A DNA stretch of 63,886 bases, filler included, from Octopus bimaculoides (Eukaryota): the NCBI RefSeq assembly GCF_001194135.2. It is 10 parts of 9 records of this genome, joined end to end, with 100 filler letters (N's around TTAATTAATTAA, not from the genome) between each part and the next. Parts side by side here need not be neighbours in the genome. Positions count along the whole stretch, not along the records: positions 10,993 to 20,669 come from NC_068986.1; 9 more parts are not named here. One strand, 5' to 3'. The notes beneath the pieces were generated by a model that was given only the letters and a program-made list of their open reading frames with translations, was not told where the DNA came from and made no database searches. The position numbers and the translations under genes were made by a program. Of the stretch, positions 1-63,886 are shown in pieces. Position 1 is the first letter of the stretch; every line of letters begins with the position of its first letter.

Positions 1-415
1 ATATATTTATATATATATATATTCACACACACACACACATCTATGTACAAACATTTGTATTCTACTCCACTCTCATCTACAAAGCCAAGCAATAAACAAG
101 TATTTCTCTATGAAATTCCACTTCCACCATGACATGTCAACAGTGACTTATATTTACTTTTATAGAACGGGAAGAATGTCCACAGGGTCATCTCACTTGA
201 AAATTTCTTCCACTCCCTAAACCATTCAGAACAATATCTTATACCAATCACATCCTACTGTTAGCCCTTATTCATATATATATGGAGATATAAAGCATAT
301 CAAATTTAAAAACAAAAACTGTCTTCCCTCTACTTCTTTCATTACCTATTAAAAATAAAACATAAAAGGAATGTATCCAGACCAGAATTAACTTCCCAAT
401 ACCATTTTAGTTTTT

Positions 416-421
416 TTTATT
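416..421 (-). promoter_or_regulatory. Possible AATAAA polyadenylation signal in the AFTPH 3' UTR
   Basis: Plus TTTATT, about 420 nt downstream of the stop. The context is AT-rich, so a chance match is likely. Confidence 0.2.
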
Positions 422-835
422 CAGTTTCTTTCAAGGATTTTGGTATTTTTTTTCTCCTTATCTACAAGATTTATCAAAGTTTCATTGCTCAACATATCAG
501 CAACAGAAAGAAGTTCAATAAGGAAGCCTTCAACCTTTGAGGTTAATCCCTCACACTCTTTTCAAAGGTTCTTCCCCTCCCCTACGAACTGGTTAAATTT
601 TCAATGAAACAAACTTTTAACAGAAAAGTACTTTCAGCCTGGTTGTACAAGAGAAATAAACACCAAATCAACATTGATATATCTCAGTTGCCTTAAACCA
701 CAGAAACTACCAGTGGTTTGTCGAGAAGAAGGTGTGTCATTATACAAGACCCTACCTCCATTTTCTGTGCTGCTTTTGTTGTCTTCTTGTTTTGTTATTT
801 TTCTTTTGTTGTCTGGGTCTTTTTTGTTTTTGCTT

Positions 836-1062
836 TTAGTTAGTCTGACGTACTGGAAACATCAAAACTTTAGCGTGCATGAAAGACAAATCAGGAAGAG
901 TCTGCAGTATTACAGTAGCTTCCTGACTCAAGTGCTCATCTGATGTGTGTCCTCTCTTCACGGTCGTCGACTTGGTGTTGGCTAACATGTCCTCAAGGGG
1001 CTGCATTGGCTTGAAAGAAGGTAATGGCTTCAAAGGGCCACCTAGCAGTTCGGACTCAAACA
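836..1062 (-). CDS. AFTPH: Terminal coding exon of an aftiphilin-like clathrin/AP-1 accessory protein
   Basis: Minus strand: pyrimidine tract + TTTTAG acceptor (AG = plus 1063-1064), phase-1 start, then FESELLGG...STTVKRGHTSDEHLSQEATVILQTLPDLSFMHAKVLMFPVRQTN and TAA (836-838). The C-terminus matches my recollection of vertebrate aftiphilin (EEHLSEEAIKVIAGLPDLTFMHAKVLMFPA); no database search was run. Confidence 0.85.
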
Positions 1063-1691
1063 CTAAAAAGACAAAAGAAAATGAGAAGAAAAGCAATTTT
1101 TTTTCATCATATAATTGTCAATTATAAAAATGGAGTGAATTCTAAATGCATCCATTACACAATTTACTCAAGTTGTTATAGATGAGCAGGCAACATGCAG
1201 GTTCAAGTTCAACAGAAGCACAATCTAGACAAACTGATGATTGAGCAAATAGCTGAGTGTTTAATTCAAGCAATTTACCAAAACATTCCTGATTGTCATT
1301 AGTTTATGATAATACAACAGAACAAATGTCACAACTAGTATTGGACTCAGTATTGAGAGGATTCCTAAGAAACAAAATGAGTATATTGCAGAACAAACAA
1401 TTAGAAATACATTGGCTGAATCACTGAAGTGATATTTAGTTACAGTTTTTTACATCCTGAGTTCAAATACCAGGGGTTAATAAAACAAGTACCAGTCAAT
1501 TACTGGAGATGTACATCACTTGCATATGGGACTCTCATCCAGCTATTCAGTAACAAGAAAATGCCAAATAGCATTCATCTATGGAAGTTTACAGGTACTG
1601 TATTTGAAAGAATATACACAGGCATTCATTTGTATTATGTTGTCTGTAAAAAAAAAAAAAGAACGGTACTGATCTGTTACAGTGTGCAGAA

Positions 1692-1891
1692 ACAGCTACA
1701 TACAGCAGTTGATGTGTTTCAGTGGACAGCAACAGCTATATACTGCAGTCAATAAGTTGCAGTAGACATAATCAACTGCAAACTGCAATTGATGTACTGC
1801 AGTAAGCACCTAAAGCTAAATACTGCAGCCAATGTGTTGGAGTGGGTACCAACAGCTGCATACTGCTGTTGATGTGTTGCAACAAACACAA
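1692..1891. repeat. Degenerate 40-bp minisatellite, 5 units
   Basis: Units start at 1692, 1732, 1772, 1812 and 1852; consensus about ACAGCTAYATACTGCAGTYGATGTGTTGCAGTRGACAHCA. Confidence 0.8.
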
Positions 1892-2089
1892 CAAGTAATA
1901 TGCTATTACAATTAAAATGCTGCAATGGACATGTGGTAGTTATTGTTTACCCAGCTCTCACCCACAACCCATACTAACAGTATTAACAATGTGAGTGAAA
2001 AAAGAACAATAAATAGAGCACGAAAATCTGGGTGCTAGCCTAATCTGTACAGAAGAAATAATCATAATAATAATAATAATAATAATAAT

Positions 2090-2449
2090 AAATGCCTGGA
2101 TGCAGTACCAGGCAGTGGCTCTCATGGATTCTGATCTTAATTAATTGGAAGTGTTATCATGTACATTGTTTTGTCTTGGTATAAAAGATGGGCTACAGCA
2201 AATATTCTGCTCAATACCACAGATTTGCTTGTCAGTTGTTTGACCTTAACCAGTTGAGCATGTCCCTTGGTGGCTGACGATACGTGCATCTCTAATCATG
2301 AGCAGAAGTAGTGGGGGAGCATCATAGCCATGTGTTGAGAGAAATTCTTTGGAGTTTGAATAATTCACCTTTGGAAACATGGGTGTTTCATTCAACATCC
2401 TTAAACGAACTTTATTCAAGGACCTTTTGAGCGGGATGGGCTACTCGAC
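2090..2449. mobile_element. Partial copy (cut by gap) of a ~550-bp interspersed repeat sitting in (AAT)n
   Basis: Highly similar to 3781-4137 and preceded by an (AAT)n tract. Confidence 0.85.
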
Positions 2450-2651
2450 NNNNNNNNNNNNNNNNNNNNNNNNNNNNNNNNNNNNNNNNNNNNNNNNNNN
2501 NNNNNNNNNNNNNNNNNNNNNNNNNNNNNNNNNNNNNNNNNNNNNNNNNNNNNNNNNNNNNNNNNNNNNNNNNNNNNNNNNNNNNNNNNNNNNNNNNNNN
2601 NNNNNNNNNNNNNNNNNNNNNNNNNNNNNNNNNNNNNNNNNNNNNNNNNNN

Positions 2652-2909
2652 NCGATCCTGAAAGGATGAAAGGCAAAGCCAACCTCAGCAGAATTTGAAT
2701 TCAGAATGTAAAGATGGATGAAATGCCACTAAGGTAGTGGGTAAGTCAATTACATTGACCCCAGTGTTTCACTGGTACTTATTTTATCGATCCTGAAAGG
2801 ATGAAAGGCAAAGCCAACCTCAGCAGAATTTGAACTCAGAGAATGAAGACAGACAAAATGTCACTTAACATTTTGCCTAGCAAGGTAATGGTTTTGCTAG
2901 CTCACCACT

Positions 2910-2964
<55 letters not shown>

Positions 2965-3550
2965 TGATGATGATGATAATGATCCTTTCTACTATAGACA
3001 CACAGCTTGAAATTTTGGAAGAGAGGTCAGTCAATTACATTGACCCCAGTAATTATTTTATTGACCCTGAAAGGATGAAAGACAAAAATAATCTTAGTGG
3101 AATTTGAACTCAGAACATAAATAACCAACATGCTAAGAACTTTGCCAGTTTGCTGCCTGCATAATAATTCTCTCTACTACAGGCATAAGGCCTGAAATTT
3201 TGGGGTGGGGGAGGGAACAATTTGATTACATCAACTCCAGTGCTCAACTGATAATCATTTTACCAACCCCAAAAGGATGAAAAGCAATGTCAACCTTGGC
3301 AGCATTTGAACTCAGAGTGTAAGGAACATAAAGAGCTGAATAATAATGGTTTCAAATTTTGGTACAAGGTCAGCAATTTTAGGGGAGCAAGTAAGTTAAT
3401 TATATTGACCCAAGTAGTTTATTTATCAACCCAGAAAGGATAAATGGCAAAGTCGATCTCTCTGAGTACAAATTCTGCTGAGATAGATCAACTTTGCCTT
3501 TCATCCTTACAGGGTTGATAAAATAAGTACCAGCTGAGCAGTAAGTTAAT
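2652..3550. mobile_element. Cluster of ~5-6 decayed tRNA-derived SINE copies (family A: GAGTTCAAATTCCGCCGAGGTCGACTTTGCCTTTCATCCTTTCGGGGTCGATAAA core)
   Basis: Repeated gaaaggatgaaaggcaaagYcaacctcagcagaatttgaactcaga blocks separated by (AAT)n. Mostly minus orientation, with one plus copy at ~3462-3550. Confidence 0.85.
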
Positions 3551-3780
3551 GTAGCAGTAGCAGTAATAATAATAATAATTTTCCTATTTTTTAATTTTTT
3601 CTTCTGTCCTTTTTTTCTACCACATGACTTAGTAAATGAACAACTTGGTGCATTTATTCTCATGGCCTACCAATGTATACAGTGAGTTTCTTTGCCATAG
3701 GTGTCAGGAAGACACTTGGCAAGAAATGGAAACAAAATTGAAAGAAGAGGATAATGAGAGTAATGATAATAATAATAATA

Positions 3781-4334
3781 AATGCCCTGATGCAATACCA
3801 GGCAGTGGCTCTCATGGCTGCTGATCTTAACTGATTCGAAGTATTATCATATACATGTTTTGTCTTGGTATAAAAGATGGGCTACAGCAAATATTCTTAG
3901 TACCATAGATTTGCTTGTCAGTTGTTTGACCTTAACCAGTTGAGCATGTCCCTTGGTGGCTGATGATATATGCACCTCTGATCACATGCAGAGGTAATGG
4001 GGGAGCATCACAGCCATGTGTTGAAAGGAATTCTTTGGGGTTTGAATAATTCACCTTTGGAAACATGGGCATTTCATTCAACATCCTTAAACAAATCTTA
4101 TTCAGGGACCTTTTGAGCATAATGGGCTCCTCGACCTGAAGAATATTCTAACTGGGTCCCATCTGCAAGGTCATGCACTGTTTATCTTGATATGAGATCA
4201 TCATGTCATGCACATATGATTGTGATGCATGTGCTTGGTGTACCCTCATCAGACGGATAGTCATGATGGGTGTATTGCCCTTCGTATGTTTGTACCCCAG
4301 TGTCACTTTGATGGCATGAGTTGCTCTCTCACTC
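3781..4334. mobile_element. ~550-bp non-coding interspersed repeat flanked on both sides by (AAT)n
   Basis: Second copy of the 2090 element, with AAT runs at both borders and no ORF. Class (SINE or LINE 3' UTR) uncertain. Confidence 0.75.
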
Positions 4335-4354
4335 AATAATAATAAAAATTTTAG

Positions 4355-4540
4355 CACAAGGCCAGTGATTTTATGGGAAAGGTGTTAATCGATTGCATTG
4401 ATAAGCATAGTGGTATCAACCCCAAAAGGATGAAGGTAAAGTCAACCTTAGCAGAATTTGAACTCAGAACATAAAGAATTGAAAGAGATGCCACTGAGCA
4501 TTTTGTCTGACGTGCTAATAATTCTATCAATTTGCCACCT

Positions 4541-4574
<34 letters not shown>

Positions 4575-4740
4575 AAAGCCTTTCTACTATAGGTACAAGG
4601 CCTTAAACTTTTTAGTGGGGAGGGCCAGTCAATTACATTGATGAAAGGCAAAATTCACCAAGGCAGAATTCAAACTCATATAAAGCCAGAGGCTCAAAGC
4701 ATTTTGTCCAGCATGCTATTAATTCTGCTAACTCACCACC
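4355..4740 (-). mobile_element. Two decayed family-A SINE copies separated by (GAT)n
   Basis: Same core motif and head (..gctaactcaccacc). Confidence 0.8.
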
Positions 4741-5034
4741 ATCATCACTATCATCATCATTTTTACAGCTGCTTTTTCATGCTTATTGCCCACTTTTGCA
4801 GTTGTAAAAATGATAATGTTGGTGATGATAAATTCTACACAGATCAAGCTAACAGCCTGATTTTTATTCCCTATATGTTGCAACTATTTCTTTTTATATT
4901 TGTAATACTGTCGGTGTAGGAGGTGCAGGGGGGAGGGGGAGAGACACAGAGCAAGCCAGTAAGGTTAGGAGGAAAATGGCACAAAACCAACTAACTCTGA
5001 AAAACAGAGGCCACTGTAGTAAAAGGTAAGGTAA

Positions 5035-5354
5035 AGACGCTCTTCAGTCAAGAATGACCATGGGATTGCACCTAGAAAGTTACCCTCTGAGGCACAAGTT
5101 CAGGCAAGGTTGGTTATGGAAGACCAGCAGTCACCCATACATACCAGCCTCCCCTCTCCACATCATTGGTGTTATCCAAGGGAAAGATAAAGGACGATAC
5201 AGCTTCACATCAGTGATGTTGCAATTCATTTCTACAGCTGAGTGAACTGGAGCAACACGAAATAAAGTGTCTTGCTCAAGAGCACAACACACAGCCTGTT
5301 CCAGGAATCAAACTCACTACCTCATGATTGTGAGCTCGGCACTCTAATCACTGT
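5035..5354 (-). mobile_element. tRNA-headed CORE-like SINE (family B), CpG-decayed copy
   Basis: Colinear with 12388-12726. Minus strand has tRNA-like A/B boxes and a TTGAGCAAGACACTTTATTTC...CAGCTGTAGAAATG core-like segment. Confidence 0.85.
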
Positions 5355-6823
5355 GGTAATACTAGTGGAAATAGTATAGTGAAGAGACAACACATCTGTG
5401 GGCTAGGGGTTGGAGTACACTGGCCAGTGACTTCATGCCAATTAGTCAGTTGATCTTTTTCTCTGTGAGAGATCTAAACTCTGTAAAGAGAAGGTAGTTG
5501 TCAGAAGCTGAAGTATGTTCTGACCTTGAACAAACTGTAAGATAACAGAGAGATTCTCAGTGAGAAAAAAAATCTCAAAATCAATAAGCCAGCTTACTGA
5601 GTCATTTGGCATGTTCAATATAGAAGTCAAAGCTTTTTAGAAAATTTTCTAATAGCTTTAAAATAGTAATTACATGAGTCAAGGAGGGAATTCTTTTCAT
5701 AATTAAATTGGTCAATATTAAAATTAAATCAACCTCAATAAAATTTAGTGATGTTTTAAAAATCAAGACCATAAAAACAAGCAAGAAGGATACTGTGTAG
5801 TCAGACTATTCTAAGCAGCAGTCAAATCTCTCTCAACAAACACATTTCCCATTTTTAAAATTATAGCCATAGGATTCAGTGAGGAATCTCTTTGTAGGCA
5901 CTCAGCAGAAAAATTTCCTTCAATATTTTACCCATTATCTTTGACCATTTTCCTTTTTCTGCTATATTTCTAATGAAATTTCTTCTCATGTGTTTCAATT
6001 AAATTTGAAAATAATCAAGAATCTGGAGGAATTTAATAAACTAACTTTTATTATTATCCTTATTATTATTAAAACTGTTTATAAACTGAACAAAAGATTC
6101 TTACATAAAATTGTAATAAGAGATTTTAATTTAAGTAAAGCTCATTAAAAGAGGCATTTTTGAATCACAAAATCAAAGTGGGGTCTCAGGAGGGTTGATA
6201 TCAAAATGGTTATTTTAGCATCTTTTTTTTAAAAAATTAGGACAGCATTTCCCACAGCAAAAAAAAGAATGGCTTTTGCTAGAGACACACAATGACTATT
6301 CTGTTCATTTAATTATATACAACATAAACGTAGTTGTATATAAGGAAAACTGGTCAACAACTATGTGTATAAATTTTTCTCTATAGCTTTTTGAAACATC
6401 AAAAGGTCATCTATCAGGCTCTTAAGTAGGTCTAACCATATCTGACAAGTACTGTAGAACATATGTATGCAAAATACTGTGGCTACCATATAATTCACTT
6501 CATAAACTAACCTAAAAACTGTACTTTCTCAAAAAATTAGCATTTGAGAAAAAGAATTTATAATTACTCTTTAAAAATGAAACTGAAAAAAGAATACCAA
6601 ATGAAAGTTTCAAAAAATCCTATCAAGTTAACCTTTTAAAAAACCCAAGGTTTATCTTAACACCATTTTCCTAAAATTCTGTTGAACACAATCTGAGGGC
6701 AACAAATAAACCTCATTCACATGCATTATGCAATGGAAAGCCTGAAGAAATCACAGTCAACCAAACCAGCATGCAAGGTGTTCACACTGAATTGAGTTTA
6801 GAGCAGTAAGCTAACTGTTTATA

Positions 6824-6861
<38 letters not shown>

Positions 6862-6982
6862 AACAAACACACATACACATAAAAAAATTACTTGAGTGAC
6901 AAGCAGAACAGGTTTCTCAAGTGAGTTAAGATCAGAAATAAAGAAATGAAGGAGAATGAGAAATCAAGCAGAGGATCCTTAC

Positions 6983-6997
6983 CCCAGTCCAGGTCAT
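6983..6997 (-). CDS. Candidate 15-nt phase 1-1 microexon of the AFTPH-like gene
   Basis: Minus: ttattttccctccatcccAG|ATGACCTGGACTGGG|GTAAGG. Strong acceptor and donor, length a multiple of 3. Spliced to the last exon it reads x-D-L-D-W-V-FESEL with no stop. No transcript evidence. Confidence 0.5.
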
Positions 6998-7419
6998 CTG
7001 GGATGGAGGGAAAATAAGGTGAATTCAGTAAAAGGATTATTGATTTGACAAACAATCAAAATACTTGGATGTTTAATTCCAGAAAGCTCAATATAGTATC
7101 ATAAGGACAAATTAAATTTATGATGAAATTAGCAAACATTCACACAGTGAAACCAAAATGTGTTTGTAATTTTTCTTCTCTTTTTTGGGGTTTTTTTTTT
7201 CTTTCTCAGATATCATAAATTCAAACATCAACCATAATGTCTCATGTTTGTTTTGCAATAGGTGGCATCATAGTTTTCACATGTCTGCAAATTATATTTT
7301 GCCATTTACCTCAGTCCTACATGACACTGACTATAAGGTCCAACATCCCTTCGTTCTGACCTCACATACTTTTTCAATATATTTTCTTGATCTTCTTCTG
7401 GCACAAATAATCATAATTT

Positions 7420-7800
7420 TGGTTTCAAATTCAGGGAGGAGGTAAGTAAATGACACTGACCCAAGTGCTTGACTGGTACTTATTTTATCGACCCTGAAAG
7501 GATGAAAGGCAAAGTCAGCCTCAGCAGAATTTGAACACAGAGTGTAAAAGATGGACGAAATGTCATTAAGCATTTTGCCCTGGGTGCTAACAATTCTGCC
7601 ACCTCATTGCCTTTCAGATAATAGTAATTTTGAATTCTAGCATCGGCAGAAATCCCTGAGATTAAATCAATCTCAGCTCTTGACTGACCCTTTATTTTAT
7701 TGATGTTGGAGGGGTGAAGGATAAGATTGATCTCAACAAAAATTTGATTTAAAACCTAATGGATCATAACTAAATACCACAAGGCATTTTATCCAGCACT
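7420..7800 (-). mobile_element. Two family-A SINE copies (second heavily decayed)
   Basis: ttatcgaccctgaaaggatgaaaggcaaagtcagcctcagcagaatttgaac core. Confidence 0.8.
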
Positions 7801-8302
7801 AATGATTTTACTGATACACCACCCTAGCAGTTAATTACAATTTTGTCAGATTCTTTTATTTGCTTCTCTTACAATAATCATATTAAACATATTGAAGAAA
7901 ATCCTAATATTTCACATCCATTAAGTGATATACGCACCAGTAAATTCCTGTCACACCACATTCTCACTTTTAGCTCTCTACTCCATAAAGACTGCTTCAG
8001 CCCTCAGTCATACATTACAAGAATCCACTCAACTAAGATTTATCATATGAGTGTGTGTGTGTTTGTGTGTCTGTGTGAAACTGAGATGTTCGTGCCTATA
8101 TACATATTATATATATATATATATACATAAAGGGTGTATATATATATATAAAAGTAAATGTAGGGATAAACAAATTACTGATTTGTCTAACTTGTTTATC
8201 CCTACATTTACTTCTATACCCACTCAAGTTTAAATCTTTTGAGCACTACTAAGTGTATTCTATATTGAAAATATCTGACTCTCATCTATGAACTATATGT
8301 GC

Positions 8303-8401
<99 letters not shown>

Positions 8402-8631
8402 ATGCTAGTGTTAAACAACTGAGATATCATGTCATCATTTATGTATAAACACTTTAATATTGGGTGATTTTAAGACAGTTGCTCTTATATTAAAAGGGTT
8501 AACAAAAAAAATTTCACCTTACTATTAATGAATTTGGTATTTTTGCAATGCTCTCCATTAACCAATTGATTGCAATTTTGACCTTTATAGAAATTATTGT
8601 CATATGTTGGTACAAGCATGTTATAGTCTCA

Positions 8632-8791
8632 GGCACAGAGACAGATAATGTGGTTAAGAAGTTCAATTCACAACAACAGGGCTTGGGGTTCAGACCCACT
8701 CTACAGCACCTTTGGTCACTATCTTCTACTGCCTCAAGTCAATGCCTTATGAGCGAATTTGATAGACAGAAACTGTGGGAAGCCTGTGTGT

Positions 8792-8822
<31 letters not shown>
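8632..8822 (+). mobile_element. Decayed tRNA-headed SINE (family C) 5' half followed by (TG)n
   Basis: tgtggttaagaagtt A-box-like and ggttcagacccac B-box-like motifs, ending gacagaaactgtgggaagcc(tg)n. Confidence 0.6.
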
Positions 8823-8824
<2 letters not shown>

Positions 8825-9401
8825 GACATACGCTTGCATGTATGTGTGTTACTATCTACACTCATGCACCATGGGCAGCAGTACCACCATTGCCTGGCAA
8901 CAAATCATCTGCTCATCTCACTCTGAAAACATACAAAACAAAAGATCCTCTGACCCCAAAACAGAAGAGGGACAGTCACCGGAAGGGATTCTGGCTGCAA
9001 AACAATGTCCCACAATACACTTGTTCAACCCATGCCAGCATGGAAAAAGGCATGCAAATCAAATGAATCAGTCAATGTAAGTTTAATGTAAGGAACACAC
9101 ATACACAAACATATAGATGAATGCGTGTAAATAAACATGTATATACACATACACACACATGTAAATACATACATATACATATAGACTCAATCATAATTTA
9201 AAAGTAACATAATCTAAAACAAACACAAAATGTAGCAATGCAGATTTATAGAACTAAAGAGTATATAAAAAAAAAAATCGGTAACATATACGACACACAT
9301 CATCTCAAAACCCATCTCAAAACCTTATGTTCTAACCAACTGGTAATGGTGTAATATCAATCAAACTTTTGTTTGTTTATATTATATTTGTCTATTATAG
9401 A

Positions 9402-9590
9402 AGTGGAAGTGTGTGATTTAGTGATTAGGGGTGTTGGACTTATGATTGTGAAATTGTGGTTCCAGTCCACTCAGCTGGCAAAAAATGAGTAACCCTGTGA
9501 CAGACCAGCATCCCGTCCAGGTGGGGAATTTATATGCCACAGGAACTGGGAAACTGACCCTATGAATCTATATGACTTTGGAAGGATCTT
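9402..9590 (+). mobile_element. Decayed tRNA-headed SINE (family D)
   Basis: tttagtgattaggggtgttggac head, then ccagtccactcagctg and ccctgtgacagaccagcatcccgtccagg body. Confidence 0.55.
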
Positions 9591-10723
9591 CATCCTTTTC
9601 TCTTTTTTTATTCTATTACAGTAATGTAACAGGGTAACGCTCTTAATAGGATAAGTAGGGAGGAAGATGAGAGAAAGTGAGATAAAAATAAAATTAAAAA
9701 GGGGGAAGATGAAAGAAAAGAAGATAAAGAAAAACAATATAAAATACAATAAAAATAGTAGTAAAAAAAGGTTTAATTTCTTCAATAGGTTAATGGACGT
9801 AAAATTTTTTTTTGTTCAGGGATACACACAGACACATACACACTTATTCATACACACACATTCATTCACACATATATAAAATTTATATTTATATTTTTAT
9901 TCCCATTATCTTCCTCCCTGCTAATGGCATTACCTTCTTATCTTATTAAAATCCAACCATGTTCCCTGAGACACCAACCCACTGCCCTTGTCTCTTATAC
10001 TTTACTTTTTAATAACTAACAGAGGCAGAGGTTGCTTTTACCATTTTATTTGGGAACTTTAGAGGCTTTTGTTTTTGTTTTCTGGAGGTGGTATTTTTTT
10101 TTTTTTTTGCTAATTTGGCATGTTATATGTATTTTGTTTTGCATTTTTTTTTGTGGTGGTTAACTGCAAGTCCTTCCTACAAATAATCACTCCAGTGAAG
10201 CAAAACAAAATCCTACTTGGAATTTAGACTGAAGGAAACAGAGTAATGTGTACTGTAGAGGAATGTAACAGAAAGGTTTGAACTTTAGCCTGGCTATAAT
10301 ATTGAATAGTCCCTTACCTTATCCTGCAAACGATTATACTTCCCATTTCCCCATTATTTTAAGCATATATATATATATATATATATAGTAAAATCAGCAA
10401 TCTGAGCAAACTGGTGGTATGCGTCAGCCAAAATTAATCAATAAAAGAGTTTGCAGTAGTTTAGTGAGCTAATTTGTCAAGAGGAATGAAAGAGTCGAAC
10501 ATTTGCCCAACATCCAAGACAAAAACAGAGACAGAGAATTTATAAAAAGTGTTGTCTCACTCACTCACACACATCCCTTTAATTAGGTGATGACTATTTT
10601 TCAGCAAAACAAATCAAGGCACTTGCTTAAAAGTAGCAATAGCTATATCAAGTTTAGAAGGGCTAAAACACAGAATTTAACTTCTCACCTAGTGAGAAAG
10701 GGGAAGGAGAGAGAGAGGGAGAG

Positions 10724-10809
<86 letters not shown>

Positions 10810-10936
10810 TACATGCATATATACATATACATTAATACACACACACACACACATACATATATACATATACATTAATACACACACACACACACNNNNNNNN
10901 NNNNNNNNNNNNNNNNNNNNNNNNNNNNNNNNNNNN

Positions 10937-10948
10937 TTAATTAATTAA
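10937..10948. other. Assembly gap spacer TTAATTAATTAA between N runs (also near 20714, 42538, 50658, 54309, 56600, 58681, 59993, 62820)
   Basis: Identical 12-mer embedded in N blocks nine times; it encodes stops in all six frames. Confidence 0.95.
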
Positions 10949-11116
10949 NNNNNNNNNNNNNNNNNNNNNNNNNNNNNNNNNNNNNNNNNNNNTTACTGTT
11001 AATACTTCATTTAGAGAATTAACATTGCTTGTTTTCACCTTTTCGATATCAGTGAAGAATTTCACTGGAAAAGAAGATATAAGATTGCCAGGTTTTTGTC
11101 TCTCTCACCAAGGTCA

Positions 11117-11175
11117 GCAGCTGTCGGACGCCGACGAAGGGAAATAACCCTGAAATCCGGATACGTTCGTGCTGC
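11117..11175 (+). ncRNA. Type I hammerhead ribozyme motif (U4C variant)
   Basis: GCAGC-tgt-CGGACG [CCGACGA] AGGG-aaataa-CCCT [GAAA] TCCGGA-T-A | CGTTCG-t-GCTGC. All three stems pair, stem III is the palindrome ATCCGGAT, and predicted cleavage is after A11163. Confidence 0.75.
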
Positions 11176-11365
11176 AGATGTTGGTGAGAGGGATAACTTC
11201 CCTTGGCAAACAGGACACAGTCGTGTGTCGATAAGCCAGCTGGAGGAGATGTCCTCCTGGGGCTAAAAGCAACAGTAACATCCACCCCTAGGGGTCAGCC
11301 ACACTTAAGTGGCAATATACTACACTTTATCGTCCGATTTTAACAGTTATTTTTTTAAAGCTATA

Positions 11366-11642
11366 ATGGAAATGGCAAAGGAGCATATTCGGTATATATT
11401 GCTTTATGAGTTCAATAAAGCAACATCGCAACGGAAAGTGCCAGGAATATTAATGGAATGTATGGGGATCGGACAATAAGCGTAAGCCAGTGTCAAGCGT
11501 GCTTCCAGAAATTCCGAACTGGAAACTACATCCTACAAGATGAGCCTCGTGCTGGGAGATCTGAAAAAGACACTGAGGACGTCCTGCAAACCCAGATGGA
11601 ACCAAATTGCATCGTAACTGTTGAAGAAGTAGCAGAGAAGCT
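11366..11642 (+). pseudogene. Mariner transposase N-terminal (HTH) fragment, frameshifted and truncated
   Basis: MEMAKEHIRYILLYEFNK / (1-nt deletion) ATESARNINGMYGDRTISVSQCQACFQKFRTGNYILQDEPRAGR...VTVEEVAEKL, resembling the Hsmar1/Mos1-type N-terminus. Confidence 0.85.
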
Positions 11643-11997
11643 ACCAAAAAGAATGCATAAATCGAATTTAACCTCAGACGTATGTCTAAATTGAATTTAA
11701 CCTCAGACGTAAGGACAGTTGTGAAGCAAAGAGGAACTGACAGGCATGTAAGGGTTGTGCATTCGAGCAGAGCCATACGTTTATATATGCGCTTAAGGTG
11801 TAGGTAAGAGCAAGTTCATTCATGTGTGTCTGTGTCGCTGGATGTACGTGGTCTGAGTGCAAGTATGCCTGGGTATATATACGTCTTAGCGTGAGAGTGT
11901 AAGACATTGTGTACGTGTGGACATGTTGATGTAAGTAGACGTGTTAGGTGGGAATAAGTTGGAGAGGCTGTATGCGTATCCATGGGTGTAAGCGATA

Positions 11998-12166
11998 TGA
12001 GGGGTATGAATTGGCCTAGGCGATAATATACCAGGGTTATAATCTAACATAGGTTCTTTTAACCCCGGGTATAGCCCGAACTAGGGGTATACTCTGCCCT
12101 TGTTACACCAGGAGTTAATTTAAGCACGTTCTAAGAATAAACGGCTCGACAAGTTTGAAACCATTC
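11998..12166 (+). repeat. Duplicate of the Ginger-end/maT junction at 14306-14460
   Basis: ggggtatgaattggccta...ttaaccccgggtatagcccgaactaggggtatactct..ccttgttacaccag.agttaatttaagca.gttctaagaa.aaacggctcgaca occurs at both sites. Confidence 0.9.
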
Positions 12167-12387
12167 AACTTATGGTAATGTCATTGGATAACGAATATGA
12201 TTTATAAAAATAAAGAATAAACATATTTAAAGTCATTTTTGTATTCAATTATTGCTGACATTAGTGGATAATGAAATAATAGACAAAAAGCAAACATAAG
12301 AATTCTACATTATAAGACTGAGATATCTACATAGAAATATAATCTAAAACAGGCTATTTGTGTATTTTTGTAACGTCACTGAACGAT

Positions 12388-12726
12388 GAGACCCCCTTCG
12401 GTTATGACTGACCATGGGATTGCGCCTAGAAAGTTACCCTCCCAGGCACAAGCCCGGGCAAGGTTGTTTATGGAAGACGAACAGTCGCCCATGCATACCA
12501 GCCTCCCCTCTCCACGCCACTGATGTTATCCAAGGGAAAGGCAAAGGGGCCGATACAGCTTGGCACCTGTGACGTCGCAACTCATTTCTACAGCTGAGTG
12601 AACTGGAGCAACGTGAAATAAAGTGTCTTTGCTCAAAAATACAACTGGCAGCCTGGCTTGGGGTTCTAACTCACAACTCCACGATCGTAAGCTCGACGCT
12701 CTAACCACTGAGCCATGCGCCTTCAC
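12388..12726 (-). mobile_element. Near full-length tRNA-headed CORE-like SINE (family B)
   Basis: Minus head GTGAAGGCGCATGGCTCAGTGGTTAGAGCGTCGAGC (A box), B-box-like region, core and 3' tail; CpGs retained. Confidence 0.9.
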
Positions 12727-13337
12727 TGATAACTAAAGAATAAAACATAAAAATAAGAATTCTACTTTATGATTAATAGAAAGTTACAACAATTAGTTAT
12801 TTATTTATTCATTATATTAAACCTTTTATAAGAAATGACTTTATTATATACAGCGAACTCCATAAAGATTTACCCATGTTTAAAACTCTTCCTAAAGAAT
12901 ACCGATGCAGTTAATATCTACATTTTACATAAAGATTTGCATATGTCTTTTGTTCATGTATCTGTCGTTTCGTTCGTCTATAATAGGTTTATAAACAAAC
13001 ATGGTGTCAAAAGCAAAACGTCACCAGATTGTTGCCTTAAAAATAGCTGGAGTGAGCATCACGGACATAACTAAACAATTAAATGTGCGCCGTAAAGCAG
13101 TGTTCAATACCTGGAAACTATATATAGAGTCCGCTACTACCTCTAGCTCTAGCAAGCCACCTTCTGGTAGGGATCGATCAATTCGTACCAAATAACCTGA
13201 TGGGTCTTTGAAGAAGGAATGAACCGATATTCCCGCAGGAGTGCAAGAAAAACTGCAAAAGCCCTTGATATTTCGAAATCGTCAATGCACAGGATTTTAA
13301 AGAGGACTTAAATCTAACTGCATACAAGAAACAATCC

Positions 13338-14402
13338 CTTGCTGATTGTCCCAGTGACTCTGCCAATGACAGCCCAAAGCAAAAGACACTCAAAAGATCA
13401 TGTGAAGAACCAGACAACGATGACATCTGCATCTCACAGAAATACAAGCAGACCAAGACTTTCAACTCACAAACAGGTTCAGGGAGGGAGTATCATAGCA
13501 CCACTCTTGGCTTTACGTTTGATAAGGATGTGTACTATGGATGCACAAGGGACCTTCGACAACCACGGCATACATATAAAACCAAAGGTGACGGGAACTG
13601 CTACTTCCGGGCCATCAGCTACATCCTGTCAGGATCAGAGGACAGCCATTTCCTTCTCAGAGATAAAGTCATCCACCACATGAAAACCGGCATGACAAAA
13701 AACTACAGGACTACTTGAAATAAGATGTGAATGAATATGTGAGCAACTCTGGCATCTCTCGTGATGGAGTCTGGGCAACCGATGTAGAAATCATGGCCAC
13801 AGTGAATCTGTTGAAATGCTCTGGCGACAAGGTCATCCGCACAAAAGTAGTTCATGGATCAGTTGACCTATTCCGCAAGCTTGAATCTGCTATCAACAAC
13901 AGAACATTGCACTTTATCTTGAAAACAAGCATGATCATTTTGATGTTATCAGTGTTTAACATTGAACATTTATATTGTAGCAAGGTTTTGATAGTTTTAG
14001 AAATTGAAGTTTCTGGACGTTATGACTATTATTATATTATGAAAAGTAAAATTAATTGAACATTATGTCATAATTGCATTATAATGTTTTTGGGTAAGTG
14101 CTTTTATTTTGAATGTGTAAATACTACTGAGAAGTGTGGTAGCAATCTTTGATCTTTGTGGAAGTCTAATATTTTTACTGATTGAAATTTTTCTCCACTT
14201 AACTTACCTGACAAAGCTGAACCCCCGAATAAATTGTTGAAAGATTAAATAATTCTGGTGTATATCACTCAACACTACTGATATCATGGGGGTATAATCT
14301 GGCCTGAGGGGTATGAATTGGCCTACCATGGTTATAATCTAGCCTAGGCTCTTTTAACCCCGGGTATAGCCCGAACTAGGGGTATACTCTGGCCTTGTTA
14401 CA
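13338..14402 (+). mobile_element. 3' portion of a Ginger1-like DNA transposon with OTU domain and right TIR
   Basis: Interrupts the maT ORF, encodes OTU motifs, and ends in internally repetitive ggggtataatctggcc-type units and TGTTACA (5'-TGT terminus) followed by CCAG (CCGG-derived). The left end is missing. Confidence 0.7.
13530..13959 (+). pseudogene. OTU-like cysteine protease domain, frameshifted
   Basis: KTKGDGNCYFRAISYILSGSEDSHFLLR (Cys loop), GVWATDVEIMAT, and in another frame ALYLENKHDHFDVISV* (His loop). Confidence 0.8.
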
Positions 14403-16824
14403 CCAGCAGTTAATTTAAGCAGGTTCTAAGAAGAAACGGCTCGACAGGGTTGAAACCATGTTAGCTGAGATGAAGTGCACCGCTAACAATGTTTTGATCT
14501 GGTCCGATGAGAAGATCTTCACCTTGGAGGCAGTTACCAATAGTCTTCGAAGTATTGGTAGCTAGGTCACTACTCTCAATTATTCCTCCCCCCCCCCCAC
14601 TATAACCTCTACTAACCTCTTAATGACAGGCGTTATGCACGTAATGCAGGAAAATAGACCTGCCCGAATATGCCAGGAGTCATTTACACCGTCAGAAGCC
14701 AGCTTCATTCATTGTGTGGGCTGCACTTGCATCTCATGTATCGAAGTCTCCCTTGATCTTCATTGATGCTGGCATCAAAATCAACAGTGACGTTAGTGTA
14801 CGCAGAAATCTTTGGTCAACGTTACAACTTCACTCAAGATAGGGTTCCGACTCACACATGTAATTTGACACGGAAGTTGTGCAAAGAGTATTTGAGCGGT
14901 TTGGGGGACAAAGCAATATGGCCACCTTGATGTCAAGACATTAATCCTATAGATTTTTCTACCTAGCCCATCTTAAATAGTAATGTTTTTGGTTGCTCCT
15001 ATTCAAATGTGGCAGATCTGAAAAAAGCCCTTCAATCTTCATGGGTCAAATTTCATGAAGATGTGGTACGGCGCTAGCACAACTCACTGACCACTCGTTT
15101 CCAGGCTATGATCAAGGCAGAAGGTGGTCATTTTGAAGTTTGTCTATAGCAATGAATTGACAATTTACCTCTAACGTCGCAATACGAGTGGCCCCGATCG
15201 CTCCCTTCGATCATTGCCTCGTCGTGAACGGAGACCGACGGATGACGCGCGGACGAGGCCATTTTCCATCATTCCATGCTTTTCGTATGCAAGCCGGCGG
15301 GGCTCGCTCTGAGCACTCTAATTTTTTCACAGTGAACGTACCGGCCGCCTCGGACACTCGGCGAAGAGCACCCTCGGAGGAACCGTGCGGGCCGAAACGA
15401 CCGGGAGGTGGACGCGCTACCGAAACGTGTGTGCCAAATTTCATTATCGTACCTTTAGTTTATTTTGAATAATTAAGAAATATCAATAGGTAAATCATTC
15501 TGTAGTCGTCCTGTAATAAATGAAAAATTATTATGATTAANNNNNNNNNNNNNNNNNNNNNNNNNNNNNNNNNNNNNNNNNNNNNNNNNNNNNNNNNNNN
15601 NNNNNNNNNNNNNNNNNNNNNNNNNNNNNNNNNNNNNNNNNNNNNNNNNNNNNNNNNNNNNNNNNNNNNNNNNNNNNNNNNNNNNNNNNNNNNNNNNNNN
15701 NNNNNNNNNNNNNNNNNNNNNNNNNNNNNNNNNNNNNNNNNNNNNNNNNNNNNNNNNNNNNNNNNNNNNNNNNNNNNNNNNNNNNNNNNNNNNNNNNNNN
15801 NNNNNNNNNNNNNNNNNNNNNNNNNNNNNNNNNNNNNNNNNNNNNNNNNNNNNNNNNNNNNNNNNNNNNNNNNNNNNNNNNNNNNNNNNNNNNNNNNNNN
15901 NNNNNNNNNNNNNNNNNNNNNNNNNNNNNNNNNNNNNNNNNNNNNNNNNNNNNNNNNNNNNNNNNNNNNNNNNNNNNNNNNNNNNNNNNNNNNNNNNNNN
16001 NNNNNNNNNNNNNNNNNNNNNNNNNNNNNNNNNNNNNNNNNNNNNNNNNNNNNNNNNNNNNNNNNNNNNNNNNNNNNNNNNNNNNNNNNNNNNNNNNNNN
16101 NATATATATATATATATATATATACACAAAAGATACACAGGTAGACATACACACAAATGTATATATAGATTTATATTATACTATTTTATATACCATATAT
16201 ATATATCTGTAATATAAATGTGCAGCAAAGATGTACAGATGTCAATTCATTACAGCCGTTTCAAACGACTTTTTTAATTGATTAATGAAAACATTAGAAA
16301 ACCATTTTAGGCAGATGACTACATAGACTTCTAACACAAGGGACCAACCAACTGCTTTAACATATTCGTATCACCAACCGGGGCTCAAATATTTACATTG
16401 ATTCTGCTGCTATTTCTTTGGTAGAATGAGCTTAGAAAGTAGTTTATGTACTGTCAAACCATCAGGAATTAAGAGGTTGGTAGAGAATATAGTGGGGGGG
16501 GGGATAATTGAGAGTAGTGACCCAGCTACCAACACTTCGAAGACAATAGTGAGAATGTAGTCTTCAGTTATCCAAAATTAAATATTCTGGGAGTTGTAGC
16601 TATATTCTAGACAAAGGTGATAAATTAATTAGTATCATGACAATCTACTAGACCTTCTAAGTACTGGAACATTATATCTGGCTTTGTCTACACCAATGGG
16701 TAAGGCTTGGGGTGATAAAAATAGAATACTTGATAGGGAAGAAGTGATAATTGTAAGAAAATAGGAAATATATATTATGTATATCTGTAAAGTGATTATT
16801 CCATCATCAGAGTGAGAGAGAGAG

Positions 16825-16865
<41 letters not shown>

Positions 16866-17495
16866 AGGTTAAACATATGTAACAGCAGGATAAAAGTCCC
16901 TCATCAATGATAATGGTCGTGATTCCGTAAGTCCAGGGAGGGCGGGGATATCCAAACAAGCCCGGTTATATCCAGTGAGATTGGGTATTCGTTACGTAAA
17001 TACATGGTGGATTGTAATAAAAAATATAAAAAGAAAAATGCACTAAAACTTAGCCATACGTACATTATATATATATATATATATNNNNNNNNNNNNNNNN
17101 NNNNNNNNNNNNNNNNNNNNNNNNNNNNNNNNNNNNNNNNNNNNNNNNNNNNNNNNNNNNNNNNNNNNNNNNNNNNNNNNNNNNNNNNNNNNNNNNNNNN
17201 NNNNNNNNNNNNNNNNNNNNNNNNNNNNNNNNNNNNNNNNNNNNNNNNNNNNNNNNNNNNNNNNNNNNNNNNNNNNNNNNNNNNNNNNNNNNNNNNNNNN
17301 NNNNNNNNNNNNNNNNNNNNNNNNNNNNNNNNNNNNNNNNNNNNNNNNNNNNNNNNNNNNNNNNNNNNNNNNNNNNNNNNNNNNNNNNNNNNNNNNNNNN
17401 NNNNNNNNNNNNNNNNNNNNNNNNNNNNNNNNNNNNNNNNNNNNNNNNNNNNNNNNNNNNNNNNNNNNNNNNNNNNNNNNNNNNNNNNNNNNNNN

Positions 17496-17530
<35 letters not shown>

Positions 17531-17602
17531 ATATATGTATATATATATATCAAAAATTTAAATGAGAGTTTTGACGCTAATATCCATTATTATTGAAGTG
17601 TA

Positions 17603-17690
17603 TTACCTATGTCAACATTTCTGTAAAAGGTTATATTTAACTGTCAATTCAAGTTAAATAAGTAAATTACGTTACACATCCTCAGGGTAA
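17603..17690 (-). ncRNA. Type I hammerhead motif in the inverted pLTR
   Basis: TTACC [CTGAGGA] TGTGTAA..long stem II..TTTTACA [GAAA] TGTTGACA-T-A | GGTAA; identical to the right-arm copy. Confidence 0.65.
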
Positions 17691-18135
17691 AAAGTAAAAA
17701 GTAAACACCAGAAATATAATCTCTAAGTCTGATTCATATTCAAATTCCTCCTTAAATAAAAGTCCGTCTAAGGGAGAAAACCCTCATAATATTATTAATT
17801 ATAAACAATCAAGTATTAAAAATTATGGATTCTTGGTAATAGATTCTAAACCAATCGAAATCTATATTATATTATATCTAGAAACTTTAGTTATTATTGG
17901 TAAATTATACATTAATATACCCTGCCTTTAAACCTAATATTATACTATAATACCCGATCATACTGAAATGTATAATTTATTTAAACCAGTAAAATGTATG
18001 TCTAAGATAATGGCTACATCTGAAAGCATTGTATGTGAGTTTATTTATTAACTTACCCTTAGAGAATAATATAAAATATAATTCTAGATTACACAGCGAG
18101 CAATATCTCTTACCTTTGTTATAAGGGAAATATTT

Positions 18136-18790
18136 GACATTAGATATTAAAAATGAGATATATAGACCATATCATAAACCTTCCACTAACCTAAAATATA
18201 TAAGTAAGTGGAGTAATCATCCTAGAAAAATTATCGATAATTTACTAAGAAATATTTCATTAAGATTTTCTAGATTATCTGCAAATGATAGGATTTTTGA
18301 TAATGAAGCTCAATTCTATAATTCGGCATTAAGTAGGGCAGGATACAAAGAGAAGGTTTACTATGTTAAACCTGATCGTAACAACATTAAGACATATAAG
18401 AATAATAGGTATAAGAATAAGGTAAGCGGAAATAAGGAAAATAAACACAGAGATATTCATAAACGTAACATAGGTAATTTAAAATTTTTAAAGAATTATG
18501 CTAATGACTGTGATAACACTAAAGGTGATAATATATGGTTCATAGTCCCTTTTGGTAGAAATGTTAAATGTAATTTGATTGCACAGTTTAGAGAGGTGAT
18601 AAGTAGATATTTCCCAAAGAATTCACACTATGGTAAAATTATTAACACACATAGCATTAGGTTTGGTTTCTCAAACACTATGAACTTAGCCCAAATAATT
18701 GCAGCCCATAATTTTAAAATACTTAAATCAAAGGGAATCGGGAAGGATAGTGATGAGAACCTTGATATAAATAATAATAATAATAACAAT
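18136..18790 (+). pseudogene. Penelope RT thumb/linker fragment
   Basis: TLDIKNEIYRPYHKP..YISKWSNHP..NISLRFSRLS..IWFIVPF..YFPKNSHYGKIINTHSIRFGFSNTMNLAQIIAAHN; colinear with 63048-63886. Confidence 0.9.
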
Positions 18791-18866
18791 CAGCACATAC
18801 CCAAGGCGCACAGAGCTGCGCTCGGTAGTGAAGTGAAAGCACGTTATAAAAATAAAACTACTGAAC
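18791..18866 (+). mobile_element. 76-nt insert between two (AAT)n tracts, probable 3' end of an (AAT)n-targeting LINE
   Basis: Unique sequence bracketed by AAT runs (18771-18790 and 18867-18929) that terminates the Penelope ORF. The R4/Dong assignment is inference. Confidence 0.5.
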
Positions 18867-18929
<63 letters not shown>

Positions 18930-18935
18930 CGTACT

Positions 18936-19434
18936 ATGATTACAGTAACAGAGATTAACCCCAGAAGATTGAAGTTTGACGGCCCAAATGTGAGAATGAA
19001 GAATGTAGTTTATCAATGTAAGGTAAAGACTCAGACAGATGTTAGCCTATACGTGGGGTGTTCTTCGGGACAAATCTGTAGAAGAATATCTAACCATTAT
19101 AGTACCTTTNNNNNNNNNNGTGGGGTGTTCTTCGGGACAAATCTGTAGAAGAATATCTAACCATTATAGTACCTTTAGAGATAGAAGTAAAATAGCGAGT
19201 ACTAGTCTTAGTAAATTCATTTGGGAACTGAAAGAACGAAAAAAGCAATATTCGTTAGAATGGTCAATTATTGGGAAATCTTTCCCTTATGACACAGGTA
19301 AGAGATATTGCTCGCTGTGTAATCTAGAATTATATTTTATATTATTCTCTAAGGGTAAGTTAATAAATGAACTCACATACAATGCTTTCAGATGTAGCCA
19401 TTATCTTAGACATACATTTTTCTGGTTTAAATAA
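18936..19434 (+). pseudogene. Penelope GIY-YIG endonuclease (spans a 10-N gap with duplicated flanks)
   Basis: NVVYQCKV..LYVGCSSGQICRRISNHYSTF..STSLSKFIWELK..WSII..PYDTGKRYCSLCNLE..RCSH*. Confidence 0.9.
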
Positions 19435-19744
19435 ATTATACATTTCAGTATGATCGGGCATTATAGTATTATATTAGGTTTAAAGGCAGGGTATATCAAT
19501 GTATAATTTACCAATAATAATAAAATTGTATTTGTGTTTCTTTACTACAGTTTCTAGAGATAATATAATATAGATTTCGATTGGTTTAGAATCTATTACC
19601 AAGAATCCATAATTTGTGATACTTGATTGTTTATAATTGATAATATTATGAGGGTTTTTCCCCTAAGACGGACTTTTATTTAAGGAGGAATTTGAATATG
19701 AATCAGACTTAGAGATTATATTTCTGGTGTTTACTTTTTACTTT

Positions 19745-19832
19745 TTACCCTGAGGATGTGTAACGTAATTTACTTATTTAACTTGAATTGACAGTTAAAT
19801 ATAACCTTTTACAGAAATGTTGACATAGGTAA
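19745..19832 (+). ncRNA. Type I hammerhead motif in the 3' pLTR
   Basis: Same motif with an intact CUGANGA/GAAA/UH core, 5-bp stem I, near-palindromic stem III (ATGTTGACAT) and internal hairpin TATTTAACT/AGTTAAATA in stem II. Confidence 0.65.
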
Positions 19833-20025
19833 TAAACTTCAATAATAATGGATATTAGCGTCAAGACTCTTATTTAAATTTTTGATACATAACCAAGGAG
19901 ATCGATCCATAAGGAGTCTACTATAGACCTTTGGGGAGAAATTTTGGCTATTTTGGTTACGATTACATGTTTATCTCACCAATACATTGTGGAGATATCA
20001 TTATACGAACATATATACATATATA

Positions 20026-20056
<31 letters not shown>

Positions 20057-20170
20057 NNNNNNNNNNNNNNNNNNNNNNNNNNNNNNNNNNNNNNNNNNNN
20101 NNNNNNNNNNNNNNNNNNNNNNNNNNNNNNNNNNNNNNNNNNNNNNNNNNNNNNNNNNNNNNNNNNNNNN

Positions 20171-20222
<52 letters not shown>

Positions 20223-20624
20223 GATAAATTAAATATGGAGATATTCTATTGACATTCAATAATTTATTTGTAGGACGGCTGGATTGTAAAAGTTGATTGA
20301 ACCGATTGACCCTGAAGTGACATATCTAATTGAACTGTCACTATGCATATCAAAAAATATATATATAAGTCGAAATAATTTGTTAGACTTTTACGGTTTT
20401 TATAACTTTGTTTTATATAATATCATGTTATGCTATATATTATACATATAGTATTTAATGTAATAATGTAGCAGAAATAAATTATTGAATATCAATAGAA
20501 TATCTCTATATTTCATTTATCTTTATTATTGAATTATACTAATATTTATATTGTATCCAACTGAAGTACCAGTGAATTGGATGTTTAACACACCCCTTTG
20601 AAGGAATTCTTTTCCTCGGTGTGT

Positions 20625-20669
<45 letters not shown>

Positions 20670-20770
20670 NNNNNNNNNNNNNNNNNNNNNNNNNNNNNNN
20701 NNNNNNNNNNNNNTTAATTAATTAANNNNNNNNNNNNNNNNNNNNNNNNNNNNNNNNNNNNNNNNNNNNT

Positions 20771-21105
20771 ATCTCTCTCTCTCTCGCTCCTATGTCTCTC
20801 TCGCTCCTCTCTCTCCCACTCTCGCTCCTCTCTCTCTCGCTCCTCTCTCTCTCGCTCCTCTCTCTCTCGCTCCTCTCTCTCTCACACCTCTCTCTCTCCC
20901 GCTCCTCTCTCTCTCGCTCCTCTCTCTCTCTTTCGCTCCTTTCTGTCTCTCTCTCACTCTCTCTCTCTTCTCTCCCTCTCGCTCCTCTCTCTTTCGCTCC
21001 TCTCTCTCTCGCTTCTCTCTCTCTGTCGCTCCTTTCTCTCTCTCTTCTCTCTCTCTCTCTCTTCTCTCACTCTCACTCCTCTCTCTCTCTCTCTATCTCG
21101 CTCCT
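20771..21105. repeat. (CT)n-rich compound repeat with recurring CGCTC interruptions
   Basis: Direct reading; explains the poly-Ser/Leu ORF 20792-21133. Confidence 0.95.
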
Positions 21106-21750
21106 CTCATCATCATCATCATTATCATCATAGTTATTTTCTTTTATGAATACAAAACCGAAATTTTCTTTACAATTAACACACAGCAAGTTACAAATTA
21201 CATCATCTCTCATCTTAATCACTACCACAATTTTAGGGGCTACCTCCACTGCTGCTGCATATTTTCCTCATTCTTCTAACTAATGGAGAATTATCTCCGC
21301 TTTCTCTGAGCTGCTAGAAATAGTTGTCAAATCTCCGTCAAATCACATTCTGTTTTCGTAAGAGACTAAAAGTCGAAATTATTTCGTAATGTGGTCTTTG
21401 ACCGTCACAGCTAAAATTTTCTTTCATTGTAAGTCTGATTTAACAACATTGGTTTGGGCATGTGCAACAATGATTTTTCTTATCTTTCGTCATCAATATC
21501 TATCAGCAACATGTTAGAATACACAGATGGTATTACATTATCACTTCTATCATCACTATATAACCCCCATCACACATTTAACAGTAACTCTCACGACAAC
21601 AAAATATCAGCTAAATACTCTTCAGTTTATCACTCTGTCATCATAGATCAGCTTATTAGTGATTGCCTGAGGTTACAAAACAACTATATCACTATGTCTG
21701 TAAATACTATTGTAGCAATTGTTATTAGCATTAATATAATTGTCATAAAA

Positions 21751-21955
21751 GGCGGCGAGCTGGTATAAATCTTATTGCGCCAGAAAGAATGCCTCGAATA
21801 TCTGTTCTGTGTCTTTATGTCCTGAGATCGTGGGTCAACTTTGCCTTTCATTCTTTAGGGGCTGAAAAGATAAAGTACCAGTTAAATAGTATAGGAGATT
21901 AGCCGATGATATCTTCTAATACCCTTTGTTCAAACTTGTGCCTAAATTAGAAGCG
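21751..21955 (+). mobile_element. Family-A SINE, decayed
   Basis: ggcggcgagctgg head and ggtcaactttgcctttcattc core. Confidence 0.75.
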
Positions 21956-22489
21956 ATTATTGTAATTACCAATACAGTAGCCATCGTTACGACCATAAGT
22001 TGGTATTATTTCCAAGCATATACGACCATTAATACTATTACCCCCGTCATAACCCTTTTCCTGATCACCAATATTACCCTAATGGTAATATTATTATAGA
22101 AAATAGTAACCCTACCTCAGCTTTAATTTCTACCAACACCACGACAACACCATTACTGTTGCGTCACCACTGTCACTGCTATATAATATCGTCACTATCA
22201 AAGGCGATCCACTGCCCGTAAGAAATAGCAGCGAAATAGGCCTTTGAGTTACATCCAACTGAATTTCTTAAACAGCAATGAAATAATGTACTCCGAGATA
22301 CATGAATGGTGAGGGAATGGCACTCATTAGTAAAAATGTGTTTGTTCAGAACTGACTTGGTGCTAAATGACATGAAAAACATCGTGGGCCAAAAAGAAAA
22401 CCTCAACATGGTCGCTCGACGTGATAGAACCGTATCAGGCAATTTAAATCTAAGGAAAGATAGAGTGAATAATTCTTTCTGATTTTGGT

Positions 22490-22682
22490 AAAAGGCCAAC
22501 AAATTTTGAGGGGAGCGAAAGTCGTTTACATCGAGTCCTGTACTAAACTGATACTTATTATATCGGCCTCGGAAGGATGAAAGTCAACCTTGGTAACATA
22601 TTATCTCAGAAGGTAAATTAACAGAAGAAATGCCGCTATGCATTTTGTCCGGCGCAGTAACGATTCTGTTAGCTCACCGCCT
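22490..22682 (-). mobile_element. Family-A SINE
   Basis: ..ggaaggatgaaagtcaacc..cattttgtccggcg..gttagctcaccgcct. Confidence 0.8.
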
Positions 22683-23517
22683 GAAAAAAGATAGAATGAA
22701 TAATGCAAGCAAGGAAATATCATGCCAGATATTATAGAGAATAATCACGAATACAACGTCAAATAACTCACACGGAGACATAAACAGATCGATGATTGAG
22801 CTATTGATCGCATGTTTGACCAACTAAACAAGCAATGACAGAGCCGATCCTTGACTAAACTATAACGTCATTGCTAAATACTATGGTTATACTCAACGCA
22901 ATCCATTATTAAACCTTATCGTGTCTCTTCAAATATATCACTACTTTCTCCATCTAAATCTTTAAGTTACCGGATCTATCGTACAACTTCAATCATCATG
23001 TCACAACAGTCCTTCAACACCGTCATAATCATTCCCATCATGAATTGAGATATACAGACGCCCGTGTAAATAGACTTTTATACATGTGGTCGGTGGGTTT
23101 GTAGGGATCGAAAATTATTTTGTATTTTATTTAGTTCCGTGTCTTTAACTTCTGAGATCAAATCCAGCGTGGTCAACTTTGCCTTTAACGGGAACAGCTG
23201 AACATTTAACACAAACTACACAAAAAAATCATCAATACGATCATCTGACCTGCTGGGAATAGCAGCCAGATCTTCCTCGTAATTTACAGTATGATTTAAG
23301 GAAAAAAGGAAGAATTCAATAATGATAACATAACAACACGAAAATATGTAATAGCATAAAAATATAGTATATTCATTACTGGAATGTCATTGATCACAGA
23401 TATGTTCGATCATGTCTGATTTGGGCTAAACAGCATTAGCAGCTCTATGAACCTTGTTGTAACAATAGGCAGGCGGCACAAATGAAACTGGAATTTTGCA
23501 ATATTATTTTATTAGTT

Positions 23518-24700
23518 TTACTTGTTTACACGTTTATCGTCTTCAAAGTATTTCCCCATTTGAAGCATCTTCCACTCTTCGAAGCAGTGCTAGAACTCTT
23601 GCGAAGTGATGCCTTTTAATGCCCCGTTTTCTTCTTCACCTCTTCCACATCTACAAAACGTTTTCTTTAAGGACTTTTTTTCCATTCGGAGGAACAAAAA
23701 AGTCACAGGGAGCATTATGGAGGGTGGAGAAGAGGGGTCATGCCATGTTTGGTCAAAAACTGTCTCACACATAGGCAGTGTACGCAGGAGCATTGTCGCG
23801 ATTAAACCACATCTCTTCACTTTGTCACAGGTCGGGGCGTTTTCGTATCACTGCCTCTCGCAAACTCTTCAGAACTGCCAAGTAAAACGTTTGGTTAATA
23901 GTTTGACCAGGAGGAACAAATTCTGTGTGGACAATTCCTTTCGCATCAATGAAACAAATTAGTATCGTCTTGACATTGGACTTCACTTGATGCGCCTTTT
24001 GAGGGCATGGTGACATCGAATGCTTCCATTGACTTGATTGCTCCTTCATTTCTCGGTCGTAGTGTAGCACCAGCCTTCGTTACCAGTAGTGACCTTCGAA
24101 AAAAGGTCCGGATCAACTTCCAACTGTTCTTTCAGTTCACAACATGCATTCAGTCGTGACTGCTTTTGATCTTCCATGAGCAAACAAGGCACAACTTTTG
24201 CTGTGACACTTTTCCTTCGCAATCCTCGCTCAAAATCCGTTGGTAGGAGCTCCTGTACACACCAGTCATATCAACAAGTTCGTCAAATGTTCGGCGACGG
24301 TCCTCCAAGATCAGTTCATGAATTTTCATGATGTTTTTATTCATTCATTCATTCGGGAGGTCGACGGTCACTCTGAATGTGATTGATCTTCAAGCGACAA
24401 GTGGCCATTCTTAAAGCATCGTCCTTGTAAGCTGTTTGAAGCATGACAACTGTTTTAGCCGCCGTTTTCCACAGCACCAAGCAGAATTTTACGGAAGCAT
24501 GCTGTTCCTTCGTTTCTGCCATCGCAAAAGTCGGCGAACAGGGGAGAAGCACTGCAAAACGTAGACTACCACGTGGCAGTATAACTCGACTTGACGACGC
24601 AAGTCGACTGACTGATGCCTGAGGGTTATATCAAGTGGTTGCTAATGACCCAAGCCTGAACTACTACGAGCTTGTTCCCCCACTTTTGAGTACCCTTTCG
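23518..24700 (-). mobile_element. Mariner (DD34D-type) element with near full-length but multiply broken transposase (24522 to 23518)
   Basis: MAETKEQHASVKFC.., YDREMKEQSSQWKH..ICFIDAKGIVHTEFVPPGQTINQTFY..RKRPDL, HDPSSPP/(Y)SP..FFLF..KK.LK, ..NGEYFEDDK. Terminus TA|CGAAAGGGTACTCAAAAG at the right end; left TIR not clearly recognisable. Confidence 0.9.
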
Positions 24701-24826
24701 TACTAGCATAAGTAAAAACTATCTTATTTTCAGAGAAGATACAAAAACCTAAACAAGCCTTCAATAAACGGCATCAACACCACGTTTTTGTCATATTACC
24801 CTTCATCAATATTTTCCAAATATATT

Positions 24827-25040
24827 CTTTTCTACTCTAGGCACAAGGTCCGAAATTTTTGGGGAAGGGGTCAGTCGATTAGATCGATCCCACTACGCAA
24901 CTAGCATTTAATTTATCAACCTCGAAATGATGAAAGGCAAAGTCAACCTCGGCGGAATTTGAACTCAGAACATAGTAGCAGGCTACGTACCGCTTAGCAT
25001 TTCGCCCGGCGTGCTGACGTTTCTACTAGCTCGCCGCCTT
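24827..25040 (-). mobile_element. Full-length family-A SINE with perfect 16-bp TSD
   Basis: ATTTTCCAAATATATT at 24811-24826 and at 25041-25056. Confidence 0.95.
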
Positions 25041-26451
25041 ATTTTCCAAATATATTAGAACAACCTCTTCCACTTGAGCCATCAACACTAATATAACTTG
25101 TACTTTTACTATTAGAATCACCCTCTACGTCGCCAATATTTCACATTTTTACCCTAAGAAAACTAATAATTTTCACCGCAATCATAATCAAAATCACACA
25201 GCATAAAGACGCTCAATCTCACCAAAGCCTCACCTCTTCCATCTACACAAGATGGAACCCTTACACTCGACCTGTAAGAAATGACAGCTAAACTTCACGT
25301 TTGCCATACACTGCCGTCTTGTAAAGAATCGGAGGTACATATTTATCTCTGAGGTGCTTTTCCACTAGGCTTGGAAAAAAGAATTCTATTAATTTTGGAT
25401 TTATTCAAGCAGAACTGAACTGTGGTTAAACAATGATAGCAGTGTTAGTACAACCTGTATTCTCATCAGCATAACTACTTTGTTCCAAATGACACTTTAA
25501 TACCTTCATAAATACCACCACAGAAAACTACGACTAACCGCGCACCAACTACGAAATACTTCTGAAATGTTATCATATATCCACCCCAGGTTTCAACACT
25601 AAGAAGCCCTTACGTGGTCATTCGAACTACAAGATATAACAATCAAATTCCACTTTAATCGAGCGTGACTATCATGACAAAGAAAGAACCTATTACATAA
25701 TGTATTCCAAGATACATTGACTGAAGAGAAGAGGTGGTTGTAACGGCAGGAACACTTTTGCCTTAGTTGTATCTTAGAACTACTAGATATAACAACCAAA
25801 TTCAACAGAAACCAAGAGTCATTGTTTAAACAAAGAAAAGATACACTCACTGAAAATAATATGGGATTCTCAAAACAGGGACACTTATCTCAGTTCAATT
25901 GGATCAGAGCTAAACTGGGGAGAAGTAACAACATAATTATTGCAACCAGCATTTCTTCTATCGCAATTATCCACTTCCAAGCTATCACATTCGACATCAA
26001 CACTTCAAGCCAAACCACAAACAGCATCATGATATTACTCCTAATTTTCATCTACATCACAATGACACCACCATCACCACTACTGAACAGTTAGCAGCAC
26101 CATCATAGCCACCACTACAACTACGGCAACATCTTCCATCAAAACAGCCACGTAAGCCACTATCACCACCACCACCACCACCACCTTCAGTGTCACTAAC
26201 TTCAGCAGTCAAGTCAGCTGACACGTTATTTAGTACTGTTGTTTCGAATTGTCTTCATTACTGTTAGAAATTATTTATAAACTCGTTTGATTTACATTCG
26301 CCACCATTGTCAGAGGAGTTAAGAAATGGTGGGAAGACCCGCTGGAAATTACCCATAAAACACTGCAACAATGGTTATTTACATGTTTGCTAGCAGTTTT
26401 CATGAAATCTTTCTCTTTCTATTTTCCTTTCCCCCTGAATTCTTTTCTCCG

Positions 26452-26535
<84 letters not shown>

Positions 26536-27239
26536 TTGTATTTGTGATGTGTGTGTATGTATGTATACATATATGGATGAATGTATATACATGTGTGAGT
26601 GTGCGTGCGTGTATGCATTGAATATGTTTGTATACACAAAACAATTGTTTCTCTTGTTCTATTGTTTTGCATTCCTTTTGTTCTTTCTTTTGCGTGATGC
26701 ATTTTTATTTATTTTTATTTTTTTTTACTTTCCTTCTTTGTTCCTTGACTACCTGTTTTCCTCATATATTTCTTACTTTATACATGGTGAAATTTGCATA
26801 CCATAAAAAGAAAACATTATTAGAGCTGGGAGACTCGTTACAGCGTTGGAAAAAAATGCTTTGCGGTTTAAATTTTGGCTCTTCACTTCCACGTTGAGAT
26901 CATGCCGAAGTCAACACTTCTTTCACCTTCAAAAATAAAATACCAGCTAAACATTGGTATCAATAATATTGGCTACCACCTTCCTTGCAAATTTCAGACC
27001 TTGTGTCTATATTAGAAACAACTGTAATTGTTATTTTGTCGAATATTGTTCGCTGATAATGGTCCCGTTTCACAAAAGCTTCCTGTATTTGATCCTAAGA
27101 ATTCTTCTTACTTCTTTTTTTAACATCAAAACGTTTTCAGAACCTCAGAACGATTGCCCCATAACCTGACATTGAGGAAAGGTTTGTTTTTAAACATTTT
27201 TACATTTTTTACATATTTTTGGCAACTGCCTGCACGCAT

Positions 27240-27685
27240 GAGAGTTGTGAGCTGAGAGAATCGTTAGCACTCCGGAGAAAATGCTAAAAGGCATTTCATC
27301 CGTCTTTATGTTCTGAGTTCAAATTCCGCCGAGGTTGACTTTGCCATTTATCCCTTTTGGGGTCGATAAAATAAGTACCAGCCAATTAATGGGGTCGATG
27401 TAATCGATTTAAATCCGCCCCCCCCCCAAAAAAATTGCTGGCCTTGTGTAATGTTTGCACGCATAAAGGTGGCGAGCTGGAAGAATCGTCAGCGCGCTTG
27501 ACAAAATGCTAAGCGGCATTTCTTTCATCTGTCTATGGTGTGAGTGAGTTCAAATCCGGCGAAGGATGATTTTTACCTGTCATCTTTTCGGGGTCGATAA
27601 TATAAAGTATCTGTCAAGAACAATAGTCAATGTAATAGACTACCTCTTCCCTTAAAATTGCTAGCTTTGTGCCAATTTTTGAAAC
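27240..27685 (+). mobile_element. Two tandem family-A SINE copies
   Basis: Heads at ~27245 and ~27467; core GAGTTCAAATTCCGCCGAGG and tail AAATTGCTGGCCTTGTG. Confidence 0.9.
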
Positions 27686-27961
27686 AATATTTACACACGC
27701 TGCAAGACACTGCCTTAAAAGTAACAGGAGGAGGAACTCCTCACAGGCTATGCAGCAATAACTTAAGCAAACTACCTAAAATTACTTCCTAACGAAAAAT
27801 ATAACATTCCCTTATTTGCTAAAGTTATGAGACAAAAGAGCAAGGTGACATTACCCAACTCAGAGAAAAGTAGGAGTGGACAATGTGTGTCACTTAAACA
27901 GTATTACCTTAACCTAATTTCTATGTGTGTATTGATTTTTGTACTTGCTTAACGTTGTGAA

Positions 27962-28066
27962 ACATAATCCGTATGGTGCATCCTTAGACTACAAATACAT
28001 AATCCATATGGTGCATCCTTAGACTAGAAACATATAATCCATATGGTGCATCTTTAGACTAGAAAT
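27962..28066. repeat. 35-bp tandem repeat x3
   Basis: ACATAATCCRTATGGTGCATCCTTAGACTASAAAY at 27962, 27997 and 28032. Confidence 0.95.
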
Positions 28067-28733
28067 ACTCAAATTATGTTGCCTATATGCTAAATCCAGT
28101 AAACTTCAATAGTAATCTTTCGAACTCCCAACACGATCACTGATTGCTAAGCATTGCAATTCGCATTCTAAAGCAGGATTACCTGCATTTATGCTTGTAT
28201 TTCCCCTTGCTTTCAGTACATGGTCCATGTTTTATTGTTTTTGACGTTTGCATTTATTTTCTAAAGCTTAATTTTTTGTTTTTATTTTCTTTTTAAGCTG
28301 TTTAACCATTGCGCATCCTGAGGCTACGTACATCGAAACACTTTATTGCGTTTGCATTACCATCTTGGATTCTGTATACTGTGCACTGCTTGACATGTAG
28401 AACCAAAGATTCAGCCTTCATCACATATCCCCAGATACACACTTACTCTCCAACCTTCAGTTGAACTTCTAACTATTAGCCTGCCCTCTTGCCTTCGTTC
28501 TCTTCCTCCTCTTGCTATCTCTTTCTTTTTCATCTACTTCCTTTTTTTTTCTCATTTCCCTCATTATTTTCTCCAACCACTAAACTCCTTTTCTTTCATT
28601 TTATCTCCCTTAGATACTTTCTTTCTCTATCCATGGCTTTATTTCCCTTTCCTTTTCCAATTTCTTCCTACCCCCCACCTCCTTGTTCCTCTCTCCTTCC
28701 TGATTGTAGCCAACAATTTGTATATGTCATATA

Positions 28734-29438
28734 CGAGGTCCGATCAATGAGTATCCGGACTGTTGCCATAGTAACAATGCTAAAGCACGCAGAGCAAAGT
28801 CGCTTAACAAAGATTGACCTTGAACTCTGCTGTGCATGCGCAATAAGTTTTAACGTTCTAGCTCACTTCCGGTGTTTACAGCAGTGCTTGGAATGAAGGT
28901 GTGTAGCGTGTGATCGTCACTTTGACAATAAGAGAGAAAGTTGTCACGGTGATACCTGCTCAGAAGCCTACTCAAAGTTGCAGAAAGTGTACGGAGAGGA
29001 TTGTCTGAGTCGCACACAAGTGTACGAGTGCTTCAGACGTTTCCAAGATAGTCGAAAAATATCGATACTGACGAATATTTTGGGAGACCCGAAACCAGCA
29101 GAACTGAGAAAACATTGCGGGTGTACGTGAAGTTGTGAGAAGAAATTGTCGAATCACCATCGGTGAGTTATCAGAGGATGTGCAGATTAGTTACCGTTCA
29201 GTTCAGTCCATGATCACTGATTTTCTGCTCAACTTTCCCTGTCATGGTCAATACGACAACCACATGCTACACACCTTCCTTCCAAGCACTGCTGTAAACA
29301 GCGGAAGTGAGTTAGAACGTTAAAACTTAGTGCGCATGTACAGCAGGGTTCGAGGTCAATCTGGCCAAGCGGCTTCACTCTGCGTTCTTTAGTTTCGTTA
29401 CTATGGCAACAGTCCGTATACTTATTGATCAGACCACG
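28734..29438 (+). mobile_element. Internally deleted mariner derivative with ~190-bp TIRs and TA TSD
   Basis: TA|CGAGGTCCGATCAATGAGTATCCGGACTGTTGCCATAGTAAC.. mirrored at the right end. The interior keeps an HTH remnant (EAYSKLQKVYGEDCLSRTQVYECFRRF..RRNCRITIGELSEDVQIS). Confidence 0.9.
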
Positions 29439-29455
29439 TATACTTGTGTTAGTGT

Positions 29456-29510
<55 letters not shown>

Positions 29511-29960
29511 CACCTGACATCCTTACTTGTCACCATTGTAAAATCCATCCATTCTTTGGTATTCCAGGTTTTCCCGTCTTCAACGTGGTTTGTTTATATC
29601 CAGTAAACAATGCTTCTTTACCCAAGTGGCGAGCTACACATCAGGAAAAATTCCAAATAACTGCCTATTGGATCAAGCTAAATAAACTGTTGCTCTCTAC
29701 TTACGTATTGATATTTCTCACGTTCGTTTTTACTATCATATATTTTCATGCACGAAAACACACACGCACACCCACATCTTCGTACGTGTATGTGTGTAAA
29801 TGTGTGTGTATGTGTGTGTATGTGTATGTGTCTGCCTACATCACCGCAGGTTTTATAACCCCTTTTCTATTACAGCTTTTGTATTATATTTGTTAACCCT
29901 TGCGGCCGATAAAAAGAATCTACATTATTAATGGCACCATCACTCATACTATCACTACTA

Positions 29961-29982
29961 CAACAACTACTACTACTACTTA

Positions 29983-30048
<66 letters not shown>

Positions 30049-30062
30049 CACTACTACCACTA
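29961..30062. repeat. (ACT)n microsatellite
   Basis: Direct reading; source of the poly-Thr and poly-Leu ORFs. Confidence 0.95.
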
Positions 30063-30712
30063 CAATCTCAGAGAATAAGTGATTTTGTTACAATGCCGAA
30101 GGAAAAAAAATGGAATAGAAAATACCCGGTTGGTGAAGCTGAACCAAAAAGAAGAAATAGAAATGAACATAAATCTTCAAAACATCCTCAATTGGTAAGG
30201 AGGTGTTTCAACAGTTGAACAATAAAGTAAGATGTTACCTACGTTTTTTCTTCTTTTATTGAGGTATATTGTTAATTTTATATTTCTGTTTGTTTATGGT
30301 AGAGGGTTGTAGATTCTAACTTTGAAGGAAATAAAAATGAGCTGCAAAGAATAAAGAATCTGACAATATGTTCATTATAGTTCTCAGTTATTTTTAGACT
30401 GTACAGTAACTGTATTTGTGTTTGAAAAGCTACTGCAAGTGTATGCGTGTACGTGTTCGTTCAATTATGCATGCTTGTGAATCGGTGTAGGGATGTAATT
30501 GTATGTATAGTTGTTTTACCACAGGTGCGCACACAGGGCGTAAAATCTTTCGGATAACAGAATGAGAAAATGATTTGCGTTTATAGAACAATTGTTACAT
30601 TTTACCTTGAACACTGGCAAAGTCTATGAGAAAAAAATTCCTTTGCTTGCGTTAGTATATATGTGTTCTATTTATACTTTTGTTTTCAATTTTCAGTGGC
30701 TCTTAAAATAAT

Positions 30713-30927
30713 CTTTTCTACTCTAGGAACAAGGCCCGAAATTTTGGAGGAGGGAGCCAGTCGATTAGATCGACTCCAGTATGCGACTGGTACTTAATTT
30801 ATCGACCCGAAAAGGATGAAAGGAAAAGCCGAACTCGGAGGAATTTGAACTCAGAACGTAAAGGACAGACAAAATACCTCTAAGCATTTCACCCGGTGTG
30901 CTAACGTTTCTGCCAGCTCGCTGCCTT
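30713..30927 (-). mobile_element. Full-length family-A SINE with degenerate ~15-bp TSD
   Basis: Flanks tggctcttaaaataat / tggcttctgaaataat. Confidence 0.9.
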
Positions 30928-31599
30928 GATGGCTTCTGAAATAATATAAGAAAAATATTCGTAGGAAAAAGTGTGTATATTTTGCATATGCCTTACATTT
31001 CCAGAGGCACAAACTGAAAACTGAAAGAAGAAATGGTATAATAAATTAATAATTCGACCTCAATATGCTATTTGTAAAGTTTTCGACATCCTTCAGTGTA
31101 TGCAATGAAATGGTGGCACCTCCAAATACAAAAAAATATATAAGAAATACGAAAATAAACTAATATTTTTACTCCGGTGTTCAACCGTTCAGACTGCCTG
31201 AGCAATGCTAATCTTAATTCGCGTATTTTTTTGCTTATAAACAAAGCCGAACCATACTGTCGAGAAGAACAATTCATCAATGTAAAACTAGTAAACCGAT
31301 ACTACATACCTTATCACCTAACTTCAGGTGAACAAGTAGATAAATTTAATTCAGGTATCATTTAAACTCGTTATGGAGATGAAATAAAACTAAATACTAC
31401 AATTCATTTAGCCAAGAGATTTAGCGCGCAAACTCTCTTTATTACCATCATTATGCAGTGCTGTTCTTGCTGTTTGATCCGAAGCCGGCTTTGTCCTAGA
31501 AAACTTATTTTTTAACAAAGAGCATCCAATTCATGAAGTTTCCGTATCATAGTCTCTCAATTAAAATGTATCCGCATTACATGTCTATAAGTTATGACA

Positions 31600-32260
31600 G
31601 TAAGACTGAGTGATTAAAGGCTTCATCAATATATGTTTATTGTACTGATGTTGTTAGTGGGGAGGCTGTGTAGAAATGTTGTGCAATTATGGTGGTATTA
31701 GTCGTGATGCAGTGCCGATATTGTGAGCGTTTGATAGAAGCTTTGCTTGAGAGGTAAGTAAAAGATCAGATTTGTTTAGAGTGTGTACGTCCTCTTTGTC
31801 AAGGATACAAGATATTGATAAACTGTGTTGCACAGAGTTCTGTGTCAATATTTTTTAGCAGATAGGAGACACATCTCTCCTTGGGGAGGAGGTATTTCTA
31901 AGTTAGTTGATTGCAAGCTTGCAAGAAAACTGGGAAAGTAAACATTCACAGATTAGAAATAAGGAGGTGAAGAAAATTAAACGGATATGCGTAGGTAGAG
32001 AAGATAGATTACAATGAGATACAACGAGTCAGTCGGAGGGAATACAAGGGTCAGAGAGTTGGTGATAATAAAGAACTGGGAGATGAAGTGATAGATTAGG
32101 AATGATCATCAATGCTTGCTTCATCTGATGAAAGAATAGGGAGAAGGCCTGAGTCGACGATTGATGGGGAGATATTGTTCGTTAGATATGGACTGAATGT
32201 AGCTAAGACGAAAGTACTAGCAGTGCAATTTTCTTAATTTAATAAAAAGGTGGGGAACAA
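31600..32260 (-). pseudogene. Possible very decayed Penelope-type GIY-YIG region
   Basis: Minus-strand remnants resembling TVYQ(I)SC and ..IKRSQYRH..IIAQHF; many stops and frameshifts. Confidence 0.3.
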
Positions 32261-35200
32261 GTATCAGGCAATATAAGAACGGTCTGGTTCTGTGATCTAT
32301 AAAAAAAATACGAAATAAATCAAAAAGAAATAATTATACGACTTGCTTTTATTATACTTTCAGATGATGATCAATAATTCGAAGATAATTCTTTTCCGTA
32401 ACAAAATCATTCATAGAATTGAAACTGGTCTTATGATTCTGTAACGCAGACATTACGGAAAATATGTGCACTGGATTATCACGAGTAGATTTCCAACCGG
32501 AAGAGTTGAATTCAATATACCAAAGTAGCAAAACACTTGTAAATTACACATCTCTATGATTGCTTACAATTGTAAATTATATGATTGAAAAGTAGACATA
32601 GTAATGTTGTACATAGGATATGGACTGCAACTTCTAACTTATTTCTCTTATAATAATATTGAATCAACTACCCTTTCAATTGTAATTGTTGAAAAGCTAA
32701 AATATATAGAAACTTAAAGTTCGAATTTCGTGAATATCTAATCATATAAAATGTTTTTATGAACACAAGACAAATCATTGAAACGATGTTGAAAACATCG
32801 TTTCAGACATGTTGAAAATAAATTGATTGATACGCAGTCTCTATATTTTGCTGGTAGTGGTAGTCGACGTTTGAAAACTGAAAAGCAAAATGAAACAATT
32901 CATAATTTGTATTCTGTTCGAGAAAAGATACTTTGAATGGTGTAATGTATATAGTCAATTATATCTACTGTATATAACGGCAATGTATTTTCTGATATGA
33001 TTAATGTTTCTATACAGATATAATTATCTTAACACTACTGAAGTCACATCGTCATATCATCACAATGTAGAAATTAATGTAGAAGTTTCTTTACACTTTT
33101 GTGAACTTATGAGAGGATACAGTTCAAGAAGAATCGAAACAGCTGTTTGCAATGGAAAACTATGCCTCTGCATGTTTCTTCTTTTAATCTAAGGGGATTA
33201 GGCTATGGAATAATCATGGACCTTTACCAGTGGCGCAGATAAGTATAACTGCCGAGCTTTGATCAATTGACATTTTACTGAGTAGACCAGCACACTGTCA
33301 ATTCCACTATTTGACAACAACGTATAGAAATAAGTGTGTAACCTGTTCAGAACTAAATTAGTCCGTATAGGCACTAGTGAAAATATTTTTCATCGTATAT
33401 GCATGTACTGCACTTCCGTGCATTCACTGTTTCCCTACCTTTCTCATCAGGGGCAATCACTGAAAACGCTTCTATCACTGAATTATATAGTTTTATTTTT
33501 GTTTTGTTTTGTTTTGTTTTTGTTTTGTTTTTTGTCTTACCAGTTGCGCTGTAATGTTGAGAATTGTTTCATTAAGGACAGATCACAGCGTCACTTACGA
33601 GAGACAAATCCATCGAACTCTCCATCGGTCGGCCTGCATATTATCAAATTGTTAAGCAGTAACTCGTTTACACAATTATACACGATCAAGATTTCAAAAA
33701 TGCATCTTTTCTATCTCATAGCAAAATACGCAAACTATCGAAATATTAAGATATATACAATGAGCATATTTTCTGGCAAGAATATCCTTAATCTTAGTTA
33801 TGACTGCTTGTGTCATTTAAGGTGGATCTATATAACGTTTATGGACTTGTTGAGAAGAAAGCTACCTGGAAAATATTCTTATAACTCATTTATGCGAGGA
33901 AGAATTTCACGTAAGTGTTGTGGTTTGTGTTATATGAGAATTTATTGAAATTACTGGGGTGGGTTTGCAGAGTCCTCATAATGTGTCTTTATTATTAATT
34001 TTGTCGAGAAGCCACGTGTTATGACATTACACAGAGTAGACGAATTTTCAGTAAATTTCAGTCGCAGCAGTCAACACTTCTTTCGATATTATATAAGAAT
34101 TTTCAAAAGAAACGTCTTATATTAGTTGCTGCGGGTGGTAATGATACTACTGTTGCTGGTTTTACGGCAGTAGTTTTTGTCCTTGTTGTTCAGAACAGGT
34201 TAACTCTCAGCTAGTAGTCATAGAGGAAAGGATTTCCCATTGTGACCATCCCGTCTCATTAGGTTTATCGTAATTGTATAGCAGTTATAATATAATAATA
34301 TATAATGTAACGTTATAAAACGTAGCTGTATACATAAAGAATATAACGTATTATAAAATAATGTAACTATCGATGGAAACATTAGTAGAACCTATTAATA
34401 GATTGATACATTTTATTTGTATTGTGTCTGTTGTAGGTTTAAGTAGTAGCGCAGAGAAATTTGAAACGGACTACCATTGAATGCTGTTATATGCTGACAG
34501 TATTACTATAATTTCTCTTCAGATATATATCTAACGGGCAACCTCTCCTATTATCTGATACAGAATGAATATATTGAGCCTACAATATCTTTTCTACTGT
34601 AGGAACAAGGCCGTATTGAGCCTACAGTATAAAAACATTTGTTTACAAATATGCGTTATAGTGCTATAGGCATCACTTCTATAGGGGAACATGTATACTT
34701 CGCATTAAAATAAATTGTTACTCTGCTTCTACGTTACCGAATAAGTTTTAAATTGAAAAATTAAAACAGCGCACAAAACTTATCATGGGTTATAAAGCAT
34801 TTGGATACATTGAAAGTAAGTTATACTACATATAAAGAGGATGCTTAAATATAGCAGTAATGTCATTGAAACCATACACAAGTCAAATTATATTTCTTCG
34901 ATATTCGATACCATAATAAATATTATAGGAGTTAAATTGATGGTTGAATGAATTTTGTAACTACTCGCTTATCTATCGTGATCAATTCTACTGTATGTGA
35001 TTTGTTTCTGAGCAAAACACATAAATACTTTTTAATGACTTAGGAAAACGTGGAAAGTCAGTAATTATAACACTAGCAGAACCTCCTAGACCGCTAGGTT
35101 CAATATCGTTGAAGTTCAAAATGAATTTTTGTAATAAATCCTGGTGTAGTATATCCTTGTGTAGTCAATCCAGATGGTAACAAGATGAGAAAGTAGGGTT

Positions 35201-35589
35201 TAGTTAAAGTATTCAGTGCTGAGTCTAAGACGGGAAACAGAGCAGAAGTATCAAAGTGATAGACAAGTTTGGGGGAATATTCAACTATGCATTTCTGAGA
35301 AAGAAAACAGATTATTTGTGAACAGCTGGTTGCAGCATTCTGTGAGTGTATATTTGCCCGTCAATCGGTTTGCTTTGGATGTTTAATATTTATCAGCAGT
35401 ACTGCTTAAGATATGTAAGCATAACTTGATTGTAGGTTCTACTTAAGATTTATAGAGTACCACCTTTGTGTGTTAGGCAGCGATGAGACATCATTAGAGG
35501 TTATATGGCTTAAGCTCAGTAGCAACTTTTAATTTTTTTTTTTATAGTTAGGTTTTATATAGGAGACAGTGCTCGCAGGTACTTCGAGA

Positions 35590-35830
35590 TTAGTGAAATT
35601 GATACAATTAACTTACTGTATAAATGGTTGCATGTCGACGATGCAGGAACGATTCTTATAGGAAGGTAATTCTGGAGAGACGATGTTCTGGAAAGGAATC
35701 ACTTGGTATAGCGTTCAGTTTAGGACTTAAAGGATTCAACATAACATCGATGAAGAGAAAACTAAGGACAAGTGAGTAGAGAGTGCTTAAGTGAAGGAAA
35801 TGCAAAATCTCGAGACGCAGTGGCATTGAA
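35590..35830 (-). pseudogene. Possible decayed non-LTR RT fragment (R4/RLE-like)
   Basis: Minus: YSLVLSFLFIDVMLNPLSPKLN resembles the GDSLSPLLF..ALNPLS..LN motif; catalytic YxDD not intact. Confidence 0.3.
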
Positions 35831-36147
35831 GTAACACCAGAAAAGACGGAGGAAACCGCACGTTTATAGAGCAGAGGCTAGAGCGTGTCTCTGAGTACAT
35901 TTACATCGGTTAGTTTAGTTACCTTAATGTAGATGCAGTTTATATACAAGGTACATGCTTATAGAGGCTGTGTAGATCTGGTGCCTGTTGATAGCTACCT
36001 CTCCGGAAGAAAATATGCTGTCAATGTTTGATAAGCAACCTTTGAATATCTACTCCTACAGGCACCAAGTTCTTGCCCTTTGGAACGGGATACAATATAA
36101 TGTGTTTAAAAAAAAAAGACATTTGAATATATTCCTTCAAAGTGTTA

Positions 36148-36188
36148 AAGACAGACAGACAGACAGACAGACTGACTGACTGACTGAC

Positions 36189-36255
<67 letters not shown>
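36148..36255. repeat. Compound (AGAC)n(TGAC)n(AGAT)n tetranucleotide repeat
   Basis: Direct reading. Confidence 0.95.
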
Positions 36256-37306
36256 AATGACATTATCAAGGCTCTGTTAATCTGTTAGGTTGGAATGAAC
36301 GAATAAATCATTTATATTTGGACACTTTGAGTGCGTGTTCAAATGAAGAAGGAAAAACAAGAGGAGTTTTATTTATTACCGGAGTTGTTGACTAGCAATC
36401 TTAATGCGCAGAAACTATGGAAGCTTTCTTAGATTGAAACAGTGTAGTAGTATTCTGCAAATTAGTTGTTGATCATTTTGGTGAAAGAACACAACGCCCA
36501 GAGGAAATGACGAGGGCGGATAGTATTCAGTTCACCAAGCTAACAAACAGAGGTAGAGATAAAATATTAACTGGAAACTCATATTTTTTTTCACTCATGA
36601 GGAGAAACCAAGCAGACCTAATCCAGTGTTGAGATCTCAATATTTTTGTCTGACTTTTCCTCTTTTCCCCCTCCACCAGTCTCACTTTCTCTTTCAACTT
36701 CTCTGTATGTATGTATCTTTGGAACACCATTAACTTATGACAAACTCCCCTCTGCAAATTTACTTTTAATTCATTTACGACCATACAAATTTTGAGTACA
36801 GCATGAACTTCACATAATCTCATTTATTCAACCTCGACACATATACTGCATTATGTACCAAACCAAAGGAAAAAACTGTTTACCCAGTTATAAAAGTGAT
36901 ATCAAGGCTGGTTATAATATAAATATGAAGTAGTAAAACTAAGTTTGTTTTCCATGGGGCTGAAGGAGGGACCATAATAAAACTTCTAAGCGTAATAAAT
37001 TAAAGCTATATAGTCATAAAATCGATTTATAAGCAGAAATCATAAACTACCAATGATTGGTATTGGTGAAAATTACCTTTGAAAATAAAACATGAACAGT
37101 AAGTTAAGTATAAAAAGTAGTGTTGGTGAGTGAAATGAAAATGATATCCTTTGCAGAAGTAAAACGAAGGACAACTAAACGAAATATATAACAAATATAA
37201 TATGAAAACAAACTTTCAAGAAAAGTTTGTTATTAATAGGGTAATAAATATCGGTACTTCTAGCATCTTGACTCATTCCCAGTGTGTGTGTGTGTGTGTG
37301 TATATA

Positions 37307-37337
<31 letters not shown>

Positions 37338-37589
37338 NNNNNNNNNNNNNNNNNNNNNNNNNNNNNNNNNNNNNNNNNNNNNNNNNNNNNNNNNNNNNNN
37401 NNNNNNNNNNNNNNNNNNNNNNNNNNNNNNNNNNNNNNNNNNNNNNNNNNNNNNNNNNNNNNNNNNNNNNNNNNNNNNNNNNNNNNNNNNNNNNNNNNNN
37501 NNNNNNNNNNNNNNNNNNNNNNNNNNNNNNNNNNNNNNNNNNNNNNNNNNNNNNNNNNNNNNNNNNNNNNNNNNNNNNNNNNNNNNNNN

Positions 37590-37624
<35 letters not shown>

Positions 37625-37801
37625 CACATATATATATGTATACAAACATGCATACACACATATAGATGTCACGTCATATACGTGTATATACAGATCTATT
37701 AGATGTGACTGAAGTAGCACTCTCACTATAAGCGACACACTCAGTCTTTCTCTGTACTGTCTCCCTCACTCTCTAAAGACTCGCATGCAAACAAATACAC
37801 A

Positions 37802-37845
<44 letters not shown>

Positions 37846-38045
37846 GACGCCATGTACATGTGTGCGTGTCTGTAGGTATGCATTTATATATGCACATTTA
37901 TATATGTATAGGAGAGTAAAAGAAATTTCTGACTCATTAATAAAAAGTTTATCATAATACACACACACATATACACACACATGCACACACATTCTCATAC
38001 ACACATACATACATCCATGCATACATATATATATGTGTGTGTATG

Positions 38046-38086
<41 letters not shown>

Positions 38087-38934
38087 NNNNNNNNNNNNNN
38101 NNNNNNNNNNNNNNNNNNNNNNNNNNNNNNNNNNNNNNNNNNNNNNNNNNNNNNNNNNNNNNNNNNNNNNNNNNNNNNNNNNNNNNNNNNNNNNNNNNNN
38201 NNNNNNNNNNNNNNNNNNNNNNNNNNNNNNNNNNNNNNNNNNNNNNNNNNNNNNNNNNNNNNNNNNNNNNNNNNNNNNNNNNNNNNNNNNNNNNNNNNNN
38301 NNNNNNNNNNNNNNNNNNNNNNNNNNNNNNNNNNNNNNNNNNNNNNNNNNNNNNNNNNNNNNNNNNNNNNNNNNNNNNNNNNNNNNNNTATATATATATA
38401 TATGCACACACACAAGACAAGGCATAAATAATGGTTATTACATATTTATATATAAATGTGTGTATGTAAAATGCACAAACATACACGCACAGATATAAAT
38501 AGATTTATACATATATATGTACGTACATATGTACGTACGTATGTATGTATGTATGTATGTACGAGGAAAGTGGACAGCTCGTGTGACTCTCTTTAGCTTC
38601 TCGTCCTGCTAGAAAAAGCAGCATACCATTCCGCGAATTGCACGCACTATCATATCAAAGGAAGGGCCACAAAAAAGATGGAATACATTGAGTTCTAACA
38701 CTTTTGAAAATGGGTGTCTTCATCCAGGAGGAAACAAAGTAAAAATAACAACATAATTTAAATAATTTTTGTTTATTAATAGCTTGGTATTGACCTCTAA
38801 CATTAGAAGTGACCTCATAAATATTTGAACTCGGAAATTATTGCACCATAGCATAACTGGGAAAATGTTTTATTTTATTTGCTTACCACTTCACCCTTCC
38901 AACGCCCTTGAATAACGCCTTATTATCTCAATAT

Positions 38935-39870
38935 TAAATTTGAGAATTCCGCCGATGTATGCTTTTCCGTTCATCCCTTTCGGAGTCGATAAACTAAGTT
39001 CCATTCGAGCATTGTGGTCGATGTAACCAACTTTCCTCAACTAATTCAAAATTACTGGCCTTGTGCAAATATTTGACACCAGTATTAGATAGGAGAATTC
39101 CGAAGTTAAGCAACGACGAGCTTAGTTGATACTTAGATGGGTAACTGCCTGGGAAACGTAGGTGCAATAAGTATTTCCCTTTTTAGGTGGTGAGCTGGCA
39201 GAATCGTTTGCATGCCGGGAAAAATGCTTAGTGCTATTTGGTCCGTCTTTACGTTCTTAGTTCAAATTCCGCCGAGGTGGACTTTGCTTTTCATCCTTTC
39301 GCGGTCGATTAAATAAGTGCCAGTTGATTACTGGGGGTCTATGTAATCGACTAGGCTTCTTCTCCGAAATTGCTGGCCTTGTACCAAATTTTTCAAATCA
39401 ATATTAAATGTGACATGAAGGTGGCGAGCTGGAAGAATAGTTAGCACACCTAGAACAATGCTTAGCAACATTTCGCCCGTCTTTACGTTTTGAGTTCAAA
39501 TTGTGACGAGGTCGACCTTGTTTTCCATCCTCTCGGGGGTCGATAAATTAAGTGCTAGCTAAACACAAGGCTCGATGCATTCGACATAACTCCTACTGTG
39601 AAATTGCTGGCCTTATGCACCAAATTTAAAACAGTATTAAATGCATGAATATAAGATGGTGAGCTGGTAGAATCGCTAGCAGGCTAGGCTATGCTTAGCA
39701 GCATTTTGCCCCACTTTACATTCTGAGTTATAAATCGCCGAAATCGACTTTGCCTTTGATACAGTCGGGGTCGATAAAGTAAGTAGCAGTTGAGCACAGG
39801 GGTCAATGTAATCGACTTAAGGATTGCTCCCCCAAAATTGCTTGCTTGTGTCAAAATTTGAAACTAATAT
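38935..39870 (+). mobile_element. Head-to-tail array of four family-A SINEs (~235-bp period for the last three)
   Basis: Heads at ~39186, ~39419 and ~39655, plus a headless copy at ~38935. All share the tail AAATTGCTGGCCTTGTG..AAATTT.AAAC..TATTA. Confidence 0.9.
39096..39175 (+). pseudogene. 5'-truncated 5S rRNA pseudogene fragment
   Basis: ccgaagttaagcaacgacgagcttagttgatacttagatgggtaactgcctgggaaacgtaggtgcaataag aligns by eye to the 3' two-thirds of animal 5S rRNA (box A, IE, box C), followed by a T-run. Confidence 0.85.
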
Positions 39871-40357
39871 TAAACGTGAGAATACTATTTTGGAAAAAAA
39901 AAATCAAATTTTACTGGATTAGAAATGAAAACAAAGAAGGTTTTAATTATACCTCATTATAAAATTATGGTTAACAATTAAGTAATTTAGTTTTTGATAT
40001 TTTTTGTCGGCCGATATACGTATTTATACTTTTCATTGAGGAAATTATTAACTTCAATAAGGCAAACAATTATTCAATCTTGAAGTATGGAGGCTCATTA
40101 TATTCTGCCTGTTAACAAATAACTGCAGGTATAAAAGAAATTGAAGAATATACGTTACAAAAAAAAATATTTAAGAATACATGTTACAATATACATTTAA
40201 GAATAAGTTATAATATATATTTAAGAATATGTAACATTACGAATCTTCACATTTTCTCCAAATTAAATCGCGGTCCAGGCAAAATATTTTATTGACTCCT
40301 AGGGAGGGATTGGCAAGCCGTCAATGTAAGGCAAAATTATAACATTAAGACCCTCTA

Positions 40358-40610
40358 AGGCGGGGTGCTGGCAGAATCGTTAGCACGCCAGGCAAAATGC
40401 TTAGCGACATTTCGTGCCTCTTTACGTTTTGAGTTCAAATTTTTTATTTACGTATCTTCATTATTTGTAGGGTTTTAATATTGGTTTCAAGTTTCGGTAC
40501 AAGGCCAGAAATTTAAGAGGAATGGGCAAGTCGATTACATCGTCTTCACTGCTCAACTGGTTCTTATTTTTTCAACCCCGAAAAATGACAGGCAAAATCA
40601 ACTTCGCTGC
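40358..40610. mobile_element. Family-A SINE head (plus, 40358-40442) and family-A SINE tail half (minus, 40482-40610)
   Basis: aaggcggggtgctggcagaatcgttagcacgcc head; caaggccagaaattt..caacccgaaaaatgacaggcaaaatcaac. Confidence 0.8.
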
Positions 40611-40745
40611 CTTAAAGATGTTCCTCAGCTTCCAAGAATATTAGCAGATAATAATTAACAAAAATTACCACACAAATCAATAACCAACCTTCATGCAACT
40701 GGACCAATCTGAATATATGATACTTAGATAGAAAGTGAAAGAAAA

Positions 40746-40781
<36 letters not shown>

Positions 40782-40814
40782 ATATAAATATACATACCTA
40801 TATACATACATATA

Positions 40815-40884
<70 letters not shown>

Positions 40885-41299
40885 AATCTATATACAGAGA
40901 TGTATGTAATATATATGTATATATATATATACATACATATACATTTATATAAGTGTCAAATCAATAAATCAGTATGCAGGCTAGTTAAAATTTTACATAT
41001 TCAATATTTTGGAATACTTTTCAGAAAAAGGGCATATGAAATTTAATGAAGTTTAATGAATTAAAGTAATTAAATACCTATTTATTATTTGCGAATATCA
41101 TAGTTAGAGAAACGTAAATCTGTATATGCAAAAGAAATTGAATTTTTCTAAATTATTATTATTATTATTATTATTATTGGTATGGTACATAGGAAATTCT
41201 TCAAAATTGTTATTTTGCTTCATTTCAATTTATTTTTGACTTGCCTCATTTTTCTTTGTATTCAAGCATTTTGAAGGTTTCGTCGAATTTTCTAATTGA

Positions 41300-42100
41300 G
41301 AATTCATTCTGTTTGATTATCATCATTGTCATAATTCGAACATTACTATTCTCACTTAAAAAGCTCTTTGTCATTCCAGTGCAAGCCATATAAGTCATTC
41401 TCTGACGTTAACCTGTCGTTCATTTTATATTCCCTGACATAAACCAAGTTGAATGATGTCTACTACAGTTACTGAACTTCAGCCTCGAGTTCAACAAACG
41501 TATTCACATTATTTAAACATATTTCACACTATGCATCATTAATATTTTCCAGTGCAACCTGTAAGAGTTTTGCCTCACGTTCTTAAAATTAATTGCACTT
41601 GCCCCTGCAAACCTAACGTTAGGCATCACAAATTGTTATCTAAAGCATTAGAACTATCCACGACTTTCAAAAATGTTTAATGTTCCGTGTTCAGTTTCGT
41701 TTTCTTCTTTCTATTTCCAGTTTACTTCTACAAAGAAGCTGATCGGTTCCGTTTTCGTAGTTATTTGACTGATAGAAATAAGCTTTTGATTGCAGCATTC
41801 GATCCAAATTGACAAACGACGTTGCATTTCAATCACAGCAGAGCTTCTGACATTTTTCTTCGAAAATCCAATGATGAACAGTATTTTACAATTGTTCTAA
41901 ATATAATTGCGCTGTGTTGATTTGGCGATAACATAGACGCAGCCGATTTTGCGTAGATAATACCACATTGGCGCTTGCTGATTATTGCTAATTATTTCTT
42001 ACAAAACGCATTCCACTTCTAAGAAATTCCTACATTTGTACAAGCAATGTACATTCTTTCAAAAATCGTAAAAAAATTATTTGGAAATGCATTGAAGCCG
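41300..42100 (-). pseudogene. Tigger/pogo transposase remnant
   Basis: Minus: EMQRRLSIWIECCNQKLISISQ.., SRG*F..F..PNVRFAGASA.., NDRLT; CENP-B-type HTH region with stops. Confidence 0.65.
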
Positions 42101-42455
42101 AAATTGTCTCACGTTTTCATAAAACGTTTCATGAATGAACATGGTTTATAAATTAACAGCAAACCTCAAAAAATATTAAGTATGGGTACAAATATGCATC
42201 CATGGCAGTGAACCACTGAAAGCAGCATATCTAAAAGCAACATATTGGAACAATACATTCGCTGGCAGCTGAAAAATGAAACAGAATTTAGAAGGAGGGC
42301 TTATATTGCATTCATTTTCATACCTTATACGTACAGGATAAAATTGTGAACAAAAACCGAATACACAAACAAAATAGCACAATATTCAGACATCCAGTAC
42401 CACTGATTAGATAATTCCCATGTATACATACATATATATGTGTGTGTGTGTATAC

Positions 42456-42493
<38 letters not shown>

Positions 42494-44112
42494 NNNNNNN
42501 NNNNNNNNNNNNNNNNNNNNNNNNNNNNNNNNNNNNNTTAATTAATTAANNNNNNNNNNNNNNNNNNNNNNNNNNNNNNNNNNNNNNNNNNNNATATATA
42601 TATATATATATATATACATATATATATACATGTGTGTGCATATATATTTATATATACGTTTAGACATATTCATACACATATATACATAGGAAGACATGTA
42701 CGCACATACACACACGCGCGCACACACACACAAACACACAAACAGCCACACACAAACTCGCACACACACATACACACATATAAAAATTAATGATAAACTC
42801 TACACTGCGGTGGGATAAGTAAAAATGTACATTAAACCTAAGAGCAGATGTTTTCAATGATCCCATATTTCAACCTCGCTGTATAAAGTAGATACCGTCG
42901 GTAAAATACATGAATTACGTTCAGCAGAAAAAAGATAATAATTTAGTTAGTATCAACATTTATTAGTACCTCATTAGGCATCGGTTACCCTTTCATCTTC
43001 ACAAAATGAATAGGAGATTACAATTTCTAATACTATACACTAATTCAGGCAAAGCAGAATTGTATAACCTAATTTGCATAACAGACCTAATATATAAAAA
43101 CACACTCATACATACTTATATATGCATATACATATATATATANNNNNNNNNNNNNNNNNNNNNNNNNNNNNNNNNNNNNNNNNNNNNNNNNNNNNNNNNN
43201 NNNNNNNNNNNNNNNNNNNNNNNNNNNNNNNNNNNNNNNNNNNNNNNNNNNNNNNNNNNNNNNNNNNNNNNNNNNNNNNNNNNNNNNNNNNNNNNNNNNN
43301 NNNNNNNNNNNNNNNNNNNNNNNNNNNNNNNNNNNNNNNNNNNNNNNNNNNNNNNNNNNNNNNNNNNNNNNNNNNNNNNNNNNNNNNNNNNNNNNNNNNN
43401 NNNNNNNNNNNNNNNNNNNNNNNNNNNNNNNNNNNNNNNNNNNNNNNNNNNNNNNNNNNNNNNNNNNNNNNNNNNNNNNNNNNNNNNNNNNNNNNNNNNN
43501 NNNNNNNNNNNNNNNNNNNNNNNNNNNNNNNNNNNNNNNNNNNNNNNNNNNNNNNNNNNNNNNNNNNNNNNNNNNNNNNNNNNNNNNNNNNNNNNNNNNN
43601 NNNNNNNNNNNNNNNNNNNNNNNNNNNNNNNNNNNNNNNNNNNNNNNNNNNNNNNNNNNNNNNNNNNNNNNNNNNNNNNNNNNNNNNNNNNNNNNNNNNN
43701 NNNNNNNNNNNNNNNNNNNNNNNNNNNNNNNNNNNNNNNNNNNNNNNNNNNNNNNNNNNNNNNNNNNNNNNNNNNNNNNNNNNNNNNNNNNNNNNNNNNN
43801 NNNNNNNNNNNNNNNNNNNNNNNNNNNNNNNNNNNNNNNNNNNNNNNNNNNNNNNNNNNNNNNNNNNNNNNNNNNNNNNNNNNNNNNNNNNNNNNNNNNN
43901 NNNNNNNNNNNNNNNNNNNNNNNNNNNNNNNNNNNNNNNNNNNNNNNNNNNNNNNNNNNNNNNNNNNNNNNNNNNNNNNNNNNNNNNNNNNNNNNNNNNN
44001 NNNNNNNNNNNNNNNNNNNNNNNNNNNNNNNNNNNNNNNNNNNNNNNNNNNNNNNNNNNNNNNNNNNNNNNNNNNNNNNNNNNNNNNNNNNNNNNNNNNN
44101 NNNNNNNNNNNN

Positions 44113-44151
<39 letters not shown>

Positions 44152-44205
44152 ATGTATGCATGTATTTATGTATGAGTGTGTATATGTATGAATATGTATA
44201 TATGT

Positions 44206-44532
44206 ATAACAGATAAATAAAGAAATGGAGTTAAACGCAAGTGTTATTCAAATCTTTATACTTCCGACATATGTTTCGAATATTGGTCTTATTCCAGAGG
44301 GAGTAAAATGATGTAAAACAATGTGATCGATCTTCTCATCGGGGAAAAAAAAGAGAGACAAAAACACATCAATAAGCCATTTTAACCGAATGTGATGACT
44401 GCGTATATAATGAAGGGAACGCTGGCAAGTTCCCTCTGGAATTAGACCAATATTTTCTTCGAAACATATGTCGGAAGTATCAAGACTTGAATAACACCTG
44501 CATTGCACTCCATTTCTTTATTTATCTGTTAT
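44206..44532. mobile_element. ~330-bp element with ~100-bp inverted arms, probably a PLE pLTR + inverted partial pLTR
   Basis: 44206-44302 is the reverse complement of 44431-44532; both arms carry CGAAACATATGTCGGAAG. Confidence 0.85.
44261..44346 (-). ncRNA. Type I hammerhead motif with long stem II (U4C)
   Basis: TTCC [CCGATGA] GAAGATCGATC..GACCAATATTC [GAAA] C-ATAT-G-T-C | GGAAG; palindromic stem III ACATATGT, GUC site. Confidence 0.6.
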
Positions 44533-44683
44533 GCAACGCATTTCACTCAACTCTGGAATTTCTAACTTTATAAGTAGGCTGTAACATCCTTGGTGCTTAT
44601 GTGAAATTTTTGCTATCCTAGTAACTATTCATTTATTTTTCAGTGTTATATGTATACATTGAAAAATATACATATATGTATAA

Positions 44684-44720
<37 letters not shown>

Positions 44721-44974
44721 CGGATATATATACATACGGATATATATTTGTGTGTGTGTGTGTGTATGTGTATGTATTTGTGGGCAGGGGGGCGCGTACA
44801 TGTGCAATGAAGTGCTGTTTATAGTTTTGTAATAGACGAGCGCGAATCGTTTCAAAGCGGGAGACGAAACCGGATTGCCGATTCGATTTTGCTAGAACAT
44901 CACGGCGTCACATCACTGGCGCTAATTGATACTATCATCTCAACCACACACACAAACACACGTGCCCCACCCAT

Positions 44975-45128
<154 letters not shown>

Positions 45129-45497
45129 ATTGGAATCGTCGTCGTTTTCATTATTCCTATCACCATCCCCATTAACACCAAAAACAACTTAGGATACAAA
45201 CAACAAAATACAATAGCGACAACAATATCCATATGATAGGGGGGGGGGAAGCAAACAAAAAAAAACAGCACTAGTGCATAGAGCAACAAGAAAAACAACA
45301 ACAACAACAACAACAGCTATTAAACATTAAAAGCAATATAGAAATCAGAAATACCAATAACAACAACAACAGCAACACTAGCGATAATAAAAAGAGAGAA
45401 ATTGAAGATGAACATCAACAGACATAACAGGAATAATGGTATAGAGATGGATATTACAAAAACAACGTCAGTTCTCCGACGGCGACCCCTGGCACCA

Positions 45498-45959
45498 GCA
45501 TAATCATCGTCATCATCTTCATCGTCATCGTCACTGTCGTCGTCGGCTTCGTCATCGTCACCAACATCATCAGCATCATCATCATCACCATCGTCGTCAT
45601 CATCATTGCTATCATCGTCACCACCACCACCACCACCATCATCATCATCATTATCATTATCATCATCATAAGCATCGCCATCATCATCATCATCATCATC
45701 GTCATCACCAGCATCATCATCATCATCATCATCATCACCATCATGGTCGTTACCGTCATCGTCATCATCGTCATCATCATCATCACCATCATCGTCATCA
45801 ACATCACCATCATCGTCACCATCGTCGTCATCACCATCACCATCATTATCAACAGCATCATCACCATCGTCATCATCATTGCTATCGCCATCATTGTCGT
45901 CATCATCATCATCATCACAAACATCCTCACCCTCTTTTCGTCGTCGTCATCACCATCAC

Positions 45960-46029
<70 letters not shown>

Positions 46030-46030
46030 G
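45498..46030. repeat. Long degenerate (CAT/CGT/CAC)n trinucleotide tract
   Basis: Direct reading; source of the poly-Met and poly-Ile ORFs. Confidence 0.95.
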
Positions 46031-47658
46031 TGAACAACAATAAAAAAAGCAGCAGCAGCAGTCTCACACCGAGGAACGCTAATACATTCGCTAAAACAAA
46101 CACATCAGCAATATTAACAACAGCATCTACAACAACAACAACAACAACAACGTTATGCAGCTTCTCCTTTCAACCAAAATAAAACGAGAACGAAGGGTTT
46201 TAAGAGACCGAAATATACGAACACACAACTAATAGCTTCCGGTACCAATACTACTCGACGCAGGCGCAATATAAGCTTCCCACCGGAAGCCGTGCATTAT
46301 AGCCGCTAAATTTTTACGTTTATTTCTTTTCGATATGCTTTTAGGTTTTTTATTCATATATTTTAAATTTATTTTTTGTCGGTGTAAGCAGGATGTAGGT
46401 TCGAACACGAAACCAGGCTCATAGTCCTGATAAAAAGCATAACTTGTATATTACGAGGAAATGTGAAACTGGTTGATTTTTGATGTTGTTTTGGTTGCCA
46501 TATTTATTTGCTATTTTTTTTTACCTTGCAATTACATCCTACATCTATTGTATTCCCTCTGCTTTTTCTTTTGTTTTCACCATGTTATCAGATGTATTTT
46601 TCTGCACACACACACACACACACACNNNNNNNNNNNNNNNNNNNNNNNNNNNNNNNNNNNNNNNNNNNNNNNNNNNNNNNNNNNNNNNNNNNNNNNNNNN
46701 NNNNNNNNNNNNNNNNNNNNNNNNNNNNNNNNNNNNNNNNNNNNNNNNNNNNNNNNNNNNNNNNNNNNNNNNNNNNNNNNNNNNNNNNNNNNNNNNNNNN
46801 NNNNNNNNNNNNNNNNNNNNNNNNNNNNNNNNNNNNNNNNNNNNNNNNNNNNNNNNNNNNNNNNNNNNNNNNNNNNNNNNNNNNNNNNNNNNNNNNNNNN
46901 NNNNNNNNNNNNNNNNNNNNNNNNNNNNNNNNNNNNNNNNNNNNNNNNNNNNNNNNNNNNNNNNNNNNNNNNNNNNNNNNNNNNNNNNNNNNNNNNNNNN
47001 NNNNNNNNNNNNNNNNNNNNNNNNNNNNNNNNNNNNNNNNNNNNNNNNNNNNNNNNNNNNNNNNNNNNNNNNNNNNNNNNNNNNNNNNNNNNNNNNNNNN
47101 NNNNNNNNNNNNNNNNNNNNNNNNNNNNNNNNNNNNNNNNNNNNNNNNNNNNNNNNNNNNNNNNNNNNNNNNNNNNNNNNNNNNNNNNNNNNNNNNNNNN
47201 NNNNNNNNNNNNNNNNNNNNNNNNNNNNNNNNNNNNNNNNNNNNNNNNNNNNNNNNNNNNNNNNNNNNNNNNNNNNNNNNNNNNNNNNNNNNNNNNNNNN
47301 NNNNNNNNNNNNNNNNNNNNNNNNNNNNNNNNNNNNNNNNNNNNNNNNNNNNNNNNNNNNNNNNNNNNNNNNNNNNNNNNNNNNNNNNNNNNNNNNNNNN
47401 NNNNNNNNNNNNNNNNNNNNNNNNNNNNNNNNNNNNNNNNNNNNNNNNNNNNNNNNNNNNNNNNNNNNNNNNNNNNNNNNNNNNNNNNNNNNNNNNNNNN
47501 NNNNNNNNNNNNNNNNNNNNNNNNNNNNNNNNNNNNNNNNNNNNNNNNNCTTTTTTTTAAAGAGAAAAGATAGAAGAGAGAGAAAAAATCGTCCGGGCGT
47601 TTAGACGTCCGAGCAGAAAAAGAAAGATGGTCACGTGAGGAAAAGAATGGATGATGGT

Positions 47659-47698
<40 letters not shown>

Positions 47699-47940
47699 AA
47701 ACGGTGAAGGAGGGAGGGGCGAAAGGAAATTAGAGCAGACAGACAGCCGACAACTGATGAAGGGTCCTTTTTCTGCGTTAACTTGCCCTATTTTCCATTT
47801 TTTCTAGTTGCTTACGTATTCCACTCGTTTTTATCTTCTAATTACTGTCTGCGTCTTGAGTGTGTGTTATTTGCACCGTTGGTGACGTCCTGTACCCATA
47901 TATGCATGTATGTATGTATGTATGTATGTATGTATGTATG

Positions 47941-47973
<33 letters not shown>

Positions 47974-48040
47974 GTGTATATATAGATATTATTTCTTTAT
48001 TTAATTGAATGCGACGCATCCATTCCTAAGTGAGTATGTA

Positions 48041-48103
<63 letters not shown>

Positions 48104-48181
48104 ATATCTATCTATATATATANNNNNNNNNNNNNNNNNNNNNNNNNNNNNNNNNNNNNNNNNNNNNNNNNNNNNNNNNAT

Positions 48182-48400
48182 AAGGCGGTGAGCTGGTGGA
48201 AACGTTAGCACACCGGGCGAAATGCTTAGCGGTATTTCGTCTATCGTTAAAATTCCGCCGAGGTCGACTTTTGCCTTTCATATTTTCGGGGTCGATAAAT
48301 CAAGTGCCAGTTGCGTACAGGGGTCGATCTAATCGATTGGTCCCCACCCCACACACCCTACAAAAAAATTTCGGGCCTTGTGCCTAGAGTAGAAAAGAAT
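48182..48400 (+). mobile_element. Full-length, little-diverged family-A SINE
   Basis: aaggcggtgagctgg..ccgccgaggtcgacttttgcctttc..ggccttgtgcctagagtagaaaagaat. Confidence 0.95.
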
Positions 48401-48680
48401 ATATATATATTATTTATTTAATTGAATGCGATGCATCCATTCCCAAGTGAATAAATATATACTTCAGCTATGTAACTACACGTCTGCCGTTGGCGATTCC
48501 TTTTCCATCTTTAGACTTTCCACTTTGTCCACTGCGGCGAAACATCAGATTCTCTACTTTCACCGAGCTTCAAGCTATTACATTCCTTATGCAGGCCCTC
48601 ACATTGGTTTCTTTCACTTTTTCATTCATTTATTTGAACTGTTTTGTTTATTTGAATGTGTTTATTTGAATGTTAATGTG

Positions 48681-48738
<58 letters not shown>

Positions 48739-49479
48739 CGCGTAGATGTATATGTGTGTGACGTCGTAACGATACAAAACAATATAGCCGAGAAGGGTGT
48801 GATCATGCAGCAAAATCTACAGATCATTCATTCCAGGAATCGTAGAGAGTGAAAAAGGAGGGACAGATAGAAGAAAAGATGGACTGACAATGCCAAAAAA
48901 AAAAAATGTGCAGGAATATCATTAACATAGACTCAAGCTCTAGCACAAAGCTTCAATAGATGGGATGATAGAGATGACTGAACACAATACAGTGAACATA
49001 ATACAGCGACAATGACATCTTTACAACTCAAGCCTAGTTAAGATGGGTGGAAGCTTTCGGCGATAGTTTTCATCGATCATGGCTGATCAAAGTATTGACT
49101 AGTATTATTAACAAACATGTACTTAGAAACTGAAAACTTGAAAGTAATGCAATCAAAATATGTCACGCAAGCAGTTATAAAATCGGTTTCAAATTTTGGA
49201 ACAAAGCTAGTAAATTAATTGTGAATTAAGACTACCATTGGTGGTTTCATGTTAAGACAAGTAGGAAAATATCCTTTTGTCTTAACAATTTTTCAAGCCG
49301 ATAACATGGAGAAAGCTGTTCGCCTCCATTTTGGAAAACGGTATCATTTAGTTCACGGAGTTCTCGTAAACTCACGCGAATAAAATAATGAATCAATGAA
49401 TCAATGGATGTTACTCTTGGATGACATCTTTTGGATGTTTTCTCTCTTGGATTTGACGATTATATCTACCTCAGTGTTC

Positions 49480-49750
49480 TACTGTTACTTATTTCACTGA
49501 CCTCCGAGAGAATGATAAGCAAAGTCAACCTCAACTCAAATTGACGCAGAAGGTAAAGACAGACGAAATCCTGCTAAGCATTTTGCCCCGTGTGCTAACG
49601 ACTATGCCGACTACCGCCTAATCAACAGATCTAATATCCTTTGTACTATAGGCGATAGCCCTGAAAGTTGGTCGATCACATCAACCCCAGTACGTGACTG
49701 GTACTTATTTTATCAACCCGAAAGGCTGAAAGGCAAATACGACCTCGGCA
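49480..49750 (-). mobile_element. Two decayed family-A SINE copies
   Basis: Core motifs at ~49510-49545 and ~49700-49750. Confidence 0.75.
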
Positions 49751-50892
49751 GTTGTAATATCAATGCAATAGTTGCTTCTTGAGCGAATTCGTTCATAGGT
49801 CTTCTTGTTTGATGTCAACCTGGTGATAGCAGAATCCAAACGTTTCTACCGAAATTCATTAAAACGCCATTCTAAGCATATTTTGAATACGGAAAACGTA
49901 TTTTTCAACACTACAAGTACTATTAGCACCACCACCACCAGAAGCAGCTCAAGCACTACCACCACCACTATTACTACACCCAACACATCAACAGCCAGTT
50001 AACAGTAAACAGCGTTCTGCAGTCAAAAACTAAAACAGAAAAAATTTGTACCCCACAAGAAAAAAGAGATACAAACAAATACAGACTTCTACAGCACCAC
50101 CACCACCATTACCACCACCATCAACGCAGTATCATCTATCCCCAAATATCTATCCCTGGCACTTACCCCTAACACCCAACGTATATCACCCCATCACCGT
50201 CTCTACCTCTAAAGGTGTCGATAGTTACAAGTAATCAATCACAAAGTCTTGAAATACCCTTCCGGTTCTGATTGTCTCACCTGTCTTGTGATTATGCGAA
50301 AAGGTAAACACATGTCTATCTATAGCTGCTAGTGCCCCCTTACCCTTACTCTACAAACCTACTCACATAACAAACATATAGACAGACATACACACACATA
50401 CATACACAGACATACACACACATAAACACAGCACGTGTGCGCACACACACTCAGACGCAAACGACTTCTTGAAAATACACACGTTGACTCAAGTATGTGA
50501 ACATGTGTACACAAACTGACACACGCACAGCACCCCGCCTGAATGTTTGAATGTGCGTAAACACTTATGTATATATTTCAATATATTTATATGTATGTAT
50601 GTATGTATGTATANNNNNNNNNNNNNNNNNNNNNNNNNNNNNNNNNNNNNNNNNNNNTTAATTAATTAANNNNNNNNNNNNNNNNNNNNNNNNNNNNNNN
50701 NNNNNNNNNNNNNTATCTATCTATCTGTCTGTCTATCTGTTTGTCTATCAATCTGTCTGTTTACCTGTATATCTCTGTGCATGTATATATGAGAGAAAGC
50801 TATTAAAAAATCACTTTGCAAGACAAGGCCCCATTTATAGAGGTCCTCTCTCGGGCTGATCTGCCAAGTATTTACACATTGCTGAAGAGAAC

Positions 50893-51330
50893 TCAAATTA
50901 GATGGCCGGGCCATGTTGGTCGAAAGCCTGCCATACGACCCCTAAGAGAGTGTTTTACAGCGAACTGACGGAAGGCAAGCGCATTCAAGTGGATAAAAAG
51001 CGCTTCAAGGATACACACAAAGCCTCACTGAAGTTCTTTACAATAAACTCCATTACCTGGGAAACGCAACGAGAAGATCGCTCTGTCTGGTGAAGCTGCA
51101 CCAATAGCGGTGCCATCTCCTACGACTAGAGAAGGATTGCCAGGGCAAAAAAAGAAAACTCGAACAGCGCATGTCCAGAACCAACTCCTCGCCTTCCGTT
51201 CCACTCGTGCTCGACCTGTGGCAAAGCCTTCAGAGCACGCATCGGCTCGATAGGCAACAGCCGGACACACTGTGGTCTGCCTTCTTCTCCCATGTATATC
51301 CTTGCTCACCGTCGACAACGACGGACAAAT
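50893..51330 (+). mobile_element. 3' end of an RTE-clade LINE (5'-truncated)
   Basis: LRW(A)GHV..TPKRVFYSELTEGKR..KKRFKDTHKASLK..WETQREDRSVW, C-terminal CSTCGKAFRARIG..SRTH zinc-finger remnant, and a gtcgacaacgacggac tail. Confidence 0.9.
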
Positions 51331-51394
51331 TATGTATGAGAAAGCTAGGAGAAAAATGAAGAAAATTTACGATTAGGTCGTGCATAGATTTCTA

Positions 51395-52290
51395 TAGGGG
51401 CGAGGCCAAATGGATAAGTTGGGTAAAATGAGTAATTTAAAATTTTTTTGTTATTTCCTTTCTAGCTGTTTGAATCCATTACGTTGCAAGTATTGCACCA
51501 TTTCGTAGAATTGCATCATCTTAAAGAGTGAAAGGTGAAGTGGAAGAGAGTTTGAAACGTAATCAGATGACCGGTACTATTTCTCAAGAACTTATTACTC
51601 AAATTTGACATGATTGTTATTGAGGTTGCTAGTGGAATATCCGGATAACGTTTGCTGTTTAACAATCAAAATTCTTTTCTGTATTGGAGTCAAAGTCAAT
51701 ATTTTCCCACGCTAATGATTAATTTTATAATTTTCAATGATCAAATGATGTCTAAAGTGGGATACAATGAGTAATGTTTAATTTCCATAAATTCTACTTT
51801 AACTGTATGGTGCGTAAAATGTTTTCAATAAGAAAGTCTCTCCAGCAGCTCGTAAAGAAGCTCTAGAAAATATTTTACATTGAGTTGTTAGATTTAGTCG
51901 AGTTTTGTTCATTTCATATAATGAGGAATTTTTCCATGATCTTTTAATTGCCCCTGATAGTTAAAATATTTGTTTCATTTCTCATCCTTTTGATATCTGA
52001 AAATTAATATCGATGTACATGAGTCTTTTTCAAAAGTTATTCTGAAGAATGAACGAAAGAAATTTACATTAGTTCCTCTTACTCATTTTGCCCCGCAAAC
52101 ATTTGTCTTCCATAAGCTCAATGAGAACGGAGATAATTTTCTGAAATAATGTTCTGAACATGTTAAAGTCATTTTAATGCATTTAGAGACGATCATTTGG
52201 TTTAGTTTTTGTAAGGCAATGAACATTTGTAAAATATATTGTTTCTGAAAATCAAAAGCGTAGCAAATATTACTCATTGTGCACCCCGCT
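51395..52290. mobile_element. Possible old pogo-like non-autonomous DNA element
   Basis: Inverted GGGGYAAAATGAGTAA-like motifs at ~51395-51435 versus 52079-52097 and 52270-52292; no coding evidence. Confidence 0.3.
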
Positions 52291-52830
52291 ATGATGTTTA
52301 TCTTCCATATTATTGTTTTGTCAGTGTTATCTTTGATTGTTAAATAATCATCATGAAATCCTAAGTTTGATCGAACCAGGTTCAAAGCTCAAACGTGATT
52401 ATGTAGCTTATGTATCAGCTGTCATATCACTCACTCACTCACTCACTCACTCACTCGCTCACTCGCTCACTCGCTCACTCTCTCACTCACTCACTCACTC
52501 ATTCACTCACAAGTGGGACACATACTTGACGATGGGGAAAAAATATTTGCCATGAGTTAGTTGCAAATAAGACTTCTGTTTCCTTCTGTAAATCTGTGTG
52601 CGTGGATATGTGAATGTGTACGCTGGTGACAGTACGTGCGCTTGCGTGTACGTGCCTCTGTGTGCGTGTGTATGTGCGTATGTATGTGTGTGCGTGTATG
52701 CTGGTGCGTGTAAGTAATGAATTTAACATATTGGAATACATTTCTGTGTAGATATGAATACATATGTGTCTCTATGTATGCACGCATGCGCGCGCACACA
52801 CACATACACACAACACGCATATATGTATGT

Positions 52831-52868
<38 letters not shown>

Positions 52869-52884
52869 GTATTTATATATGTAC

Positions 52885-52925
<41 letters not shown>

Positions 52926-53477
52926 TCCCCTGAGATTGCAGATATTATCTCTGAATCTCTTTGATTCTTTAGATGTGCTGGCCTCCTGATAATTAATCGA
53001 TATTAATTAATATATGATTAATTACCATATTTTATAATAATGTATATATANNNNNNNNNNNNNNNNNNNNNNNNNNNNNNNNNNNNNNNNNNNNNNNNNN
53101 NNNNNNNNNNNNNNNNNNNNNNNNNNNNNNNNNNNNNNNNNNNNNNNNNNNNNNNNNNNNNNNNNNNNNNNNNNNNNNNNNNNNNNNNNNNNNNNNNNNN
53201 NNNNNNNNNNNNNNNNNNNNNNNNNNNNNNNNNNNNNNNNNNNNNNNNNNNNNNNNNNNNNNNNNNNNNNNNNNNNNNNNNNNNNNNNNNNNNNNNNNNN
53301 NNNNNNNNNNNNNNNNNNNNNNNNNNNNNNNNNNNNNNNNNNNNNNNNNNNNNNNNNNNNNNATATATATATATATATATATATATAAATATATATGCAT
53401 ATATATGTGGGGGGTGTAATCGTATTCATAATCTATTTTTGCCATAATTATTATAATTACTCTTATTACTATTAATC

Positions 53478-54030
53478 ACGCGGGGCAAAATGCTTAGCGG
53501 CATTTCGTCCGTCTTTACTTTCTGAGTTCAAATTGTGCCGAAGTCGACTTTGCACAATTTTCGGGCCTTGTGCCTATAGTAGAAAGGGTCATTATTATTA
53601 TCATTATCGTTAAGGCGACGAGGTGGCAGAATGGTCGGCGTGCCGGAATAAATGTTTAGTAGCTTTTTGTCCGTCTTTACAATATGAGTTCAAATTCCTC
53701 CGAGATCAACTATACCTTTCATTCTTTCGATGAAATAAGTTCCAGTCCAAAAATGGGATCGGTGTAATCGAGTTTCCCCTCCCCTCAAAAACCGCCGGCT
53801 TTGTGCCAAAGTATGAAAATTGTTATTGCTGAGGCAGTGAGCTGGCAGAAACGTTAGCACGCCAGGAGAAATGCTCAGCGGTATTTCGTCTGCCGCTACG
53901 TTCCGAGTTCAAATTTGGCTGAGGTCGACTTTGCTTTTCTTCCTTTCGGGGTCGATAAATTAAGTACCAGTGAACCACTGGCTTCGATGTACTCAACTAG
54001 TCCCCTTCCTACAAATTTTAGGCCTTGTCG
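53478..54030 (+). mobile_element. Three tandem family-A SINEs (first internally deleted)
   Basis: Heads at ~53480, ~53612 and ~53832. Confidence 0.9.
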
Positions 54031-55399
54031 TTACTGTTGTTGCTGCTGCTGAGGCACCCCGTCTCTAGTTTGGTTGTCAATGTCTAAGTAACTCAGCTGC
54101 CCGTTCGAGATATCTACTCTCTTGATAGATGTCACACAGATACTTTTCTAGATTTCAAGGGAGACCTGGAACAGGAACTTGTGGGATTTAAAGAAAAATC
54201 GCTAAAAAAATAATGACTTTTTATTTGCAATGCTAATTTATAGACTGATTGAATGAATGCACAGNNNNNNNNNNNNNNNNNNNNNNNNNNNNNNNNNNNN
54301 NNNNNNNNTTAATTAATTAANNNNNNNNNNNNNNNNNNNNNNNNNNNNNNNNNNNNNNNNNNNNTACATACATACATACATACATGCGTGCATACCAACA
54401 CACACACACACACACATATACATACATACAGAGGTATACAAAAAAAGATAGAGATAAAGAGAGAGGGGTGCGTATATATATATATATATATGTGTATGTG
54501 TGTACATATAAGTATATACGTACATATACAAACATACATACATACATACATACATACATACATACATACATACATACATGTAACCTTATAAAAACGTGTA
54601 TATACATACATATACATACGTATATTTGACCTTCCGACGTGTGACTAAGCGGTCTCACATTACTGAAAACACTTCAGTGTAGCCCCTATTCCGCTGACAG
54701 ATGCAACTTGATACTGAAGTGTTTCCTGACATTCGCCATCATTTTACATGAAGTCCCACCTCCAGCACAGAAGGTGGCGGCTTAGAAACTAACTAAATTT
54801 CAACTGAACTTCACATTTGTTTATATATCAATGATTCCTTAAGGGCTATTGAGCATCGAGTATTGGACAAAATAGCATTACTCCTCAATTATTTTAAACA
54901 AAACTATCTTAACAGTGATTATCTCGAGCATGTTGGGATCCTATCAATTCCTCATTTCACGAAGAATAAATACTCCACTTGAAAGAGGATGTTTTTCATC
55001 TCCGTTCTTTCCTTATTCGTTTTAGAACTCACCTACCCACCAGTGACATACCATAAGTTAGTATTGCCAAAATTGCAACGTAGCGAATCTTTGAAGCGAT
55101 TTTGTTATCAAAAGGGCAAATGCTAATTTAGCTCTAAACAACTGAGGTCTAATTAAGCCCAATTATGTTTTAAAGTAGACTATTAGACTGTTGTATATGT
55201 ATATATCTCTCACATCTCCCTTTATGCCTCTCTCTCTCTTTCTGTATGTATGTATGTATTATGTATATATATATGTACGTATGCTTTATGTTTACAGCTA
55301 TACATATATGTATATGTGTGCGCGCGTACGAATTCATTCTTACCATTCTTCTTTAAATTACTATTATAATATGGAAATCATGTACTCAACTATATTATA

Positions 55400-56100
55400 T
55401 CGTGTTCTGGGAGTCCCCTCGAGCGAGAAGACTAGGGAATCGGTGGTATTTTCTTGCTGAAAACCACATGAGTCTGAGTGCTGCAACAAAAAGCCCGCTC
55501 TCTATATTAAAAGAAAATTCAGCTTTGGTCTTATGCTGCATTTGGTTTATAGTGAGGGAAGACTGCTCCGAAAGGCCAGCCTTAGATTTGCTAAGGGAGA
55601 ACTTGTAAACCTTTGAGAACTGATCAGCATAAGTTGAACTCGTTTTGCGCAAACAATCCAGACATCAGCAAACAGCATTTCATAGATACTTAGATACTTA
55701 GCTTTATTTTTTACTTGTAATCAGCGGCATCTGAATCATTTTCCTGTATATCAGTACTTAATATCAATTTCGGATTGAGATGCTCTGGAGCCCTCTTGCG
55801 AAATGGTACAAAACTTGATACTGAAGTGAGTTACAAAACAACGATCTTGTTTCACACCATTTGTGACAGAACGGATACAGAGAACTACATAACTCCTAAC
55901 ACCCTAATATCACTAGGAAACTGGTACCCACAAAACTCAGGCTTTTGTGGACAACTATATTTGATAAGGATTTTCATTAAACCAAAGTGAGAAACTATTA
56001 CAAAAGCCTTCCTGAGAACACCAAAAATCAAGAACAGGGACTGATTTGGCTCTTTACAATTCTACTGAAGCAGTCTTTCTGAAAAGATCGCGTTAGTAAT
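55400..56100 (-). pseudogene. RTE-clade reverse transcriptase fragment, decayed
   Basis: Minus: LRKAFVIVSHFGLMKILIKYSCPQK, SVTNGVKQD.., IDIKY..GK*F..LQVKNK..EMLFAD(V); RTE/BovB-type motifs with stops and frameshifts. Confidence 0.85.
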
Positions 56101-56230
56101 GCAATTTTAAGAACGGAAGTTTCGCTTTCTGGAAAAGAAGTCTACGTTTAACTGCCATTAAATCATCCAAATGTACATGATTTACATTATTTACATTTGA
56201 CGGATATTTGTCCTCATCTTCTTTGTTCTT

Positions 56231-56276
56231 AACACAACGTTTCGGCTGATAAACCCTCCAGCCTTCATCGGGTGTC
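56231..56276 (-). ncRNA. Minimal type I hammerhead motif in a PLE pLTR-like fragment (~56170-56310)
   Basis: GACAC [CCGATGA]A GGCTG-gagggtttat-CAGCC [GAAA] C-G-T-T | GTGTT; loopless palindromic stem III (ACGT). Confidence 0.6.
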
Positions 56277-56414
56277 TTGGGGAAATTTCGAAGCTGGGTT
56301 CTCAATCTTAAGGTATTATTATTAATAGACAGAGAACACCACTGGAAAATACGAAAATTAAAAAAGAAGCAGCACATATGCTAGGACACAACCTCCTAAG
56401 CAGACCGAGTGTAG

Positions 56415-56500
56415 ATGGCGTAGTGGTTAAGAGCACGGACTACTAACCCCAAGATTCCAGGCAGTGACCTGAATAATAATAATAACAATAATAATAATGA
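56415..56500 (+). mobile_element. Short tRNA-derived SINE head with (AAT)n tail
   Basis: TGGCGTAGTGGTTAAGAGCACGGACTACTAACCCCAAGATTCCAGGCAGTGACCTG(AAT)n; A box intact, B box deleted. Confidence 0.5.
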
Positions 56501-57834
56501 TAATAATAACCCGTGCTAAAATTGCTGCCTTAGCTATTATGACTGAAAAATGGCANNNNNNNNNNNNNNNNNNNNNNNNNNNNNNNNNNNNNNNNNNNNT
56601 TAATTAATTAANNNNNNNNNNNNNNNNNNNNNNNNNNNNNNNNNNNNNNNNNNNNTTCTCTCTCTCTCTCTTTCTTTCTCTCTCTCTCTCTTTCTTTCTC
56701 TCTCTGTCTTTCTTTTTCTCTCTCTCTTTCTTTCTTTCTCTCTCTCTCTCTCATATACACATACACCATCAACATTACTCTCTCTGTCGCACACAGCCCA
56801 TCAAACATACACACTGACACACACACAGACATACGTACGCACATCAATTCTCCCCTCTCACCACAACTTCAAAAGCAGTTCAGTCATAAAACTGTGCATG
56901 TCTCTTCATTCGCCGCCCACTTAAAAAGATCGCCTTTCCTTTTTACTTGTCCGGCCATTGAACGAGAGATAAAACACAAACCAACTCCTGCTAAATGCAA
57001 AAATCCCACCAAAAATACACACACATACACACACAAACGGACATTTCATGTCTTTCAGTTTCTCTATGATTATACACGCGTCGAAAACAATAGCTCTTAC
57101 ATACATTATAATCTTCAACAGGTATGTATCAATTTCTATAATACAAATTGTTTTTTAAGTCAATGACACACAAATTCACTCACTCTATCTCTCTTTCTTA
57201 CCCTCTTTCTCTCTCACATACACCCCCCCACACACACACATCCATTTCATATATCTTTCAATTTCTGCTCTCTGCAAATAAAATTTTTACGGATAAAACT
57301 GCTTATAAATATTGCGATTAATGTATAATTTCTTTACTATGTTCATAATTAAATAAGTCTTTTAATGATTAGACAGACGTCCAATAGAATAGCTCTCACA
57401 AACAGACTATGTACAAATTCTTTCTTCACAACTCCTGAAGCCATTTTCTGACAGGAAGGGGTGAGGCTCCAATCAAAACGGGACACGAAATGATCAGGTT
57501 GAGAAATGGTGTTATAGATTATGCCTAACCNNNNNNNNNNNNNNNNNNNNNNNNNNNNNNNNNNNNNNNNNNNNNNNNNNNNNNNNNNNNNNNNNNNNNN
57601 NNNNNNNNNNNNNNNNNNNNNNNNNNNNNNNNNNNNNNNNNNNNNNNNNNNNNNNNNNNNNNNNNNNNNNNNNNNNNNNNNNNNNNNNNNNNNNNNNNNN
57701 NNNNNNNNNNNNNNNNNNNNNNNNNNNNNNNNNNNNNNNNNNNNNNNNNNNNNNNNNNNNNNNNNNNNNNNAACCGAAAACAATCACAGCCACATCATCC
57801 AAACAAACAGGGTGAAACCAGGTTTAGCTGCTAG

Positions 57835-57892
<58 letters not shown>

Positions 57893-57893
57893 T

Positions 57894-58589
57894 ATAGGGT
57901 AGAAAAATTAGAGAAATTTTCTACCAGTGGCTAGCATGCATAAACGAGTCAATAGAAGACATATTTTTCATATAAAATTAGCATACATTTATATACAAAA
58001 GAGGTGAGCCTAACAGGCCACCTTACATGCTAAAAAGAGCAGTCAAAGCCCAAACCACAGTTAAGAGTAATTTCAAAGAGGATGATAAAAGCATTTTCAA
58101 CAGTTACCACATGCACCTAGGTTTTGAACATCAATGAACAAATTAAATAATTTGCCATCCGTGTTCTCATCAGCACAGGCACTTTAAATATATATTTATG
58201 GAACATAGAAGGCAGCACATGTTCCATCTATTTATATTATAAATTTTCAAATCCACCATGCAAGCACAGTTATAGTTTGCAGCAAATAAAAATATGTGTG
58301 CCAGCATTCTTCAAAATTACAAAATTATTCTAAGAAAATATATATAGAGTAGAAAAATTAGAGAAATTTTCTACCAGTTGCTAGCATGCATAAAAGAGTC
58401 ATCACCTTCAAAATTAGTCTTAACTATGGTTTGGGCTTTGATTGCTCTGTTTTAGCATGTAAGGTAGCCCATTAGGCTCAACTCTTTTGTGTATAAATGT
58501 ACAATAATTATATACGAAAAATATGTTGTCTATTGACTCTTATGCATGCTAGCCACTAGTAGAAAATTTCTCTAATTTTTCTACCCTAT
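57894..58589. mobile_element. ORF-less element: 450-bp partial tandem unit plus ~190-bp inverted arm (PLE/retrozyme-like)
   Basis: 57894-58086 is inverted at 58399-58589, and 57894-57950 is directly repeated at 58344-58400 (offset 450). Contains a degenerate hammerhead at 58110-58177 (minus). Confidence 0.8.
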
Positions 58590-58636
58590 TCTTTTATTTG
58601 TCTCAGTCATTTGACTGCAGCCATGCTGGAGCACCA
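58590..58636 (-). mobile_element. 3' tail of a family-C SINE (cut by gap)
   Basis: Reverse complement of the gcatggctgcagtcaaatgactgagacaaataaaagaa tail, also seen at 60300-60345. Confidence 0.7.
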
Positions 58637-60048
58637 NNNNNNNNNNNNNNNNNNNNNNNNNNNNNNNNNNNNNNNNNNNNTTAATTAATTAANNNNNNNN
58701 NNNNNNNNNNNNNNNNNNNNNNNNNNNNNNNNNNNNTTACATTTTTTTTTTGTCACCGAGGTTCCCACTAAAAACTTTGAATATCAAACTATTTTTATTA
58801 TTCGTAATTATAAGCGAGCGGCATTTTCTATTTTGTGAAACACGACGCAATATCTGACGACTAACTCAAGGACACCAGATACATGGAAAACGGAAATATT
58901 ATATCACTGCTAACATATTCAATGAAACAAGTTTTCCTACATAACATATATCAGTATTAAACTCTATGATGCAATCTCGACTAACTTATTTTGCTGTCTA
59001 AATAATCTAAATTTTCTGTAATCTTCAAGTAAGTTTTACAAAATCCCAATGTACAGTAATATGATCTTAGTCTACGACCCGTTTCAATCTATTTTGAACT
59101 GCGCCATAGCCAGCCTAATCCAGCGTATGTTGCAACTTCCGGCTACGTCATTTAGAATAGCATATCTTTCTGTCGCTCATTCCAAAATCACATATGGCTT
59201 TTCTGTGCCTCTAGCTTTGTCAGTCTATTATAAGTACCCGAATCTTGTTGCTAGTGTAAGAAAATTCTGACATATCTTCAAGTGTCGCATCCTTCTGCAG
59301 AATACGTGTATTGGCTGCTTGCTATATTTTCCAACACTAGGTCGTACGGAGGATGGTGCTTGCTTTTTAGTCTAATCTGAAGTTTAGTTCCAACAGTCGC
59401 TGCTTCGATACCGCCAGCGGCGACTACACGGCTGCAAGCTTTTATAAAAGAGTATTAGCCTGAAAACTCCTCGGACTAAGATATCATAAAATAAAATTTA
59501 TTTTAAATACGTTAGTCTTACGACTTCGGATATGTATGAACGTGTGAAAATGCCACACTTTTTTTTAACGCTTTGCCCCTGTCATACTTGATGTAGACAT
59601 ATTATGCAATAGGTTTCAGAAGAGACGAAACCATTCTCTTTCCTTTTCCAGACTCATATAGTTGGGATTCATCAAGTATGTCCTACTCTAAGAGGGTATA
59701 CTGTAGCTTGAGGGACGGTCGTTTGATAACAGTAGCAGTTCGAGTAATTTTCTACAAAATTACTCGTTGGATTGTACAGTGTACGTCATTAAAAAATCCC
59801 TGCCATATCAGACGGGTTGGCAAATGTTTCAACATAAAAAGTGTATTATAAGGTAGCATTCTGAATTATATTTACTGGACTGAGACGATGCACCTACCCA
59901 TTATACATGCGCAGACAGATACACACACATAAACAGACAGACACACACNNNNNNNNNNNNNNNNNNNNNNNNNNNNNNNNNNNNNNNNNNNNTTAATTAA
60001 TTAANNNNNNNNNNNNNNNNNNNNNNNNNNNNNNNNNNNNNNNNNNNN

Positions 60049-60087
<39 letters not shown>

Positions 60088-60139
60088 TTATATATATATA
60101 CATATATACATATACGTGTGTATGTGTGTGTGTGTGTAT

Positions 60140-60347
60140 CTGTGTTCGTGTATGTATCTGTGTTTGTCTTCCCATCATCGCTTGACAACCGGTATTGGTG
60201 TGTTTACGTCCCTGTAACCTGACGGTTCGGCAAAGAGACCGATAGAATAAGTGCTCCTGATGTCGATTCGTTCGACTAAAACCCTTCAAAGCGGTACTCC
60301 AGCCTGGCCGCAGTCAAATGACCGAAACAAGTAAAAGAATAAAAGAT
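60140..60347 (+). mobile_element. 3' half of a family-C SINE after (TG)n
   Basis: catcgcttgacaacc..ggttcggcaaagagaccgatagaataag..ccagcctggccgcagtcaaatgaccgaaacaagtaaaagaataaaaga. Confidence 0.8.
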
Positions 60348-60909
60348 TTAAAAATATAATAAATGCAGTCAAACACGGAGATACATAGAAAATGTACGAA
60401 TAAAAGAAGACGAAAACTAGTTGGGCTGACGTGGATTATAAAACATACGACATGGGAAGTTTAACAAAATGGGGCTAATCTATTTTTATATTTTATACCG
60501 CTTGAAGTTAATACAACCTACTGATTGTTACTAAAGATGAATTAATTATTAATACAGGCAGTAATTAATTAATTAATTGTAGGATATCTCCTACATGTTC
60601 ATTTGAATTTTTATAAACAAGGGCGTTTGAAAACTATACATGGAATATAATACCATGTTATATACAATACAGTATAATTATAAACATACATACATTACAT
60701 ACACGCACACACATACACACACACATATCTATATAGTCATATATATGCATATACATGTATACACACGCAAGACAGACATACATATATTCATGCAAGTTAA
60801 AACGTATTACAAATGTAAATATCATAATTTATGCGAGAAAAATTATGTTTGTTTAAACTATCGAGGGGGTTTCTACTTGTTGGTAATGTTCGTAGGTTTA
60901 TAATGTCGG

Positions 60910-62250
60910 GTTGAACTATGCGTGCGGTGCCTGCAAGAAGAGATGAATTCACAAACGTTGTTTAATAAAGCGTGTTGAACAAACAGGACTTAATTTTTCT
61001 CTAATGTACATAATTGACACTGTTTTTCATTATAGTTGTACGGTTTATCTCTTGCACTATATGTTAATTTGTGTTTAAGAGGTCTTTAGTTGATAGGCGT
61101 ATGCCAGTAGTGAAGTGGGGTATTTACTATTTCTGTATTTAAGCGCAAAGAAGCGTAGTATCTTTTTAAAATGGCTCACATTTAAACCTACATACAATAA
61201 TAATCCAGAGCAGGTTTCTAAACCAGTTCTTTGGTAATAGAAAACATAAGTTACTGTTACTGCAGTTGAAATTAGTTGGGGAACATGTATTGTTTTGGTG
61301 ACTGCTTCTTAATTTGTTTACGCTGGAGTAGAGCTTCTTTTGTTGAGAGCAAAATGTTTAGTCTGTCTATGTTGAACAATTTATAGCGTATCTAGTGTTT
61401 TAGGAAGTGTATACCGAAGAGCTTAAAAACGTTGTTTTAAAGACTGGGTTATACCAGGTAAGTGATGTCTTTAGCTTTCTTTGTCAGAAGAATTAGTTGT
61501 ATTTTGTATATATTTTGCCTCTCTGACTACTTTTCAGTAGTACATCATTTAGTGGCATGCTGATTTATTGAAAACCTTTTCCATCGAAAGCAATGAAAAT
61601 ATTATTTGTGAAGTATTTTAGACCAGTATTTTAAAGAATATTTCTCAGGGGCATTGATTGTTTGTTTATATGAAAGAAAGAAAAAGAGAAAAAAGAAACT
61701 GCGTCTTATTACGATTTTTATATAGGCTAAATATGTTATTTGATAAGGTTAGCATTACATCTAGAAACTTCATTCAGTTTTTTACTCTATACGATAAGGA
61801 TTTTAAATCCTAATTATTTGAAGAAAAGGTGGAGATATTTCCGAAATCTATCTGCAAATGTAGGGGACATTCTTGTTAATAACAACAACCCATCATCTTG
61901 GTACAGACCTCCTTTTATGAATGGGAAATTCACTTTCATTTTGTGTCAAACATGCACTTAGCGTGAAATATATAAGCCAACTAGGGAGGTAGCTTTTGCA
62001 GAGTCCTTGCGATCCCAAGCTAACGTCGAAAAGATGGAGAACACTGCTATATTTCTTTATCCATTTGCTATTATTATAGAATAATAAAGTTTTATGGGTT
62101 TAACTATATGGTTTCGATTTGGGTGGATGTGATGTTGATGATATAGCTAGCAGGGTAAATGCATTCGAAAGTTTCATTTGGTAAATAGAAACACAGTCAT
62201 AAATGTCGAACTGAGGGGAAAAACACCCACCGAAGATATGAGGAATTTAG
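60910..62250 (-). pseudogene. Old Penelope-like RT + GIY-YIG pseudogene
   Basis: Minus: FDVSLGS(Q)DSAKATSLVGLYI, GGLYQDDGL, KFLDVMLTL, TWYNPVF, HFPK, YVGL, KPYN..KQCQLCTLEK..LLN..ISSCRH; many stops and frameshifts. Confidence 0.88.
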
Positions 62251-63047
62251 AACATTACTATAGTGGCGTTTTGGAAATGTTTTTAATAGGTAGTATATCG
62301 TTTTGGGGATTATGCTAATGTCAGATTTTTGCAGCCCTCACCGTTTGTTTCTATTGTTTTGTTCTTACTGTCCTGTTTTTGTTACTACTTTAACCCACCG
62401 CAAAAAATTTATTTTATTTAATTTGCTTTGCAGGAAGCACTGTTTTAACGAAGTTGCATCTTGTCTCTACCTTCGAAACGCGGAGTAGATAAAACAGGGG
62501 ACAACTGATGAAGGGAATGTTCTTTATATTACCTGTCTCGTTTCTCTATTTGTTCTTTCGTTGCTCGAAAAAAAGTTCGTGTTCCATACTTTTGTTTTTT
62601 TATGTTCTCGTTTCTTATTTTGTTCACACTTTTTGACGTCGTGTACCCATATATACATGTATATATATACATATATATGTAGGTATGTACATGTATGTGT
62701 GTATGTATGCATATATACATGTTATATATATATATATATACACACATACAGGCATATATATACATATATATATATNNNNNNNNNNNNNNNNNNNNNNNNN
62801 NNNNNNNNNNNNNNNNNNNTTAATTAATTAANNNNNNNNNNNNNNNNNNNNNNNNNNNNNNNNNNNNNNNNNNNNGGATATGGTTATAAAGGTTTCTCTG
62901 GTCAGAGTGGCAACACTCTTATAGGCTGTTTTTTTTTTTACTACTATCAAAATGTTGAGGAATTAAACCCTAGGTATATAGGTCAAACAGGGCTTTTTCT
63001 TTACTCTGAATAGAGCATCAGTATTGGTTTACAGACATCAATATTAG

Positions 63048-63845
63048 TTTAAACAATATGTTAGGAATTGCTCAAACCAGGAACTACAAAGAATTAAGGG
63101 TAGGCTAGCTAGATTTTTCAACAGAATGGGGATGAGTATAGTTTACGAAGATGATATCTCAGTAGCAAACTTCCTAGACGTAACATTAGATATTAAGAAT
63201 AAGACATATAGACCACACCACAAACCCCTAACGAACCTACAGTATATAAATAAATCAAGTAATCATCCTAGGGCTATCACCGAGAATCTAGTTAAAAATA
63301 TCTCTTTAAGACTCTCTAAATTATCTGCTAACAATAGGGTCTTTAATAATGAAGCTAATTTCTATAATGCAGCACTGAATAAGGCAGGGTATAGAGAAAG
63401 GGTCTCCTATATTGAAAATGATAGCAACGGAATTGAAACAACTGACAGCAGTAATAATAATGATAATAATAAGAGGAATAAACACAAGGAAAATAAAGGA
63501 AATAAACCAAGATACCCCCATAAACACAACATAAGTAACTTAAAATTCTTTAAAAACGATATTAATAACCATGAGGATGATAATAATAATAAAGATAATA
63601 AAATCTGGTTCATAATCTCATTTTGGAGAAATATCAGGAGTAATCTGATAGCTAAGTTTAGAGAGGTGATAGGTAGGCACTTCCCAAGGAGCTCACACTA
63701 TGGTAAGATTATCAACGCACACATAATTAGGTTTGGATTTTCAAATACTAGGAACATAGCACAAATAATAGCAGCACATAACCTTAAAATACTTAAGTCT
63801 AAAGAAACAGGGAGAAATGAGAATTTGAACAATAATATAAATAGA

Positions 63846-63886
<41 letters not shown>
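63048..63886 (+). pseudogene. Penelope RT C-terminal half, open to the window end (same family as 18136-18790)
   Basis: Stop-free frame from 63048: ..RLARFFNRMGMSIV..NFLDVTLDIKNKTYRPHHKP..SNHP..IWFIISF..HFPRSSHYGKIIN..NNNN. The upstream YRDD region is destroyed. Absent from the ORF track, probably because it has no stop inside the window. Confidence 0.9.

What the first reader, a model, noticed from the sequence alone, without database searches (positions are those of the whole stretch)
13338..14406. OTU-deubiquitinase-encoding Ginger1-like transposon end inserted at CCGG inside a maT transposase
Seen: the maT frame stops at ..AYKKQS(tcc c) and resumes after TGTTACA|CCAG with cag tta att.. 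(Q-L-I). Removing the insert restores TCC-CGG-CAG (S-R-Q), i.e. a CCGG site. The insert carries the OTU GDGNC and HFDV motifs and an internally repetitive TIR. Established, from memory: Ginger1 elements have 5'-TGT termini, 4-bp TSDs favouring CCGG, and C-terminal accessory domains including OTU. Inference: an octopus Ginger1 family carrying a deubiquitinase-like domain.
Basis: partly seen in the sequence, partly recalled or inferred. Interest (0 to 1): 0.7.

Follow-up and report, generated by a model that had tools for sequence, protein, structure and literature searches.

The report
Dead Ginger1 transposon end in maT
A broken 1.06-kb tail of a Ginger1 cut-and-paste transposon, carrying a decayed OTU protease domain and a repetitive inverted-repeat end, sits inside a dead maT (Tc1/mariner) transposon; it is an ordinary nested-transposon relic of a known family type.

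Summary
Window 13339-14402 is foreign to the surrounding maT-type (DD37D) transposase pseudogene. An uninterrupted copy of that maT element in the Octopus bimaculoides genome joins the two flanks exactly at this point.

The insert carries:
- a frameshifted OTU cysteine-protease domain (Pfam OTU, 33 bits);
- about 300 bp of untranslated sequence;
- a roughly 130-150 bp terminal repeat built of GGGTATAnTCTGGCC units, ending in TGTTACA.

Relatives from public assemblies are 75-92% identical in DNA. In them the OTU domain is the C-terminus of a Gypsy-type integrase (H2C2, rve/DDE, GPY). These elements have inverted termini (TGTAGCA...TGTTACA) and no reverse transcriptase. Their flanks read CCGG in 6 of 8 independent ends, CTGG in one and CCAG in one. 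This matches the published definition of Ginger1.

The correction: at this locus the target reads CCAG, and the empty paralog also reads CCAG.

The copy lacks its integrase and 5' end, and the deletion starts at the insertion site. A 166-bp duplicate of the same junction lies at 11997-12162.

Verdict: a new member of a known kind, of low interest.

The parts
12851..15513 (+). Host element: one complete but dead maT-type (DD37D Tc1/mariner) transposon copy, TA|CAGCGAAC...GTCGTCCTG|TA. It is interrupted by the Ginger1 fragment and by two smaller inserts.
   Evidence: Imperfect ~28-bp inverted ends with TA on both sides. Homology to the O. bimaculoides copy L009 across 12859-15502. Homologs P0018-P0022 (alignment).
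13001..13338 (+). maT transposase pseudogene, N-terminal HTH part, ending ...AYKKQS just before the insert.
   Evidence: Weak Pfam HTH matches, all below the curated cut-offs: HTH_23 24.3 bits (cut-off 24.6), HTH_7 22.3 (23.8), HTH_29 20.2 (28.1). 57-61% identity to P0018.
13339..14402 (+). 5'-truncated Ginger1 fragment (left edge ambiguous within 13332-13338): transposase C-terminal remnant, 3' untranslated region and 3' terminal inverted repeat.
   Evidence: blastn to L001, L002 and L005-L007 at 75-92% identity, starting at 13332/13344 and ending at 14404. Absent from the empty-site paralog L009.
13339..13959 (+). Remnant of the transposase C-terminus: linker plus OTU cysteine-protease domain (OTU about 13587-13959). 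Broken by three frameshifts (~13697, ~13850, ~13908) and a TAA at 13721-13723. Catalytic Cys at 13599-13601, His at 13936-13938.
   Evidence: Pfam OTU 33.1 bits. tblastn of P0001 in three frames. Alignment A4.
13960..14254 (+). 3' untranslated region of the Ginger1 element.
   Evidence: DNA homology to L001, L002 and L005 downstream of the stop codon.
14255..14402 (+). 3' terminal inverted repeat. It holds about five GGGTATAnTCTGGCC-type units, partly arranged as ~33-bp palindromes, and ends ...GGCCTTGTTACA (reverse complement TGTAACA = TGTNR).
   Evidence: Unit clusters. Same terminus in L002, L003/4, L005-7, L008 and L012. Inverted partner seen in L001, L004 and L008.
14403..14406 (.). Target-site copy CCAG, which is host (maT) sequence. 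The left copy is reduced to CC at 13337-13338 or lost.
   Evidence: L009 has a single CCAG at the joined site. Relatives have CCGG, CTGG or CCAG here.
14407..15168 (+). maT transposase pseudogene, catalytic part (IWSDEKIF..., FTQDRVP..., DINPIDF). It contains an extra 78-bp insert at 14544-14621.
11997..12162 (+). Second, partial copy of the same Ginger-end/maT junction: 110 bp of terminus, CCAG, then 51 bp of maT. It is 93% identical over 136 nt to 14324-14459 and lies outside the main maT copy.
   Evidence: the repeat finder family D4. Alignment.

Best explanation
Window 13339-14402 is the dead 3' third of a Ginger1 DNA transposon. Ginger1 is a cut-and-paste element whose transposase is a Gypsy-type DDE integrase with a C-terminal OTU cysteine protease.

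Inferred history:
1. A full element of about 4 kb integrated into a maT (DD37D) transposon copy between the codons for S/P and Q of ...YKKQ(S/P)|QQLIS... The target was the 4-bp site CCAG, one base away from the family's preferred CCGG.
2. Its 5' inverted repeat, its integrase and about two thirds of its length were later lost. The deletion runs from the insertion site itself into the linker upstream of the OTU domain, across a TCCC microhomology. This fits failed excision, or end-joining after cleavage at the 5' end.
3. The OTU reading frame then decayed (three frameshifts, one stop).

What remains cannot move by itself. In active relatives, the repeated GGGTATAnTCTGGCC units in both inverted ends are the likely transposase-binding sites. 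The OTU domain keeps its Asp-Cys-His residues, which suggests a working deubiquitinase-type activity whose role in transposition is unknown.

Shown: the foreignness and exact 3' edge of the insert, the OTU identity, the integrase-OTU fusion, the inverted ends and CCGG flanks in relatives, and the CCAG empty site.
Inferred: the order of events, the deletion mechanism, the binding-site role of the units, and the activity of the OTU domain.
For: - Empty site: the O. bimaculoides maT paralog L009 joins window 13338 to 14403 with no maT base missing.
- OTU: Pfam 33.1 bits. A profile of 16 relatives hits human OTUD1 (4bop) at 2.6e-9. D-G-N are invariant and the Cys is present in at least 90% of the 16 sequences.
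- Fusion to integrase: P0001, P0004, P0006, P0008/9 and P0016 carry the integrase tail RMGSK(M/L)EPRW.GPY... directly upstream of the OTU domain in one ORF.
- Integrase domains: rve scores 35.1 bits in the same-family copy L005; Integrase_H2C2 scores 25.0 bits (cut-off 25.5) in L001.
- Inverted ends: L008 is 86% identical over 124 aligned bp, L004 82% over 152 bp. A 5' end of palindromic units lies upstream of the integrase in L001.
- No RT or RNase H gene is called between the ends in L004.
- Flanks of 8 independent ends: CCGG x6, CTGG x1, CCAG x1, with unrelated sequence beyond the 4 bp.
- Paired flanks: CCGG/CCGG for L008 and CCGG/CTGG for L004.
- Published Ginger1 definition: TIR 40-270 bp, TSD CCGG 75% or CCGT 24%, TGTNR ends, GPY/F motif, OTU or Ulp1 domain, 2.6-7 kb (PMC2836005).
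- Microhomology at the left edge.
Against: - The window holds only the OTU third and one end. Integrase, 5' end and paired duplication are seen only in relatives that are 75-92% identical in DNA, not at this locus.
- The target here is CCAG, a class that accounts for about 1% or less of Ginger1 sites in Bao et al.
- CCGG is its own reverse complement. In paired relatives it could formally be part of the inverted repeat rather than a duplication. Only the window/L009 comparison shows that the 4 bp belong to the host.
- The YPYY motif could not be identified in the decayed N-termini.
- The same junction occurs twice in the window (11997-12162), which a single insertion plus decay does not explain by itself.
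Confidence: 0.9

Rival explanations
1. The maT copy with its Ginger fragment is itself one member of a composite, multi-copy non-autonomous element. After the Ginger insertion and truncation, the whole unit kept being moved in trans by maT transposase. The 166-bp junction copy at 11997-12162 would be the wreck of a second such copy. This adds to the main explanation rather than replacing it.
For: - The identical Ginger-end|CCAG|maT junction occurs twice, 93% identical, and the second copy lies about 690 bp outside the main maT copy.
- The main maT copy still has both inverted ends and TA flanks.
Against: - The only other copy of this maT family that could be fetched (L009) has no insert.
- The second junction copy is only 166 bp with unrelated flanks, so a local segmental duplication explains it equally well.
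- No further copies could be searched with the tools at hand.
Confidence: 0.3
2. The insert is the 3' end of a Gypsy-type LTR retrotransposon whose Pol ends in an OTU domain. TGTTACA would then be the end of a 3' LTR.
For: - The integrase is Gypsy-like (rve, H2C2, GPY/SH3 tail).
- LTRs also end in ...CA and start with TG.
Against: - In L004, L008 and L001 the two ends are inverted, not direct.
- In L004 no RT or RNase H gene is called in the 4.7 kb between the ends.
- L008 is a 1.8-kb internally deleted derivative that keeps both inverted ends, as DNA transposons do.
- The flanks show a 4-bp CCGG preference.
Confidence: 0.03
3. The OTU stretch is an exon of a host OTU or GIN1-like domesticated gene, or an OTU carried by a Helitron, and lies next to an unrelated repeat.
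For: OTU domains occur in host deubiquitinases and in some animal Helitron proteins (PMC2836005).
Against: - The reading frame is broken (three frameshifts, one stop).
- The stretch is continuous in DNA with the 3' UTR and terminus in five other loci that have different flanks.
- It is fused to an integrase, not to a Rep/helicase.
- The ends are TGT...ACA inverted repeats, not Helitron TC...CTRR ends.
Confidence: 0.02

Closest known systems
Ginger1 DNA transposons with a C-terminal OTU domain (Bao, Kapitonov & Jurka 2010, PMC2836005), e.g. Ginger1-1_AC of the gastropod Aplysia californica (4,336 bp, 140-bp TIR, OTU) and Ginger1-1/-2/-3/-11_HM of Hydra
   Same: - Gypsy-type integrase with H2C2, DDE and GPY, followed by an OTU domain in one ORF.
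- Inverted ends of about 125-150 bp that start TGTNR.
- 4-bp CCGG-type flanks.
- Total length of about 3.9-4.7 kb in the full relative L004.
- Internally deleted non-autonomous derivatives (L008).
   Different: - This copy is a 5'-truncated relic.
- Its target is CCAG rather than CCGG or CCGT.
- The inverted ends are built from repeated ~15-bp units arranged partly as ~33-bp palindromes. Whether published Ginger1 families share this was not checked, because no Repbase sequences were available.
- Sequence similarity to the named families was not measured.
Ginger2/TDD elements
   Same: Integrase-type transposase, TGTNR ends, inverted repeats, 4-5 bp duplications.
   Different: Ginger2 lacks the GPY/F motif and the extra C-terminal protease domain, and it targets AT-rich RTATAY sites (PMC2836005). 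Here GPY is present, an OTU domain is present, and the flanks are CCGG.
maT family (DD37D) of Tc1/mariner: the host element
   Same: N-terminal paired HTH domains, the D...D(37)D spacing in both the window copy and P0018, TA flanks, about 1.2-1.3 kb once the inserts are removed.
   Different: Dead copy: stops, frameshifts, a deletion after ...KINSDV, and three nested inserts.
Human OTUD1, OTUD3 and OTUD5 catalytic domains (PDB 4bop, 4bou, 3pfy)
   Same: Best solved-structure matches of the family profile (E = 2.6e-9 to 2.4e-6). The DGNC...H motifs align.
   Different: Those are cellular deubiquitinases. Here the domain is the tail of a transposase, and its substrate is unknown.

Membership tests
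Ginger1 | Transposase with a Gypsy-like integrase core (H2C2 zinc finger plus DDE/rve) | tested here: met
   Not present in the window (deleted). In same-family relatives: rve 35.1 bits (cut-off 32.6) in the L005 composite, and Integrase_H2C2 25.0 bits (cut-off 25.5) in L001. The D, D and E motifs are readable in L003 and L005.
Ginger1 | GPY/F motif after the DDE core (absent in Ginger2) | tested here: met
   EPRW(V/I/T)GPY is present in P0001, P0004, P0008, P0009 and P0016. Weak SH3_Tf2-1 hits.
Ginger1 | YPYY motif upstream of the zinc finger | tested here: inconclusive
   The N-terminal regions of L001 and L004 are decayed or intron-split, and no clear Y/F-P-Y/F-Y/F could be assigned.
Ginger1 | Extra C-terminal OTU (or Ulp1) protease domain | tested here: met
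   Pfam OTU 33.1 bits in the window remnant and 33.9-43.9 bits in relatives.
Ginger1 | Terminal inverted repeats of about 40-270 bp; no LTRs and no RT | tested here: met
   The window has one end only. Relatives: L008 ends are 86% identical over 124 bp and L004 ends 82% over 152 bp, in inverted orientation. No RT or RNase H gene is called between the ends of L004.
Ginger1 | Termini 5'-TGTNR | tested here: met
   Window 3' end in reverse complement is TGTAACA. 5' ends are TGTAGCA (L004, L008) and TGTAACA (L012).
Ginger1 | 4-bp target-site duplication, CCGG (75%) or CCGT/ACGG (24%) | tested here: inconclusive
   Relatives: 6 of 8 independent flanks are CCGG, and the paired flanks are CCGG/CCGG (L008) and CCGG/CTGG (L004). 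This locus has CCAG on the right and at most CC left on the left. The empty paralog has a single CCAG. So the family preference is met, but a duplication cannot be shown here and the site is a one-base variant.
maT (DD37D Tc1/mariner), host element | 37 residues between the second and third catalytic Asp, with a third Asp rather than Glu | tested here: met
   Counted by hand from FTQD...NP(I/M)DF in the window translation and in P0018. DDE_3 is weak (24.4 bits) in P0018. No phylogeny was made.

The most novel reading that the evidence does not exclude
This Ginger1-OTU lineage has spread horizontally between distantly related marine animals. Dead copies 75-92% identical in DNA to the window fragment turn up in at least six public assemblies: four ENA ERZ records and several JGI metagenome samples. 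Their host organisms could not be identified. These loci share no other repeat with the window or with the octopus locus.

A second, smaller possibility is that the maT::Ginger composite was itself mobilised as a unit by maT transposase.
Probability: 0.15. Interest if true: 0.35.

Novelty: new member of a known kind. Interest (0 to 1): 0.15.

Why it matters
It matters little beyond annotation.
- It adds a probable cephalopod family to the Ginger1 superfamily, which is sparse in molluscs. A bivalve-centred mollusc survey found 98 Ginger elements among 14,275 DDE/D elements (PMC10294476).
- It gives a clean example of nested transposons that can be dated relative to each other.
- The relatives gathered here show an inverted-repeat architecture of repeated ~15-bp units, and conserved catalytic residues in the OTU domain. 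Both could help anyone who wants to test what a deubiquitinase-type domain does for an integrase-type transposase, a question left open since 2010.

Tried and rejected
- Inverted partner of the terminus inside the piece: none found. My pattern was mistyped by one base, but blastn also found only the two direct copies.
- Rfam (E up to 0.01) and tRNA scans of the whole piece: nothing.
- Looking up a window ORF to find the source record: not on record.
- Identifying the host of sample ERZ26222911 through the intact LINE ORF of L003: only unnamed hits.
- Literature search for the sample accessions: nothing.
- JGI metagenome scan with the OTU alignment: 45 loci, but only one (L012) had a recognisable end of this family. 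The others are short or belong to more distant families.
- LTR-retrotransposon, host-gene and Helitron readings: rejected on structure (see rivals).
- Pfam on the ORFs at 18134-19434, which I had read as Penelope-like/GIY-YIG: no hit, so that label is unverified.
- My impression that the LINE fragment inside L002 looks teleost-like rests on memory only and was not testable.
Full report
**What is in the sequence**

The piece is eukaryotic, repeat-rich DNA. From 13001 a Tc1/mariner-type transposase pseudogene can be read: MVSKAKRHQIVALKIAGVSITDITKQLN..., then ...SSMHRILKEDLNLTAYKKQS, ending at 13337. The same frame resumes after 14402 as (Q)QLI*AGSKKKRLDRVETMLAEMKCTANNVLIWSDEKIFTLE... and goes on to FTQDRVPTHT...DINPIDF.

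The N-terminal part gives only weak Pfam HTH matches, all below the curated cut-offs (best: HTH_23, 24.3 bits against 24.6). The best homolog, P0018 (341 aa, from a Logan contig), is 57-61% identical over the whole length. The only named homolog is an Octopus bimaculoides protein (P0019).

Counting from the second Asp (FTQD) to the Asp of NP(I/M)DF gives 37 residues in both the window copy and P0018. That is the DD37D signature of maT. I did this count by hand and made no tree.

The copy has both ends: TA|CAGCGAAC at 12851 and GTCGTCCTG|TA at 15513.

**The insert is real and its 3' edge is exact**

Via P0019 I fetched its locus in the O. bimaculoides chromosome assembly (L009). It holds an uninterrupted copy of the same maT family:
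- window 12941-13338 aligns to L009 5548-5947 (79%);
- window 14400-14543 aligns to L009 5943-6086 (81%).

At the joint L009 reads AAACAACC-CCAG-CAGTAA. The window reads AAACAATCCC|...insert...TGTTACA|CCAGCAGTTA.

So 13339-14402 is an insertion, no maT base is missing, and the four bases after TGTTACA are host sequence. They read CCAG in four places: the window, the second junction copy (12108-12111), the empty paralog, and, as CCAAG, the distant L010.

The joined site is (T/C)CC-CAG-CAG. An ancestral CCGG that decayed at its CpG in every copy cannot be excluded, but it is not the economical reading.

**What the insert carries**

*Coding remnant, 13339-13959.* This is the C-terminal ~200 codons of a larger protein.
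- Pfam OTU scores 33.1 bits against a cut-off of 23.3.
- tblastn with the closest relative P0001 needs three frames and shows a TAA at 13721-13723. That means three frameshifts (~13697, ~13850, ~13908) and one stop.
- The catalytic D-G-N-C (Cys at 13599-13601) and H-F-D (His at 13936-13938) are still readable.
- In the alignment of 16 relatives, D-G-N are invariant and the Cys is present in at least 90%.
- The family profile hits human OTUD1, OTUD3 and OTUD5 among solved structures.

*Untranslated region, 13960-14254.* This is conserved in DNA with the relatives.

*Terminus, 14255-14402.* It is made of about five GGGTATAnTCTGGCC-type units and ends GGCCTTGTTACA.

**What the relatives show**

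The OTU peptide finds 17 proteins (E down to 2e-69), all from unannotated assemblies. In P0001, P0004, P0006, P0008/9 and P0016 the OTU domain follows, in the same ORF, the tail of a Gypsy-type integrase...RMGSKMEPRWVGPYTLV..., the GPY motif. I fetched their contigs and 45 further loci from JGI metagenomes.

| Locus | Identity to window | What it holds | Ends and flanks |
|---|---|---|---|
| L001 | 76-81% DNA | Decayed integrase and OTU | 5' block of the same palindromic units at 8683-8812, about 640 bp upstream of the integrase; no 3' end |
| L002 | 80-92% DNA | Integrase split by a LINE, OTU | 3' end ...GGCCTGTTACA\|CCGG |
| L005-L007 (one locus, three samples) | 79% DNA | Integrase (rve 35.1 bits), OTU | 3' end TGTTACA\|CCGG |
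| L004 (L003 is the same locus with an added LINE) | ~45% protein in the OTU region | Complete element, 6694-11419; no RT or RNase H gene called inside | CCGG\|TGTAGCAGCC...GGGCTGTTACA\|CTGG; ends 82% identical over 152 bp in inverted orientation |
| L008 | more distant | 1.8-kb internally deleted derivative | CCGG\|TGTAGCAGGCC...GGCCTGTTACA\|CCGG; ends 86% identical over 124 bp |
| L012 | 71% protein identity to the search query P0001 | 5' end close to the OTU region | 5' end CCGG\|TGTAACAGGCC |

Over eight independent ends the four flanking bases are CCGG six times, CTGG once and CCAG once. Beyond those four bases the flanks are unrelated.

**Comparison with the known family**

Bao, Kapitonov and Jurka (2010; PMC2836005) define Ginger1 by these features:
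- a 500-800 aa transposase whose first ~400 aa resemble a whole Gypsy integrase (YPYY, H2C2, DDE, GPY/F);
- an extra C-terminal OTU or Ulp1 domain;
- 40-270 bp inverted ends starting TGTNR;
- 4-bp duplications that are CCGG (75%) or CCGT/ACGG (24%);
- lengths of 2.6-7 kb.

They list an OTU-bearing family in the gastropod Aplysia.

Every feature I could test is met in the relatives. YPYY could not be assigned because the N-termini are decayed. Ginger2 is excluded by the GPY motif, the OTU domain and the GC-rich target. An LTR retrotransposon is excluded by the inverted ends, the absence of RT, and the short two-ended derivative.

One caveat applies. CCGG is palindromic, so in paired relatives it could formally belong to the inverted repeat. 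The filled/empty comparison in the window shows that the four bases are host DNA.

**History of this copy (inferred)**

The window copy lacks about 2.9 kb: the 5' end and the integrase. The left breakpoint falls on the insertion site itself. At most the AG of the left CCAG is gone, and no maT base is missing.

At the breakpoint, maT CAATCCC and the Ginger internal CAGTCCCC share a TCCC microhomology. A random later deletion would not be expected to start exactly at the element boundary. I therefore favour cleavage at the 5' end (attempted excision), followed by resection into the element and microhomology-mediated joining. This is an inference and no tool tests it.

**The unexplained second junction**

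The same Ginger-end|CCAG|maT junction occurs again at 11997-12162. It is 93% identical over 136 nt and lies about 690 bp outside the main maT copy. It must descend from the same insertion event.

Two readings fit: it is a local duplication, or the composite was moved as a unit by maT transposase (both maT ends are intact). Searching the source genome would decide between them, and I could not do that.

**How it works in active relatives (mostly inference)**

The integrase-type transposase would bind the repeated units in both ends, cut at TGT...ACA, and join into a 4-bp staggered cut at CCGG. The OTU domain, whose catalytic residues are conserved across families, probably acts as a deubiquitinase-type protease. 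Bao et al. speculate about a link to DNA repair after transposition. Nothing here tests that.

**Source and novelty**

The source is consistent with an octopus: the maT copy shows 74-98% DNA identity to an O. bimaculoides chromosomal copy. This is not proven. The hosts of the assemblies that hold the Ginger relatives are unknown. Horizontal transfer therefore remains an open but untested possibility.

The finding is a correct piece of annotation: a new, probably cephalopod, member of a family type described in 2010, present here as an immobile relic.

Noticed in passing
window 11997-12162: A 166-bp partial duplicate of the Ginger-terminus|CCAG|maT junction, 93% identical over 136 nt to 14324-14459, lying outside the main maT copy. 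It is either a local duplication or the remnant of a second composite copy.
   Followed up: partly
window 11365-11690: Fragment of a mariner (Mos1-type) transposase N-terminus: Pfam HTH_48 at 40.9 bits after bridging one frameshift. It is unrelated to the maT copy.
   Followed up: partly
window 12373-12726 (minus strand): A SINE-like insert whose head resembles a tRNA, with A-box-like TGGCTCAGTGG. It is flanked by similar AAGAATTCTAC(A/T)TTAT stretches at 12296-12313 and 12753-12770. ARAGORN and Rfam found nothing, so the label rests on reading the sequence only.
   Followed up: partly
window 14544-14621 and 16494-16547: A 78-bp insert in the maT copy that is absent from L009. An inverted copy lies 1.9 kb downstream (54 nt, 91% complementary). 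It is probably a small dispersed repeat or MITE.
   Followed up: no
window 15169-15423: A 255-bp GC-rich insert in the 3' part of the maT copy, absent from the O. bimaculoides paralog L009. No Rfam match; identity unknown.
   Followed up: no
window 17544-18142 and 19269-19891: Long inverted repeats (348 nt at 97% and 257 nt at 95%) bracket ORFs at 18134-19434. These ORFs read like a retroelement tail with a GIY-YIG-like motif (YVGCSSGQICRRISNH). Pfam gave no hit, so a Penelope-like identity is unverified.
   Followed up: partly
window 19053-19109 and 19120-19176: Two 57-bp stretches, 100% identical, on either side of a 10-N gap. This looks like an assembly artefact at a scaffold gap. Other N runs lie at 15541-16101, 17085-17495 and 20057-20170, inside TA/GT microsatellites.
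   Followed up: no
L003 1473-6671 (minus strand): An apparently intact 1,732-aa LINE ORF (endonuclease, RT, RNase H) inserted in the Ginger1 copy of L003, between its 5' end and its integrase. The otherwise identical locus L004 lacks it, so it is an insertion polymorphism or recent event in that unknown host.
   Followed up: partly
L002 979-2490: A LINE reverse-transcriptase tail (FKFLGVHISEDLSWTLNT...CTIESIL) splits the Ginger1 integrase of L002. From memory it resembles teleost LINEs. If so, the host of that sample may not be a mollusc. Not testable here.
   Followed up: no
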